Source: an uncultured candidatus Porisulfidus sp. (lineage in GTDB: Bacteria; Pseudomonadota; Gammaproteobacteria; Poriferisulfidales; Oxydemutatoraceae). Taken from it: a stretch of DNA of 64,000 bases. The stretch is from contig OZ244052.1 in assembly GCA_965215125.1 (NCBI GenBank), forward strand, positions 2,048,001 to 2,112,000, written 5' to 3'. This document shows, piece by piece, positions 1-64,000 of the stretch. A program made the position numbers and the translations under genes. Position 1 is the first letter of the stretch, and each line of letters starts with the position of its first letter. Under the pieces are notes generated by a model. It had not been told where the DNA came from. It made no database searches and worked only from the letters and a program-made list of their open reading frames with translations.

Positions 1-906
1 GGGGAATTGCTCGTGGATTGCATCGGCAAACTTTTGCGCTTCGGCTAAATCGGGTACTGCGGTCTCGCACCACAGTAGATCTGCATACGGAGCATACGCA
101 AGCCCTCTTGCAATCGCTTGATCCAGTCCCGCCTTAGTACGATAAAAGCCTTCCACGGTACGCTCGCCGGTGATAAAAGGTTTATCGTAGGGGTCTACAT
201 CCGAAGTCAGTAGGGTTGCGGCGTTGGCATCGGTGCGTGCGAGTAATACGGTGGGAACACCACAGACATCTGCTGCCAGCCTAGCTGCAATCAATTTCTG
301 TATCGCTTCGCTCGTCGGTACCAGCACTTTGCCGCCCATGTGTCCGCATTTTTTAGCGGAGGCGAGTTGGTCTTCGTAATGTACGCCGGCAGCTCCCGCT
401 TCAATCATCGCTTTCATTAATTCAAAGGCATTGAGCACACCACCGAAGCCGGCCTCGGCATCGGCGACGATAGGAGCGAAGAAGTCTATCTCGGATTCAC
501 CTTTTTTCCATTGTATCTGATCGGCGCGTTGGAAAGCATTATTGATTCTGGCAACCACCGCAGGTACCGAATTGGCAGGGTAGAGTGATTGGTCGGGGTA
601 CATCGCGCAGGCTAAATTAGCGTCGGCTGCTACTTGCCAACCGGAAAGATAAATTGCCTTGACACCGGCTTTAACTTGTTGCACCGCCTGTCCGCCGGTC
701 AACGCACCCAAGCAATTGATATACGGTTCTTCGTTTAATAAGCTCCATAGTTTTTCCGACCCCAAACGAGCATAAGCGTAGGCCCTGCGTACCGAACCGC
801 TCAGACGAACAACATCTTCGGCACTGTAGGTGCGTTTGACGTTTTTCCAACGTGGGTTGTTGTCCCAGTCTTTTTGTATTTCGGCTATCATTTTTTCTCT
901 GTTCAC
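1..906 (-). CDS. aceA: Isocitrate lyase (3' end outside window)
   Basis: Manual translation from GTG at 906 (GGAGGA RBS upstream): [35 protein letters not shown]...[14 protein letters not shown]...YPDQSLYP...[11 protein letters not shown]...[13 protein letters not shown]. Not in the ORF track because it runs off the window edge. Confidence 0.95.
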
Positions 907-1228
907 TTTTTCCTCCGTTAAACAAATGGATTTAGCAATAAACACTTACTTCGAAAGCAAGTATACTTTTAAGGTTTATTCGGTTTTTCCAATAAATTGG
1001 AATTCTCATCATTCTATGTAGCTTATAGGTCTTGGTATAGATATACGACACAAAGGCGGCAGGATCTAAAAGCTGATATGCAGTTCAATCGGCAATCCGC
1101 AAGCCATCAACTTCCGTATATAATAACAGCATAAGACTATCGCTTCAATAGTTTATAGAGATGAACTTTAATTTCCGACCTACATTTATATTTGCCGAGC
1201 ATTTGGTAAAATACCGCTATTATAGCTT

Positions 1229-3826
1229 ATGAGAACCGCAAACGATATCAGGCAATCTTTTTTAGATTTTTTCGAGGCAAAGGAACATAGCGTCGTGCCT
1301 TCGAGCCCACTTATACCCGCCAACGACCCAACATTGTTGTTTACCAATGCCGGGATGGTGCAGTTTAAGGATATTTTCTTGGGTAAAGCGCAAGCACCGT
1401 ATCAACGGGCGGTCAGCAGTCAGCGTTGTATACGTGCGGGTGGCAAGCATAACGATTTAGAGAATGTGGGTTATACCTATCGCCATCATACATTCTTTGA
1501 AATGCTGGGCAATTTTAGTTTTGGTGATTATTTCAAAAGAGAAGCGATTGCTTATGCGTGGGAGTATATCGGCGACATATTGGCGTTGCCGGTAGATAGG
1601 TTATGGGTTACGGTTTTTGAGAAAGACGACGAAGCTGCCGATATTTGGCTCAAAGATATAGGAATTAAACCCGAGCGTTTGGTTCGCATCGGCGAGCGCG
1701 ATAACTTTTGGGCAATGGGTGAGGTAGGTCCGTGTGGTCCTTGCACCGAGATATTTTATGATCACGGTGAAAAAATTGCCGGCGGTGCGCCCGGCACCGC
1801 CGAGCAGGACGGCGATCGCTATGTAGAGTTATGGAATCTTGTGTTCATGCAGTACGAGAGGAACGCTGCCGGCGAATTGTCGGATTTGCCGAAGCCCTCG
1901 GTAGATACCGGCATGGGGCTTGAGCGTATCACTGCGGTGATGCAAGGGGAGTATGATAATTATCGCACCGATTTATTTTTACCCTTGATTGAAGCGGTCG
2001 CAAATCTGAGTTCCGCCGAGTATTTGGGTGACACCTCGCAAAAGGTGATTGCCGACCATCTTCGTTCCGGTAGTTTTTTGATTGCCGACGGTGTCGTGCC
2101 GTCGAAGGAGGGACGAGGCTATGTATTAAGGCGGATTATTCGTCGCGCTTTACGCTACGGTCATAAACTTGGTATGGAGGAGCCTTTCTTTCATAAATTA
2201 GTGTTGCCACTGGTAAAAAATATGGCTGATGCGTATCCGATATTAAAGGAAAAACAAACACATATAATGGAAACCTTAAAAAAAGAAGAGCTACGTTTCG
2301 GCGAAACTTTGAATGTAGGTTTGAGTATTTTGGAAGACCACATCAAGGAGATGTCGTCTGATGTTTTGGCGGGTGATCTGGCATTTAAGCTCTACGATAC
2401 TTATGGCTTTCCGTTGGATATCACCGAAGATATTGCTCGGGAACATAACCTGAAGGTCGATCGTGTCGCTTTCAACCGTCTGATGGACGAGCAACGCTCG
2501 CAGGCTAAGCGGGCGAGTTGCTTCGTGGACAATACCGAGATATTGGATATTACCTTACCGGCACAGGCTTTCAGTGGTTATCAAAAAACTCTGGAGCAGA
2601 GTGTTGTCAAGGAGATCTTCTGCAACGGACAAAAAGTTGAGGCGATCAATTCCGGAGAGGCGGCGACGATATTATTAGACAGCACGCCGTTTTATGCCGA
2701 GTCGGGCGGTCAAGTCGGTGATATAGGGCGGTTAGAGTCGGAATCGGCATTGTTTGAGGTGGAGGATACCCAAAAACAGAGTGATTATCATAAGCACATA
2801 GGTGTGCTCAAGCGAGGGACTTTGACCGTGGGCGAATCAGTGCAGGCGTGCATAGACGATGTGCGCAGAAAGGCTATCGTATTGAATCACTCGGCAACCC
2901 ACTTATTGCACGCCGCGTTGAGGCTGGTATTGGGTGAAGGCGTTGCACAGAAGGGTTCTTTGGTGACCGATACGCATTTGCGTTTTGATTTTTCGCACCA
3001 CACCGCAGTGACCGACGATGAGATTAAGCGCATAGAACAAATCGTCAACGAGCAAATACGCCTAAACATCAAGACCGAAGATGAAGTTATGCCCAAAGAC
3101 GAAGCAATGAAGCGCGGCGCACTTGCGTTGTTCGGAGAAAAATACGGCGAGACGGTGCGGGTGATCGGAATGGGGGATTTTTCTACCGAACTGTGCGGCG
3201 GTACGCATATCGATAGAACCGGTGATATCGGTTTGTTTAAGATCATCTCGGAAGGTGGTGTTGCGGCGGGGGTGCGCCGTATAGAAGCGGTTACCGGCAA
3301 AGCTGCGATAACACGAATGCAAGCGGATGAGTTGTGTCTGGAGACATTGCAGTCGTTATTAAAAACTTCGGCTACCGAGATTACCGATAAAGTCAAGCAG
3401 CTGCTACAAACGAATAAACGGCTGAAGAAAGAGATAGAAAAGCTGGCAACCACCGCCGACGGTGATGGTGCGTTGCTCTCTAAAGCACAGGAGATAGCAG
3501 GCATACAAGTTGTGGCAGCGCGGGTTGAACACGCCGACGCAAAAATAATGCGCAAACTGGTCGACCAAATGAAAATGAAGCTCGGAGATGCTGCGATTAT
3601 TTTAGGTGCCGAGAAAGACGATAAGGCGATATTGATCGCCGGCGTTAGCAAAAGCTGTGTAGACCGCATCTCGGCGCAACGATTGATTAATGCAATCGCG
3701 TCACAGGTCGACGGTAAAGGCGGCGGACGCGACGATATGGCGGAAGCCGGCGGTAAAAACCCGGCAGCTTTGGATAAAGCATTGGCATCGGTTCCCGAGT
3801 GGGTGCGCAAACATTTGGCAGCTTGA
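1229..3826 (+). CDS. alaS: Alanine--tRNA ligase
   Basis: LLFTNAGMVQFK, RHHTFFEMLGNFSFGDYFK, ELCGGTH and GKGGGR motifs; 865 aa. Confidence 0.98.
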   Translation: MRTANDIRQSFLDFFEAKEHSVVPSSPLIPANDPTLLFTNAGMVQFKDIFLGKAQAPYQRAVSSQRCIRAGGKHNDLENVGYTYRHHTFFEMLGNFSFGDYFKREAIAYAWEYIGDILALPVDRLWVTVFEKDDEAADIWLKDIGIKPERLVRIGERDNFWAMGEVGPCGPCTEIFYDHGEKIAGGAPGTAEQDGDRYVELWNLVFMQYERNAAGELSDLPKPSVDTGMGLERITAVMQGEYDNYRTDLFLPLIEAVANLSSAEYLGDTSQKVIADHLRSGSFLIADGVVPSKEGRGYVLRRIIRRALRYGHKLGMEEPFFHKLVLPLVKNMADAYPILKEKQTHIMETLKKEELRFGETLNVGLSILEDHIKEMSSDVLAGDLAFKLYDTYGFPLDITEDIAREHNLKVDRVAFNRLMDEQRSQAKRASCFVDNTEILDITLPAQAFSGYQKTLEQSVVKEIFCNGQKVEAINSGEAATILLDSTPFYAESGGQVGDIGRLESESALFEVEDTQKQSDYHKHIGVLKRGTLTVGESVQACIDDVRRKAIVLNHSATHLLHAALRLVLGEGVAQKGSLVTDTHLRFDFSHHTAVTDDEIKRIEQIVNEQIRLNIKTEDEVMPKDEAMKRGALALFGEKYGETVRVIGMGDFSTELCGGTHIDRTGDIGLFKIISEGGVAAGVRRIEAVTGKAAITRMQADELCLETLQSLLKTSATEITDKVKQLLQTNKRLKKEIEKLATTADGDGALLSKAQEIAGIQVVAARVEHADAKIMRKLVDQMKMKLGDAAIILGAEKDDKAILIAGVSKSCVDRISAQRLINAIASQVDGKGGGRDDMAEAGGKNPAALDKALASVPEWVRKHLAA

Positions 3827-3827
3827 G

Positions 3828-4457
3828 GTGCGCACACGGATTAAATTCTGCGGCATAAACAAGCAGTCCGATTTCGCTTATGCGGCATCACTGGGTGCGG
3901 ATATCGTGGGGTTGGTTTTCTATGAGGCGAGTCCTCGCTATATTGATATTGCGCATGCGCAAAGCCTAATGCACAAAGCCGATAGATCGTTAAAAGTAGC
4001 GGCTTTGTTCATGGATGCCGACCATGATTTTATCGCCGACATAGCCAAGCAGATCAATGTGGATTATATACAATTTCACGGCACCGAATCGGTGGCGTTT
4101 TGTACTTCGTTTTCTTTACCTTATATCAAAGCGATACCCATGGCAGACGAAGCACAGGCAAACGAAATGATAGAAGCGCATCGCAATAGTGCGGACATAC
4201 TGTTGCTGGATGGCCATCGTGTCGGAATGCCCGGTGGCGGAGGGATTACTTTTGATTGGCGGGACCTCTCTAATATCAATGCTTCAATATTCGTTGCCGG
4301 TGGATTGAATCCCGAAAATGTAGCACAAGCCATTGCACAATGCCGTCCGCAAGGTGTGGATGTCAGTAGCGGTGTTGAATCAACCGTCGGAGTCAAGGAC
4401 CCTGCATTGATGAAAGCCTTTGCTCAAGCGGTACTGCGTGCCGATTCGAAACGATAA
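3828..4457 (+). CDS. trpF: Phosphoribosylanthranilate isomerase
   Basis: RTRIKFCGI, QFHGTE, GGGGITFDW, AGGLNPENV, GVDVSSGVE; GTG start 1 nt after the alaS stop (ORF-track start 3690 over-extended). Confidence 0.93.
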   Translation: MRTRIKFCGINKQSDFAYAASLGADIVGLVFYEASPRYIDIAHAQSLMHKADRSLKVAALFMDADHDFIADIAKQINVDYIQFHGTESVAFCTSFSLPYIKAIPMADEAQANEMIEAHRNSADILLLDGHRVGMPGGGGITFDWRDLSNINASIFVAGGLNPENVAQAIAQCRPQGVDVSSGVESTVGVKDPALMKAFAQAVLRADSKR

Positions 4458-4469
4458 GAATGGTTGCAG

Positions 4470-4523
4470 CGCATTCTGCACAAGCTAATTCCCCTCCTGT
4501 GGAGGGGTGGCAGGCGCAGCCTG
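4470..4523 (+). repeat. Palindromic repeat module A (CCCCTCC-N3-GGAGGGG-TGGCAGGCG-AGCCTG), truncated
   Basis: attcccctcctgtggaggggtggcaggcgcagcctg; related copies at ~23575, 23705, 27043, 31684, 32395, 40145, 56643. Confidence 0.85.
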
Positions 4524-4644
4524 TGTGCGGTGACAGAGAATTTGACAGAAGCGATTTTTAGCGGGATTTGACGGAATTTGGCGGTATTGCTTGCTTTCCG
4601 AGCGCAAAAGAAGTCTCGCGTGCTGTCACTGGCTCGCAACGGGG

Positions 4645-4657
4645 AATCAATGACTTA
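4645..4657 (+). promoter_or_regulatory. IHF-binding consensus near the prophage boundary
   Basis: AATCAATGACTTA matches WATCAANNNNTTR exactly. Confidence 0.45.
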
Positions 4658-4841
4658 CGAGCCGAACTTTCGCGCAATAAATCGGTGAATTTTAGGGTAT
4701 TAAACCTGTTTTAACCTTTGTTTAATTAGCTTTCAAAGGATTATTGAATGTGTATTTAACATAACGTAACCTTCGCGCTAACTCGCGCGCACAAACCTTT
4801 GTACAAAAACGGCACTTTTATACAAGTAATGCCCTGCTATT

Positions 4842-5327
4842 TTAGGCTAACGGCAGGCTGATAAATCGGGCGATAATCTCCTCAATTTCACTGCGACCTT
4901 CGTTTGATAATCCGAGAAACGGACGCGCCGGAATATCTCCCCAAGGAATAGGGCGGCCGTGCCTATCACTACCAAAGCTACCTCTTCCTGAACCAAATTG
5001 ATGTGTAGCTGCGTAGATAACATTAGTGCCTGCGATGGCATAATCTTTACCGAAGGCTGATGTGATACTGTTTGCGAGCCGACCTGTTTGCTGTAGCTTC
5101 TGCCCCGGCCAATAGCCGGATTTCTCGCGCTGTTTGATTGTTGTGTCCGACAACGGCACCCATGTCTCACCATTCGGTGCTTGTTCGGACTGAAAGGCTT
5201 CCTCAATATTATCTACCAACACACCGGCAATCGCCTGCATTGCAGGTGATAGGTCGTCACCGCGACGTGCCAGAAAGTTTAATGATTGCAGTGCCTTTTT
5301 GTCTTTGATTTTAATATCTATTTTCAT
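4842..5327 (-). CDS. Phage virion morphogenesis protein (Mu gpG-like)
   Basis: F-E-APNG-W-PLS, LQQTGRLANSI, GTNVIYAATHQFG, IPARPFLG motifs. Confidence 0.9.
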   Translation of the reverse strand: MKIDIKIKDKKALQSLNFLARRGDDLSPAMQAIAGVLVDNIEEAFQSEQAPNGETWVPLSDTTIKQREKSGYWPGQKLQQTGRLANSITSAFGKDYAIAGTNVIYAATHQFGSGRGSFGSDRHGRPIPWGDIPARPFLGLSNEGRSEIEEIIARFISLPLA

Positions 5328-5329
5328 TA

Positions 5330-5338
5330 TGCTATACT
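5330..5338 (+). promoter_or_regulatory. Putative extended -10 promoter (TGcTATACT) firing antisense to the phage genes
   Basis: TG at 5330-5331, TATACT at 5333-5338, 4 nt upstream of a structured element. Confidence 0.5.
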
Positions 5339-5342
5339 TTAA

Positions 5343-5441
5343 GTGAGGGTTGTGCGGACTGAATTATCAGAGTTAGGTCGCCAACATAATTTAGTAATCA
5401 TTAAGTGCCTAACCACTTAAGCGAAATCACCCAACCCTCAC
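5343..5441 (+). ncRNA. Candidate structured small RNA convergent on the MuF toxin 3' end
   Basis: Perfect 10-bp closing stem GTGAGGGTTG(5343-5352)/CAACCCTCAC(5432-5441); internal hairpins CTGA-ATTA-TCAG and TTAAGTG-CCTAAC-CACTTAA; upstream extended -10. Confidence 0.45.
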
Positions 5442-5449
5442 CCTTTAAT

Positions 5450-6787
5450 CTACTTATTTTCATACAACAACACACCCTTGCGTTGATTGTTAATATAGTT
5501 TACTTTACTGGTAAATATAGCATTCAGAAACAAACTGCCATCTTGATTTTCTCGCACAATAATCAGCATGTTTTTTTTGCTCTTAAAAGATTTTATAAAT
5601 TGCCTGCGAAAGCCATCTTTGTATTCTGTCAACCAAACCTCATTAGGCTTTTCTAGCGTCGGTAATATAAAGTTAGCAAACCTTTCTCTTTGGTGCTCTC
5701 GCTTCAGCATCATATGTCGCATATGCTGAAGTTTAACAAAAACTGGTTCAACTGGTGTATTGATTTGCCTCCAACCCTTGCCCTGAAAAATGACTCTGTT
5801 AATTTGCTTTAAGGCTCCGCTTAACGATTGTGCGCTAGGCAAAACTTTAGGTGTCTCATCTAAAAATTTAGAAGGATAATCTTTTATGCTGGGTAATCCG
5901 TAGTCTTTATAGTTTGGTTGATTGGGTTCTATGATGGCGACACCTTTGCCACGACCGCCGACTTGATCGGGCAATGCGCCGAGCTTATCCCACAAAGCCC
6001 ACCTAGCACCCGGGTTATAACCGAAGCTGGCATCGGGTGCCTCTAAAAATGTTTGGCCCGCCGCATCCTTGCCTCGATACCTGACAGCTTGTTGGGTTAG
6101 CACTTCGCCTGTATATTTATCAACGCCGACTTCTTGAGTGAAGGTCTCCAGATGTCCTTCACTCGTACCAACTTTCAGTCCACGAGATTTAACTTGTCGC
6201 TCGGTTAGTGTCCGCACACGACACCGGCAATTCCAGCCGTTAGGCGGATAAAAGGTGTCCCAGAACGGATCGTCAAAGCGGAAGACTTTGCCATGTAGCT
6301 TGCGGTGCGCCGGACGAGTGCGAGAGTCCATCACGGCGAGGTATTGCCAGTATTTTCTTGTACCGATGCGCTGTGTTGCCAGTTCTACCTGTTGTTTGTA
6401 TCTACCCGCACTATAAGCGGTATTTAAGTTGGTTCTAAAGATGGTTTTAAGCCTATTTACCGAACCCAGTTGCACTAGTTCAGCGGTGCCGTCGGGAGCC
6501 TCTTTTACGCGTCTACCCCACCAGCCGAGCTTCTGCAGTTTCGGTTGTAGTTCTTTCTTATAAGTATGGAAAGCGATACCTTCGGAGATTGCTTTATCGG
6601 TCTCATTACGGATAGCCCGCAATACTTCCATTTTGGTAGCTTTGGCAATCGTGAATGCTTTCGCGTTTGCTTCGGCTAGCGATTCGTGCCAGTCCCATGT
6701 GATACGATAGCCTTTACTTCTAAAGTATTCAATAGCATCACTCGGTTGGAGTTTAACCGCAAACCCGAGATCAACTGCTTCAGGCAT
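5450..6787 (-). CDS. MuF (SPP1 gp7-like) head morphogenesis protein with C-terminal PBECR2-like nuclease extension
   Basis: RLKTIFRTN, WQYLAVMDSRTRPAH, PPNGWNCRCRV, F-YNPG; C-terminal RERF..FILPTLEKPNEVW...RRQFIK...YINNQRKGVLLY resembles PBECR2. Confidence 0.85.
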   Translation of the reverse strand: MPEAVDLGFAVKLQPSDAIEYFRSKGYRITWDWHESLAEANAKAFTIAKATKMEVLRAIRNETDKAISEGIAFHTYKKELQPKLQKLGWWGRRVKEAPDGTAELVQLGSVNRLKTIFRTNLNTAYSAGRYKQQVELATQRIGTRKYWQYLAVMDSRTRPAHRKLHGKVFRFDDPFWDTFYPPNGWNCRCRVRTLTERQVKSRGLKVGTSEGHLETFTQEVGVDKYTGEVLTQQAVRYRGKDAAGQTFLEAPDASFGYNPGARWALWDKLGALPDQVGGRGKGVAIIEPNQPNYKDYGLPSIKDYPSKFLDETPKVLPSAQSLSGALKQINRVIFQGKGWRQINTPVEPVFVKLQHMRHMMLKREHQRERFANFILPTLEKPNEVWLTEYKDGFRRQFIKSFKSKKNMLIIVRENQDGSLFLNAIFTSKVNYINNQRKGVLLYENK

Positions 6788-7140
6788 TGAGCCGACCCCA
6801 AGTATCTGCGGCGAATATGATCCTTGTCAATAAATCATGCAAACTTTCGCCATCCATATTTGGATATCGCTCGGCGAGCAGACCCAGAATATAATCGGGA
6901 TTCTCGTCTATGGCATCAAGCAACGGTTGTGCTAAAGATTCAGCTATTTGTTGCTGTGTATTATTGTCTATGGATGACAGTATTGCCTCCAACGCCTCTT
7001 CCACATCGGCAGTCTCGGCAAAGTCCGATGTTTGATTACCCGCCGGTGGTGCGATCGGTATTCCAACATCGTCTACTTCAATCTTATAAGTCTGTTCAAT
7101 ATGTTCTTTCGTTGGACGATAGCCCATACGATAGATAATT
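6780..7140 (-). pseudogene. C-terminal fragment of Mu gp29-like portal protein (DUF935)
   Basis: LAERYPNMD...L.DLLTRIIFAADTWGR tail; stop overlaps the MuF start; 5' part replaced by IS3 sequence. Confidence 0.75.
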
Positions 7141-7600
7141 TCATCTGCTGGTCTCGGCTCCAGTGGAACATGATCTTGCATCTAAACTCGGTGCCATTGT
7201 CGCAGACGATGCGTGCCGGCTTTGCGCCGAGCCGGCCTATCAATTCAGATAGATAATCTGCTACAGATTTGCCGGTAATCGAAACATCAACAATCTGCCC
7301 GACACATTCACGGCTGAAGTTATCTACTATGTTCAATATCCGAAAGCGTCTACCGTCGCTGAGCTGGTCATGCACAAAGTCCATTGACCAGCACTCATTG
7401 ACCCTAGTCGGTGTTGTCGGCACGCCACGTGGACGACACAGCTTCTTGCGCTTCTTAGTTCTCAATTCAAGCCCGAGCTTCTTATGAAGCCTATAGGTGC
7501 GCTTCACATTGACCACCCGTCCTTCGCTCTTTAGAAGCGCATGTAGCATCTTATAGCCATAATGCGGATACTAGATTGCCTTCTCCAATCCTGTGCCGAC
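7138..7600 (-). mobile_element. IS3-family transposase OrfB internal fragment (pseudogene)
   Basis: YGYKMLHALLKSEG..VNVKRTYRL, WSMDFVHDQLSDGRRFRILNIVDNFSREC, CDNGTEF; in-frame stop upstream and truncated downstream. Confidence 0.9.
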
Positions 7601-7736
7601 ACAACATCCTGTGTTTAGCATAAATGTCTCCGAATAACCGTAGGGACTGACTATTCCCCTCCCAAGCAGAGGAATATGGAAAAATCACATAGAGACTATA
7701 TAATAGTCGGAAGTTCGCATTTACCTTAAAATCAAT

Positions 7737-8927
7737 ATGAAAGCACAAGAGCAAAAAGCCGATATATCCGGACATTTCGGTCCTTACGGAGGACGCTTTG
7801 TCTCGGAGACCCTGATGTGGCCCTTAGAGGAATTGGAAGCCGCTTATCTGCGCTATAAAGACGATGCCGATTTCATTGCCGAATACGAGAACGATCTGCG
7901 CGATTATGTAGGCAGGCCGAGTCCGCTTTATCTTGCGGCGCGATGGAGCGAGATTTTAGGTGGTGCACAGATTTACTTAAAGCGAGAGGACTTAAATCAT
8001 ACCGGTGCCCATAAGATCAATAGTGCTTTGGGTCAAGCTTTGCTCGCCAAGCGTATGGGTAAACAGCGAATTATTGCCGAAACCGGTGCCGGTCAGCACG
8101 GTGTCGCAACGGCGACGGTGGCTGCGCGTTTGGGTTTGGAGTGTGTTATCTATATGGGTGATGAGGATATCAAACGACAAAAACCCAATGTATATCGCAT
8201 GGAATTGCTCGGAGCCGAGGTCGTTCCGGTAAAAAGCGGTTCGCGTACCTTGAAAGACGCGCTCAACGAAGCGATGCGCGATTGGGTGACCTATGTAGAT
8301 CAAACCTTCTATATTATCGGGACGGTTGCAGGACCTCACCCTTATCCAACAATGGTTAGGCATTTTCAATCGGTGATAGGACGCGAGACCAGACAACAAA
8401 TTCTGGAGTTGAACGGCGCACTGCCGAGTGCGTTGCTCGCTTGTGTCGGTGGCGGCTCCAATGCGCTGGGTTTATTCCATGCTTTTCTGGGCGACGAAAC
8501 CGTTGAATTGTACGGTGTAGAAGCCGGCGGCGAAGGCTTGGAGGGCGATCGACATTCGGCATCGCTCAGTGCAGGCAAGCCGGGGGTGTTGCACGGTAAC
8601 CGCACTTATTTACTGGAGGATGGCGACGGGCAGATACTACCGGCACATTCGGTATCGGCGGGTTTGGATTATCCCGGAGTCGGTCCCGAACACGCATGGC
8701 TGAAAGATACCGGCAGAGTCTCCTATGTTACCGTCACCGACGGTCAAGCCTTGGATGCATTCCACCAATTAACCCGTTGCGAAGGTATTATCCCTGCTTT
8801 GGAAACCAGCCATGCCTTAGCTTATACCACACAACTCGCAAAACGCTATGCGCATACCGATGCGATCGTTGTCAATTTATCGGGGAGAGGGGATAAAGAT
8901 TTAGAGACGGTTCGCAGCTTCGTCTAA
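7737..8927 (+). CDS. trpB: Tryptophan synthase beta chain
   Basis: [46 protein letters not shown]. Confidence 0.98.
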
Positions 8928-8932
8928 AACGA

Positions 8933-9748
8933 ATGGCTAAAACCCGCATCGGCACATGTTTTGATTCGTTGGCGACGTCCGGTCGCACGGCGTTGATACC
9001 TTATATTATGGCGGGCGATCCGAACCCCGATGCAAGCGTGCCGCTGATGCATACATTGGTTGAAAACGGTGGTGATTTAATAGAGTTGGGCATCCCCTTT
9101 TCGGATCCGATGGCAGACGGACCGGTTATACAAGCTGCCGGTGAGCGCGCACTGCACCATCGGATAAGCATACACGATGTAATCAACACGGTTGCCGAGT
9201 TCCGATTAAAGAATAACGACACGCCCGTTGTCTTGATGACGTATCAGAATCCTATCGAAGCGATGGGAGAGCTGCAATTCGTAAAATCTGCGGTGCAAGC
9301 GGGTGTAGACGGCGTATTGGTCGTTGATTTGCCGATTGAAGAAGCCGGCGCGCTATTGAGGGCAACCGAACGCGAGGCTTTGGATATCATTTTTTTGGTA
9401 TCGCCTACGACGACGAATGAGCGATTGAAGCGTATTGCGCAAGTGGCGAGCGGTTTCCTTTACTATGTGTCTTTGAAAGGTGTGACCGGTGCCAAGCATA
9501 TAGACTTAAAACAAATAGCCGATAAGGTAAAGCAGTTTAAGAATATAATAACGATACCGACGGCAGTGGGGTTCGGGATACACGATGCGCAACATGCTAG
9601 GCAAGTTGCGCAGTTGGCGGATGCCGTCGTGGTCGGCAGCGCAATTGTGCGCATCATAGAGCAACATGCCGATGCCGATTATCGGCTAGCGGTAGCCGAT
9701 TTTGTCGCTGCGTTGCGCAATGCCATGGATGCCGAAATTGGCGATTGA
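8933..9748 (+). CDS. trpA: Tryptophan synthase alpha chain
   Basis: ELGIPFSDPMADGPVIQ, YYVSLKGVTG, VGFGI. Confidence 0.97.
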   Translation: MAKTRIGTCFDSLATSGRTALIPYIMAGDPNPDASVPLMHTLVENGGDLIELGIPFSDPMADGPVIQAAGERALHHRISIHDVINTVAEFRLKNNDTPVVLMTYQNPIEAMGELQFVKSAVQAGVDGVLVVDLPIEEAGALLRATEREALDIIFLVSPTTTNERLKRIAQVASGFLYYVSLKGVTGAKHIDLKQIADKVKQFKNIITIPTAVGFGIHDAQHARQVAQLADAVVVGSAIVRIIEQHADADYRLAVADFVAALRNAMDAEIGD

Positions 9749-9763
9749 TTATAGAGATAGAAA

Positions 9764-10627
9764 ATGAGCTGGTTCGAAAAATTAATACCTTCGCGTATAC
9801 GCACCGCCCGCAAAGATAATCGCAAAATACCGGAAGGCTTATGGGACAAATGCCCGGCGTGTCAAGCCGTCTTGTATCAACCCGAATTAAAAAAGAACCT
9901 TTATGTTTGTCCGAAATGCGGTCATCATATTAGGATCTCCGCCAGAACGCGTATTGATTTATTCCTAGATGAGGAAGGGCGCGTAGAGTTAAGCGGTAAC
10001 ATAAAACCTACCGACTTTCTAAAATTCAAAGACAAGAAACGTTATAGGGAGCGTTACACGGCAGCCTATAAAAGTACCTCCGAGCGCGACGCACTCGTCG
10101 TATATCAAGGTGAGCTGAAATCTAAACCTGTCGTAGTTGCTGCGTTTGACTTCAATTTTATAGGTGGCTCTATGGGTGCGGTGGTCGGCGAGCTCTTTAA
10201 GCGTGCGGTTGAACAATCGGTGGAAATACGCGCACCACTGGTATGCTTTTCAACGAGCGGTGGTGCGCGTATGCAAGAATCTTTGGTTTCTTTGTTTCAA
10301 ATGGCTAAAACCAGTGCCGTATTGGCAAAGTTATCGGAACAGCGCATCCCGTTTATTTCGGTGTTGTGCGATCCGACGATGGGCGGTGTATCCGCCAGCT
10401 TGGCGATGCTCGGTGATGTAATCATCGCCGAACCCAAGGCTTTGGTAGGCTTTGCCGGCCCTAGAGTGATTGAACAAACCGTCAAGCAGACATTGCCGGA
10501 AGGGTTTCAACGCAGCGAGTTTTTATTGAAGCACGGCGCAATAGATATGATCGTAGATCGCAAGGAAATACGAGAGCGAGTTGCAAATATACTTGCATTG
10601 CTGATGAAATACCGAATGCAAGCATGA
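9764..10627 (+). CDS. accD: Acetyl-CoA carboxylase carboxyltransferase beta subunit
   Basis: W-KCP-C zinc finger, [26 protein letters not shown]. Confidence 0.97.
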
Positions 10628-11916
10628 GTTCCGAGAAAGGCAAGTATTCGGCAGAATTAGATCTATGGCTAGACAAGCATAGACGAACCCACCCTCAAGA
10701 AATAGAGTTGGGTTTGGATCGCGTCAAGGAAGTCGCTGCAAATATGCAGTTGTTGAATCCCGAGCAAACGGTCATAACGGTCGCCGGCACCAACGGTAAA
10801 GGGTCGACGGTTGCAATGTTGGAAGCGATGTTGCGCGCCGCAGGTTATATCACCGCAAGCTACACTTCGCCACACATGCACCGCTATAACGAGCGTATTA
10901 AAATCAATAACCGCTGTGTAAACGATGCCGAATTATGCCGTGCGTTCGAGCTTATAGAAGCACGGCGCAGTGACATCAGCTTGAGTTTTTTTGAGTTCAG
11001 TACGCTGGCAGCATTGCAATGTTTTAAGTTCAACAATCCCGATATCATTTTGTTAGAGACCGGCTTGGGTGGACGGTTGGATGCCGTTAATATCATCGAT
11101 GCCGACGTTGCCGTTATCACCGGTATCGGTATAGACCATGTCGAATGGTTGGGTGATAACAGAGAGTCTATCGGTCGCGAGAAAGCCGGCATCACGCGAC
11201 CCGGATCGCCCTGTGTTTGTGGCGATCCGAACCCTACCGAGTCTATTAAGATATTGAAAAAAGATCGTCCCTTATATTTACTTAATGAGAATTTCGGTTA
11301 TCGCAAAAACGCTAACCGATGGGATTTTGAAAGCACCGACGGTCGTTTTGAAGATTTGCCTTTGCCGGCGTTATTCGGCGATATACAGTTGCAGAATGCA
11401 AGTTGCGCACTGATGACATTTACGCTGATGAAGGATTTCAAAATATCTCGCAAGGCGATTATGGAAGGATTGACTAAGGTTTATTTACCCGGTCGCTTCC
11501 AGATTAGATATCAAACCGTAGATTCTAAAAAGATAACCGGTATTTTCGATATCAGCCATAATCCTCAAGGTGTAGAAGTTATGGTACAGAATCTGAAGAG
11601 CTTCACCAACGGTGCCAAACTGCATGCGGTATTTGCGATTCTATCTACCAAAGATGTGGACAATGTGACTAAAACCGTAGCTCCTTGGATTGATCACTGG
11701 TATTTGGCAGAGCCCGATTCTACACACGCCTTGCCTGTTGCCAAGCTAAAAAGTGTCATAAATCGGCATACAAACGCATCAAATGGTATACAATGTTTCA
11801 CCTCGGTATCGGAGGCATACAACTATGCAATACACAATATACAAAACGGAGAGCAATTACTCGTTTTCGGTTCTACGATGACCGTTGCAGAAGCCTTGAA
11901 GGAATTGGATGCTTAA
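10624..11916 (+). CDS. folC: Folylpolyglutamate/dihydrofolate synthase
   Basis: [32 protein letters not shown]; synteny. Confidence 0.96.
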
Positions 11917-12496
11917 GATGGAACAGCATATCAAGCAACGATTATTAGGTACGGTGATACTGGTTTCGGTTGCGGTAATCGTATTGCCTTTGTTGTTGGA
12001 CGGTGAGGGTTATAGGGCGATGCAAAGTATAGAGATCAATGCGCCGCAAAAGCCGAAGTTTGAATATCACCAAAAAGGTTTTACAATTCCTCTCAATGAA
12101 CCCGATAAACAAGCGGATTTATTGGAACCGCCGCCGCCGATGGATATCAAAGGATTCAACGATAGTATGACTGCGCCGCCCGAGCCAATCGACGCAAGCG
12201 CACAAAACCGTCCGTCGTCGGAAATGCTATCGGATGAGCCGGCGGATGCCGAACTTACCACGCTGTGGGTGATGCAAGTGGGGAGTTTTAGTGTTGAAGA
12301 AAATGCTTTCGTAGCACGCGAAAAAATCAATGCGATAGAAGCAAATAATATGTTCGTCAACATAGAAACGGAGATGATCGATAGCCGTGAGATTTATGTC
12401 GTCAAGGTAGTTTCCGACGATTACGAGGCTTTGAGCGAGATAGCGGAACTTATCAAAAAAGATTATCCCGATGCCTTTATAAAAGGGAGAGAATGA
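11909..12496 (+). CDS. dedD: SPOR-domain cell division protein DedD-like (copy 1)
   Basis: KQRLLGTVILV N-terminal TM helix, Pro-rich linker, WVMQVGSFS SPOR start; between folC and cvpA. Confidence 0.8.
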   Translation: MLKMEQHIKQRLLGTVILVSVAVIVLPLLLDGEGYRAMQSIEINAPQKPKFEYHQKGFTIPLNEPDKQADLLEPPPPMDIKGFNDSMTAPPEPIDASAQNRPSSEMLSDEPADAELTTLWVMQVGSFSVEENAFVAREKINAIEANNMFVNIETEMIDSREIYVVKVVSDDYEALSEIAELIKKDYPDAFIKGRE

Positions 12497-12500
12497 CTCG

Positions 12501-12836
12501 ATGTTGAATTATGTCGATGTTGCGATATGTTTGATTCTATTTATTTCGGTGAGTATAGGTATCTATAAAGGATTTGTTAAGGAAACATTATTTCCGGCAA
12601 GTTTGATTTTGGCGTTCGCGCCGGTGAAAGATTTCAAGATACCTTGCGAGGCGGATGTGGACAATGTGACTAAAACCGTAGCCCCTTTGATTGATCATTG
12701 GTATTCGGCAGAACCCGACTCTATACACGCTTTGCCTGTCGCCAAGCTAAAAAATGTCATAAATCGGCATGCAAACGCATCAAATGGTATACAATGTTTT
12801 ACTTCGGTATCGGAGGCATACAACTATGCAATATAA
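12501..12836 (+). pseudogene. Chimeric ORF at the duplication junction: CvpA N-terminus fused to FolC C-terminal fragment
   Basis: First ~38 aa match CvpA (13379); the remainder matches FolC KDFKI and [11 protein letters not shown]...EAYNYAI; premature TAA. Confidence 0.85.
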
Positions 12837-12909
12837 AACATACAAAACGGAGAGCAATTACTCGTTTTCGGTTCTACGATGACCGTCTCAGATGCCTTGA
12901 AGAAATTGG

Positions 12910-13374
12910 ATGCTTAAGATGGAACGGCATATCAAGAAACGACTATTAGGTACAATCGTACTGGTTTCGGTTGCGGTAATCGTATTGACTTTGTTATTGG
13001 AACCGCCGCCGCCGTCGATGGATACCGAAGGATTCAACGATAGTATGACCGCACCGCCTAGACAAATCGACGCAAGCGAACAAAACTATCCGTCGCCGGA
13101 AATACTATTGGATGAACCGGCGGATGCCGAATTTACCCCGTTGTGGGTGACGCAAGTGGGGAGTTTTGATGTTGAGGAAGATGCTTTCGTAGCACGCGAA
13201 AAAACCATTGCAATGGAGGCAATGAATGTGTTCGTCAACATAGAAACCGAGATGGTTGATGGTCGTGAGGTTTATGTCGTCAAAGTACTTTCCGACGATT
13301 ACGAGGCTTTGAGCGAGATAACGGAACTTATCAAAAAAGATTATCCCGATGCCTTTATAAAAGGAAGAGAATGA
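12910..13374 (+). CDS. dedD: DedD-like SPOR protein (copy 2, in-frame internal deletion)
   Basis: Paralogous to 11909-12496 but lacks ~42 linker residues. Confidence 0.75.
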   Translation: MLKMERHIKKRLLGTIVLVSVAVIVLTLLLEPPPPSMDTEGFNDSMTAPPRQIDASEQNYPSPEILLDEPADAEFTPLWVTQVGSFDVEEDAFVAREKTIAMEAMNVFVNIETEMVDGREVYVVKVLSDDYEALSEITELIKKDYPDAFIKGRE

Positions 13375-13378
13375 CTCG

Positions 13379-13987
13379 ATGCTGAATTATGTCGATGTTG
13401 CGATATGTTTGATTCTGTCTATTTCGGTGAGTATAGGTATCTATAAAGGATTTGTTAAGGAAACATTATCTCTGGCGAGTTTGATTTTGGCGTTGTTTCT
13501 AGCCTTTTATTTATCCGACTATCCGGTGCGTTGGTTGATGCCGGTTTCGCAAAACTGGGGCGGAGAATGGCTAGGCTTTAATATAGAAGGAGAATCTATC
13601 GTCTTTGTGGTCTCGTTTATATTGATTTTCGTTGTCTCACTCGTCATCGGCAATCTACTAAGCAATGCGCTTAGCAATTTAGTCTCGCACAGCACTATAC
13701 TAAAAGGCATGAATCGTATTTTAGGTGCCGCTTTCGGTTTGGTCCGAGGTGCAATCATCGTGATGCTGTTGGTTATTTTTGCCGGACTGACGAAAGTGTC
13801 GATCTACGATTGGTGGTATCAATCTCGCTTGTTGCCTCCGTTCATTGACGGCGCACAACGCATCGTGGCAATGTTGCCGGCACAGTATTCTTGGCATTTT
13901 GATTTCGGCTCGCCCGATGTCGGAACCGAAAATCCCACGGAATTGAACCCCGCACCTCGTCGCAAAGCCGAGGAACACAGCATTTAG
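13379..13987 (+). CDS. cvpA: CvpA family membrane protein
   Basis: GIYKGFVKETLSL, NRILGAAFGLVRG, W.QSRLLP.F; upstream of purF. Confidence 0.93.
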   Translation: MLNYVDVAICLILSISVSIGIYKGFVKETLSLASLILALFLAFYLSDYPVRWLMPVSQNWGGEWLGFNIEGESIVFVVSFILIFVVSLVIGNLLSNALSNLVSHSTILKGMNRILGAAFGLVRGAIIVMLLVIFAGLTKVSIYDWWYQSRLLPPFIDGAQRIVAMLPAQYSWHFDFGSPDVGTENPTELNPAPRRKAEEHSI

Positions 13988-14001
13988 TGAGATAATTCGG
14001 T

Positions 14002-15498
14002 ATGTGCGGGATACTCGCTATTTATGGTCACCAATCGGTTGCACAATCTCTGCACGACGGCTTATTGCTATTGCAACATCGCGGCCAAGATGCTGCCGGG
14101 ATTATAACGCAAGAAGGTAACAGGATATACCAACATAAAGGCAACGGTCTGGTCAGGGATGTATTTCAAGCGAATAATAAGCTCAACTTAAAGGGTTCTA
14201 TCGGTATTGCCCATGTGCGTTATCCTACCGCAGGTACTTCGCATCGTGCGGAAGCACAGCCGCTCTATGTCAATAGCCCTTACGGCATTGCGCTTGCACA
14301 CAACGGTAACTTGATCAACTCCGAGAAACTGATAACGCAGTTATTCAATGAGAATAGAAGGCATATTAACACCGGCTCGGACTCGGAAATTTTATTAAAT
14401 ATATTTGCCCACGAACTACTCCAGCAGAAATTAATGCTGGGGCCGAATGAGATATTTGAGGCGGTAAAGAAATTGCATAAGCGAGTGAACGGCAGCTACG
14501 CCGTGGTGGCAATGATCGCCGGTGTGGGTATCGTTGCGTTTCGCGATCCGTATGCAATTCGCCCGTTAATCTACGGTGTAAGAGAAACGACTAGAGGCGT
14601 GGAACACATGTTTGCTTCGGAGAGTGTTGCATTCGGCACCTCCGGCTTCCGGAAAGTTAGAGACTTAAAACCGGGTGAAGCCATCTTTATAGATAGTGCA
14701 GGCGATCTTTATGCAAAGGTATGCAGTGAGTCTTCGGAGTACCGCAGTTGCATATTTGAATATGTTTATTTTGCACGCCCCGACTCCGAAATAGACGAAG
14801 TTTTTGTCCATAAAGCGCGCATGCGTATGGGCGACAAATTGGCGAAGAAGATTAAACGAGAATGGCCGGATTATAAAATTGATGTTGTGATACCGGTGCC
14901 CGACACCAGCCGTACCGCTGCACTGGAACTGGCAATCAAACTCAAAGTGCGTTATCGTGAAGGGTTTATAAAAAACCGCTATATAGGTCGCACATTCATT
15001 ATGCCCGAACAGCAAGAGCGACAAAAATCCGTGCGTTACAAATTGAACCCGCTCGGTATCGAGTTTAAGAACAAGAATGTAATGATCGTCGACGATTCCA
15101 TCGTGCGCGGTACGACCTCCAAACAAATCGTACAGATGGCACGCGAAGCCGGTGCCGAACGGGTATTTTTAGTCTCGGCATCTCCACCCATACGTTATCC
15201 GAATATCTACGGCATTGATATGCCGGTGCCGGGCGAATTGATCGCGCATAATCGCAGCGTAGACCAAATTTGCTCTTTTGTAGGGGCAGACGGCTTGTTT
15301 TATCAGGATTTGGAAGATTTGGTGGCGGCGGTACGAAAAGGCAACCCGAAGCTAAAGTATTTTGATTGCTCTATGTTCAACGGTGAATATGTGGTTGAAC
15401 CCGAAGTCGGTTATCTGGATCGAATAAGGCGACAACGCAGCGAAGAGTCCAAGCAAGAGAAAAAGAAAGCAGGTGAAGCGGATTTGTATATCGTATAA
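14002..15498 (+). CDS. purF: Amidophosphoribosyltransferase
   Basis: MCGI, LQHRGQDAAG, HVRYPTAG, VDDSIVRGTT. Confidence 0.98.
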   Translation: MCGILAIYGHQSVAQSLHDGLLLLQHRGQDAAGIITQEGNRIYQHKGNGLVRDVFQANNKLNLKGSIGIAHVRYPTAGTSHRAEAQPLYVNSPYGIALAHNGNLINSEKLITQLFNENRRHINTGSDSEILLNIFAHELLQQKLMLGPNEIFEAVKKLHKRVNGSYAVVAMIAGVGIVAFRDPYAIRPLIYGVRETTRGVEHMFASESVAFGTSGFRKVRDLKPGEAIFIDSAGDLYAKVCSESSEYRSCIFEYVYFARPDSEIDEVFVHKARMRMGDKLAKKIKREWPDYKIDVVIPVPDTSRTAALELAIKLKVRYREGFIKNRYIGRTFIMPEQQERQKSVRYKLNPLGIEFKNKNVMIVDDSIVRGTTSKQIVQMAREAGAERVFLVSASPPIRYPNIYGIDMPVPGELIAHNRSVDQICSFVGADGLFYQDLEDLVAAVRKGNPKLKYFDCSMFNGEYVVEPEVGYLDRIRRQRSEESKQEKKKAGEADLYIV

Positions 15499-15580
15499 AA
15501 AGCGATAGATTAAGAAAAGTTCATGTGCATTACAAACAGAGAGGTTTATCATCGTTGATTGGCAAACACAATCTCGCCGT

Positions 15581-16093
15581 TTGCTGAGGATTTATCCTAA
15601 ATACGCACGGCATCCGCTGGCATTGATCGATATTTGCACACAAAGGCTCTATCTAATCAAGCGTTTGCATCTACATGCGCGGTATCCGATATCCACATCG
15701 CGCTATGGTGTGGGTGCTACAGAGGACTCTCGTAAAACACCGCAAGGCGCACATCGGGTTGCAATGAAAATAGGTGAAGGCGAACCGCTTTACAGATGTT
15801 TCAAAACACGGCTGCCAACCGATAAGATTGCATCACCCAACCCGCATACAACAATCGGTTGCGAAGATGCAATCTGCACCCGTATTTTATGGTTAGCCGG
15901 ACTTGAAGCGAATATCAATCAGGGAGGCTACCACGACTCCCAACGCCGCTATATCTACATACACGGCACGACCGACGAAAAGCGCATCGGTCGTCCGTCG
16001 TCGGTCGGTTGTATTAGAATGAAAAACAAAGATGTAGTAGAAGTATTTGATATCTTAGAGTGCAATTCCATCGTTTATATTATTGCACCATAG
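15581..16093 (+). CDS. L,D-transpeptidase (YkuD family)
   Basis: YPISTSRYGVG, TPQG, IYIHGT...S.GCIRM catalytic motif; start uncertain. Confidence 0.85.
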   Translation: MLRIYPKYARHPLALIDICTQRLYLIKRLHLHARYPISTSRYGVGATEDSRKTPQGAHRVAMKIGEGEPLYRCFKTRLPTDKIASPNPHTTIGCEDAICTRILWLAGLEANINQGGYHDSQRRYIYIHGTTDEKRIGRPSSVGCIRMKNKDVVEVFDILECNSIVYIIAP

Positions 16094-16135
16094 AACCGCC
16101 GATTGAGCTTGTAGGGGCGGACTAGAACCGCCAAG
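16091..16135 (+). repeat. Repeat module B end plus GTAG-REP half
   Basis: tagaaccgccgattgagcttgtaggggcggactagaaccgcc. Confidence 0.75.
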
Positions 16136-16152
16136 TACCGTACGATTGTTTT

Positions 16153-16971
16153 TCATAAATCAACGGCTAAACGCGATTGAATATTCGGGAGGCAACGGTA
16201 TTTATCTATGATTTCTCCCCGACGACCCAACCTGTCTTGAATCATCGTATAATACTTTTGATTGATTTCACAAGACAAGAAAACTCTATTCATCTTTTCT
16301 GCCAACACTATCTCCGATCCACTGCCACCGAATAGAATGAATACACTATCTCCGGGTTTCGTGGTCGCGGAAATAAGCATTTCTACAAGTTTCAAAGGAA
16401 TTTGACAAGAATGAAAAGTTTTGTCTTTTGAAACATTTTTGACAAGGTTAAAGTAAAACCACGAATACGGCATCCGTCCCTTTGCGCCGTTTGCTATCTG
16501 TTCTCGTATCCGAGGATCTTCGGGATTTTTGTACGGCTGGGCAACTTGCTCCTTGTAGAAAGCATTATCTTTGCTTTTGGTCGCATGAAGTATAGAGCGG
16601 TGCGCCGTTGTAAAGCGGTGCTTGGAATGTCCTACATTCGTATTATAAACCCATACATACTCATGCAAACCGTACGCTAAATGCTCTAGACACTTAACTC
16701 GCAAATGTGCATTTTGTCTTGGATAATTGATGGTGAACAGATTGCCGGTTGTCTTTATAACGCGCATTGATTCGGTGATGATATCCGAGTACCAAGCAAT
16801 ATAACGATCCCAAGGCAATGTGCATTTCTGCCCGGCATAATTGATACCGACATTGTAATCAGGATCTGCATAGACTAAATCAATACTATTGTCGGGAATA
16901 TCCTTTAGGACATTCATAACATCAAAATTAAATATTTGATTATGGTATTTATTAGGAAGCGTTTTCATCAT
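16153..16971 (-). CDS. N4/N6 DNA methyltransferase (beta-type motif order)
   Basis: SIDLVYADPDYN (motif IV variant), HSCQIP, ILFGGSGS (motif I variant), SCEIN. Confidence 0.85.
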   Translation of the reverse strand: MMKTLPNKYHNQIFNFDVMNVLKDIPDNSIDLVYADPDYNVGINYAGQKCTLPWDRYIAWYSDIITESMRVIKTTGNLFTINYPRQNAHLRVKCLEHLAYGLHEYVWVYNTNVGHSKHRFTTAHRSILHATKSKDNAFYKEQVAQPYKNPEDPRIREQIANGAKGRMPYSWFYFNLVKNVSKDKTFHSCQIPLKLVEMLISATTKPGDSVFILFGGSGSEIVLAEKMNRVFLSCEINQKYYTMIQDRLGRRGEIIDKYRCLPNIQSRLAVDL

Positions 16972-17743
16972 CTCTTGTAGCTAAATTATAGAGAGATTTT
17001 TTAATAAGTCTAATGGATTGCATATCCCTTATGTCCGAGAAGGTATAAAGGTATAAGCTAACGATATTTTTATTTTTATCTCGGAGTAAGTAACAACATT
17101 CTATCTTTTTTATGCCTTCAATATTCTTATTATGATAAACCAAAAAAGGGTGGAAAAGTTGATACACGGAAAAATCATCGGGAGAGCCGTTTTTTGCTTC
17201 TAAAATTGTAACTTCTCCGTTATGCTCAAAAGTAGCATCTAGTTCTACTTGTAATTTTTCTGCATTGATTGTTTCGTCGCCTACACAATAAGATGCAGTA
17301 AATTTTGTACGGCGAGACATATATATCTTGGGACTCTCGGTTATATCTTCATATAGAAAATGCTGAATAATTCTTTGATTGTAGACTAGAGAAATGGTAT
17401 TGCTCTCACTGTCATCCGTGTGATTAAGCAAACTTGGTTTATATGGCCACGGCACTATTTCATTCTCCATAATAGGCTCAAATCGATGGTACCAAATATC
17501 CAATCCTTTGATGAATTTATAGTGTCCTTTACCTAAACCTGCAATGCAATAGCCGGCATTTTTAACTTCTTCGGGTAATTTTACCGATTGGTCTATTTTT
17601 GTTGCATCGTAAGTATTTTTGAAGCCAATCTCTCCGGATATTTCTTTCACGAGATGAGTGTCAAACTCAAGATTATTGACACGCTTGCAATGATCAAATA
17701 GACGAACTATAACTCCCTTTTTCTTAGAGATATTTTTTTCCAT
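16952..17743 (-). CDS. Putative type II restriction endonuclease (PD-(D/E)XK)
   Basis: QVELDATFE...ILEAKN core; overlaps the MTase; AT-rich. Confidence 0.7.
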   Translation of the reverse strand: MEKNISKKKGVIVRLFDHCKRVNNLEFDTHLVKEISGEIGFKNTYDATKIDQSVKLPEEVKNAGYCIAGLGKGHYKFIKGLDIWYHRFEPIMENEIVPWPYKPSLLNHTDDSESNTISLVYNQRIIQHFLYEDITESPKIYMSRRTKFTASYCVGDETINAEKLQVELDATFEHNGEVTILEAKNGSPDDFSVYQLFHPFLVYHNKNIEGIKKIECCYLLRDKNKNIVSLYLYTFSDIRDMQSIRLIKKSLYNLATRDDENAS

Positions 17744-17912
17744 CTTTCAATATAAATCTCTTTTAATGATTTTTTAATAAATTTTGTTCAGTGTAGCATA
17801 AACATTTTTGAAATTTCCTATTTATCCTGCCCGTGTTTACCTTCTCGTATTAGTTTTATCGGCATCGTCTATATTGCACCCATACACCGCTCGCGTTAGA
17901 ATACCCGTAATC

Positions 17913-19148
17913 ATGCAAGATAAAATTCGTAGCGACTTAATGCAAATTTTTAATAGCGGGCTCGATAGAGTTAGGGGACGTCGGGCAGTCGTCGCCGACC
18001 TTGAGGCACATCGCCCGAGTAGCGAGGCACTACATTTGGTTGCGATAGGCAAGGCCGCATCGGATATGACTTTGGGTGCGTTGGATGTGCTCGGCAACCG
18101 AATAAAAGACGGTTTGTTGATTACCAAGCATTTACATACAGCACCCGAACTACACGACAATAATTCCATAGAGGTCATAGAATCGGATCATCCGGTGCCT
18201 AGCGATAAGAGCCTAGAGGCGGGAAGGCGATTATTAGCCTATTTGGAAAGCCGTACGGTTCGTAAGGCGCATTTTCTTTTTTTATTGTCGGGGGGTGCTT
18301 CGAGCTTGGTTGAAGTACTGCCTACCGGCATGCGTTTGGAGGATCTAAAAAACATGACCGAAGTGTTGCTCGCCAAAGGCCTGAATATAGGGCAGATGAA
18401 TGCAGTGCGCCAGGCACTTTCGTGCATTAAAGGTGGACGATTGGCAATGAAACTCAGAGGTTGCGAGGTATTGAATTTGATGATATCCGATGTGCCGAGA
18501 AACGACCCTAGTGTAATAGGCTCGGGCTTGCTGAATCCACCGCGCACAAAACCGAATTTTGATGATTACCCTAAGGAAATTAGAGATTGTTTGACCGGCA
18601 TTACATTAGTGCCACCGCCCGACGCAGATGCCTTTAGGCTTATCGATACCCGTATAGTTGCGCGTTTGGACGATGCCAAAGAAGCGTGTGTTAATAAGGC
18701 AATAGCTTTAGGTTACGATGCCCGTTTGATGCCGGACTTCGTAGCCGGTGATGTCGTAGCGGTTGCCGACCGTTTATGCGACACATTATTCACCGATAAG
18801 CACCAATTACTGGTTTGGGGAGGAGAACCCTCTATGCAACTACCGCAATCTCCGGGACGAGGTGGGCGCAACCAGCATCTCGCTTTGTTGATAGCCGAAC
18901 GCCTGTCAAATAAAGAAGGTTTTTATTTTGTAATTGCCGGCACCGACGGTAGCGACGGACCGACTACCGATGCCGGTGCCTTAGTTGACGGCACGACGGT
19001 GCGTAGAGCTTCGGCACTGGGCTTGGATATCAAACATAGCTTGGCAAATGCGGATAGCGGCAATTTTTTGGAGCAGACTCGAGATTTAATCAGCACCGGT
19101 CCCACCGGAACCAATGTTATGGATTTGATGATAGGGCTCAGAATATAG
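17913..19148 (+). CDS. Glycerate 2-kinase / hydroxypyruvate reductase (MOFRL family)
   Basis: IGKAA, HPVP, LSGGASSL, GGE, GRGGRNQ, GTDGSDG, TGPTGTNVMD; ATG at 17913 preferred. Confidence 0.92.
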   Translation: MQDKIRSDLMQIFNSGLDRVRGRRAVVADLEAHRPSSEALHLVAIGKAASDMTLGALDVLGNRIKDGLLITKHLHTAPELHDNNSIEVIESDHPVPSDKSLEAGRRLLAYLESRTVRKAHFLFLLSGGASSLVEVLPTGMRLEDLKNMTEVLLAKGLNIGQMNAVRQALSCIKGGRLAMKLRGCEVLNLMISDVPRNDPSVIGSGLLNPPRTKPNFDDYPKEIRDCLTGITLVPPPDADAFRLIDTRIVARLDDAKEACVNKAIALGYDARLMPDFVAGDVVAVADRLCDTLFTDKHQLLVWGGEPSMQLPQSPGRGGRNQHLALLIAERLSNKEGFYFVIAGTDGSDGPTTDAGALVDGTTVRRASALGLDIKHSLANADSGNFLEQTRDLISTGPTGTNVMDLMIGLRI

Positions 19149-19199
19149 ATTGTATCAACGCGCTGCTCTGTGCACAACCACGATATAAACTACGAACAG

Positions 19200-19266
19200 C
19201 AATCATGTTGAGGTTCTGCACAATGTCACGCCGATTGACCTACCGGTTCAATCGGCGGTTCTATTG
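19200..19266 (+). repeat. Repeat module B
   Basis: catgttgaggttctgcacaatgtcacgccgattgacctaccggttcaatcggcggttctatt; near-identical at 32452 and 40201. Confidence 0.85.
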
Positions 19267-19497
19267 ACGGATTTTAGGACTTCGTCTCGTAATTCCAATC
19301 CCAGAATTTTAATAATTATATACATTCTACACCAACAGAATATTGACCAGTGAGCTTTGAAAAATCAGGCAAATGCAAGTATTGCGACTATGCGTCAGGA
19401 CCGAAAAATGAGGTAACGTCACTAATTTAACCGGAAATCTTATCTTTGTCATGGCTCGGTTTTTGGGGTAATGTCGGTAGCTTTAGACATTTTTAAC

Positions 19498-20550
19498 TTA
19501 AAGCATTATGCTGCCGATAGAATCTATCGCTATATCACAAAAATCCGGATTAATTTCAAAACCAATCCCGTTTCTTTTTAGGATTGAAGATGCAAGTAAA
19601 GTGGTTCCCGATCCCATAAATGGGTCAATAACCGACTCACCAACATAACTGTATGCACGAATTAAGCGGCTCGGCATCTCTAAAGGAAATGGAGCAGCAT
19701 GACTGCGGCTAACCCCGCTTTTTTCCGGCTTCATAAGCCAAACATCAGAATTCTTAATCGAAAGCCAAAAGTCTTTATCAAGCTTTGACATTTCTTTTTG
19801 CTCTTGAGTGACATGAGAATACTTTGAACAGACTTTATGCATTGGTTTCTCAAACTCTAAAATAAACTCATGCATGTGATTCAATAATATTCCACCGGGA
19901 TAAGGGTAAGTTCCAAAATGCGCGCGAACCCCATTTGTTTTATGCCAAACTATATCTCGCTTGAAAACGAAACCAATGTTTTCACACAAATCAACATTCC
20001 TACCTACAAGATTAAGTGTTTTAAATGTCTTATTTTGGCGAATTGGAAGATTCATTATGTTCAAAAAGAACTTGCGCCCTGGTTGGAGGACGCGATACAC
20101 CTCTTTCCATACATCGGATATTTCCGACAACCACTCTTCTAAATCATGGATATTTCCCAAGTCGGATTTTGAATCGGAATACATTTTGGCGTTGAAATAT
20201 GGAGGAGAAGTTATTGCCAAGTGAACACTCTCATCAGTAACACTATGCATATTTCTGCTATCAGAGCAGAATATTGTTTGCCTAGTTCCAAATTTATTAA
20301 TTTCAATTTTTCCTTTATTATCATTTTTTTTTCTCTTGGCATTTCTAAAATTCTCAATATCTTTCAAAGCCAATCTGTATTGACCGCTCGTTGATTTGAA
20401 TGCGGCGATATGGCCGTTTTTTATTTTGTTGTGTATTTCGGTTACAGAGAATCCGGTGTAATAAGATGCTTCTACTACGGACAGGTATTCTCGTTCCGCA
20501 TAATCCCTGTTGTTTTCGGTTTTATGCATGATTACTGTCAACAAATTCAA
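19498..20550 (-). CDS. DNA methyltransferase (SPPY, probably N4-cytosine) with N-terminal excisionase-like HTH
   Basis: YLSVVEASYYTG...GQYR HTH; ITSPPY, HAAPFP, DPFMGSGTT. Confidence 0.88.
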   Translation of the reverse strand: MNLLTVIMHKTENNRDYAEREYLSVVEASYYTGFSVTEIHNKIKNGHIAAFKSTSGQYRLALKDIENFRNAKRKKNDNKGKIEINKFGTRQTIFCSDSRNMHSVTDESVHLAITSPPYFNAKMYSDSKSDLGNIHDLEEWLSEISDVWKEVYRVLQPGRKFFLNIMNLPIRQNKTFKTLNLVGRNVDLCENIGFVFKRDIVWHKTNGVRAHFGTYPYPGGILLNHMHEFILEFEKPMHKVCSKYSHVTQEQKEMSKLDKDFWLSIKNSDVWLMKPEKSGVSRSHAAPFPLEMPSRLIRAYSYVGESVIDPFMGSGTTLLASSILKRNGIGFEINPDFCDIAIDSIGSIML

Positions 20551-20762
20551 ATGATGTGGACATTAATAATCTCCGGTTAAAAGTAATTCTAAAGGGGCAT
20601 ATAAAAACCGTCAAATTTTCATATACCGTTACTGCAATATGGTATAACCCTATATCAGTAGCATATTTTAATGTCAAGCAGAATATGGATTAAATAGCCA
20701 TATGCCCGACGAACGGTATAGCAACCTGAGCCAAGTATCGGACCATATCCGTAGAGGGGGTA

Positions 20763-21512
20763 TCATGATTTGGCGGATAAATACGACAATCGGTGGAGCG
20801 TGGTGTTATCGTTCGTGACTTCCAACACGCTACCTTGTTCGTACCAATCGCCCAGCACCAGCCGTTGCGTCGCTCTGCCGTCCAACATGAAATCGTGTAT
20901 GGCCGGACGATGCACATGCCCGTGTATGAGTCGTCGGACGCGGTAGTGTCGCATCGTTGCATTTACGGTATCGGTGTTGACATCCATAATCGCTTCCGCT
21001 TTTTTGGCGGTGGCGTTTTCGCTTGTAGAAATTAATCGCTTGACGAAGGATTGCCGCCATCTCAGCGGCATTGCTTTCCAAAGTTTTTGCAGTGTGCGGT
21101 TGCGAACCACAACCCTATATCTTTGATAAGCCACATCGTCGGTACACAGTTGGTCGCCGTGCATCAATAGGGTTTCGCAACCTTCTATATCGACTACGAC
21201 GGCATCTTGTGCCGGGTGCTCGCCGGCAAATCGGCAATGCGTGCGGCGGCTAAACTCTTCACCGATTAAGAAATCGTGGTTGCCGTGCATGAAATAGAGC
21301 GGTTTTTTGTCTGCGTACTTTCGTAGTGCCACGAAGACCGCCTCCAAGCCTATCGCCGGGTCGTCGTCGCCCAGCCATTGATCGAATAAATCGCCGAGTA
21401 TATAAAGTTGTTGTGCGGCTTGCGCGCGGTTCTCTAGGAAATTACAGAAAAGTTCGACAATTTGCGGTCGCTTCGGACTGAGATGACAATCTGCAATGAA
21501 TAGCGTTGTCAT
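20763..21512 (-). CDS. lpxH: UDP-2,3-diacylglucosamine hydrolase
   Basis: FIADCH, GDLFD.W.GDD, HGNHDF, HGD.LCTDD..YQ, HGHVHRP, LGDW. Confidence 0.93.
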
Positions 21513-22129
21513 CCATTCTCTAGGGTCGCCTTTGTAATGGTAATCGTCTGCATCGGGACATCTTGATGACCTTGTTTTGGACCGGTTTTGACCGTTGCGA
21601 TTTTATCCACTACTTCCATACCCGAGATCACTTTACCGAAGACACAATATCCCCAGCCTTGCATGCTCTTATCTCTAAAATTAAGAAAGTCGTTATTTTT
21701 GAGGTTGATGAAAAATTGCGAACTTGCCGAGTCCGGGTCGGGGGTGCGCGCCATCGCAATAGTGCCGCGGTCGTTTTTCAAACCGTTGTCGGCTTCGTTT
21801 TTAATGTCGGGATGGGTTTGTTTTTGGTTCATATCTTCGGTAAAACCACCGCCTTGTATCATAAAGTTGGGTATCACCCGATGAAAGATAGTACCGTCGT
21901 AAAAACCCTCGTTGACATATCTCAGAAAATTTTCTGCGGTAATCGGTGCTTTATCGCCATTGAGTTCAATTTTGATATCGCCTTCGTTGGTTTTTAATGT
22001 AACGATTGCATTTTCGGTGTTGGTATTCATTGATTTATTATCCTTGTCTTCGGTTTGTGAAGGCTTGCACGCAACGATTGCAAGACAAGCCACTAGCACA
22101 ATGCTATGTGTTAAATATTTTTTGGTCAT
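21509..22129 (-). CDS. ppiB: Cyclophilin-type peptidyl-prolyl isomerase, possible lipoprotein signal
   Basis: [36 protein letters not shown]; start MTKKY (22129) with LAIVAC lipobox. Confidence 0.9.
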
Positions 22130-22267
22130 CGTAGTAATTTTATTCGGTATAGTTAAAACGCATATTCTAGCATATTCGGTAATCATTTCTATGCGCAGTG
22201 CCGCTACCAATCCATCCATCGATGATACCGAAGATATTTGCAATCTACCGTAAGGCCGTTGCGCTAT

Positions 22268-23494
22268 TCAAAGATAGCATATCGGGATGGCATCTATCCG
22301 ATGATTGAGCGGTATGTCTTTGCTCTTCAAACATAGGACGGCACCGTGTCCTATCTTTTTGCCCAATTTGCTAAGAACCGAAAATCTTTTTGCGGAGAAT
22401 TTAGTAAAAGTCGCTGTTTTTTTGATTTCTACGGGATAAAGCGTATCGTCTAGTTCTATAATTAGATCTATTTCTTTTTGATCGGTATCTCTGTAATAGT
22501 ACATATAAGGTGTTTTTCCGTTGTGCCAGTAACTTTTTAATATTTCCGCCACGACATAACTTTCCAGCATAGCACCGGACATAGCACCGGCTTCCAAGGA
22601 CCGAGGCGACGACCACTGCGTAATATAGCTACACAAACCGGTGTCTAGAAAATAGATTTTAGGAGTTTTGAGCAGGCGTTTGCTCACATTATTATGATAC
22701 GGATGGAGTAGATAGATCAGCCCCGAAGCCTCCAGCACGGACAACCAAGATTTAGCTGTTTTATAATCAATATCGGCATCTCGTGAAATATCGGCATAGT
22801 TGAGCAGTTGCCCGGTTCTTGCCGCGATTGTCCTAATAAATCTAAGAAAGGCATTGTTGTTTTTGATATTAAGCATATCTTTAACATCTCTTTGTATATA
22901 AGTCTGTAAGTAAGAACTATAAAATATATCGTGAGGTATATTTTTGCCTAAAATGTATCCGGGATAGGAACCTTGCCAAATTTCCTTGTAAACGGTCATA
23001 AGGTTTTTAGTTCTTCCGATATTTTTTCTCGCTTGTTTGATCCATTGAGCCGTAGGAACAAAAGGTTTGATTTGCAGAGATCTGTTGTCTCTTTCGCCTT
23101 GAGAGAAGCCCAGCATATTAATAATGGCAACGCGTCCGGCGAGGCTTTCGCTAACATGGTCCATCAGATGGAATTTTTGAGAGCCGGTTAGCCAAAATAT
23201 ACCTGGTTTTTTATATTCGTCAACATAGATTTTGATATGACTAAAAAGTTCGGGTGCATATTGGACTTCGTCTATGAGCAGAGGAGGCGGGTGTTTCTGG
23301 AGAAAAAGCTCGGGTTCTTTCCGAGCCAGATATCTTTGATCTCCGTCATCTAATGTAACATAGGATCTTTGGGAATTGCACAAAGATTTAAGCAAAGTTG
23401 TTTTTCCGACTTGCCTAGGACCAGTTAGCAATAGGACAGGAAATCCTTTTGTAATAAGGGTTATTGTCTTTTTTAGAGTACGTTCTTTAATCAT
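22268..23494 (-). CDS. AAA_14/DUF4143 ATP-binding protein
   Basis: GPRQVGKTT, IDEVQYAP, LTGSQ, KTPKIYFLDTGL, EIDL...YPVEIK. Confidence 0.9.
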   Translation of the reverse strand: MIKERTLKKTITLITKGFPVLLLTGPRQVGKTTLLKSLCNSQRSYVTLDDGDQRYLARKEPELFLQKHPPPLLIDEVQYAPELFSHIKIYVDEYKKPGIFWLTGSQKFHLMDHVSESLAGRVAIINMLGFSQGERDNRSLQIKPFVPTAQWIKQARKNIGRTKNLMTVYKEIWQGSYPGYILGKNIPHDIFYSSYLQTYIQRDVKDMLNIKNNNAFLRFIRTIAARTGQLLNYADISRDADIDYKTAKSWLSVLEASGLIYLLHPYHNNVSKRLLKTPKIYFLDTGLCSYITQWSSPRSLEAGAMSGAMLESYVVAEILKSYWHNGKTPYMYYYRDTDQKEIDLIIELDDTLYPVEIKKTATFTKFSAKRFSVLSKLGKKIGHGAVLCLKSKDIPLNHRIDAIPICYL

Positions 23495-23559
23495 ATCTAT
23501 TTCGTTTAATTAGGTAGTATACTCCCATATTAAACGAAAGGCAATTAAGCCGATAGAGC

Positions 23560-23790
23560 AATCGGCTGTTCTGTTGCGCCTGCCACCCCTCCGAAGGAGA
23601 GGAATGGACCACCCCAGCGAAAGGCTTTACATTTTGTAATATGTATCAAGACTCTGCACAGCGTTATGCCGATTAACCTACTGGCTTAATCGGCGGTTCT
23701 ATTACGCCTGCCACCTCTCCACAGGAAGGGAATGTACCGTCCTACAGTTCGTGGATACTTTTTCAACGGCCCGGCGTATCTGTACAGGTA
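23560..23790. repeat. Composite repeat cluster (two inverted A modules, B module, right TIR)
   Basis: gcctgccacccctcc.., gccgattaacctactggcttaatcggcggttctatt, atactttttcaacggccc. Confidence 0.8.
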
Positions 23791-23800
23791 TCATATAAAC

Positions 23801-24613
23801 CTAAATGCGCGCCATCGTATACCGAAAATGTTCGGTAATGTCTTTTAGACAATAAATATCATCAAAGCCTGCATCCTGCATTAGGTGTCCCACCGTTTCG
23901 GCTTGTTTGCAACCGTGTTCTACGAGTAGCGTGCCGTGCTTATGAAGATGCTTCTCGGCACTCGCTATAATCGCACTCAACTCGGCAATGCCGTTGTCTT
24001 CGGCATATAATGCAAGACCGGGCTCTGCTGCGATTGCGCCTTGGTCTGTCTCGCTATCGTCGGATGCAATATAAGGCGGGTTGGCGATAATCCAATCAAA
24101 ACATCCGTTTATATTTTGATACCAGTCACTCTGTACAAAAGTTATATCGCACCGATGCCGTTGTGCATTGCTTCGCGCAACATCCAACGCACTCGAGGAT
24201 ATATCGCTTGCTACGATTTGTAAATCGGGGCGGTGGCGAGCGATTGCAACTGCGATATTGCCACACCCGGTACCCAGATCCAGCAACCGTGCATCAAACG
24301 GCATAGAATTAATCGCACATTCAACTGCGATCTCCGTTTCCGGGCGCGGTATCAACACAGCCTCGTTGACTAGGAAATCTAAACCGTAGAATTCTTGATA
24401 ACCCTTTAAGTAGGCCAAAGGGTTGCCGTTTTTCCGTTTGTCCGCAAGCTGTCTCAAACGCTTACTTTGGGTAGGGTTGAGTTGATATTCGGGGTGTGCG
24501 TAAAGCCATGCGCGATCTTTGCCTAAAGCATGGCTCAGCAGGTAATCGCTCTCGCCGGAGTTGTCGCCAAGCATTGCTTGTGCATAGTGTCGTGCGGTTC
24601 GTACGTCCATCAT
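23801..24613 (-). CDS. prmC: Release factor glutamine methyltransferase
   Basis: [25 protein letters not shown]. Confidence 0.95.
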
Positions 24614-25695
24614 TCCCTACTGAGTGCGATTAGCAAATCGGCATGGTTTTCGTTGACCAGTGGTGTGATTAGCATATCCAAGTCGCCTTCCAGTAATTGC
24701 GGTAACTGGTAGAGTGTCAAGGCAATGCGGTGGTCGGTGACCCGACCTTGCGGAAAATTGTAGGTACGGATGCGTTCGGAGCGATCGCCGCTACCGACCA
24801 AATTGCGACGGTTCTCGGCGTGTTCTTGCTCCTGCTTACGCCGCTCTGCGTCTAGGAGCTTGGCTTGCAATAAAGAGATCGCACGCATTTTATTTTTATG
24901 CTGCGAGCGTTCGTCCTGACATTCAACGACGATGCCGCTAGGTTGATGGGTGAGGCGGATTGCCGAATCGGTTTTATTGACATGCTGCCCGCCGGCTCCG
25001 GATGCCCTGAAGGTATCAATGCGTACTTCGCTCATATCAATCTCTATGTGATCTATTTCTTGTGCTTCGGGCATCACTGCGACGGTTGCCGCCGAAGTAT
25101 GGATGCGTCCTTGCGATTCGGTTTCCGGTACGCGCTGCACGCGATGTGCGCCCGACTCGAATTTAAGGCGAGAATAAACCGCGTCGCCTTTGATTTTGGA
25201 GATAATTTCCTTGAATCCTCCGTGATCTCCCTCGTTGACATTTAATACCTCTATCTGCCATCGCTTTTTTTCCACATAACGACTGTACATCCGAAATAGG
25301 TCGCCGGCGAAAATAGCAGCTTCGTCACCACCGGTGCCGGCTCGAATTTCTAAAAATATATTCGCTTGGTCGTGTGGGTCTTCGGGGATTAGTAACTGTA
25401 CCAACTCGTGTTCCAGTGTTGTTTGCCGTTGTTGCAAATCTTTGATTTCCTCCTGTGCGACAACGCGTAGCGCATCGTCCGGTTCGCCTAATAGCTCTTC
25501 GGCTTCACCGATTTTATCGTTGCAGTCGCAGTATGCCTTATAGTGTTTAACGATCGCATCCAAGTGTGCGTATTCTTGCCCGAGCTTTTTGTACCGTGCT
25601 TGATCTTGTATGATCTCGGGGTCCGCTAATCGCGAGGCTATTTGCCGATGATGCTCGGATGCCGCATCTAGCTTTTTGAGTATTGAAGGTTTCAT
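24610..25695 (-). CDS. prfA: Peptide chain release factor 1
   Basis: [20 protein letters not shown]. Confidence 0.98.
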
Positions 25696-26957
25696 TGATC
25701 TATGCTTGGGTTATTGTACAATCGGGTCGCAGCGCGGATTAAATCCGCATCGCCGCTTGTGGCAGCTTTATTGAGCGTTTCAATTGTGCGGTGCATCAGT
25801 TTAGCGGTTAGTGTATGTTTTAGATATTCTAAGGCTTCTGTGGGATCTTTGCCTTGTTCAATCAGCGCAAGGGACTTTTGATATACTTCGGCACTTTGTT
25901 CGTTGGCTTCCGCCTTGAGTTTTGTAATCATCCGTGCTACTTGTCTGGTATTCAACCATTTCATAAAGTTTTGAATCTCGTATTCGATAATTTTTTGTGC
26001 TTCGCCGACATTGCTTATGCGATGGTGTTTGTTGATATCTACGATTCGAGTTATGTTTTCCAGCGTATAAAGATAAACATTTTCTATGTCTGCAACCGCA
26101 GATTCTATATCCCGAGGCAACGCCAGGTCAACGATGCACAAAGGGTTTTGTTTGCGCTGCTTCAGTGCTTGCTCAATTGCCGCTGTCCCGAGTATTGCAT
26201 CCTTGCTCGCCGTGCAACTAATAATTAAGTCAAAGTGGTGAAGCGACTCGGAAATTTCGTTAAAGGGGAGGGTATCGGCATCCAGCTGTGATGCCAGTTT
26301 TTCGGCATTTTGCGGTGAGCGACTAGCGATAGTCAAAGTGCCGATGTCTTGGCTTTTGAGCTGCAAGGCGGTCGCTTTTATCATGTCGCCGGAACCGATC
26401 ATCAAGGCGTGGCGCGAGGACAGTTTTGCAAAGATTTTTTGAGACACCGCAACCGCAATAGAAGGATACGAGGTCTTATATTGCCCCAAAGCCGTCTCGC
26501 TGCGTACTCGCTTGGCGGTGTACAAAGCGCATTCAAATAACTTGTTCAATACGGTATTGGTGCGGTTGTTCGATAATGCAGTTTGATACGCCGTTTTAAC
26601 CTGCCCTAAGACTTGCGGTTCGCCGATAATTTCCGATTTAAGACTGCCGGCAACTTCAAATAAATGACGCACTGCAGCGACATCGCCGAATTGAAAAAAA
26701 TACTCTGCATTATCGGTGTAACCGATGCCTCCTAGAGTGCATAACCATTTTATAAGCTGCTCCGCTTGAATATCGTCCGACATCTCTACATAAAGTTCGC
26801 AACGGTTACAGGTAGAAAGTATCACACCGTACTTGATGTGCAGCTGTTTCTCAAGTTCGGACAGTGCACCGTGAATGGAGTCCGCCGGCAAACTTAATTG
26901 CTCGCGAATTGCAAACGGAGCCGTATGATGATTGAGACCGACGACAGCTAAACTCAT
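25692..26957 (-). CDS. hemA: Glutamyl-tRNA reductase
   Basis: [37 protein letters not shown]. Confidence 0.96.
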
Positions 26958-27034
26958 TACTCTATATACTTAAAGGATACGATTATGGATGCGTAAGGCG
27001 TAGTTTAGCAGATATACGATAGTCTCTGTACTTT

Positions 27035-27255
27035 AGGCGGACCATTCCCCTCCTGTGGAGGGGTGGCAGGCGTAATAGAATCACCACTTGTTGCAGTAGC
27101 ACAAGTGGTGTCACTTTGTGCAGAACCTTAATGCATAGTACAAAATGTAAAGCCTTTCCACTGGGTGGTTGTGTCGTATCTGCACTATTTATAAATCCAT
27201 CTATCCAATTTATGGAAATCAAAACCATACGACGCAAGCGGTTGCGGTTCTTCTG
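27035..27255. repeat. Composite repeat cluster (A, inverted partial B, D)
   Basis: attcccctcctgtggaggggtggcaggcg...ttgtgcagaacct...gtgtcgtatctgcactatttataaatccatctatccaatttatggaaatcaaaaccatacgacgcaagcggtt. Confidence 0.8.
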
Positions 27256-27344
27256 ATAGGAGATCACAAGAGTCGTACACTACCTTGCTTTATTTTGGAT
27301 AATATGGAAAATATAGTTTTTCTACTAAACACGGAGAAATAACT

Positions 27345-27575
27345 ATGTCGGAATTTGATCAAGAATTAGATACTTGTGGCTTGAATTGTCCTTTGCCGAT
27401 ATTGCATGCTAAAAAGACTTTGGCGAAGATGGAACAAGGCCAGGTTTTGCATATCATTTCAACCGACGCAGGTTCGGTTAAAGATTTTGAAGCGTTTTCA
27501 AAGCAAACCGGGAACGAGTTGCTCGAATCTAAAGAAGAGGGCGGTAAATTTTACTTTTTAATGAAAAAAGCATGA
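27345..27575 (+). CDS. tusA: Sulfur carrier TusA family protein
   Basis: LDTCGLNCPLPIL, TDAGSVKDF. Confidence 0.9.
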   Translation: MSEFDQELDTCGLNCPLPILHAKKTLAKMEQGQVLHIISTDAGSVKDFEAFSKQTGNELLESKEEGGKFYFLMKKA

Positions 27576-27615
27576 TAATTGATTTATCGGGGTGTTTGAT
27601 TCTGATGCGATGTGA

Positions 27616-28140
27616 GTGTGCATGAGCACCTCGCACAAGCATATATTTTCTATTTTGCTGGCTAACGAATCGGGCGTGTTGACGCGTGCCTCGGGGCTTT
27701 TTTCGGCACGCGGATACAATATAGAATCGCTGACCGTAGCACCGACCGTCGACGAGTCATTATCGCGCATGACGATCGTTACAACCGGCGAAGACAAAGT
27801 TGCCGAACAAATCGTCAAGCAGTTGTATAAACTGGTGGATGTGATAGAGGTATCGGATTTAGCCGGTGAGAAGCATGTGCAGAGAGAAATGCTGTTGGCT
27901 AAGGTCGCACACGATGGTAGCGAGCAAAGCATACAAGCTATTCATAAACTGGCGCACGATCACGATGCCGAGATTATAGAATGTTTGGATACCTACTGCA
28001 TGATACAAATGATGGCGTTTGATGCAAAGATAGATCGTTTCATAAAAGCAATCGAAGCGCATCGGAATGTTCTGGAGATTGTGAGATCCGGAGTGATTAC
28101 TCTGAGTAGAAGTGAACAGATATTAGGAGACAAAAAATGA
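27616..28140 (+). CDS. ilvH: Acetolactate synthase small subunit
   Basis: NESGVLTR..GLFSARGYNIESLTV, QL.KLVDVI, REMLL.KV, EIVRSG. Confidence 0.92.
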   Translation: MCMSTSHKHIFSILLANESGVLTRASGLFSARGYNIESLTVAPTVDESLSRMTIVTTGEDKVAEQIVKQLYKLVDVIEVSDLAGEKHVQREMLLAKVAHDGSEQSIQAIHKLAHDHDAEIIECLDTYCMIQMMAFDAKIDRFIKAIEAHRNVLEIVRSGVITLSRSEQILGDKK

Positions 28141-28979
28141 ACCGGATCAATGACAATATAAGAACACCACCTATTAAAATCCAGGGTATAAAAACAAAAG
28201 CACTACCCTATATAAAACAAAATATTGACTGGGATGGGAGAGGGCTATGGATAGAACCATTCCTTGGTTCGGCTGTTGTGCTACTCAATATAGAGCCGAA
28301 TAAAGCCGTGGTTGGAGATTCAAATCCTCATATTATTAAGTTGTACAAATCTATTCAGAATGGTACTCTTAATCACGACTCGGTACGACACCATCTTGAA
28401 CGAGAGGGGGATAGACTTTCTCGTCTAGGCGAGGACTGCTACTACGAAATAAGAAATCGATTCAATAAAAATAGCGACCCGCATGATTTTCTTTTCTTAA
28501 ATCGCTCTTGTTTTAATGGCTTAATGAGATTCAATAAATCCGGGGGCTTCAATACACCGTTTTGCCGTAAACCTGAAAGGTTCGCGCCTGCATATATTAC
28601 CAAGATTTGTAATCAAGTCGGATGGGCATCGGAAAAGATTAAAGGAAAAAATTGGGAGTTTATGTGTTCAGACTGGTCTGAATTGTTGTCAAATACCGAC
28701 CCTAATGATTTTGTTTATGCAGACCCCCCATACGCAGGCAGATATAACGACTATTTCAATTCATGGAGCAAGGATGATGCATTTGAATTTGAAGAGACAC
28801 TAAAGTCTCTACCGTGCAGATTTCTATATTCCATGTGGTCGGAGAATAAATATAGAAGAAATGATCAGCTTTATAATCAATTTTCAGACTACGAGATAAA
28901 GACTTTTTCGCACTTTTATCATCTTGGTTCATCCGAGGATTTAAGACACTCTATAACCGAAGCATTGGTGGTCGGATGA
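28137..28979 (+). CDS. Dam/D12-class adenine methyltransferase, M.EcoRV-like
   Basis: PPIKIQGIKTK, EPFLGS, FLFLNRSCFNG..RFN..GGFN.PFC.KP.RFA.AYITKI, DPPY, HFYH.G; closely resembles M.EcoRV as recalled. Confidence 0.9.
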   Translation: MNRINDNIRTPPIKIQGIKTKALPYIKQNIDWDGRGLWIEPFLGSAVVLLNIEPNKAVVGDSNPHIIKLYKSIQNGTLNHDSVRHHLEREGDRLSRLGEDCYYEIRNRFNKNSDPHDFLFLNRSCFNGLMRFNKSGGFNTPFCRKPERFAPAYITKICNQVGWASEKIKGKNWEFMCSDWSELLSNTDPNDFVYADPPYAGRYNDYFNSWSKDDAFEFEETLKSLPCRFLYSMWSENKYRRNDQLYNQFSDYEIKTFSHFYHLGSSEDLRHSITEALVVG

Positions 28980-29176
28980 AGGATTTTATTCTACGCACCT
29001 TAGCACAAATGAAGAACGGGTACAGTTTCTGTGGAGTTATAGACCGAAAAGGAAGAGTTTATCCACTGGGTTCTGATACAAAGGTGATTAGCTCTCTGTT
29101 TGAGATAGTGACCCGTCAGGCTGTGATAAAGTACGCAGCCAGTTCAGGATTACAACTAAAAGAACCGCTATATGCG

Positions 29177-29185
<9 letters not shown>
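28976..29185 (+). pseudogene. Truncated EcoRV-like restriction endonuclease (N-terminal ~64 aa)
   Basis: CGVIDRKGRVYPLGSDTKVISSLFE resembles EcoRV CGIISAEGKIYPLGSDTKVLSTIFE; ends before the catalytic PD...D.K residues. Confidence 0.85.
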
Positions 29186-30391
<1,206 letters not shown>

Positions 30392-30397
30392 GCGACA

Positions 30398-31180
30398 ATG
30401 CAACAAGTTAAAGGCAAGGCACTAAAGAAAGGCATATTCTTATTGCCTAGTTTGGTTACCATAGCTTCCTTGTTTAGTGGTGTGTATGCAATGATCATGG
30501 CATATGCAGGGGACTACGAGCGCGCGGCGATTTTCGGTTTGCTTTGCGTTCTGCTCGACGGCATAGACGGCAATGTCGCACGGCTGACCCATACCGTGAG
30601 TCGTTTCGGTGCCGAACTCGATAGTCTGACCGATGTCGTTGTATTCGGGTGTATTCCGGCACTGATTATTTATCAATGGTCGTTAATCCATATTAGCGAG
30701 ACCGGCTGGTTGCTCGCTAAAATAGGCTGGCTGGTGGTCTTTTTTTATATTGCCATGACGGTAATAAGATTAGCGCGTTTCAACTCTCAGCAAGATACCC
30801 TGAAGAAATATTTTAGAGGCATGCCGTGCCCTGCAGCGGCAACCTTATTAATGAGCTTCGTATGGGTATGGGAAGACATGGGTTATAGCGGTATCGAAGC
30901 CATAGGTCTAAGCTGTGTAATTTTGCTTTTAAGCGGTATCGCGATGATTAGCAACCTGAGCTACTACAGCATCAAGCAAATAGAGATCAGCAGGGTGTCT
31001 TTGACCGGTATATTGGCAGCGGTAAGCCTGCTGATTATAGTCTCTTTGGACATTCCCAAGGTTATCCTTTTTCTATCGCTATTATATTTATTTTCGGGAC
31101 CTTCTTTGTGGTTATCCAGACTATTCAAGAGACGCATTTCGTATAAGCGCACACTGCCATCCACTCGCATAGGCAAATAA
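30398..31180 (+). CDS. pssA: CDP-diacylglycerol--serine O-phosphatidyltransferase
   Basis: DGIDG.VAR....SRFGAELDSL.D, RLARFN, F.GMP.PAAA; follows ilvC. Confidence 0.9.
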   Translation: MQQVKGKALKKGIFLLPSLVTIASLFSGVYAMIMAYAGDYERAAIFGLLCVLLDGIDGNVARLTHTVSRFGAELDSLTDVVVFGCIPALIIYQWSLIHISETGWLLAKIGWLVVFFYIAMTVIRLARFNSQQDTLKKYFRGMPCPAAATLLMSFVWVWEDMGYSGIEAIGLSCVILLLSGIAMISNLSYYSIKQIEISRVSLTGILAAVSLLIIVSLDIPKVILFLSLLYLFSGPSLWLSRLFKRRISYKRTLPSTRIGK

Positions 31181-31198
31181 TACTGTGGGAGAAGGAAA

Positions 31199-31642
31199 AT
31201 GAAGGCTAAAGGATATCACTATACCGAATGTGGATTAAAAAACGTATATATTGAAGGCTTAGCCGTTGTCAATGACAATGATGAAGAGGTAATTCAAATT
31301 CCGAATATACAGGAATTGCATTGGTTGATTGCCAAAGATATCTTGGAATCCAAATCTATGAATGGAGATGAAATAAGATTTCTAAGAACAGAAATGGGTT
31401 ACACTCCCGAGGAGTTTTCAAAGCAGTTAAATATAGCTTTAAGAACGCTGAAGTCTATGGAAAACGGCAAGACCAAAATCAAAGAGGATATAGGCCTGAA
31501 ACTGAGACAGTTAGGTTTCTCAATGTTAATAGTACCTAAATGCCATTTATATAACACCGGTGTACAGAAGAAAACCAGGCGTATAGAAGCTATCCAATCT
31601 GCATCTAAATCTCCCACCTATAGGCTTCAGAAAATAGCATAA
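31199..31642 (+). CDS. XRE-type HTH protein (HigA/MqsA-like antitoxin-type regulator)
   Basis: YHYTECGL.NVYI.G N-terminus; GDEIRFLRTEMG.T..EF...L......ENG HTH. Confidence 0.75.
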   Translation: MKAKGYHYTECGLKNVYIEGLAVVNDNDEEVIQIPNIQELHWLIAKDILESKSMNGDEIRFLRTEMGYTPEEFSKQLNIALRTLKSMENGKTKIKEDIGLKLRQLGFSMLIVPKCHLYNTGVQKKTRRIEAIQSASKSPTYRLQKIA

Positions 31643-31735
31643 GAGGGGCTGCTGAAAAAGTATTTTGCACCGTAGGGACGGACTATTCCCCTCCTCGTAG
31701 AGGTGGCAGGCGTTAGCCTGACGGGGTGGTCGCAG
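31643..31735 (+). repeat. Left TIR plus module A
   Basis: gaggggctgctgaaaaagtatt...gtagggacggactattcccctcctcgtagaggtggcaggcgttagcctgacggggtggt. Confidence 0.8.
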
Positions 31736-31739
31736 AAGT

Positions 31740-31909
31740 GGGGCTGTTGAAAAAGTATTCCATAAAGTTGTAGGGGCGGACTTGCATGTCCGCCCGAAAC
31801 GTATCATGTTTGCACGATTAACGCGTTCACCCATTAATATTATGGAAACCATTATTTGTTAGCGCAAGCGGTTACGGTTGCACGCTGACGATACTTTTTC
31901 AACAGCCTC
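31740..31909. mobile_element. MITE-like element with 19-bp TIRs carrying a GTAG REP hairpin
   Basis: GGGGCTGTTGAAAAAGTAT ... ATACTTTTTCAACAGCCTC (18/19 match); internal gtaggggcggacttgcatgtccgccc; AGAAGT on both flanks. Confidence 0.75.
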
Positions 31910-31933
31910 AGAAGTTTCTGCACAAGTATAATT

Positions 31934-32100
31934 TGGTTTCGTTCAATAAAAGAGGCAAGAGAGATTATAGAAGCCTGGCGAATAGATTATAATGAAGTGC
32001 GTCCGCACAGCGCATTGGGTTATCAACCTCCGAGTGTATTTGCGGAGGCTATAGCATGAAAACTAACTTTGTAGATGGTAATAAAAATGGGGTAACGTCA
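31934..32100 (+). mobile_element. IS3-family right end (OrfB C-terminus plus IRR)
   Basis: WFRSIKEAREIIEAWRIDYNEVRPHSALGYQPP...* then aaactaactttgtagatggtaataaaaatggggtaacgtca ending in CA. Confidence 0.88.
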
Positions 32101-32224
32101 GTTCTATGATATCTGTCTTAGTTGCTACATTCTTTGAACTAGCAACATCGGCCACGGCCTCCTTTGCTTCGTCGTGCTTTAGTCCCAATTTAGTCAATGC
32201 GTTGTATAGTGCGATTTCTGACAT
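32101..32224 (-). pseudogene. Small DUF1640/CCDC90-like protein, truncated by the IS3 end
   Basis: MSEIALYNALTKLGLKHDEAKEAVADVASSKNVATKTDIIE, paralogous to 54770-54982; AGGAGT RBS; below ORF-track cutoff. Confidence 0.75.
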
Positions 32225-32299
32225 CTTCGTTTACTCCTATATTTATAGTGCCTGCTATTGTAGCCATTATAATTGAGAAATCGTAATCGTAAATAAATC

Positions 32300-32371
32300 C
32301 CCCAGTGTATCTGCGGAGGCAATAGCATGAAAACTAACTTTGCAGGTAATCCTAAAAATGGGATAAAGTCA
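32300..32371 (+). mobile_element. Second IS3 right-end fragment
   Basis: agtgtatctgcggaggcaatagcatgaaaactaactttgcaggtaatcctaaaaatgggataaagtca, similar to 32030-32100. Confidence 0.75.
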
Positions 32372-32530
32372 TCTGCACAAGTGCAGTGTTGGTACATTCC
32401 CTTCCTTTGGAGGGGTGGCCTATGCATTTTGCAATGCATGCGTTTAGCAGTCATGTTGAGGTTCTGAATAAAGTCACGCCGATTGACCTACCGGTTCAAT
32501 CGGCGGTTCTATTCAGCCTGACGGGGTGGT
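32372..32530 (+). repeat. Composite repeat: module B nested inside module A
   Basis: Near-identical to 40140-40280. Confidence 0.85.
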
Positions 32531-32687
32531 TTCCTATTCAAGGGAGAGGAGTAATCGACCTAAACACACTATTTCCCAACATTTCATATCGTTTATCGGA
32601 TATTTACTACTGTTCATCCGTTTGTCTAAAAACACCTCAAATATTCGCTCAAACTATGGGTTTTAACTAAAACTCATAGGAGATTTC

Positions 32688-33680
32688 ATGACAAAAGAAC
32701 AACCTAAATATTTACCGCTGACAAAAGATATCGTCTTCAAACGATACTTTACCGGCAACAAGCGATTACTGCTCTCGCTCATTAAGAGCTTCCTACCTAT
32801 TTCCGATAATGTCTCCGATGTCGTCGTCCTAAACCTCAAAACCTCTGCCGCCTCTAAAAAAGCAACCGAACAACAGCAGCAGAAATCAGGCGATAAACTA
32901 TGGCTCAAAGACACCTCCATTCCACCAAACAAACCACACGGCAAGCAGGTCGTCCTCGACCTCAGCGTCAAATTAAGTGGCGGCGAAAATGTCAACATAG
33001 AAATGCAAGTCGCCTTCCAAGAAAACTTCCTACTGAGAATGTTCGCTTATTGGGCTATGCTGTTTATTCAAGACCTAGACCGTGGCGATGACTATGGAAA
33101 GCTCAACCCGACCTACTCGTTGGGATTTACCGAGTTCACGGTATTCAAAGGAAAGCACAATTTTATCAGTGGAATAGAATTTGTAGACCGCAACGAGATA
33201 GAATACCATTTTGATATCGGTGCAAAGATCGTCATAGTGGAATTGAATAGGTTCAATAAGAGCTACCGCAACCTTATTGATATGAAGGATAGGTGGTGCT
33301 ATATTATTAAGCACTCGGCGGAGTTGACACCCGAGCAAGTAGCGTATTTATCACAAGACGGAGAGACGAAAATGATACTAGAACATTTAGAGGAAATATC
33401 AAAAAACAAAGAATCACACTGGGAGACTATAGATCGCAAGAAGTATGAGATAGGGATTCAGTTGGAAAGGCGCGGTGCGTTAAAGAAAGGTTTGGCAAAA
33501 GGTCGGATCGAAGGCATGGAGGAAGGCCGAGTTCAGGGCATGGAGGAAGGCCGAGTTCAAGGCATGCACGAAATCGCCTTAAATATGTTGCAAAAGGGTC
33601 TGGAGGTTTCTCTAATTTCCGAAGTCACAGGTTTATCTGTCCCCGAAATTAAAAAGCTAAAGAATAGAACCACCGATTGA
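32688..33680 (+). CDS. Rpn family recombination-promoting nuclease / PD-(D/E)XK putative transposase
   Basis: DIVFK..F, LDL......NIEMQ, R..AYW, EGMEEG repeats, IALNML..G.....I..VTGLS. Confidence 0.9.
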   Translation: MTKEQPKYLPLTKDIVFKRYFTGNKRLLLSLIKSFLPISDNVSDVVVLNLKTSAASKKATEQQQQKSGDKLWLKDTSIPPNKPHGKQVVLDLSVKLSGGENVNIEMQVAFQENFLLRMFAYWAMLFIQDLDRGDDYGKLNPTYSLGFTEFTVFKGKHNFISGIEFVDRNEIEYHFDIGAKIVIVELNRFNKSYRNLIDMKDRWCYIIKHSAELTPEQVAYLSQDGETKMILEHLEEISKNKESHWETIDRKKYEIGIQLERRGALKKGLAKGRIEGMEEGRVQGMEEGRVQGMHEIALNMLQKGLEVSLISEVTGLSVPEIKKLKNRTTD

Positions 33681-33698
33681 GCGAGTAGGTCAACAGAT

Positions 33699-33899
33699 GT
33701 GACACCGGCGGAAGTTGTCAATATAACCACGGATACGATTACAACATTTAGGATTAGTGCCGAGCAGGGTGGAGAAGCGACGATCACATTCACCGCAACC
33801 GACAGCGGCGGGTTAAGCGATAGTGAGACTGTGTCGGTGAATGTCCTTGCGGCTATTAGGATACGCGCCAAAGTATTTTTAGAAGGTTCCATGCAGTAG
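33699..33899 (+). pseudogene. Orphan C-terminal fragment of a large Ig/cadherin-like surface protein
   Basis: GEATITFTATDSGGLSDSETVSVNV beta-sandwich end followed by IRIRAKVFLEGSMQ; no signal peptide. Confidence 0.55.
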
Positions 33900-33945
33900 C
33901 ATGAAAAATGACTTTGCAGGTAGTCCTAAAAATGGGGGAAGGTCA
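33897..33945 (+). mobile_element. Third IS3 right-end fragment
   Basis: tagcatgaaaaatgactttgcaggtagtcctaaaaatgggggaaggtca. Confidence 0.7.
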
Positions 33946-34461
33946 CTCGTGTAATCTCGGCATCAGTTCGACCAGATTGCAAGGACGGGTTCTGTAATCC
34001 AGTTGGTGGCAGATGATTTTGTCCCATGCCTCGGCGCATGCGCCGGGTGAACCGGGCAAGCAAAAAAGATAAGTTGCATTTGCCACACCCGCCAATGCCC
34101 GCGACTGCAAGGTTGAGGTCTTAATCGTCTGGTAGGATAAAGCTCTAAAAGTCTCGCCGAAACCTGCAATTTCTTTATCCAGCAATACCGAAATTGCCTC
34201 GGGGGTTCCGTCTCGTCCGGTCACCCCGGTGCCGCCGCTACTGATAACGACTTGCACTTGTGCATCGGCAATCCATTGTGAGACCTGGGCGCGGATTTGA
34301 TAGATATCGTCGCGCACGATTTGCTGGTCGTGAATCAGATGCCCGCCATCGGCAACCCGTTGTTTCAGCACTTGTCCCGAACGATCGTCGGCGGGCGTGC
34401 GGCTATCGGAAACGGTTAATAAGGCGATATTTAGCGGTATAAAATCTCGTTCTTTGTTCAT
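33943..34461 (-). CDS. moaB: Molybdenum cofactor biosynthesis protein B
   Basis: LTVSDSRT..DD.SG, GGTGVTGRDGTPEA, LPGS.GAC, RPCN; start MNKERD. Confidence 0.95.
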   Translation of the reverse strand: MNKERDFIPLNIALLTVSDSRTPADDRSGQVLKQRVADGGHLIHDQQIVRDDIYQIRAQVSQWIADAQVQVVISSGGTGVTGRDGTPEAISVLLDKEIAGFGETFRALSYQTIKTSTLQSRALAGVANATYLFCLPGSPGACAEAWDKIICHQLDYRTRPCNLVELMPRLHE

Positions 34462-34510
34462 GGTTCCTTTATATTTGTGTATACTATTTATTGATTTAAT
34501 CGGAGGCACT

Positions 34511-35005
34511 ATGGCCGGCAACACTTCTAATGATATAAACAAACAATTTTACAAGCAAGTTGAAATTTCGGAACAACCTTTCGATGCTTTTGAAAAAATA
34601 AAAGCATATCAAAGGCAAGTGTCGGCCGAGAAATCCGGGGCTTTATCGCTGTTCGTAGGCACGATGCGTGATTTTAATCATAATGCCGAAGTGCAGAGCA
34701 TGTGGCTTGAACATTATCCGGAGATGACGCATAAATATATTACCGCGCAGTTGGATGAAGTTCATAACCGCTATCAAATCAACGATATTCGTATTGTGCA
34801 TCGCGTCGGTGCTGTATATCCGGGAGACACCATCGTGGTTGTTGCGGTTTGGGCGGCGCACCGTAGCGATGCGATTGCGGCAAATCACTATCTCGTCGAA
34901 CAGCTAAAATCCAAAGCACCTTTTTGGAAGAAAGAAAAGTTCAAAGATCAAAGCGCGCACTGGGTTGCCGTCAATACGCCGGGTGCGAATATACCCTCAT
35001 ACTAA
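34511..35005 (+). CDS. moaE: Molybdopterin synthase catalytic subunit
   Basis: F.GTMRD, LEHYPEMT, HRVG, AAHR..A, LKSKAPFWKKE; GGAGG RBS. Confidence 0.93.
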   Translation: MAGNTSNDINKQFYKQVEISEQPFDAFEKIKAYQRQVSAEKSGALSLFVGTMRDFNHNAEVQSMWLEHYPEMTHKYITAQLDEVHNRYQINDIRIVHRVGAVYPGDTIVVVAVWAAHRSDAIAANHYLVEQLKSKAPFWKKEKFKDQSAHWVAVNTPGANIPSY

Positions 35006-35017
35006 AGGAGATTAAAC

Positions 35018-35602
35018 ATGAAAAACCTCAAACGACTATTGATTATTTATTCGCTAATACTCTTTTGCTTGCCTGCCGATGCGGCGGACTGGCAATTAAA
35101 CCGCGAACGCTCGGCGATTAGTTATCTCTCTTCCAAGCAGGCAACTGTCGAGACACCGATGATGTTTGAAAGCAACCTTTTCCGTGAGTTTTCCGGGACC
35201 ATAGACGGTGCGCAAGTGGAACTCGTGGTGGAATTGGATAGTTTGGATACCAAGGTGCCGATTCGCGACGAGCGTGTTGCCGAACATGTGTTCTTGACCA
35301 AGCAGTATCCACAGGCGACCGTATCCGCCACCATAGACGGCATTGAGCAAATAAGTTATGAGCGCAAGCAGATAGCGGCAACACTCACGATGCGTGGTCA
35401 AAGCCACGGCGTGCAAGCCGAAGTCATCATTGAGCGTAGCGATCCTCGGACACTACGCATACAAACCACCACGCCGGTTTTGGTCAATGCCAACGCTTAC
35501 GGTATGCTCGACGGATTTGCAACACTCAAGCAACTAGTCGGGTTGATGCAAATCCCGATGACCATACCGGTGAGCTTACATCTGGTATTTGAAGCCAACT
35601 GA
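35018..35602 (+). CDS. YceI family periplasmic protein
   Basis: Signal peptide, WQLNRERS.I, LDSLDTKVPIRDER. Confidence 0.8.
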   Translation: MKNLKRLLIIYSLILFCLPADAADWQLNRERSAISYLSSKQATVETPMMFESNLFREFSGTIDGAQVELVVELDSLDTKVPIRDERVAEHVFLTKQYPQATVSATIDGIEQISYERKQIAATLTMRGQSHGVQAEVIIERSDPRTLRIQTTTPVLVNANAYGMLDGFATLKQLVGLMQIPMTIPVSLHLVFEAN

Positions 35603-35613
35603 GGCGGTAATAA

Positions 35614-36498
35614 ATGGGAGTAGCCGGCACTAAAAAAATTGCTAAAGCAACCATAGATTTATTTCCCTCTCAGGTTGCATACAACACATCGGATGCACCT
35701 CACTGTGTCTTTTTAGGGGATTGCCTAAATGTGTTAAGCAAATATATCTCTGCCGATAGTGTTGATTTGGTTTTTACTTCTCCGCCCTATGCAGACCAAC
35801 GAAAAAATAATTATGGAGGAATTGCCCCGACCGATTATGTGAATTGGTTTTTGCCGAGGGCAGAGGAAATTAAGCGAGTTTTAAGACCGTCCGGTTCTTT
35901 TGTTCTGAACATCAAGGAGAGGGTGGTAGACGGTGAAAGACATACTTATGTCTTGGATTTGATTATGGGTATGCGTGAACAGGGTTGGCAGTGGGTTGAG
36001 GAATATATTTGGCATAAAAAGAACTGTTATCCGGGAAAATGGCCGAATCGATTTAGAGACAGCTGGGAAAGACTCTTACATTTCACCCTGTCTAAAAACT
36101 TCAAAATGAGACAAGAAGCCGTTATGGTTCCTACCGGTGACTGGGCAGAGAACCGCCTAAAAAAGCTATCTCAAACCGACAAGGGTCGAGATTTGTCTAA
36201 GAATAAAAATGGATTCGGAAAAAAAGTATCCAATTGGGTTGGGAGAAAACAAGCCTATCCTACGAACGTTATTCATCTTGCTACGGAATGCAACTACAGA
36301 GGACATCCTGCCGCATTTCCCGTGTAGTTACCCTCATGGTTTATAAAGCTATTTACCGATGAAGGGGATATGGTTTTAGATCCTTTTGTCGGATCGGGCA
36401 CCACATCGCTTGCCGCCTTAAATCTAAATCGTTGTTCTATAGGCATTGATATTCATGAGGAATTTTGTTTACTGACCCGAGAGAGACTTTTGAAGTGA
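35614..36498 (+). pseudogene. N4-cytosine-type DNA methyltransferase with an in-frame TAG at 36325-36327
   Basis: FTSPPY motif; [33 protein letters not shown]...; frame continues to TGA at 36498. Confidence 0.88.
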
Positions 36499-36640
36499 CG
36501 AATCAAACGCTGTGGTGGGATATTGCCAAAGTAGAGATTGATGAAATTATGTTTGGTTTTTCCGAAGCATTAAAAATCAAGCTGATGGCACTTGGCGATA
36601 ATCCGATGTCTCTGTTGAGCAAAAAGAATCCGTTTTGCAC
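36495..36640 (+). pseudogene. N-terminal remnant of a putative type II restriction endonuclease
   Basis: GTGA overlap with the MTase stop; LLSKKNPF resembles the LL.RKNP.LF motif of PmeII-like enzymes; runs into repeats. Confidence 0.5.
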
Positions 36641-36677
36641 GATTGCAACCACTTGCGCCATGATTATTTGCAAACCG

Positions 36678-36899
36678 CCTGTAGGGGCAGACTAGCATGT
36701 CTGCCCTAAAGTGCCGTTCTGCACAGCCGTAACCGCTTGCGTCGTACGGTTTTGGTTTCCATAAATTGGGTGGATGAATGTATAAAATAGTGCAGATACT
36801 TCTGGGGCTGTTGAAAAAGTATTCCACGAACTGTATGGACGGTACATTCCCCTCCTTTAGGGGAATGATCCGCCCCTACCAGCTCAATCGGCAGTTTTA
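36678..36899. repeat. Composite repeat cluster (GTAG REP, inverted D, TIR, partial A, B end)
   Basis: gtaggggcagactagcatgtctgccc; ggggctgttgaaaaagtatt; gctcaatcggcagtttta. Confidence 0.8.
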
Positions 36900-38162
36900 T
36901 CATATTAAAGCTTCAAAAGGAATCACGGTAACCGTATCGCCCGCCGCCACCCTTGAGGTGTCTTGTGCCAGCACGATAAAGCAGTTGGCTTTGCTTAGCG
37001 AACTCAATATGCCCGAGCCTTGAGCACCGGTCGTGCTTACTTGCAGATCGCCGTTGTCGCAAATACTAAGTATGCCTCGCTGATATTCGGTTCTGCCGGG
37101 TCGTTTGCGTAAATCGCCGAGCGTCGTCGCTTTTACTTCGAGGGGTTTGTGTTCGTTTTCTCCGCTCATTTTTTTTAGTGCCGGTTGCACAAAGATATAA
37201 AAAGTCGTCATTACCGATACCGGATTACCGGGTAAACCGAAATAGAGTTTTTCGCCTATGCTTCCGAAAGCGAGCGGACGCCCGGGCTTCATTGCGATTT
37301 TCCAAAAGTTTATTTTCCCTACCGCTTCGAACACCGATTTGGAATAATCGGCTTCGCCGACCGATACGCCGCCGCTGGTGATAACCACATCGTGATTTGA
37401 TGCAGCGGTCTCGAAGGCGGCTTTCAAAGATTCGGGTTGATCGCCGACAATACCCAAGTCGGTGACTTCCACATCAAGTCGTTTGAGCATCGCAAATAGC
37501 GTGTAGCGATTGCTGTCGTATATTTCGCCTTTCTCCAGTTGACTTCCGACCGTGCGCAATTCATCGCCGGTCGAGAAAAAGCAGACTCTGAGACGACGAT
37601 AGACTTTGAGTTGTGCGATGCCCAAAGATGCCGCCAAACCTATATCGGCGGCATTCAACTTTCTGCCTTGCTTCAAGACAATGTTGCCGACGGCAATATC
37701 TTCGCCGGCGCACCGTATATTTTGTGCCTTGCGGTGCAGATTGCCGTCGGTCACTATCGTATCACCGTCTTTAATCGTATGCTCTTGTATCACCACGGTA
37801 TCTGCGCCTTCGGGTATTACCGCGCCGGTCATAATGCGTATCGTCTCGCACCGCCCGAGCGATTTTCGCGAAAGGTGTCCAGCGAGCGCGGTATCTATGA
37901 CTTTGAACGAAGTGTTGCCGTCGTCTTTGAGGTCGGCAAAGCGTATCGCATAACCGTCCATTGCCGAGTTGTCGTGTCCGGGTACATCGATAGACGACTT
38001 CAAGTTTTCGGCAAGGATTCTATGCAGTGCATCTTTCAATGCGACTTGTTCGTAATCTTTTATCGGTATGGCACTTGCTTTGATCGTATGCAGTGCTACA
38101 TCTACGCTTAAACTTTCGGGGTCGTAGTCGTCGGCACAGCTGGGGGCGGTCTGGATAGTCAT
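36900..38162 (-). CDS. moeA: Molybdopterin molybdotransferase
   Basis: NSAMDGYA, RIMTGA..P.GAD, STGDEL, SGGVSVG, KPGRP, LPGNPVS. Confidence 0.97.
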   Translation of the reverse strand: MTIQTAPSCADDYDPESLSVDVALHTIKASAIPIKDYEQVALKDALHRILAENLKSSIDVPGHDNSAMDGYAIRFADLKDDGNTSFKVIDTALAGHLSRKSLGRCETIRIMTGAVIPEGADTVVIQEHTIKDGDTIVTDGNLHRKAQNIRCAGEDIAVGNIVLKQGRKLNAADIGLAASLGIAQLKVYRRLRVCFFSTGDELRTVGSQLEKGEIYDSNRYTLFAMLKRLDVEVTDLGIVGDQPESLKAAFETAASNHDVVITSGGVSVGEADYSKSVFEAVGKINFWKIAMKPGRPLAFGSIGEKLYFGLPGNPVSVMTTFYIFVQPALKKMSGENEHKPLEVKATTLGDLRKRPGRTEYQRGILSICDNGDLQVSTTGAQGSGILSSLSKANCFIVLAQDTSRVAAGDTVTVIPFEALI

Positions 38163-38653
38163 CGTTTTTTAAGCATTACATAAGCCGCCCCGTCGCCACC
38201 GTCCTTGGGCATTGCGAACTCGTAGGCGAGTATTTCCGGGCTGGCAATCATATACGAGCAGATTGTGTTTTTAAGCACCGGTCCTCCTTGCGAGGACAAA
38301 CCTTTGCCGAAGATAACCAAAAAGTAGGGTATTCCCTCGCTTCGGCATTGCTTGATATGGTCATTCAATGCCTCAACCGCCGCTGTTCTAGTATAGCCGT
38401 GCAGATCCATACATGATTTTATTTTACCGAAATGGTTTCTAAAACGACGAAGGCTTGCACTATTGGTGCCGGTGTTTTTATATGATTTAGGCACCGGATC
38501 AATGGTGTCAAAAGGAATATTTTCTATATAATAAGCGTTTTGCACAGCTTGTCCTCGTTCTACGGTGGCGTGACTCGGTGTATCGCAAGCTGATTTGCTT
38601 TTAGAATTTTCGAATAATTCGCTGAAATTTAACTCTTTATCGGACATAGCCAT
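38159..38653 (-). CDS. Smr/MutS2 domain protein
   Basis: MDLHGYT, VIFGKGLSS...VLK, DGGDGA.YV. Confidence 0.88.
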   Translation of the reverse strand: MAMSDKELNFSELFENSKSKSACDTPSHATVERGQAVQNAYYIENIPFDTIDPVPKSYKNTGTNSASLRRFRNHFGKIKSCMDLHGYTRTAAVEALNDHIKQCRSEGIPYFLVIFGKGLSSQGGPVLKNTICSYMIASPEILAYEFAMPKDGGDGAAYVMLKKR

Positions 38654-38684
38654 TCAGATTTTATAACAAGTTTAAGATATCACT

Positions 38685-39434
38685 ATGCATATTTTAATTA
38701 GCAACGACGACGGTTATTTGAGCCCCGGCACCAAATTACTCTTTGAAGCCTTAGCCGAATTCATGCAAGTGACCGCGGTGACACCGACCCGCAATCGTTC
38801 TGCGGCGAGCAACTCTTTGACCTTGGATCGCCCCTTGCGCGTTTATAACATAAGCGAAGACTACTATGCGGTGGACGGCACACCGACCGATTGCGTACAT
38901 CTCGCACTCACCGGATTACTCAAAGATGTTGCCCCCGATGTGGTGATATCGGGTATCAATCACGGACCCAATTTAGGCGACGATGTGCTGTATTCGGGAA
39001 CCGTCGCTGCGGCGATGGAGGGGCGTTTCCTGGGTTTGCCGGCGATTGCGATATCGGCGAACAACACACAACCCGAATATGTGAGCGATGCGGTTCGTAC
39101 TGCGTGCGACCTGGTTAAACGTCTATTAAAAGACCCCGTGCCTGCCAAAATACTCAATATCAATATACCCGATCTGCCTTACGAGCGGATCGAAGGCATT
39201 GAAATTACCCGCTTGGGCTCGCGCCACAAGGCGGAACCGGTGATAAAGACCAGCGATCCTAAAGGAAACCCTATTTACTGGGTGGGTTCCGCAGGCAGTG
39301 AACAAGATGCCGGGCCAGGAACCGATTTTCATGCCGTCAATCATAACCGTGTCTCCATAACACCCCTGGATGTAGATTTGACACACCATCAATTACTCGA
39401 CGAGATGCGCCGCTCGTGGAATCATACAAAATAA
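38685..39434 (+). CDS. surE: 5'/3'-nucleotidase SurE
   Basis: ILISNDDG, GTPTDCV, SGIN.G.NLGDD..YSGTV. Confidence 0.97.
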   Translation: MHILISNDDGYLSPGTKLLFEALAEFMQVTAVTPTRNRSAASNSLTLDRPLRVYNISEDYYAVDGTPTDCVHLALTGLLKDVAPDVVISGINHGPNLGDDVLYSGTVAAAMEGRFLGLPAIAISANNTQPEYVSDAVRTACDLVKRLLKDPVPAKILNINIPDLPYERIEGIEITRLGSRHKAEPVIKTSDPKGNPIYWVGSAGSEQDAGPGTDFHAVNHNRVSITPLDVDLTHHQLLDEMRRSWNHTK

Positions 39435-40093
39435 CAATGCACTCTATTTCTAAAGCACCCGTTAAAGCGTCCGACTATGCCAAACAGGAATTGATACGCA
39501 GTTTGCGCAACAAAGGCATAAGCGATGAGCGAGTATTGGCAGCGATACACAATGTGCCGCGCCACTTGTTTATCGGAAAGGAATACGCACATCTCGCATA
39601 CGAGGATCAATCGCTGCCTATAGGCCATCGGCAAACGATTTCTCAACCTTATGTCGTTGCCTATATGACGCAGACACTGATGGCACAAGATATAGATACG
39701 GTGTTGGAAATAGGCACCGGTTCCGGTTATCAAACTGCCGTTTTGGCACAACTCATTCCACGGGTATTCACGGTAGAGAGAATTTCAGCACTCACACGCC
39801 GCGCGCGTGCTTTATTGAAAAAGCTAGGCTACAAAAACATCCATTTTAGAACCAGCGACGGTGGTTCGGGGTGGAAGCAGTTCGCACCGTATCAAGCGAT
39901 TATCGTGACCGCAGCCGCAACCTCGGTACCGGAAAAACTATACCTGCAACTTGCTCCCAAAGGTCGGATGGTTATTCCCTTGGGTAGTGAAGGTAGCACG
40001 CAACAACTGACTTTGGTGACACCGACGATACGCGGCCCGAAATTAAAATCCTTGTTGGAGGTAAAATTCGTACCTTTGATACAAAAACAATAG
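39416..40093 (+). CDS. pcm: Protein-L-isoaspartate O-methyltransferase
   Basis: VPRHLF, QTISQPYVV, LEIGTGSGYQ, FVPL. Confidence 0.96.
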   Translation: MESYKITMHSISKAPVKASDYAKQELIRSLRNKGISDERVLAAIHNVPRHLFIGKEYAHLAYEDQSLPIGHRQTISQPYVVAYMTQTLMAQDIDTVLEIGTGSGYQTAVLAQLIPRVFTVERISALTRRARALLKKLGYKNIHFRTSDGGSGWKQFAPYQAIIVTAAATSVPEKLYLQLAPKGRMVIPLGSEGSTQQLTLVTPTIRGPKLKSLLEVKFVPLIQKQ

Positions 40094-40134
40094 TCAAACC
40101 TATGAGTCCATATCAATGCATACAAAAAACTGTG

Positions 40135-40288
40135 GTGTCGGTCCATTCCCCTCCTGTGGAGGGGTTGCCTATGCATTTTGCAATGCATGCGTTTAGCAGT
40201 CATGTTGAGGTTCTGAACAAAGTCGCGCCGATTGACCTACTGGTTCAATCGGCGGTTCTATTCAGCCTGACGGGGTGATCGCAGAAGT
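40135..40288 (+). repeat. Composite repeat: module B nested inside module A
   Basis: Near-identical to 32390-32530. Confidence 0.85.
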
Positions 40289-40478
40289 GGGACTGTTGAA
40301 AAAGTATTTCATACAATGTAGGGGCGGGCGGACATGTAAGTCCGCCTCTACGGCATGTTCGCCCGTAACGCGTTATGCCTGCACGATTTATACATTCATT
40401 CATCCAATTTATGGAAACCAAAACCATACGGCGCAAGCGGTTGCAGTTGTGCAAAAACAATACTTTTTCAACAGTCCC
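40289..40478. mobile_element. MITE-like element with perfect 20-bp TIRs, internal GTAG REP and module D
   Basis: GGGACTGTTGAAAAAGTATT ... AATACTTTTTCAACAGTCCC. Confidence 0.8.
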
Positions 40479-40522
40479 GGCGTATCTGCACAAGTAGGGT
40501 GTCGGTCCAAAACGATAAACAA

Positions 40523-41098
40523 ATGATATTCGCAAAGCTATACCGAAAAACAATTTCGTGGGCGCAAAGTCCGAATGCACTCAAATATCTATACGGGTGG
40601 AGTGTTGCCGAATCGGTTTTTTTTCCGATACCGACGGAAGCATTGATGATACCTATCTGTGCGACGCAAGCAAACAATGCACTGCGGATTGCATTTTGGG
40701 TCACAGTAACTTCGGTTGTCGGTGGTTTGATCGGTTATGCGATAGGTTATTTTTTGTTCAACGAGATAGAACCTTGGATCAGAACAGCCGGCTACTACGC
40801 CGCATATCAGCAATCGGTTGAATTGTTTGACGAGTGGGGGGCATGGATTATTTTGGTTGCGGCGTTTAGCCCGATCCCTTATAAGCTGTTCACGATTAGT
40901 GCCGGCGTATTAAGCCAGAGCCTGCCGATTTTCATACTCGCTTCGCTGATCGGCAGAGGGGCGCGCTATTTTCTGGTTGCATTATTGTTGCGCTACGCCG
41001 GTCCGAAGATCATGCCTTATTTGGAACAACGCATCGAACTCTTCGGTTGGGCAACCGTAGTGATTTTAGCGGTTATAATTTATGCCTATTATGTTTAA
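40523..41098 (+). CDS. YqaA/DedA family membrane protein
   Basis: AESVFFPIP.E, SPIPYKLFTISAG, GRGARY; start MIFAK (ORF-track start lies inside the repeat). Confidence 0.9.
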   Translation: MIFAKLYRKTISWAQSPNALKYLYGWSVAESVFFPIPTEALMIPICATQANNALRIAFWVTVTSVVGGLIGYAIGYFLFNEIEPWIRTAGYYAAYQQSVELFDEWGAWIILVAAFSPIPYKLFTISAGVLSQSLPIFILASLIGRGARYFLVALLLRYAGPKIMPYLEQRIELFGWATVVILAVIIYAYYV

Positions 41099-41786
41099 CA
41101 CCGAACCTATACTAAAACTTTCTGCAATGTTGTTTGCGATAACCGCATTGTCGGCCTGTGCTACTATTCAGGAATATTGGACGGACGATCAGAAAGTCGT
41201 CTTATCTCCTAAAACCTACACGGTCAACAAAGGCGATACGCTTTACAGCATCGCTTGGCTTTACGAACTCGATTATCGCCGACTGGCACAATGGAACGAC
41301 ATCAAGGCACCGAATTATTTAATCTATCCCGGACAGCAGCTACGGCTGGACTCGCCCGAACCGGCTACCGAGCCGGAACCCGGAGTCAAGCAAACAGCCG
41401 CAAAGGCGATCCATCTTTCGGGGTGGCAGTGGCCGTTGAATAAGCCTGATGTGAAGGCATTGCCTCGCTCCAACGCTCTATTGATGAAAGGTAAACCTTC
41501 CGAAGCCGTGCATGCAACCGCCGCCGGTGTCGTCGTTTATAGCGGGTTTAATTTGAAACATTATGACGGTTTGATTATCATAAAGCACGACGGCGACATC
41601 TTCAGCGTCTACGGGAATAACGAAGCACTTTTGGTAATAGAGAGAGAACGGGTTGCCGTCGGACAAGAGATTGCGCGGCTGCCGGCATCGCAAGCCGACG
41701 CAAATCTGTATTTTGAAATTAAGCATCGCAATAAATCCTTAAAAGCGGTCAATTATTTATCGGACTTAACAATATCGACTCGTTGA
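41082..41786 (+). CDS. nlpD: NlpD-like LysM/M23 lipoprotein
   Basis: LSAC lipobox, YTVNKGDTLYSIAW LysM, WQWP, LIIIKH, LYFEI. Confidence 0.85.
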   Translation: MPIMFNTEPILKLSAMLFAITALSACATIQEYWTDDQKVVLSPKTYTVNKGDTLYSIAWLYELDYRRLAQWNDIKAPNYLIYPGQQLRLDSPEPATEPEPGVKQTAAKAIHLSGWQWPLNKPDVKALPRSNALLMKGKPSEAVHATAAGVVVYSGFNLKHYDGLIIIKHDGDIFSVYGNNEALLVIERERVAVGQEIARLPASQADANLYFEIKHRNKSLKAVNYLSDLTISTR

Positions 41787-41789
41787 ACT

Positions 41790-42962
41790 ATGCCAACCGA
41801 AGAATTTCATAGAATACAACGGCTACCGCCGTATGTTTTCAATATCGTCAACGAATTGAAGCAAGCCGAACGGGCGCGCGGAGAAGATGTCATAGATTTG
41901 GGCATGGGCAACCCCGACCAACCCGCACCGCAGCATGTGGTCGATAAGCTGATAGAAACCTGTAGCCGCAAAGATACCCATCGTTACTCCATGTCCAGAG
42001 GTATTCCCAGATTACGTGCTGCGATATGCAACTGGTATAAGCGCAAATACGATGTGGTGTTGGATCCCGAAAGCGAAGCAATCGTCACCATAGGTTCCAA
42101 AGACGGCTTGGCACATCTTGCGTTGGCGGTGTTGGGTCCCGGTGATTGCGTGCTGGTGCCTACGCCGGCGTATCCTATACATCCGTACGGCTGTGTGATT
42201 GCCGGTGCCGATGTGCAGTACCTTGCGTTGAGCGATAGTGAGAGTTTCTTCGACGGCTTGCAACAGGCGATACAAAATAGCTGGCCGCGTCCCAAGCTAT
42301 TGCTCCTCAATTTTCCGTGCAACCCGACGACGCAGTGCGTGTCGCTTGATTTTTTTGAAAAAGCGGTGGCAATCGCACGCGAACACGATATGTGGATAAT
42401 CAACGACAACGCATACGCCGAGATCGTCTTTGACGGCTACCGAGCACCTTCTCTACTGCAAGTTCCGGGTGCCACCGATATCGGTGTGGAGTTCTATTCT
42501 TTATCAAAGACATATAATATGCCGGGCTGGCGAGTCGGTTTTATGTGCGGCAACCGCACCCTAGTGCAGGCGTTGGCGAGGATCAAGTCTTATTTGGACT
42601 ATGGTTTGTTCACACCGATACAGGTTGCTGCGATCAGCGCGTTGGAAAGTTCCCAAGCGTGTGTTGCCGAAACCGTGGCACTCTATCAGGGCCGTCGTGA
42701 TGTATTATGCGAAGGTTTGGATAAAATAGGGTGGCACTTTGAAAAACCCAAAGCGACGATGTTTGTCTGGGCACCGGTGCCGGCAGCCTACGCCGACAAA
42801 GGTTCGCTGGAGTTTTCAAAGTTGCTGTTGAAAGAAGCGAAAGTTGCGGTGTCGCCGGGCATCGGTTTCGGCAAGAACGGCGACTCGCATATACGCTTTA
42901 GCCTGATAGAGAATAAACAGCGTATCAGACAAGCGGTTAGAAATATCAAGAGAATATTGTAA
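41790..42962 (+). CDS. alaC: Class I PLP aminotransferase (AlaC-like)
   Basis: [26 protein letters not shown]; precedes hom-thrC. Confidence 0.88.
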
Positions 42963-42990
42963 CGAACACGAGACTAAAGAAGCAAAACAA

Positions 42991-44313
42991 ATGAAACAAA
43001 TGAAAATCGGTCTGTTAGGTTTGGGTACCGTCGGTTGTGGCATGATTAAAGTATTGTCTCGCAATGCAGCGGAAATCGCACGTCGCGCCGGATGTCGATT
43101 GGAGGTCGTTGCGGCAACGGCGCGCGACCTGAACAAAGCACGCGCCGTCGATTTATCGGGCATACAGCTGGTTGCCGACCCGATGCAAATTGTGACCGAC
43201 CCGCAGATCGATATAGTCGTAGAACTCATCGGCGGCAACGAACCGGCGTACAGTCTAATCGTCGCAGCGATAGAGTCCGGCAAACATGTGGTGACCGCAA
43301 ATAAGGCATTGATTGCCAATCACGGCAACGAGATATTCAAAGTTGCCGGCGAGCAAGGTGTGATGGTGAGCTACGAGGCGGCGGTTGCCGGCGGTGTGCC
43401 GGTTATCAAAGCGATACGAGAGTCTCTGGCAGCGAACCGCATCCAAAGCATAGTCGGCATTATCAACGGCACCTCTAACTATATACTAACCGAGGTCGGT
43501 GAAAAGCAGCGTAGTTTTACCGAGGCTTTAGCCGATGCACAACGCTTAGGCTACGCCGAGATGGATCCTAGCTTCGATGTCGACGGCATCGACACCGCAC
43601 ACAAGCTGATGATTATGGCGGCGACCGCATTCGGCATCCCGCTACAATTCAATGCGGTACATATAGAAGGTATACGCAACATAGAGGTACAAGATGTTGC
43701 GTATGCCGAAGAGCTAGGCTACAAGATCAAGCACTTGGGCATCGCGAAACGTAATAGCGAGGGCAATCGCGAAGGCATAGAATTGCGCGTCCATCCCACC
43801 CTGATTCCGCTACACTCGATGCTGGCGAATGTCTCGGGTGTGATGAACGCCGTAGTGATAAACAGCGATGCCGCCGGTGCGACTTTATATTATGGTGCCG
43901 GTGCCGGCGGTGAGGCGACCGCCTCGGCGGTGATTGCCGATCTAATCGATGTCAGCCGCGCCCTCAACGCAAACCCCGAACATCGGGTACCGCATCTTGC
44001 TTTTCAGCCCGACGAACTGTCCGACCTGCCGGTGTCGGAAATAGGGCAGACGAAGACGGCGCGTTATTTGCGTCTTCAAGTTGAAGATAAGTCGGGTGTG
44101 TTGGCCAACATCACCCGCATATTGAGCGAATTCGACATCAGTATAGAAGCGGTATTGCAAAAGGATACCGCCACTGCGCACAACCCGCTGGTACCGCTGG
44201 TATTGTTGATTTATCCGGTCAAAGAGTCCGATATCCAAGAGGCGATAACGCAGATGGAGTCGTTACCCGAAGTGACCGATCGCGTCATCAGCTATCGCCT
44301 GGAGGTGAATTGA
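42991..44313 (+). CDS. hom: Homoserine dehydrogenase
   Basis: GLGTVG, VVTANKAL, EAAVAGGVP, GIINGT, C-terminal ACT domain. Confidence 0.97.
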   Translation: MKQMKIGLLGLGTVGCGMIKVLSRNAAEIARRAGCRLEVVAATARDLNKARAVDLSGIQLVADPMQIVTDPQIDIVVELIGGNEPAYSLIVAAIESGKHVVTANKALIANHGNEIFKVAGEQGVMVSYEAAVAGGVPVIKAIRESLAANRIQSIVGIINGTSNYILTEVGEKQRSFTEALADAQRLGYAEMDPSFDVDGIDTAHKLMIMAATAFGIPLQFNAVHIEGIRNIEVQDVAYAEELGYKIKHLGIAKRNSEGNREGIELRVHPTLIPLHSMLANVSGVMNAVVINSDAAGATLYYGAGAGGEATASAVIADLIDVSRALNANPEHRVPHLAFQPDELSDLPVSEIGQTKTARYLRLQVEDKSGVLANITRILSEFDISIEAVLQKDTATAHNPLVPLVLLIYPVKESDIQEAITQMESLPEVTDRVISYRLEVN

Positions 44314-45437
44314 GTTATCCGATGCCGGGACTGATAGAAAAATATAGAGATTGTTTGCCGTTGCCTGCCGATGCCGAGGCAATTTCGTTATGCGAGGGTG
44401 CAACCCCGCTGATTCAACTGCGCAACATTCCCGAACTCTTTGACATAGACCTTGAATTGTATGTCAAATACGAAGGGTTGAACCCCACCGGTTCGTTCAA
44501 GGATAGAGGCATGACCGTTGCCGTTAGCCATGCGGTTTCGGAAAAACAAAAAGCGGTTATCTGCGCATCCACGGGCAACACCTCGGCATCGGCAGCGGCT
44601 TATGCGGCGCGAGCCGGAATGCGTTGCTTCGTGCTGATACCCGAAGGTAAGATCGCTACCGGCAAACTTGCCCAAGCGATGATAGAGGGTGCAACGGTGA
44701 TACAGATCAAAGGAAACTTCGATCAAGGCATGGAACTCGTCAAGCAGATTTCCGAGCAATCCGCCGTTGCCGTCGTTAACTCCATTAACCCGTATCGCTT
44801 GCAAGGTCAAAAGACCGCATCGCTGGAGATTATAGAAGTCCTCGGTGGTGCGCCCGACTACCATTGCTTGCCGGTCGGCAACGCCGGAAATATCTCGGCG
44901 TATTGGATGGGCTACAGCGAAGCGGCAGGGCAAGGCAGTTTCTGCATAAACCAAGCACGCACGGCACTATCCGATCACTATAAATCGGCATCGGTGATTG
45001 CCGCAACACGACCTAAAATGTTAGGCTACCAAGCGCAAGGAGCAGCACCGATCCTCGCCGGATATAAAATAGACAAACCCGAGACCGTTGCAACCGCGAT
45101 CAGAATAGGCAACCCGCAAAGTTGGGAGATGGCAGTCAGTGCGAGCCGAGAATCGCAAGGCTGGTTCGCCGTATGTAGCGACGACGAAATCCTCTCGGCA
45201 CAACGTCTGCTTGCCGAGAAAGAAGGCATCTTTTGCGAACCGGCATCGGCAATCTCTATCGCCGGCTTAATCAAAGACATCGCTGCCGGTAAAATTGAGC
45301 CGGACAGCCGTATCGTCTGTACCTTGACCGGCCACGGACTCAAAGACCCCGACATTGCAATCCACCAATCTGCCACTCGAGCAACGCAAGCCGTAGCCGC
45401 CGAATTCAATTCCATCAGCGAACTCATCAACTTGTAG
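44310..45437 (+). CDS. thrC: Threonine synthase
   Basis: EGLNPTGSFKDRG, CASTGNTSAS, PVGNAGN, LTGHGLKDP. Confidence 0.96.
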   Translation: MSYPMPGLIEKYRDCLPLPADAEAISLCEGATPLIQLRNIPELFDIDLELYVKYEGLNPTGSFKDRGMTVAVSHAVSEKQKAVICASTGNTSASAAAYAARAGMRCFVLIPEGKIATGKLAQAMIEGATVIQIKGNFDQGMELVKQISEQSAVAVVNSINPYRLQGQKTASLEIIEVLGGAPDYHCLPVGNAGNISAYWMGYSEAAGQGSFCINQARTALSDHYKSASVIAATRPKMLGYQAQGAAPILAGYKIDKPETVATAIRIGNPQSWEMAVSASRESQGWFAVCSDDEILSAQRLLAEKEGIFCEPASAISIAGLIKDIAAGKIEPDSRIVCTLTGHGLKDPDIAIHQSATRATQAVAAEFNSISELINL

Positions 45438-45506
45438 GGATAAATTCACCGGATGGTCGTGAGCGTACGGCACGATTTATATATTCACTTATCCAATTTA
45501 CGATAA

Positions 45507-46013
45507 CTACTCGTAGTGAAGGTTTTGCGCTTTGAGAATAAGGTCGCAGACTTGGCGTGCGGCACCGCGTCCACCGTCGGCGGAGGTAATCCAATCGGCT
45601 CGTCGGCGGACCGTTTCATGCCCGTCGGCAGGGGCTAATGCAAGACCTACCGAGTTCATCGCCGGCAAGTCTATAAAATCGTCGCCCATATAAGCAATTT
45701 GTTGCATGGTGATATCCAACATTACTATCAGGGCATCCAGAACCGATTTTTTATCGAGACAGCCTTGAAACACATGCTCCACGCCTAAATCTTTCATTCT
45801 ATTTGCGACAATGGTAGATTTTCGTGCGCTGATTACTGCAACCTCTATGCGGTGGGCTAGCAATAAGCGTATGCCGGTGCCGTCTTTGACATCAAAACTT
45901 CTAGCCTCGCCGCCTTCGCTAATCCATATCAGTCTGCCGTCGGTCAAAACACCGTCCACATCGAATACCACCAGTTTTATTTGCGAGGCTTTTTCTATAA
46001 TTTCTTTATCCAT
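45507..46013 (-). CDS. kdsC: KDO-8-phosphate phosphatase
   Basis: FDVDGVLTDG, F.VKDG.G, YMGDD..D, GGRGA.R; start MDKEI. Confidence 0.92.
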   Translation of the reverse strand: MDKEIIEKASQIKLVVFDVDGVLTDGRLIWISEGGEARSFDVKDGTGIRLLLAHRIEVAVISARKSTIVANRMKDLGVEHVFQGCLDKKSVLDALIVMLDITMQQIAYMGDDFIDLPAMNSVGLALAPADGHETVRRRADWITSADGGRGAARQVCDLILKAQNLHYE

Positions 46014-46134
46014 GGGTTTGCCTTGGTCGGCATAGTGATAAAATAAGTAATCAATCGTAATCGTGTTGAAAGATGTATTATAGACTAATCGCACCGCACT
46101 TAGATAAAATACGAAGCAAAACAAGGAGAAATCT

Positions 46135-46464
46135 ATGGAAATTCAAATATCCGGACAAGGTTTTGATGTTACAAAACCTATAGAAGCGCATATCAACGAA
46201 AAATTAGAGAAAATACGCAAACACTTTGACCATCTGGTGACCGCACATGTTGTACTAAAGATAGAGAAAAATTTTCATATTGCGGAGATAACCGTGCATG
46301 CCAGCCACCATGATTTTTTTGTTCGTGCCAAATCCGGCGATATGTACACAACGGTAGATAGGCTTATTCCCAAGCTCAATCGTCAAATAATTAAGCATAA
46401 GGAAAAATTAAGAGATCACCACTCCAAAGAAGTTGTGCACCACAATATCAAAGCTAAAAGATAG
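46135..46464 (+). CDS. hpf: Ribosome hibernation promoting factor
   Basis: I.ISG.....T......EKL, DMY..VD....KL.RQ..KHKEK. Confidence 0.92.
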   Translation: MEIQISGQGFDVTKPIEAHINEKLEKIRKHFDHLVTAHVVLKIEKNFHIAEITVHASHHDFFVRAKSGDMYTTVDRLIPKLNRQIIKHKEKLRDHHSKEVVHHNIKAKR

Positions 46465-46466
46465 CA

Positions 46467-46916
46467 ATGAATTTTAGCGATTATCTAGATTTGGAACACA
46501 TAAGACTGATAGCCTCGGCAACGAAAAAGAAATCTTTGGTGATATTGTCCGAGATGGCGTGTCAGTCTACACCGCTAGACCCTCATGTCGTATTGACAAG
46601 TTTATTCGAGCGCGAGCAGCTCGGCAGTACCGCAATAGGTAAAGGTGTTGCGATTCCGCACTGTCGCATCGATGGTTTGAGTAATCCGATCGTGTCATTA
46701 TTGCGGGTATCGCAAGGAATAGACTACGAAGCACCCGATGGATTGCCGGTTAAACTCATATTTGCTTTGCTTTTTCCGTCGGATGCAACGCAGCGGCATC
46801 TGGACATCTTGGCGAGCTTGGCAAGTCGTTTTAACGAGATGGCTAATGTGAACGAACTATTGTCGGCAAAAAACGAATCCGATTTGTTGCATCGACTCAA
46901 GATGCCCGCCGCATGA
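46467..46916 (+). CDS. ptsN: PTS EIIA(Ntr)-like protein
   Basis: RE.LGSTAIG.GVAIPHCR. Confidence 0.9.
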   Translation: MNFSDYLDLEHIRLIASATKKKSLVILSEMACQSTPLDPHVVLTSLFEREQLGSTAIGKGVAIPHCRIDGLSNPIVSLLRVSQGIDYEAPDGLPVKLIFALLFPSDATQRHLDILASLASRFNEMANVNELLSAKNESDLLHRLKMPAA

Positions 46917-47857
46917 GTGCCAATATCCCTACGGTCGGTGAATTATTCGACCATCTGAAGGATCAGTTACAGCTACAATGGGTTGCAGGACGAGGGTCTG
47001 CCGATAAGCGTTTTATCAAGCACGGAGAAAACCAGCCCGTTGATATCATAGGTTATTTCAATCCTATACATTCAAGTCAGGTACATATATTGGATAATGC
47101 CGAGATGGCGTACCTAGAGTCGCTCAAGGGTAGCGTGTTGGAAAACGCATTGCATAATTTATTCAGTGAGACCTGTTTGGCGGTACTCGTCAGTAATGCA
47201 CAAAAACCTATGCCGGATATGCAAGTCTTGTCAGACAAACGAAATATTGCTTTGTTTATTTCCTCGCTGGGTGGAGAACCCTTAGTTGACGATTTGCGCT
47301 ATTATTTATCTCGCACACTTGCCGAAAAATTAACCATGCACGGCGTATTCATGGAGGTCATCAGCATCGGTGTATTGCTTACCGGCGATAGCGGGGTAGG
47401 GAAGAGCGAACTTGCGTTGGAATTGATTACCCGAGGACACCGTTTAATAGCCGACGATACGCCGGTATTCACTCGTATCGCACCCGATATCGTACAAGGT
47501 ACCGCCCCGCCGCCGATTCAAGATTTTTTGGAGGTGCGTGGTTTGGGTATTTTGAACATTCGCCAAATGTACGGTAACAGCGCGGTCAAAGAGACTAAAT
47601 ATTTGCGTCAGATTATAGATCTTAAATTTGCCGGCAAAGACTCGAGCGTCAATAAAGATCGCTTAAGAAGCGCACAACGCACGATGAACGTACTCGGTTT
47701 GGAAATCCCGGTTTTTACTCTGCCGGTTGCCCCGGGGCGCAACTTGGCCGTTTTGGTTGAAGCGGCAGCAAGAAATCATATTCTTCGTGTCGGTGGCTAC
47801 TACGCCGAAGAGGAAATCGCCGCCCGCCAGAGAAACTATATGGATGCCGGCCGATGA
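46913..47857 (+). CDS. hprK: HPr kinase/phosphorylase
   Basis: HGVF, G.SGVGKSELALEL..RGHRLIADD, LEVRGLGI, PGRNLA. Confidence 0.96.
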   Translation: MSANIPTVGELFDHLKDQLQLQWVAGRGSADKRFIKHGENQPVDIIGYFNPIHSSQVHILDNAEMAYLESLKGSVLENALHNLFSETCLAVLVSNAQKPMPDMQVLSDKRNIALFISSLGGEPLVDDLRYYLSRTLAEKLTMHGVFMEVISIGVLLTGDSGVGKSELALELITRGHRLIADDTPVFTRIAPDIVQGTAPPPIQDFLEVRGLGILNIRQMYGNSAVKETKYLRQIIDLKFAGKDSSVNKDRLRSAQRTMNVLGLEIPVFTLPVAPGRNLAVLVEAAARNHILRVGGYYAEEEIAARQRNYMDAGR

Positions 47858-48714
47858 GATTCGTTATTGTCAGCGGTCTATCCGGTGCCGGTAAGTCGGT
47901 GACATTACAGACTCTGGAAGACCATAACTTCTATTGCATAGACAACATGCCTTTGGAATTTCTCGACGAACTGACTAAGCGATTGCTTGCCGAGCAAATC
48001 AAACTCGGCGATAGAATCGCAGTCAGCATAGATACCCGTAACCTAATCACCCAATCCACCGATATTAAATTGATACTGGAGCGGTTGGAAAATGCCGGGT
48101 TTGATACAAAACTGATTTTTTTAAGGGCATCCGAAGAGGTATTGGAGCATCGCTATAACGAGACGCGACGGCCGCACCCGTTGTCTATATATGAGAGCAA
48201 GCCGCTGAAAGCATGTATAAAAACCGAGATTAACTTGCTCGACGAGATTGCTTCGTACGCCGGTGTTTGCATAGATAACACGAATATGAACCAATACGGA
48301 CTTCGTGACATCGTTGCCAAGCAACTGGAACTGGATAAAGTGCCGCTGTCCATATTATTAAAATCTTTCGGTTACAAAAAAGGTGTTCCTACAAACTCGG
48401 ACTATATTTTTGATGTGCGTTGTTTGGCAAATCCGTATTGGATACCCGAACTGAGACGGCATTTGGGCACCGATTCGGAAGTGCGAGCTTTTTTAGACAA
48501 GTCGCCTAAAAGCATAGAGTTATTCGACGATATCTTCGCTTTTTTACAAAAATGGATACCGTACTACGAGTCCGATATGCGTTCTTATTTTACGGTGGCC
48601 GTAGGATGTACCGGCGGGCGACATCGCTCGGTGTATATGGTAGAAAAACTCTATCTAAAATTATCCGAGGAGAAACCGGAATACGATATTAATAAAGAGC
48701 ACCGGGACATATAG
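47854..48714 (+). CDS. rapZ: RNase adapter RapZ
   Basis: SGLSGAGKS, SFG.K.G.P, DVRCL.NP, GCTGG.HRS. Confidence 0.95.
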   Translation: MRFVIVSGLSGAGKSVTLQTLEDHNFYCIDNMPLEFLDELTKRLLAEQIKLGDRIAVSIDTRNLITQSTDIKLILERLENAGFDTKLIFLRASEEVLEHRYNETRRPHPLSIYESKPLKACIKTEINLLDEIASYAGVCIDNTNMNQYGLRDIVAKQLELDKVPLSILLKSFGYKKGVPTNSDYIFDVRCLANPYWIPELRRHLGTDSEVRAFLDKSPKSIELFDDIFAFLQKWIPYYESDMRSYFTVAVGCTGGRHRSVYMVEKLYLKLSEEKPEYDINKEHRDI

Positions 48715-48747
48715 CGATGTTTCACTATTCACGGTGCAAATAATACG

Positions 48748-49134
48748 ATGGCAACTTCTATTTTATTGCTTACCCATAACGGTATCGGTGATAGCCTTAT
48801 GGCTACCGCTAAAAGACTGATGCCGTCTTCGTCTACTCGTGTAGGCGTTTATGCGGTGCCGTACGACTGCGTGCCGGAGAACGAGGTTATCGGGTTAAAG
48901 CAATATTGTGCGGAACTGGATCAAGGTTCCGGTGTATTGTTATTAACCGATTTGTACGGAGCAACACCCTCTAATATTGCGATGCAGTTGCAGGATGATG
49001 CGAATAGATGGTTGGTAGGCGGACTCAATCTGGCGATGTTACTCAAAGTGTTGAATTATAGTGATTTGGAGGGTAAAGCACTTGCTCAAAAAGCATACGA
49101 AGGAGGGCGCGACAGCGTGGTAATAACATGGTAA
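48748..49134 (+). CDS. PTS mannose-type EIIA component
   Basis: LLTH, LTDLYGATPSN, GLNLAML. Confidence 0.88.
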   Translation: MATSILLLTHNGIGDSLMATAKRLMPSSSTRVGVYAVPYDCVPENEVIGLKQYCAELDQGSGVLLLTDLYGATPSNIAMQLQDDANRWLVGGLNLAMLLKVLNYSDLEGKALAQKAYEGGRDSVVITW

Positions 49135-49397
49135 AGTTGGAGACCACGATTATCAATAAGCTGGGATTGCATGCCCGCGCGGCGGCGAAGTTTGTTTCGC
49201 TTGCGTCAAGTTTCGCAAGCGATATAAAGATAAGCAAAGACGATCAAACGGTCAACGGCAAGAGTATCATGGGAGTTATTATGTTGGCAGCGGCAAAAGA
49301 TACGCCGTTGTTACTGACCATAGACGGTGAGGACGAAGAAGAAGCGGCAAACGGGCTTTGCGAACTTATAAACGACCGTTTCGGAGAGGAGGAATAA
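49128..49397 (+). CDS. ptsH: Phosphocarrier HPr/NPr
   Basis: NKLGLHARAA, NGKSIMG. Confidence 0.93.
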   Translation: MVKLETTIINKLGLHARAAAKFVSLASSFASDIKISKDDQTVNGKSIMGVIMLAAAKDTPLLLTIDGEDEEEAANGLCELINDRFGEEE

Positions 49398-49399
49398 CC

Positions 49400-51139
49400 A
49401 TGACGATGTTGTTGAACGGTAGCGGGGTGTCCAAAGGCATAGGCATCGGTCCGGTACATCTGTTTGAACACGGTAAAGGCGAAATTACGCATTATAAGAT
49501 AAGCAAAAGTCGGGTACGGTCGGAAATCGCTCGTTTCAATAGAGCGCACAAACTTGCGGTGGCACATTTGAAGAATGTTAGAAAACTGATTCCCGGTGAT
49601 GCACCCGAGGAAATTGCCACATTCATAGACTCGCATTTGCTGATGATAGCCGATGTGCCTCTGAAGCAAGCCCCGATACAGATTATAGAAGAGCAATTAT
49701 GCAATGCCGAGTGGGCCCTTGATATACAAAAGAAAAAGTTGGTTCAAATCTTCGACGCAATGCAAGATAGTTATCTAAAGACCAGACGCAACGATGTAGA
49801 GCATATCATCCGCTTGATACAGACCGCGCTGGAGAAGGACAAAGTTGCCGGCAAAGGCGGTAAGCAAACTCGCGAGAAACAGACGAAGCAGCTCAAAGGT
49901 TATATCATAGTCTCGGACGATTTGGCACCCGCCGACACCATCATGTTCGAGGATCAAAAAATAGGTGGTTTTGTAACCGAATACGGCGGCACAACTTCGC
50001 ACACCGCGATTTTGGCACGTAGCTTGGGTATACCGGCAATCGTCGCCGTTCCGAATGTACGCAACCTACTTTGTGAAAACGAAACCATCATCATAGACGG
50101 TAACACCGGTGCGTTAATTGCCGGTGCCGATAAACAAACGATACAGTCGTATCAGAAAAAAATAAAAGCCGACAAAGCGCATCAAAAGCAGCTGGCGGTA
50201 TTAAAGAACAAACCGACCCGTAGCCGCGACGGTGTCGATATCAAGCTGATGACCAATATAGAGTTGAGCGACGAGGTACGCGCCTTTAAGCATAGCGGTG
50301 CCGAGGGTGTGGGGCTGTATCGCACCGAATTTCTTTATGTAGACCGCTACAAAGAAGTGAGCGAAGAGGAACATTTCACCGCCTATAAAAAGATATTGCG
50401 GGTTGCCGCCGATAGGCCGGTGACGATACGTACTTTAGATTTAGGTGCCGAAAAGGAATTCGATCCGGATTACGAGGGACCGATGGCACCCAACCCGGCT
50501 TTGGGTTTGCGTGCGATCCGTCGTTCGTTGAAAAATCCCGACTTGTTTTTGCAGCAGTTGCGTGCGATATTGCGCGCTTCGGTTTACGGAGAAGTGCGCA
50601 TTTTGATTCCTATGCTTACCAGCATCGACGAGTTGGAACAGATTATGGCACTCTATAAATCGGCGCAACGACAATTAAAGGATAAAAAGAGACGTTTTAA
50701 GCAAAACATCAAAATAGGTGGGATGATAGAAGTACCGGCTGCGGCACTCGCCGCCGAGGCCTTCGCTCGTAAGCTCGATTTCCTATCCATAGGCACGAAC
50801 GATTTGATTCAATACGCGTTGGCGATAGATCGCATAGACGAAGAGGTCAACTACTTGTATAATCCGTTGCATCCCGGTGTACTCAACTTGATATCGATCG
50901 TTTTAGATGCAGGGCGACGATTGAATGTGCCGGTGGCAATGTGCGGAGAGATGGCAGGCGATAGCCGTTATACGACTTTGCTGTTGGCGATGGGATTAAG
51001 AGAATTTAGCGTACACCCGAATAACTTACTGGAAATTAAACAAATTATTATGGACAGCGATGTCGGTAGTCTACAGCGTAAATATCAGCGCATGGGAGCG
51101 CATCCCGACCCGGCGCGCATAGCCGAATTTTGTTCTTAA
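49400..51139 (+). CDS. ptsI: PEP-protein phosphotransferase (enzyme I)
   Basis: GG.TSHTAILAR, GVGLYRTEF, SIGTNDL, CGEMAGD. Confidence 0.96.
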   Translation: MTMLLNGSGVSKGIGIGPVHLFEHGKGEITHYKISKSRVRSEIARFNRAHKLAVAHLKNVRKLIPGDAPEEIATFIDSHLLMIADVPLKQAPIQIIEEQLCNAEWALDIQKKKLVQIFDAMQDSYLKTRRNDVEHIIRLIQTALEKDKVAGKGGKQTREKQTKQLKGYIIVSDDLAPADTIMFEDQKIGGFVTEYGGTTSHTAILARSLGIPAIVAVPNVRNLLCENETIIIDGNTGALIAGADKQTIQSYQKKIKADKAHQKQLAVLKNKPTRSRDGVDIKLMTNIELSDEVRAFKHSGAEGVGLYRTEFLYVDRYKEVSEEEHFTAYKKILRVAADRPVTIRTLDLGAEKEFDPDYEGPMAPNPALGLRAIRRSLKNPDLFLQQLRAILRASVYGEVRILIPMLTSIDELEQIMALYKSAQRQLKDKKRRFKQNIKIGGMIEVPAAALAAEAFARKLDFLSIGTNDLIQYALAIDRIDEEVNYLYNPLHPGVLNLISIVLDAGRRLNVPVAMCGEMAGDSRYTTLLLAMGLREFSVHPNNLLEIKQIIMDSDVGSLQRKYQRMGAHPDPARIAEFCS

Positions 51140-51150
51140 CGAGTACGAGT

Positions 51151-52488
51151 ATGGAAGCGCAAAACACTCCGGAATATCTATCCGAGACACTACGAAGCGG
51201 CAAAGTAGATCAGGTGAGAAGATTATTGCGCAATTTGCATGCCGGTGAAATTGCCAATCTTTTGGAAGCCCTACCTATCCCTGAGCGCCGTATCGTATGG
51301 AAACTGACCGATGTCGCTTTAGAGGGCGATATCTTATTGGAAGTCAGCGAGGATGTGCGCGAAAACCTGATCGGACTGACCCGCGACGACGAATTGCTAC
51401 TTGCAACCGAGGGTATGGAAATAGATGATCTTGCCGACCTGATAGACACCTTGCCCGACACCGTGACCCGACAGCTGTTGGCAGGCATGGATGCACAAAA
51501 TCGCCGGCGTTTGGAACAGGTATTGTCTTACGATGCAGATACTGCAGGGGGGTTAATGAACCCCGATGTTTTGACGCTGCGTACCAATATCACCGTAGAT
51601 GTCGCAACACGCTATATCAAAATGAAAAAAACACTACCGCAACATACCGATAATTTGATCGTCGTCGATTATTCAAACCGCTACTCGGGAGTTGTATCGA
51701 TCGGCGATTTGATCACCTGCGATAAAGATACGCTGATTGCCGATTTGACGAACACCGAAGCAACCGCAATACCCGTTTCGATGCCGGCGAGCGAAGTCGT
51801 TGCGTTGTTTGAAGATAGAGACTTGGTGTCGGCTGCGGTCGTAGATATGGATAACAAAGTCGTCGGTCGCATTACCGTAGACGATGTCCTAGATGTACTG
51901 CGCAAAGAACCTCGGCAGGAGCGTATCGGTTTTGCCGGTGCTTCGGGCGAGGAAGATCTCTATGCGCCGGTTTTAAGTTCGGCTAGAAAACGTGCATCGT
52001 GGTTGGGAGTTAATTTACTCACTGCGTTTATCGCCGCTTGGTTTATCAGCCTGTTTGAAGATACTCTACAGCAAATTATTATACTTGCCGTTCTAGTACC
52101 GGTCGTCGCGAGCATGGGTGGGATAGCCGGTATTCAGACTTTGATGATTACGATACGCGGTCTGGCAACCAAACGTTTAACCGAGGGAAATCCTACCATG
52201 CTGTTGATCAGAGAAGCATCGGTAGGCTCCTTGAACGGTGTAATTTGGGCGATGATCGTCGCGACCATTACGATTTTGTGGGTTGACGATATCGGAGTAG
52301 GCATCATCATCGCCGTAGCGATTATCGTCAACTTGATTTGTGCTGCCGGTGCCGGTGTGATAATCCCCATTGTGTTAAAGAAATTCGGTGTAGACCCGGC
52401 ACTTGCCAGTAGCGTAGTGTTGACGACCATCACCGATATTATAGGTGTCGTAGTTTTTTTGGGATTGGCGACGGTGTTTTTGATATAG
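51151..52488 (+). CDS. mgtE: Magnesium transporter MgtE
   Basis: TAGGLM, CBS pair, SMGG.AG.Q, DPALAS..LTTITD. Confidence 0.95.
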   Translation: MEAQNTPEYLSETLRSGKVDQVRRLLRNLHAGEIANLLEALPIPERRIVWKLTDVALEGDILLEVSEDVRENLIGLTRDDELLLATEGMEIDDLADLIDTLPDTVTRQLLAGMDAQNRRRLEQVLSYDADTAGGLMNPDVLTLRTNITVDVATRYIKMKKTLPQHTDNLIVVDYSNRYSGVVSIGDLITCDKDTLIADLTNTEATAIPVSMPASEVVALFEDRDLVSAAVVDMDNKVVGRITVDDVLDVLRKEPRQERIGFAGASGEEDLYAPVLSSARKRASWLGVNLLTAFIAAWFISLFEDTLQQIIILAVLVPVVASMGGIAGIQTLMITIRGLATKRLTEGNPTMLLIREASVGSLNGVIWAMIVATITILWVDDIGVGIIIAVAIIVNLICAAGAGVIIPIVLKKFGVDPALASSVVLTTITDIIGVVVFLGLATVFLI

Positions 52489-52527
52489 GTTTACCGACGG
52501 CGTGATGCAATTATCCGTTAATATTTC

Positions 52528-53437
52528 CTAGGTATTCCAATCGTATTCCGAGAAAAAATCATATTTTTCAATAAGTGCTGCGATGTTGCGTTTTTCGTCT
52601 TTCGTCCAGTCATATCCATTGCGACTCTTATGAACTTCTTTATTAACTACGGAGACGCAATCATCCAGATAATCGGGAGAGACGGGTACTTGTAAAAAAT
52701 CGCAAATTTTAGCTAATTGTGAACGGGGATTCGCAACCATAGCTTCATGTCTAGCCATAAATACATTTTGAGGGTCGCTGTTTTTAAGAATTTCGACATT
52801 TTTCTCACAGAGATCTAAAAGTATATCTGCACTTTGCTTTTTTGCATATTTACTGTAAATGGTTCCTTCAGTATGCCACATTTTGGAACTATGTCTTTGC
52901 ATTGTTGCGTATATATCGTAAGGGTTACGGACTGTGAAAATAAATTTTAGGCCTATATTTCTTTCCGCTAATTTTTCTCTTAGGTCTTTTAGCATAGGAA
53001 CTTTGAAATCCTCTAGGTTCCATTCAGAGTCTTTGTTTCCTATGACTTTCAATTGTTTGAAAGAGCCTTGATACTGATTGGGAATTAAAATATACCTTGC
53101 TATTCTCTTTTTATAGGGACCTCTTCTGTATATTTGTATGTATGTTCATTATTTTTGTTAATATTTTATTATGATACATATTATGAAGTGACGGCATTCT
53201 TTTATCATGCTCTAACAGCCGATTAAATATTTTGTTCAAGTCACTTATTCCGTGTTTTTGTATGTATTGAATAGGATAAAATGCTTCATCGGCCATAACG
53301 ATATTAGGATGTGCCGTCAGCAAATAACCTAGTAATGAACCACCGGATCGAGGGAAACCGAATGTTAACGACATTATCCGAATATGCTTATAAGGTTGTT
53401 TGTGATTTTTAGAGATATATTTGAAGAAAGTTCTCAT
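52528..53437 (-). pseudogene. Sulfotransferase family protein, frameshifted near 53110-53145
   Basis: GFPRSGGSLLG.LL.AHP (5'-PSB loop) in ORF 53111-53437; YILIPNQYQG..KVIGNK, VRNPYD, HE.MV..P in the downstream frame. Confidence 0.75.
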
Positions 53438-53639
53438 GTTATCGCCTCTTCGGATATGCCGGAGGACTGATAGGCTAATATATTGTACAGGCCGGTTTCA
53501 TTATGACCCATATGTTGCTTCCTTATGGTCACTCTTATGTCGTTGGATTAAGTTTTTTGACTTTTCTAGCTTATCGGAAAAACTTATTTTAGCATTAGAT
53601 ACTAAATTCGTGGAGAATGTCAGGTTGATCTACGAGATT

Positions 53640-54653
53640 TTAATTATTCGGGCTTTGGTAAGTGCCTTCGGATGCTTGGCTATTGAGATATGCCAGCTCT
53701 CCGAATGTTTGTTGTGCTTCTGCGGTCTTGGATTCACCCCACAATTTCATTGCTTGCTGTTGTAGTCCGCGACCGTACGAAAAAGTGAGCCGCCATGGCG
53801 CACCTTCGCGTAATGCAAGACGATTGATTGCATCCAAATGGGCGGTTGCTTTTTCATCGCTTTGTCCGCCGGAAAGAAAAGCAATACCGGGAACCGCCGC
53901 CGGCACGGTAGATTTCAAGCAGGCAAGGGTATGTTCGGCAACCGTATTCACATCGGCTTGATCGGGACAATCGCTTCCCGATAAAACCATATTAGGTTTT
54001 AATACAATTCCGTTTAGCTGGACACCTTGAGTACGTAATTCACGAAACACTTCGTTTTGAGTACATTCGCTAACTTCATAGCAATCTTCTATACTGTGTT
54101 GTCCGTCCATGAGCACCTCGGGTTCGACGATAGGCACTATATTTTGTTCTTGACATAATGCCGCATAACGCGCCAGCGCATGGGCATTCGCATGGATACA
54201 AGCCGAAGACGGCATATCGCCGCCAATAGTAATGACCGCACGCCATTTTGCGAAACGCGCACCCATCTCGGCGTATTCTTTCAGACGCTCGCGCAACCCG
54301 TCCAAACCTTCGGTAATCTTTTCACCTTCGTAGCCGGCGAGTGCTTTGGCACCTTGGTCTACTTTGATTCCGGGAATAATGCCTCTAGCTTCAAGGTGTT
54401 TCGCAAAAGGGACACCGTCGTCGGTTTTTTGGCGTATCGTTTCGTCAAAGAGGATAGCGGCGGAGATGTATTGTTCTATGTCGGGTGTGGTGACCAAAAC
54501 GCTACGATAGCTTTTGCGGTTCTCTTCGGTTGTAGGGATGCCTAACTTTGCAAAACGTTTGTCGCAGGTAGGCTTGCTTTCGTCCATTGCCAAGATACCT
54601 TTGCCGGGTGCGACCATGGCTTGGGCGGTCGCGTGCAGTGTTTCCGAATTCAT
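53640..54653 (-). CDS. Class I fructose-bisphosphate aldolase
   Basis: KGILAMDES, GIKVD.G, FAKWR, VPIVEPEV, LKPNMV, TFSYGR. Confidence 0.95.
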   Translation of the reverse strand: MNSETLHATAQAMVAPGKGILAMDESKPTCDKRFAKLGIPTTEENRKSYRSVLVTTPDIEQYISAAILFDETIRQKTDDGVPFAKHLEARGIIPGIKVDQGAKALAGYEGEKITEGLDGLRERLKEYAEMGARFAKWRAVITIGGDMPSSACIHANAHALARYAALCQEQNIVPIVEPEVLMDGQHSIEDCYEVSECTQNEVFRELRTQGVQLNGIVLKPNMVLSGSDCPDQADVNTVAEHTLACLKSTVPAAVPGIAFLSGGQSDEKATAHLDAINRLALREGAPWRLTFSYGRGLQQQAMKLWGESKTAEAQQTFGELAYLNSQASEGTYQSPNN

Positions 54654-54769
54654 AACAGACGATTATACGAATTTGACGAAGTTTTTCAATGTTTGTAGAA
54701 CCACGAGTTAAAGTCCACCCTCAAGGGAAATGATCGGGGGCGGAATAGGGGTGTCGGCAGGAATAAAAG

Positions 54770-54982
54770 CTAAAAAAATAATTTTATCAGTATAGCGACA
54801 TTCATAACAAATATTAAGCCTAATACCCAACGCATATATTTAAGCTCTATTTCTAGCCTTGTTATATCCGCCTTCGTTGCTACGTCCTTTGAACTTGCAA
54901 CATCGGCGATCGCTTCCTTTATCTCCGTATCGGTTGCATCAGGTATACGCTTAAATAAATTATATAGAGATATTTCTGACAT
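54770..54982 (-). CDS. Small DUF1640/CCDC90-like coiled-coil protein with C-terminal TM helix
   Basis: VATKADI..LE....RW + hydrophobic tail; AGGAGT RBS and TGGTAAAAT extended -10 upstream. Confidence 0.7.
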   Translation of the reverse strand: MSEISLYNLFKRIPDATDTEIKEAIADVASSKDVATKADITRLEIELKYMRWVLGLIFVMNVAILIKLFF

Positions 54983-55034
54983 CTCTATTTACTCCTGCTA
55001 AAAGTCTAATTTTACCATATTTCTCCGATTCTAT

Positions 55035-55143
55035 CGGCTTAGCTCAAAACCTCCAACATGTTGAAGTTCTGCACAGCGTCGCTCCGATTGAACTTGTAAG
55101 GACGGACTTATATGTCCGCCTGGTAGCTCAATCGGCGGTTCTG
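55035..55143. repeat. Module B variant with REP hairpin overlapping the pyk stop
   Basis: catgttgaagttctgcacag...ccgattgaacttgtaaggacggacttatatgtccgcctggtagctcaatcggcggttct. Confidence 0.8.
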
Positions 55144-56585
55144 CCGACATGGATGATTTTCATTGCGTTGGTGCCGCCGTGTTGTCCTTTTTTATCGCCT
55201 TTGGTGATAATGACTACCGAGTCTTTATCAAAGCGGTGATAAGGTTTTAAGGCGTTGACGACTTCTTGATTAATGTCGCCGGAATGATCGCCTTGCAATA
55301 GTACCGGGTAGACACCGCGATAGAGCGTTACTTTACGGCAGGTTTCTACATGATGGGTGAGGGCATAAATCGGTATCTTAGAGACGAGGCGGGACAGCCA
55401 TTTGGTGGTAGACCCCGACTCGGTCATCGCCGCAATTGCCGAAACATTTAAGTGGTTTGCGGTGTAGATTGCCGAAAGCGCAATGGCTTGATCGAATTTA
55501 TATATCTGTTGGTTCAATAGATAATCGTTGCTGTGTTGGGTGATATCGCCTTGCTCGGCACCTTGACAAATACGGCTCATCGTTTTCACGACCAGTGCCG
55601 GATGTTTGCCGATTGCCGACTCGGCAGACAACATCAATGCGTCGGAACCGTCCAAGACGGCATTTGCGACATCCGATATTTCGGCTCGGGTCGGTACACT
55701 GCTGTCGATCATAGATTGCAACATCTCGGTTGCAGTGATGACGATGCAGTTATGTGCCCGTGCTTTAACGATGAGTTGTTTTTGCACCGCGGTCAAAGCT
55801 GCGTCTCCGATTTCAATGCTGAGATCGCCTCTGGCAATCATCACGCCGTCTACGACTTCGAGTATGTCGTCGATACAATCGAGTGCCTCGCTGCGTTCAA
55901 TTTTGGCAATCAGTGCGGCATTTCCACCCGCCTGTTGCATCAGTTTTTTTGCGTAAAGCATATCTTCGGGACTCTTGGGAAAGGAAACCGCTAGATAATC
56001 CACTCCTATCTTCGTTGCAAGTTCAATGTCCAATTTGTCTTTATCGGTGATGGTTTGTGCCGACAAACCGCCGCCGCGCCGATTGACACCTTTATTGTTC
56101 GATAGCACGCCATCGATTTTAACCGTCGTTATTACTTGTCGATCCTTTATTTGCTCTACTTCCAGAGTGATGCGACCGTCGTCGAGTAGTAGTTCGTCTC
56201 CTTTTTTGACATCTTTATAGAGGTCTGCATAACTTATGCCTACGCGATTCTCGTCGCCGGCGTTTTGTTCCAATCCGGCATCCAAAATGAAACGCTGTCC
56301 TGTTTTGAGTTCTATTCGGTCGTTGACGAAGCGTTGTATTCTTATTTTAGGTCCTTGCAAATCACCGAGTATACCAATGTGGTATTTTTTTTGTGCCGAT
56401 ACCTTGCGTACCAGTTGGGCGTGCCGAAGTTGCTCGTCGGCATCGCCGTGCGAGAAATTCATTCTGACCACATCTACACCGGCGTCTATGAGTTCTCTGA
56501 TTGTTTGCTCGTTGTCGGTAGCAGGACCTAAGGTCGTGATGATTTTTGTGGTTCTAGGTTTTTGGGCAGGATTGATTTCGGTCAT
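55128..56585 (-). CDS. pyk: Pyruvate kinase
   Basis: TKII.TLGPAT, RMNFSHG, DLQGPKIR, AKIER, MIARGDL. Confidence 0.97.
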   Translation of the reverse strand: MTEINPAQKPRTTKIITTLGPATDNEQTIRELIDAGVDVVRMNFSHGDADEQLRHAQLVRKVSAQKKYHIGILGDLQGPKIRIQRFVNDRIELKTGQRFILDAGLEQNAGDENRVGISYADLYKDVKKGDELLLDDGRITLEVEQIKDRQVITTVKIDGVLSNNKGVNRRGGGLSAQTITDKDKLDIELATKIGVDYLAVSFPKSPEDMLYAKKLMQQAGGNAALIAKIERSEALDCIDDILEVVDGVMIARGDLSIEIGDAALTAVQKQLIVKARAHNCIVITATEMLQSMIDSSVPTRAEISDVANAVLDGSDALMLSAESAIGKHPALVVKTMSRICQGAEQGDITQHSNDYLLNQQIYKFDQAIALSAIYTANHLNVSAIAAMTESGSTTKWLSRLVSKIPIYALTHHVETCRKVTLYRGVYPVLLQGDHSGDINQEVVNALKPYHRFDKDSVVIITKGDKKGQHGGTNAMKIIHVGRTAD

Positions 56586-56601
56586 CGTTAATGTGCCGGG
56601 T

Positions 56602-56917
56602 GAGGTTGTTGAAAAAGTATCCCCGAACTGTAGGGACGGTACATTCCCCTCCTGTAGAGGGGTGGCAGGCTTCGCCTGACGGGGTGGTGGTGTCGTATCT
56701 GCACTATTTTATAAATTCATCTAATTTATGGAAACCAAAACCATACGGCGCAAGCGGTTAGGTTTGTGCCGAACGGTAGTTAAGGGCAGACATCAGAGTT
56801 GCCGATTGACCTACCGGCTCAATCGGCGGCTTTATATTGTCTCTACAGGTGGTTTGGATAATTATGTGGCGCACAGCGGTTGGATTTGTTCGATGTCCGC
56901 ACTTTTTCAACAATCTC
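56602..56917. mobile_element. MITE-like element with 17-bp TIRs carrying modules A, D and B
   Basis: GAGGTTGTTGAAAAAGT ... ACTTTTTCAACAATCTC (16/17 match). Confidence 0.75.
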
Positions 56918-56980
56918 ATATGTCCGCCCGAATATATCCTATCTGTACGATTAGCGTATTTACTCATTGATTTTTGCAAA

Positions 56981-58183
56981 CTATACATCGTTTGCCGCCT
57001 TGTGTTTCAGCATCGTCAAGGCAGGCAATTCCTGTCCCGAGACAAGTTCCAGAAAAGCACCGCCGCCGGTAGAGATATACATATTATCTCTTTGCAGTTC
57101 AAACTTTTTTATTGCCGCAAGCGTATCTCCGCCACCGGCGACGACATGTGCCGAGCTTTGTTTGATCGCTTGCACGAGTGCCCGGGTGCCGTCGGCAAAG
57201 GGCGCATATTCAAAGGCACCGAGCGGACCGTTCCATAACACGCAATCGGCTTCGGCTATTGCATTGCCGTAGACGGCTTGTGTTGCCGTGCCTATATCCA
57301 ATATCATTTCGTCTGCCTGTACATTATCTATAGTTTTGCATACCGTGTTGCTGCTTTCCGATAATTCTTTTGCGCATATCACATCGGACGGCAACAACAG
57401 CCGCTTGTGTTGCTCTTTCATTTTATACTGTAACTCAACACCGAAGGAGACGAGGTCTTTTTCATACAACGAGCGTCCTATATTATAGCCGGTTGCGACA
57501 ATAAAGTTATTCGCGATGCCGCCGCCTATAATCAAGGTGTCTACATGTTCCGATAAAGCCGATAGTAGTTCTAGCTTGCCCGATACTTTAGAACCACCGA
57601 CAACGGCAACGCGTTGTAGATACGGTGGATCGTCGGTCTCGTTATTTCCTAGGGCGTTGCGAATCTCGTGGATTTCTCGTGCGAACAACGAACCTGCGCA
57701 AGCGGTTTTTGCATACTTTATGGCTTTGTGCGTGGAGGCGTGGGCGCGGTGTGCGCACCCGAAGGCGTTCATCACATAGATATCACAAAGATTTGCCAAG
57801 CGGCTTGCCAGTGTGTCGTCGTCTTCAAGCTCGCCGGATTCAAAACGGATATTTTCGTACATTATAAGTTCTCCGGGCTGCACGGTGATATCGCTCGAAT
57901 AATCGGAAACTAAAGATACGGTTTTACCCAGCAACTCGGATAAGTGCGATGCCACCGGCTGCAGGGAAAATGCCCGATTATTATCGCTTGTCTCGGGACG
58001 CCCCAAATGCGAGATCAGCGACAACGCGGCACCTGCATCTAAAGCTGTTTTTATATCGGGCAGGCAAGCACGAATTCTTTGATCGTCGCTTACCGTGCCT
58101 TCGTCAACGGGAACATTCATATCGACGCGCATCATCACTCGCTTGTTTGCGAGTGCGACTTGATCCATGCGTAGAAATTCCAT
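56981..58183 (-). CDS. pgk: Phosphoglycerate kinase
   Basis: RVDMNVP, SHLGRP, HRAHAS, GGSKVSGK, WNGP.G.FE, STGGGA. Confidence 0.97.
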   Translation of the reverse strand: MEFLRMDQVALANKRVMMRVDMNVPVDEGTVSDDQRIRACLPDIKTALDAGAALSLISHLGRPETSDNNRAFSLQPVASHLSELLGKTVSLVSDYSSDITVQPGELIMYENIRFESGELEDDDTLASRLANLCDIYVMNAFGCAHRAHASTHKAIKYAKTACAGSLFAREIHEIRNALGNNETDDPPYLQRVAVVGGSKVSGKLELLSALSEHVDTLIIGGGIANNFIVATGYNIGRSLYEKDLVSFGVELQYKMKEQHKRLLLPSDVICAKELSESSNTVCKTIDNVQADEMILDIGTATQAVYGNAIAEADCVLWNGPLGAFEYAPFADGTRALVQAIKQSSAHVVAGGGDTLAAIKKFELQRDNMYISTGGGAFLELVSGQELPALTMLKHKAANDV

Positions 58184-58212
58184 ATAGGTCCGAGAGCGAA
58201 TTATCGTTTAAT

Positions 58213-59226
58213 TTATTTTGTGCGCATCAATACTTCCGACATATCGATCATCCGACACGCATAAGCCCACTCGTTATCGTACCACGCCGACACCTTGACC
58301 AGAGTGTCTTGCATCACTTGGCTTAGGGTCGAGTCATAAACTGCCGATACCGGATTATGGTTGAAGTCGCAAGACACCAGAGGCTCATCGTTGTATGCGA
58401 TGATGCCTTGCATCGAACCCTGCGCCGCTGCGAGTACGGCATCGTTCACCGCTTGCTTGTTCGTAGGACCGGAGGCGGTAAAAGTGAAATCAACCAGAGA
58501 TACATTTAAGGTCGGAATACGCAACGCATAACCGTGCAATTTTCCGGCTAATTCCGGTAGCACCAACCCGACCGCCTTAGCCGCACCGGTTTTGGTCGGA
58601 ACGATAGAGGTCGTCGCCGATCGCGCCCGCCGCAGTTCTTTATGCGGAGAGTCAATCAATACCTGATCGTTGGTGTAGGCGTGTATCGTGGTCAATAAAC
58701 CGTGTTCTATGCCGACTGCCTCGGACAACACTTTGGCAACCGGGGCTAAGCAGTTCGTCGTACACGAGGCATTCGAAACGATGCGATCTTCGGCTTTTAA
58801 CAGCCCTTCGTTGACACCGTAGACCACGGTTGCATCTACATCGGCTTGGCCGGGTGCCGATATCAATACTTTGCGTGCACCGCCGTTCAAGTGTGCTTGT
58901 GCAAGTGCCTTGCTCTTGAACTTGCCGGTACATTCGCAAACCACATCCACACCGACTTCGTGCCAAGGAATCTTGGTCGGATCACGCTCCGAATAAACTC
59001 TAATCAAGTCCCCGTTGATACTCAGATGTTTATCGTCGGCGATCTGCACATCGGCGTTGAAATGGCCGTGTGTCGTGTCGTGTCGTGTCAGATACAATAC
59101 GGTTTCCAGATCGGTGCTTGCATTGATTGCAGCTAAGCGAATTTTATCGGTGCGACGATACTCGTATAAAGCTCGTACGATGCAACGCCCGATGCGCCCG
59201 TATCCGCTAATCGCGATGTTAATCAT
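58213..59226 (-). CDS. gap: Type I glyceraldehyde-3-phosphate dehydrogenase
   Basis: [30 protein letters not shown]. Confidence 0.95.
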
Positions 59227-61231
59227 TGATACTCCTATGATGTTGGTTGATTAAAGATTGTGCCGTTGCGTAGATATTTTCTACGCTGAAGCCGAAGTGT
59301 TCGAATAAATCTTTGCCCGGTGCCGATGCGCCGTAGGTGTCTATGCCGATTATTGCGCCGTTTGTTCCTACATATCGGTACCACCAATCGCCTTTGCCGG
59401 CTTCTATCACTAATTTCGGAACCGTCGGCGGCAACACCGTTTCTCTATAGCTTTGCGGTTGGCGGTCGAAGACCTCGGCACAGGGTACCGACACTAAATT
59501 GACTCGATAATTGTCTTCGTTTAGCCGCTCGCAAAGCTGCGATGCCAATGCCACTTCGGAACCTGTTGCGATAATAATCAACGAAGGCTCCGAAGTTTCG
59601 CACAATAGATAAGCACCTTTGCATATAAGTTGTAATTGCTCGTCCGATCTATCGCAATGCACCAGAGTTTGTCGCGACAAAACCAGTGCACTCGGGTGAT
59701 CTTCGGCTTCTATCGCAGCTTTCCATGCGACTGCGGTCTCTACCGAGTCGCAAGGTCTCCACACATCCAAGCCGGGCATCAGGCGCAAACTGCCCAGATG
59801 TTCTATCGGTTGATGCGTAGGACCGTCTTCGCCTAGACCTATAGAATCGTGGGTATAGATAAAGACGACTTTTTTTCCCATCATTGCCGAAAGGCGTAAC
59901 GCATTGCGAGCGTAGTCCGAGAATACCAAAAAGGTAGCCGCAAACGGAATGAACCCGCCGTGCAGTGCGATGCCGTTGGCAATCGCCGACATCGCAAACT
60001 CGCGCACCCCGAAATAAATGTAGTTACCGTCGTGTTGTTCGGCATCTATGGCTCGGCTACCCTCCCATAGTGTGCCGTTTGAGCCTGCCAAATCGGCGGA
60101 GCCGCCGATTAATTCCGGCAAACATTCGCTGAACGATGCCAGTGTTCGACAGGAGGCTTGGCGAGTTGCGAGTGCTTTCTTTTGTTTGTGATTTTGTTCA
60201 ATCCATTGTGTTGCGCGGTTTTGCCAATCGCTCGGCAGTTTTCCGCGTATACGACGTTTGAATTCCTCTGCCAATTCGGGATATTCCGACCGATACGCAG
60301 CTAATTTTTCCTGCCAATTTGATTGTTGTATGTGGCCTTTTCCTTTGGCATCCCACGCCGAGCGTATCTCGTCCGGTATTTCAAACGGTGGGTGGTGCCA
60401 ATCTAAGGTTGCTCGGGCTTGTGCGATTGCCTCAAAGCCCAAAGGCGCACCGTGTACCGACTCACTGCCTTGCTTCGGTGAACCGTAGCCGATAATCGTT
60501 TTACAGCACAGCAAGCTGGGTGCCGGGTTTGAACGTGCGGCTTCAATCGCCTCGGCAATGGCGATGGGGTCGTGTCCGTCTATTTCGTGAATCACATGCC
60601 AGCCGTATGCTTCGAAACGCTTGGGTGTATCGTCGCCGAACCATTTTTGTACCGGTCCGTCTATAGAGATGCCGTTGTCGTCGTAAAAGACGATGAGCTT
60701 GCCGAGTTTCAAAGTCCCTGCCAGCGAGGACGCTTCGTGGGAGATGCCTTCCATCAAACAGCCGTCACCGGCGAATACATAGCTGTAATGATCGACGATA
60801 TTAAAGTTGCCACGGTTAAAATGTTGTGCCATAGTGCGTTCTGCAATCGCCATCCCGACTGCGTTTGCCAGCCCTTGCCCGAGCGGCCCGGTGGTGGCTT
60901 CTACGCCTACGGTGATACCGAACTCTGGATGTCCGGGCGTTGTCGAACCTAATTGTCTAAAGCGTGTAATGTCTGTTATGCCGAGCGGGTAGCCGCTGAG
61001 ATGCAGCAATGCATAATGCAACATGCAACCATGACCGTTTGAAAGCATAAAGCGATCTCTATCAAACCAAGTGCTATCGCCGGGGTTGTGTTTCAGATAA
61101 TCGTTCCATAATACCTCGGCGATATCCGCCATGCCCATAGGCATGCCGGGGTGCCCGGAGCGCGCTTTCTGTACGGCATCCATGCTCAGAGCTCTAATCG
61201 CATTAGCGAGCTGTTTACGGGGTGGCATCAC
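59219..61231 (-). CDS. tkt: Transketolase
   Basis: [33 protein letters not shown]. Confidence 0.98.
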
Positions 61232-61420
61232 AAAAAGAATGTCAATTTTGTATTTTGTAAATCAGGGTGCATTTTGTGCCATAGTATACTACATAAATAT
61301 ATATCGGGCTATGATAAGCACTCGCCCTGAAAGCCGCAATGTTTATGCAACCGCAGTGTGAACTACATGCATAGGGTGAGGGAAAAATAAAGCTCTCGGC
61401 TAAAGATTTCCGGCTGATGA

Positions 61421-61504
61421 TACCGAGGGTGGGACTCGAACCCACACGGGTTTAACCCCACTGGATTTTGAGTCCAGCGCGTCTACCTGTTTCGCCACCT
61501 CGGC
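61421..61504 (-). tRNA. tRNA-Leu(CAA)
   Basis: GCCGAGGTGGCGAAACAGGTAGACGCG-CTGGA-CT-CAA-AA-TCCAG, long variable arm, GGTTCGAGTCC T-arm; followed by TCA, not CCA. Confidence 0.95.
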
Positions 61505-61780
61505 AGCAAGGCTACATTATAGACTAATCTATCCTATCTATACGATGAACCGTAGGGCAACGCCGGCATGCATCTACCTATGCATTTATCTTATATCGAA
61601 TAAGCCGGATTTTGATACTTGCTCTCCCTGAAGTATCGTTATTACAGAAACCTAACCGCTTATGCTATCAAATTAAGGTTGCTATAAATCAAATGGATTC
61701 AATGTATATAAATGTGCCGAATTATCCATTAAATGTTATAATTTGCCTACTGATTGCGCATCTATGAAATACACCTCTAT

Positions 61781-64000
61781 ATGAAATTATCGGATAATTT
61801 TTTACACATTATTATCGTCTCGTTTATGCTGTTCACAGGTGAGGCATTTTCCCAAGTTGGAGTTCGCGACAACGACCCTCGCGTATCCATCGTCTCGTCT
61901 TCTGTCGGAGGAGTCTACAAAGGCGATACCATACGATACACGATAAAGCTCAATGCCGTCACGAATCGCAACACTTCGGTTACTTTAGATATTAGGGAGA
62001 GCGGTAGTAGCGATCTCATAGACTCGCGATACGAAGGCATTAGGACAGTCGTCATTCCTGCCGGTAGTACCCGGACTACTCAAACAATCCCTACCAATAA
62101 TATCAGTCCCGGCAACAGGTTGGTTTTTAGTCGCGTTGATCTGCGCATAGCCGACCCGGAGGGAAGGGCGGTATATTCCATTGGTGAACCTGCTAGGCTA
62201 TCGCTTGCCATCGTCGACTCCGAGTGCGGTCACGCCGTCGATGCCGACATAGACGATGACGGCTTAATAGAAATTTGCGACTTAGAGGACTTGAATGCGA
62301 TCCGATATTCCCTAGACGGTAGCGGATACAGAGCGAACCGTACTGCGCCACTATTAAATCGGGGTTGCGACGAAGACGGCGACAACGGTGGCGTTTGCAG
62401 AGGCTACGAGCTCACAAGGAGTTTAGATTTTAACAAAGCAAGTAGCTATCGCTCGGGCCGCATAAACCGTGCATGGAGCGAAGACCTCGGCTGGCAACCG
62501 ATCGGAACAATTTCGGAATCCTTCTCGGGATATTTTGAGGCGAACGGTTTCTCGATTTCCAATCTCTATATCGACCGTCCGATCAAAACCGTCGGTTTAT
62601 TCCGGAGTATTGCGCCGTCGGCAACAATCAATGCGCTGACATTACTGCGCGTCGATGTCGAAGGTAGATCGGAGGTCGGTAGCTTGGTTGCCGTCAACGA
62701 AGGCATAGTTAGCAATATTAATGTAGTGAACGGTCGTGTAATCGGCACCATCGGCACCGTCGGTGGTTTGATCGGTGTCAACAAAGGCACCGTATTAACC
62801 ACGAATGTATTGTTGGACACGGTCGCCGGTGGTGTCTTTGAAAGACATTGTCGCAATAACCGAAGATCGAACGAATGTGCCGAGGCGGAGCAAGTTGAGA
62901 CGGTCCGAGACGGCGATACGGTTGGTGGTTTGATCGGCGATAACGACGGCGATGTAAGCGATAATTTTGTCTCCACCGATGTGCGGGGTGCGGAGCGTCT
63001 CGGTGGTTTGGTCGGTTTTAATTCCGGCCGCCTATTCGGTGGCAACGATGCCAGAGGCACCGTACGCGGCAACGGCTACGCAGGTGGATTGGTCGGTTAC
63101 ACTTTAAGTTCTATCACCGCCAATAAATCGAATGCCGATGTGACGGTAATCGGGAACTACGCAGGCGGTTTAGTCGGCTATGCGTGTTCACGCAAAATCA
63201 ATGCCCGAGAATGTATATCATCAAGAGGATTTATAGACCCCGCTCCGCAAACCCGTATCTCCGGTAGTTCGGCAAGTGGCAATGTCAACGGCGTTGAATA
63301 CATCGGCGGTTTGGTCGGGTTTAGTATCGCTAACACGATTGAAGAGAGTTATGCGAGTGGCGATATAGAGGGCAGTCACAATATAGGTGGTTTGGTCGGC
63401 AGTGCCGAGGACACCGCAATTGAAGAAAGTTATGCAAGCGGTGATATAGAAGGCAGTTATAACATAGGTGGTTTGGTCGGCAGTGCCGAGGATTCTGCAA
63501 TTGAAGAGAGTTATGCGATAGGTAATGTGCACGGTACCGCTTATAGCGTAGGCGGATTAGCCGGTTATATTTCCGGAGGCAATATTACTTTTAGCTATGC
63601 AACGGGTTCGGTTCTAGGAGACAATAGTACCGACCCCGACATAGACAACGATGTGAACAACGTCGGTGGTTTGATCGGCAGAGACGACCGAGCAAGGATC
63701 AGCAAAAGCTATGCCGACAACCCGCAAGTTTCCGGTGCCGATAAAGTGGGTGGTTTGATCGGTATTAAATTCGAGGGGTCGGTCAATGTCGCTTACGCGC
63801 GAAGCCCGGTACAGGGCATTAGTAGAGTCGGCGGATTGATCGGTGATAACAGCGGTTCCGTTGCCTTCGCTTATGCGAGCGGTAAACTGACGGCGAGCGG
63901 CGGCGATGTCGGTGGTTTAATCGGCTATATACCTCAAGGCAGAACCGGAATCGTCACCGATAGTTATTGGGATACCACCGAAACCGGCAGCGGATCCAGC
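61781..64000 (+). CDS. Large secreted/surface protein with GLUG-motif repeats (continues beyond window)
   Basis: Manual translation from MKLSDNFLHIIIVSFMLFTGEAFSQ (signal peptide); DIDDDGLIEICDLEDLNAIRY, GYELTRSLDF, GWQPIG, many GGLVG/SYA.G repeats including 84-bp tandem units at ~63300-63510. Confidence 0.85.
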   Translation, partial: MKLSDNFLHIIIVSFMLFTGEAFSQVGVRDNDPRVSIVSSSVGGVYKGDTIRYTIKLNAVTNRNTSVTLDIRESGSSDLIDSRYEGIRTVVIPAGSTRTTQTIPTNNISPGNRLVFSRVDLRIADPEGRAVYSIGEPARLSLAIVDSECGHAVDADIDDDGLIEICDLEDLNAIRYSLDGSGYRANRTAPLLNRGCDEDGDNGGVCRGYELTRSLDFNKASSYRSGRINRAWSEDLGWQPIGTISESFSGYFEANGFSISNLYIDRPIKTVGLFRSIAPSATINALTLLRVDVEGRSEVGSLVAVNEGIVSNINVVNGRVIGTIGTVGGLIGVNKGTVLTTNVLLDTVAGGVFERHCRNNRRSNECAEAEQVETVRDGDTVGGLIGDNDGDVSDNFVSTDVRGAERLGGLVGFNSGRLFGGNDARGTVRGNGYAGGLVGYTLSSITANKSNADVTVIGNYAGGLVGYACSRKINARECISSRGFIDPAPQTRISGSSASGNVNGVEYIGGLVGFSIANTIEESYASGDIEGSHNIGGLVGSAEDTAIEESYASGDIEGSYNIGGLVGSAEDSAIEESYAIGNVHGTAYSVGGLAGYISGGNITFSYATGSVLGDNSTDPDIDNDVNNVGGLIGRDDRARISKSYADNPQVSGADKVGGLIGIKFEGSVNVAYARSPVQGISRVGGLIGDNSGSVAFAYASGKLTASGGDVGGLIGYIPQGRTGIVTDSYWDTTETGSGSS

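Follow-up and report, generated by a model that had tools for sequence, protein, structure and literature searches.

We examined a 64,000-nt stretch of DNA (the window, whose positions serve as coordinates throughout) and conclude from sequence comparison that the spacer between its MuF-PBECR2 gene and gpG is probably a convergent small-RNA gene coupled to PBECR2 that had not previously been described. Among relatives the element is conserved, its helices covary, its strand is biased, its promoter-like site is kept, and it is linked exclusively to PBECR2. The whole explanation that we favour, a plus-strand small-RNA gene that is the dedicated partner of PBECR2 and probably neutralises this RNase, is put forward tentatively, at only just short of an even chance. 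The features of the locus are:

4842..5327, minus strand: gpG (virion morphogenesis) gene, 161 aa (Pfam Phage_tail_S, E 3.8e-35; phrog_26)
5311..5338, plus strand: promoter-like site TTAATA, 16 nt, TATACT, with TG (promoter scan), overlapping the gpG start codon on the other strand
5328..5449: spacer between the MuF-PBECR2 gene and gpG, 122 nt
5343..5352, plus strand: 5′ arm of P1, GTGAGGGTTG, perfect 10-bp inverted repeat with 5432-5441
5344..5449, plus strand: predicted small RNA of about 100 nt with putative ends (folds, covariation, covariance model)
5358..5395, plus strand: P2 hairpin, arms 5358-5367/5386-5395 (10 bp), 18-nt loop (inverted repeat, MFE fold, covariation)
5401..5420, plus strand: P3 hairpin TTAAGTG-CCTAAC-CACTTAA (sequence, MFE fold; class-A covariation)
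5432..5441, plus strand: 3′ arm of P1, CAACCCTCAC, perfect 10-bp inverted repeat with 5343-5352
5450..6787, minus strand: MuF-PBECR2 gene, intact, 445 aa (open frame; Pfam Phage_Mu_F and PBECR2)
5459..5749, minus strand: PBECR2-coding part, aa 347-443 (Pfam PF18810, E 6.7e-18)
5571..5578: T8 run (A8 on the coding strand) in PBECR2 codons K-K-N
6780..7181, minus strand: C-terminal fragment of a portal gene, prophage remnant (phrog_113, E 3.3e-17, profile positions 389-515 of 1272)

A sequence-only reading of this DNA had described an intact MuF gene with a C-terminal PBECR2, a 122-bp gap to gpG, a wrecked surrounding prophage and no immunity ORF 3′ of the toxin gene, and all of this holds. The 445-aa frame is open and has two Pfam domains only, Phage_Mu_F (aa 58-191, E 6.8e-30) and PBECR2 (65.5 bits for PF18810, against a curated cut-off of 27.1); phrog_220, annotated as minor head protein and DNA pilot, covers aa 3-444. 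The portal fragment and an rve fragment (Pfam) flank one side of the MuF-PBECR2/gpG pair, and the host genes alaS, trpF and a PALP enzyme lie around the remnant. The frames inside the window spacer are limited to 24-25-aa GTG frames, none of them common to the RNA classes described below. The next gene is gpG, before which no clear Shine-Dalgarno sequence was seen.

The spacer itself was largely as that reading had drawn it. The extended -10 (TGCTATACT, 5330-5338, plus strand) lies on the strand opposite the toxin gene, the 10-bp outer stem P1 is a perfect inverted repeat that finishes 8 nt before the toxin stop codon (5450-5452), and the CCTAAC loop of P3 (5408-5413) is complementary to the GTTAGG at 5372-5377 inside the P2 loop. 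Its CTGA-ATTA-TCAG hairpin gives way in the comparative data to the covarying 10-bp helix 5358-5367/5386-5395. Folding energy compared with shuffled sequences gave z -3.0 for the plus strand and z -3.2 for the minus strand. The RNA would start at about 5344-5346 and end in the U-rich stretch after 5441, maybe a few codons into the toxin gene; no plus-strand terminator was called in the window's own spacer, and GC-rich relatives have no U-tract after P1. No direct repeats or repeat array were found in 5200-5600. The Rfam search that the reading had proposed matched no family: nothing in Rfam 15 overlapped the spacer at E<=10 (window 4800-6000), nor did any gathering-score match lie beside PBECR2 at 20 PBECR2 loci.

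The element accompanies all four PBECR2 paralogues of the window's genome, one of them a solo PBECR2 beside TraU and a PIN/AAA pair, without gpG. Within the genus we found 18 distinct copies, which fall into three sequence classes (A, to which the window's copy belongs, B and C) with one architecture. An analogous element lies 3′ of the PBECR2 gene at 24 of 27 loci of other Pseudomonadota, in a wide survey of downstream regions scored partly by eye. Its position relative to the toxin stop codon is constant across loci, and complete RNA copies remain beside truncated or frameshifted PBECR2 pieces. DNA search of the genome gave only two significant copies, both adjoining PBECR2. Farther afield, tblastn of the 174-aa C-terminal part against a phage collection gave no match, a search of viral contigs gave none either, and a metagenome scan gave one distant locus.

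The conserved structure that had been anticipated downstream of homologues is present, and three helices covary. P1 covaries within class A, and in classes B and C its sequence is wholly different yet paired; P3 has three pairs changed on both sides within class A. In the class A alignment 95.0% of cells are paired and both partners have changed in 8 pairs; neither value is reached in any of 500 shuffles, and controls slid along the sequence have 31-56% paired. For a group of nine sequences from another bacterial family, unrelated in sequence, the paired share is 92.1% and two-sided changes are seen in 15 pairs (0/500 shuffles match; slid controls 33-49%). The element is not a chance feature. 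Complementarity between the GTTAGG and CCTAAC loops is kept in 18/18 close copies with variation to G.U only; because the loop-loop pairing is invariant, covariation lends it no support. In the 2.22-Mb genome the two class-A copies are the only places where CCTAAC forms a 6-nt hairpin loop on a stem of at least 5 bp, and in the other bacterial family YCUAAC precedes the 3′ arm of P1. MAFFT alone did not bring P2 of classes A and B into register, and a model-based alignment was left out of the counts, as it mixed two registers of the long class-B P1 and included one reverse-strand row. Six divergent loci (group F) could not be aligned and were left without a consensus structure.

Several measures agree on the plus strand. 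RNAalifold favours it in all three alignments (-44.4 vs -36.0, -32.6 vs -21.9 and -21.8 vs -13.1 kcal/mol), there are 33 G.U cells against 7 A.C cells, and distinct helix variants divide likewise (G.U/A.C 11/2 in P1, 19/3 in P2 and 5/3 in P3). One U.G pair present in 8/9 sequences of the other-family group becomes a C.A mismatch on the sense strand. Covariance model R1 scores the window element at 108 bits on the plus strand and 25 bits on the minus strand. The -10 of the opposite strand, whose conservation the sequence-only reading had left to be checked, is indeed kept: TAnnnT stands 3-10 nt before P1 in 35/37 elements, 24 of these with TGn, against 3/37 in the mirror control, in a set picked from loci already showing the outer stem. 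Close copies keep the -10 in 18/18 and TGn in 17/18. At 4/6 group F loci a stem with a T-run on the antisense strand abuts the toxin stop. Of the marks of a bacterial small-RNA gene (promoter, structured body, intrinsic terminator), a conserved promoter-like site on the RNA strand and helices backed by covariation are present here.

Every match of two covariance models, R1 and R2, lies beside PBECR2. All nine R1 matches (21 genomes) and all eight R2 matches (23 genomes) are convergent with PBECR2 and abut its 3′ end, making 17/17 in two bacterial families. Gap lengths at 28 gpG loci were also compared. PBECR2 genes are separated from gpG by 125-165 nt (7 loci) and MuF genes without a C-terminal extension by 32-40 nt (4 genes). 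For MuF genes with other C-terminal regions the distance is 199-403 nt, and a sense frame of 54-104 aa occupies it every time (5 genes). The F and G genes of phage Mu share 4 nt. Where gpG is absent, the element and its promoter are intact. These comparisons support a genetic tie of the element to PBECR2 and not to gpG, and support its filling the slot in which other MuF toxins appear to carry a small ORF. Co-occurrence of RNA and PBECR2 may reflect common descent in one Mu-like phage lineage and not function.

RNase activity and toxicity of PBECR2 are predictions from sequence. The AlphaFold model of the last 174 aa of the MuF-PBECR2 protein has a pLDDT of 78.7. Foldseek found nothing for this part at E<=0.001, and VIA-align gave a best Z of 4.2, with weak BECR-like rows (CDI toxin 7m5f_C, Z 4.0; colicin D 5znm_B, Z 3.7) among unrelated ones. 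The accessible part of Iyer et al. [quoted passage not shown] Several relatives, proteins linked to class B among them, have Tyr in place of the candidate catalytic His (H87 in the 174-aa part); T116, R96, E97, R123 and K128 are invariant or almost so among relatives.

A dedicated neutralising partner is not the only reading of such an element; an antisense regulator and an RNA cofactor are serious competitors. We think it unlikely that the RNA is a cis-antisense regulator of the late operon, one that anneals to the late mRNA between F and G, causes its cleavage or decay or tunes gpG translation, holds down leaky MuF/gpG expression in lysogens and leaves the protein untouched. Such a regulator would be expected to look like this: convergent, with an apparent promoter of its own and U-rich ends, and able to pair with every base of the mRNA between the toxin stop and a point some 18 nt short of the gpG start. 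Complementarity to the 3′ untranslated part of the toxin mRNA is automatic because the gene is convergent. Regulators of this type, for which lambda OOP RNA and the 3′-overlapping type I antitoxins are models, are typically structured and expose their loops. However, the element and promoter are intact at loci without gpG and follow PBECR2, not MuF-gpG junctions generally; GUUAGG/CCUAAC and YCUAAC are kept across dissimilar classes, motifs that a cis-complementary RNA does not need; and pairing of an sRNA with the MuF translation start was tried and dropped, complementarity there giving no signal (z -1.3 to +1.0, 8 loci). It is improbable that the RNA is a partner or cofactor of PBECR2 and not its inhibitor, a guide, activator, chaperone or cargo that the domain binds and needs for its job, for instance in packaging with the minor head protein. 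The one-to-one linkage of RNA and domain and the compact conserved fold would suit this, as would the predicted RNA binding of the inactive PBECR of Mu gp30 (accessible part of Iyer et al., 2017, PMC5512222), but Mu itself, with its inactive domain, has no spacer. A constitutive-looking promoter facing the late operon suits expression with the late genes off, and complete RNA copies beside broken PBECR2 genes fit protection better.

The spacer could also work on the sense strand, within the late mRNA, either as a hairpin for processing or stability or, for translational coupling, as a closed insert that puts the F stop next to the G start; the "-10" would then be incidental. This is very improbable, although the window spacer folds slightly better on the minus strand (-37.2 vs -29.9 kcal/mol), P1 stretches between the toxin stop and a point some 15 nt ahead of the start of gpG, which has no clear Shine-Dalgarno sequence, and F and G of Mu are translationally overlapped. 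The strand data oppose it (RNAalifold 3/3 for the plus strand, G.U over A.C 33 to 7, the sense-strand C.A mismatch for the U.G pair of 8/9 sequences), as do the -10 in 35/37 elements against 3/37 mirror controls, the stem and T-run terminators on the antisense strand only, and retention of the element at loci without gpG. Scarcely credible is a chance structure or DNA-level repeat (MITE, recombination or attC-like site) with no RNA function, a reading largely refuted by the covariation and the covariance-model linkage to PBECR2. It could draw on the terminal inverted repeats, on the many other repeats and IS elements at relatives' loci, and on GTTAGG/CCTAAC, which we take to resemble integron core and inverse-core words. 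A mobile repeat fits poorly with just two significant genome copies by DNA search, both beside PBECR2, at a fixed position relative to the stop codon, and with pair changes that tolerate G.U. The motif order is the reverse of that in attC and the motifs lie within the outer stem, and on these grounds an integron attC was dropped.

Under the favoured explanation of a dedicated neutralising RNA, a sigma-70-type promoter with the extended -10 at 5330-5338 would fire at about 5344-5346, and the transcript of about 100 nt would fold into a three-way junction closed by P1, in which the 18-nt P2 loop (GUUAGG) and the 6-nt P3 loop (CCUAAC) could kiss. Its U-rich end would overlap the stop and last codons of the toxin. 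As dedicated genetic partner of the PBECR2 RNase domain, in the immunity-ORF slot, the RNA would be made constitutively by the prophage and would neutralise the RNase, whether this is produced inside the cell or arrives by injection from related phages. The domain may bind the RNA as a structured pseudo-substrate, as type III antitoxins do; we infer this antidote role from the pattern of linkage and conservation. Addiction need not be invoked to account for the survival of the module; protection of the lysogen from the injected RNase of related phages would fit equally well. In general form the proposal is that a structured RNA serves as immunity factor against a virion-delivered RNase and that Mu-like prophages across Pseudomonadota protect lysogens by RNA, with no immunity protein; we consider this somewhat more apt to fail than to hold.

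The sequence-only reading had likened the locus to type III toxin-antitoxin systems. The structured element and the 18/18 loop-loop complementarity agree with this; the defining type III anatomy and toxin family do not. As in ToxIN, CptIN and TenpIN, a (predicted) endoribonuclease stands beside a structured, pseudoknot-capable ncRNA, often in a phage-related setting, and neutralisation by direct RNA-protein binding is proposed. In the accessible descriptions of type III systems, tandem RNA repeats precede the toxin gene on its own strand, a terminator stands between the two, and the toxin cuts the RNA. The RNA proposed here would instead exist as one copy, convergent with the toxin gene and downstream of it, under its own promoter, and no repeat array was seen. 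Pfam places the toxin domain in PBECR2, a BECR-fold family, and not in ToxN, AbiQ, CptN or TenpN. Type I pairs and phage antisense RNAs that overlap the 3′ end of a gene, such as bsrG/SR4, RalR/RalA and lambda OOP, also comprise a small RNA that is transcribed convergently from a promoter of its own, finishes in a U-rich stretch and can pair with the 3′ end of the mRNA for a prophage toxin or regulator. In contrast, the predicted RNA here reaches into coding sequence by just the stop codon plus a few more, the presumed toxin is a virion protein of 445 aa and not a small, usually membrane-active peptide, and the conserved loop motifs and closed three-way junction exceed what complementarity needs.

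The MuF toxin modules of Jamet et al. 2017 (PMC5576092) are similar, in the accessible part of that paper, in their N-terminal MuF, nuclease-type C-terminal extension of >100 aa, prophage packaging-module context and dedicated element directly downstream. The present protein has the N-terminal MuF and the C-terminal extension of at least 100 aa with a toxin-type domain that mark a MuF toxin; the small downstream immunity ORF of a MuF module was not found. Such a small ORF is given there for 89.4% of 191 MuF toxin genes, whereas here a predicted RNA gene occupies the slot and no frame fits; the same part leaves the C-terminal extensions of Proteobacteria uncharacterised and their toxin status undecided. 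Phage Mu shares the gene order portal, F, G and the MuF domain, but its F and G overlap by 4 nt without a spacer, and its F C-terminal PBECR-like domain is called inactive in the accessible part of Iyer et al. 2017 (PMC5512222), which predicts RNases and there names no partner. MuF-fused BECR-Tox3/DUF6883 (bioRxiv 10.64898/2026.08.28.747851), as far as its accessible text goes, also places a BECR-fold RNase on Phage_Mu_F with a conserved downstream partner, which there is the protein DUF4926 and here would be RNA.

A predicted RNA gene locked to the C-terminal domain of Mu F-type minor head proteins is a concrete handle on what that domain does. If the RNA confers immunity, a polymorphic-toxin-type system would have its first RNA "immunity gene", and a BECR-fold nuclease a new class of RNA antitoxin, convergent and single-copy. 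RNA antitoxins would then no longer be confined to the three families of type III but would take in BECR nucleases and effectors injected by phages, and the absence of an immunity ORF at PBECR2 loci would be explained. An unannotated RNA family would be added to many prophages, and the conserved unpaired YCUAAC motif would hint at the natural or cellular target of the RNase. Were the RNA an antisense regulator only, it would still be a widespread, undescribed phage small RNA.

Other identities for the element were tried and dropped. A small peptide was considered on account of a 17-22-aa sense frame (MNLKPNLIS...) in most class-B copies only; class A (the window included), class C and the other family lack it, and its variable sites coincide with covarying helix positions. 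CRISPR-repeat mimicry was considered for the 35-nt repeat of the array at C1:230752-234224, with which class A has one 7-mer and one 6-mer in common, as expected by chance (judged by eye). A tRNA-like element was dropped when ARAGORN found 0 such genes in 5250-5520. Separately, relatives have frameshifts in PBECR2 at the position of the T8 run (5571-5578 in the window).

The spacer between the MuF-PBECR2 gene and gpG is, from its sequence, most likely a small-RNA gene, about 100 nt long and convergent with MuF-PBECR2, that has a predicted promoter of its own, is locked to PBECR2 and sits in the immunity slot. The features of the locus, in window coordinates, are:

4842-5327, - strand: gpG/Phage_tail_S gene (Pfam), next gene after MuF-PBECR2
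5328-5449: spacer between MuF-PBECR2 and gpG, 122 nt
5330-5338, + strand (opposite the toxin gene): extended -10 TGCTATACT (promoter scan: TTAATA-16-TATACT with TG)
5343-5352/5432-5441: outer stem P1, a perfect 10-bp inverted repeat (repeat search)
5358-5367/5386-5395: helix P2, 10 bp
5372-5377, + strand: GTTAGG, in the P2 loop
5401-5420, + strand: hairpin P3, TTAAGTG-CCTAAC-CACTTAA
5450-6787, - strand: MuF-PBECR2 gene, open frame of 445 aa, with Pfam domains Phage_Mu_F (aa 58-191) and PBECR2 (aa 347-443; 65.5 bits vs cut-off 27.1)

The sequence-only reading had noted the extended -10, the 10-bp stem, the CCTAAC hairpin and GTTAGG, all of which are found where it placed them, while its CTGA-ATTA-TCAG hairpin gives way to P2. 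It had also described an intact MuF gene in a wrecked prophage with no immunity ORF behind it. The frame is indeed open, its surroundings are a remnant (portal C-terminal fragment, MuF-PBECR2 gene, spacer and gpG) flanked by an integrase-core (rve) fragment identified by Pfam and by alaS, trpF and a PALP-enzyme gene of the host, and the spacer has room for GTG frames of only 24-25 aa before gpG begins. The spacer fold beats shuffled sequence on both strands (z about -3).

Four PBECR2 paralogues occur in the window's genome (2.22 Mb, one contig), each with a related spacer 3′ of it. One is a solo PBECR2 of 173 aa, 57% identical to the C-terminus of the window protein, whose spacer retains TGGTATACT, the two loop motifs and P1, the last with a T-A pair replaced by C-G in a compensatory change. 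gpG is absent there; the solo module (locus L002 1660-3059, about 1466760-1468160 of the genome contig G000:C1) neighbors a TraU-like gene and a convergent pair, a PIN-domain gene and one for an AAA_15/AAA_21 ATPase, which suggests a conjugative-element or defence-island context. The fetched loci of the genus hold 18 distinct copies in three sequence classes, A (the window's type), B and C. P1 is unrelated in sequence among the classes yet paired in all three (for example GTGAGGGTTG/CAACCCTCAC, GTGTGTGGCAAGC/GCTTGCCACGCAC and GGGTGAGC/GCTCACCC), and P2 and P3 vary between copies with pairing kept. The loop motifs GTTAGG and CCTAAC are invariant except for CCTAGC in three copies, which can still pair with GTTAGG as U.G on the + strand. 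Complete RNA copies also adjoin frameshifted or truncated PBECR2 pieces in relatives.

Conservation of the antisense -10 and covariation in the downstream spacers of homologues, both proposed as checks by the sequence-only reading, bear the element out. Among 37 elements, from loci picked after the outer stem had already been seen, a TAnnnT hexamer ends 3-10 nt 5′ of the outer stem in 35 (24 with TGn) vs three at the mirror position on the other strand; in the two misses the script had picked another stem. At the other end, in many loci, the terminal Lys codons of the toxin supply the U-run that follows P1. With the 8 class-A sequences taken by themselves, 95.0% of cells are paired and 8 pairs are changed on both sides, either value being matched by 0/500 shuffles, and sliding the partners by 1-3 columns leaves 31-56% paired. 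Nine aligned sequences of one group, mostly from another bacterial family, give a consensus of 34 pairs, 15 of them changed on both sides, with 92.1% of cells paired vs 81.3% in shuffles and 33-49% in slid controls; on four of five measures the observed values were matched by 0/500 shuffles. This group has an unpaired YCTAAC word immediately 5′ of the P1 3′ arm.

More distant PBECR2 genes (those of the same family, one belonging to a different family in the class, and a metagenome relative with 30% identity) have spacers differing in sequence, all with an antisense -10 and then a closing stem. A Pfam search for PF18810 in 401 Pseudomonadota genomes found matches in 30. Of 28 downstream loci viewed (L059, from the window's own genome, and L075, a match at a contig edge, were dropped), L053 extended just 22 nt downstream, leaving 27 that were sorted by script and by eye. 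TAnnnT followed by an element closed by an outer stem was seen in 14, TGGTATCCT with a structured spacer in three, and TAGAAT with an outer stem in one; six carry a CC-TAnnnT hexamer shortly beyond the gpG start, four of these also with an antisense-strand stem plus T-run abutting the toxin stop, and three were assigned to no pattern. Covariance model R1, built from class A, recovers class-B copies on the same strand (E 1e-5 to 1e-7). Searched against 21 genomes, it recovered class A only, with 9 matches in 4 genomes, all overlapping a PBECR2-coding 3′ end by a few bases on the opposite strand. R2, built from a group in another bacterial family, gave 8 matches in 7 of 23 genomes, each adjoining one of the 8 PF18810 matches of those genomes. 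Among the best 150 first-look candidates of each search, no copy lies away from a PBECR2 3′ end. A word GGCAAUGA / CGAUR, located 3′ in the inner hairpin P2, is common to GC-rich relatives (L024, L025, L027, L042, L056, L058 and L082) and may serve as a family signature of greater depth than CCUAAC.

The slot before gpG was surveyed by searching those 401 genomes for PF05069 (gpG); 28 of the 30 returned loci were analysed, the own-genome locus and one contig-edge locus being dropped, and 20 of the upstream frames were compared with Pfam. In seven loci the upstream gene ends in PBECR2 and the gap to the gpG match is 125-165 nt, these being the same places as PF18810 loci and hence not independent. 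Four have a MuF without C-terminal extension and gaps of 32-40 nt; the F and G genes of phage Mu share a 4-nt overlap. In five (L087, L100, L106, L108 and L110) MuF ends in a region of another or unknown kind (an ADP-ribosyltransferase in one case), and each gap of 199-403 nt is filled by a sense frame of 54-104 aa reaching the gpG start, a candidate immunity gene. The remaining 12 are not Mu-type junctions (three are confirmed P2 gpR). According to Jamet et al. (2017, PMC5576092), a small ORF follows 89.4% of 191 MuF toxin genes; Proteobacterial MuF extensions are left uncharacterised there. Other sources describe the C-terminal PBECR of Mu gp30 as inactive (Iyer et al., 2017, PMC5512222) and a downstream protein partner for another MuF-fused BECR family (2026 preprint, bioRxiv 10.64898/2026.08.28.747851). 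MuF toxin modules have an immunity ORF, whereas the window's locus has none.

A search of Rfam 15, also suggested in the sequence-only reading, matched no family to the element, and a full-text literature search found no description of an RNA partner of MuF or PBECR proteins; the RNA family is apparently undescribed. Since the element departs from type III as well as type I systems in defining anatomy, and has no immunity ORF of the MuF kind, we place it as a putative variant form of RNA antitoxin or immunity factor.

By analogy with type III antitoxins, we favour an antidote that would act on the PBECR2 protein. The rivals are antisense regulation of the late mRNA, a cofactor role for the RNA, and coupling by an element on the sense strand. 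Sequence motifs and a compact fold are conserved across otherwise dissimilar classes, and the automatic complementarity of a cis-antisense RNA needs neither; moreover, of a 1.3-kb gene the element covers no more than the last codons, and no complementarity to the toxin gene start was detected. Persistence of the element without gpG and beside broken toxin genes likewise argues for the protein-acting antidote. As to strand, R1 scores the window's element at 108 bits on + vs 25 bits on -, and consensus folding energy is lower on + (antisense to the toxin) in all three alignments (-44.4 vs -36.0, -32.6 vs -21.9 and -21.8 vs -13.1 kcal/mol). Under the consensus structure there are 33 G.U cells to 7 A.C cells, a count biased by prediction of that structure on the + strand, a bias of which the energy comparison is free. 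One U.G pair is retained in 8/9 sequences of the nine-sequence group, and, counted over the distinct variants of each helix in the genus copies, G.U and A.C stand at 11 to 2 in P1, 19 to 3 in P2 and 5 to 3 in P3, three rows having been mis-anchored by the script for P2 and P3. Under the antidote reading, a lysogen making the RNA constitutively would be shielded from RNase injected by sibling phages, and such protection would keep the RNA in remnants with no need for addiction.

Several minor observations were made. gpG has no clear Shine-Dalgarno sequence (window 5325-5345 and relatives), and P1 in the late mRNA would draw the F stop codon and G start together; termination-reinitiation coupling of F and G across the inserted RNA gene is conceivable. 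Most class-B spacers have a sense-strand frame MNLKPNLIS... of 17-22 aa (e.g., L007 about 2040-2105, and L011), into which the reading frame of one database protein, P0020, continues; other classes do not conserve the MNLKPNLIS... frame, which is probably not coding. A CRISPR array outside the window (G000:C1:230752-234224; 35-nt repeat, 30-nt spacers, at least 32 repeats in two blocks) has a repeat with, by eye, no meaningful similarity to the small RNA. A repeated non-coding element (pseudo-ORFs ...NPFIHL...PLEGWQA...FFS.H.HIYYR) flanks and truncates PBECR2 modules of relatives (L048 4470-6190 and 7320-9060; L012), and at these loci a third RNA copy is cut by an IS3-type transposase. The 2.4-kb remnant with the rve fragment lies between trpF-like (PRAI) and PALP-family (trpB-like) genes (window 3690-4457 and 7737-8927), apparently splitting a trp gene neighborhood. 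A near-consensus promoter-like site, TTGACA-18-GATACT (window 6801-6830, - strand), lies 14 nt 5′ of the MuF start and could allow toxin expression from the remnant; it is also in paralogue L006, but the site falls within the portal coding sequence, which is 96% identical. An A8 run (T8 on +) at K-K-N codons of the PBECR2 gene (window 5571-5578) is a possible site of slippage or phase variation; in several relatives a frameshift falls at exactly this point (L048 5330-5345, with A7, and L050).
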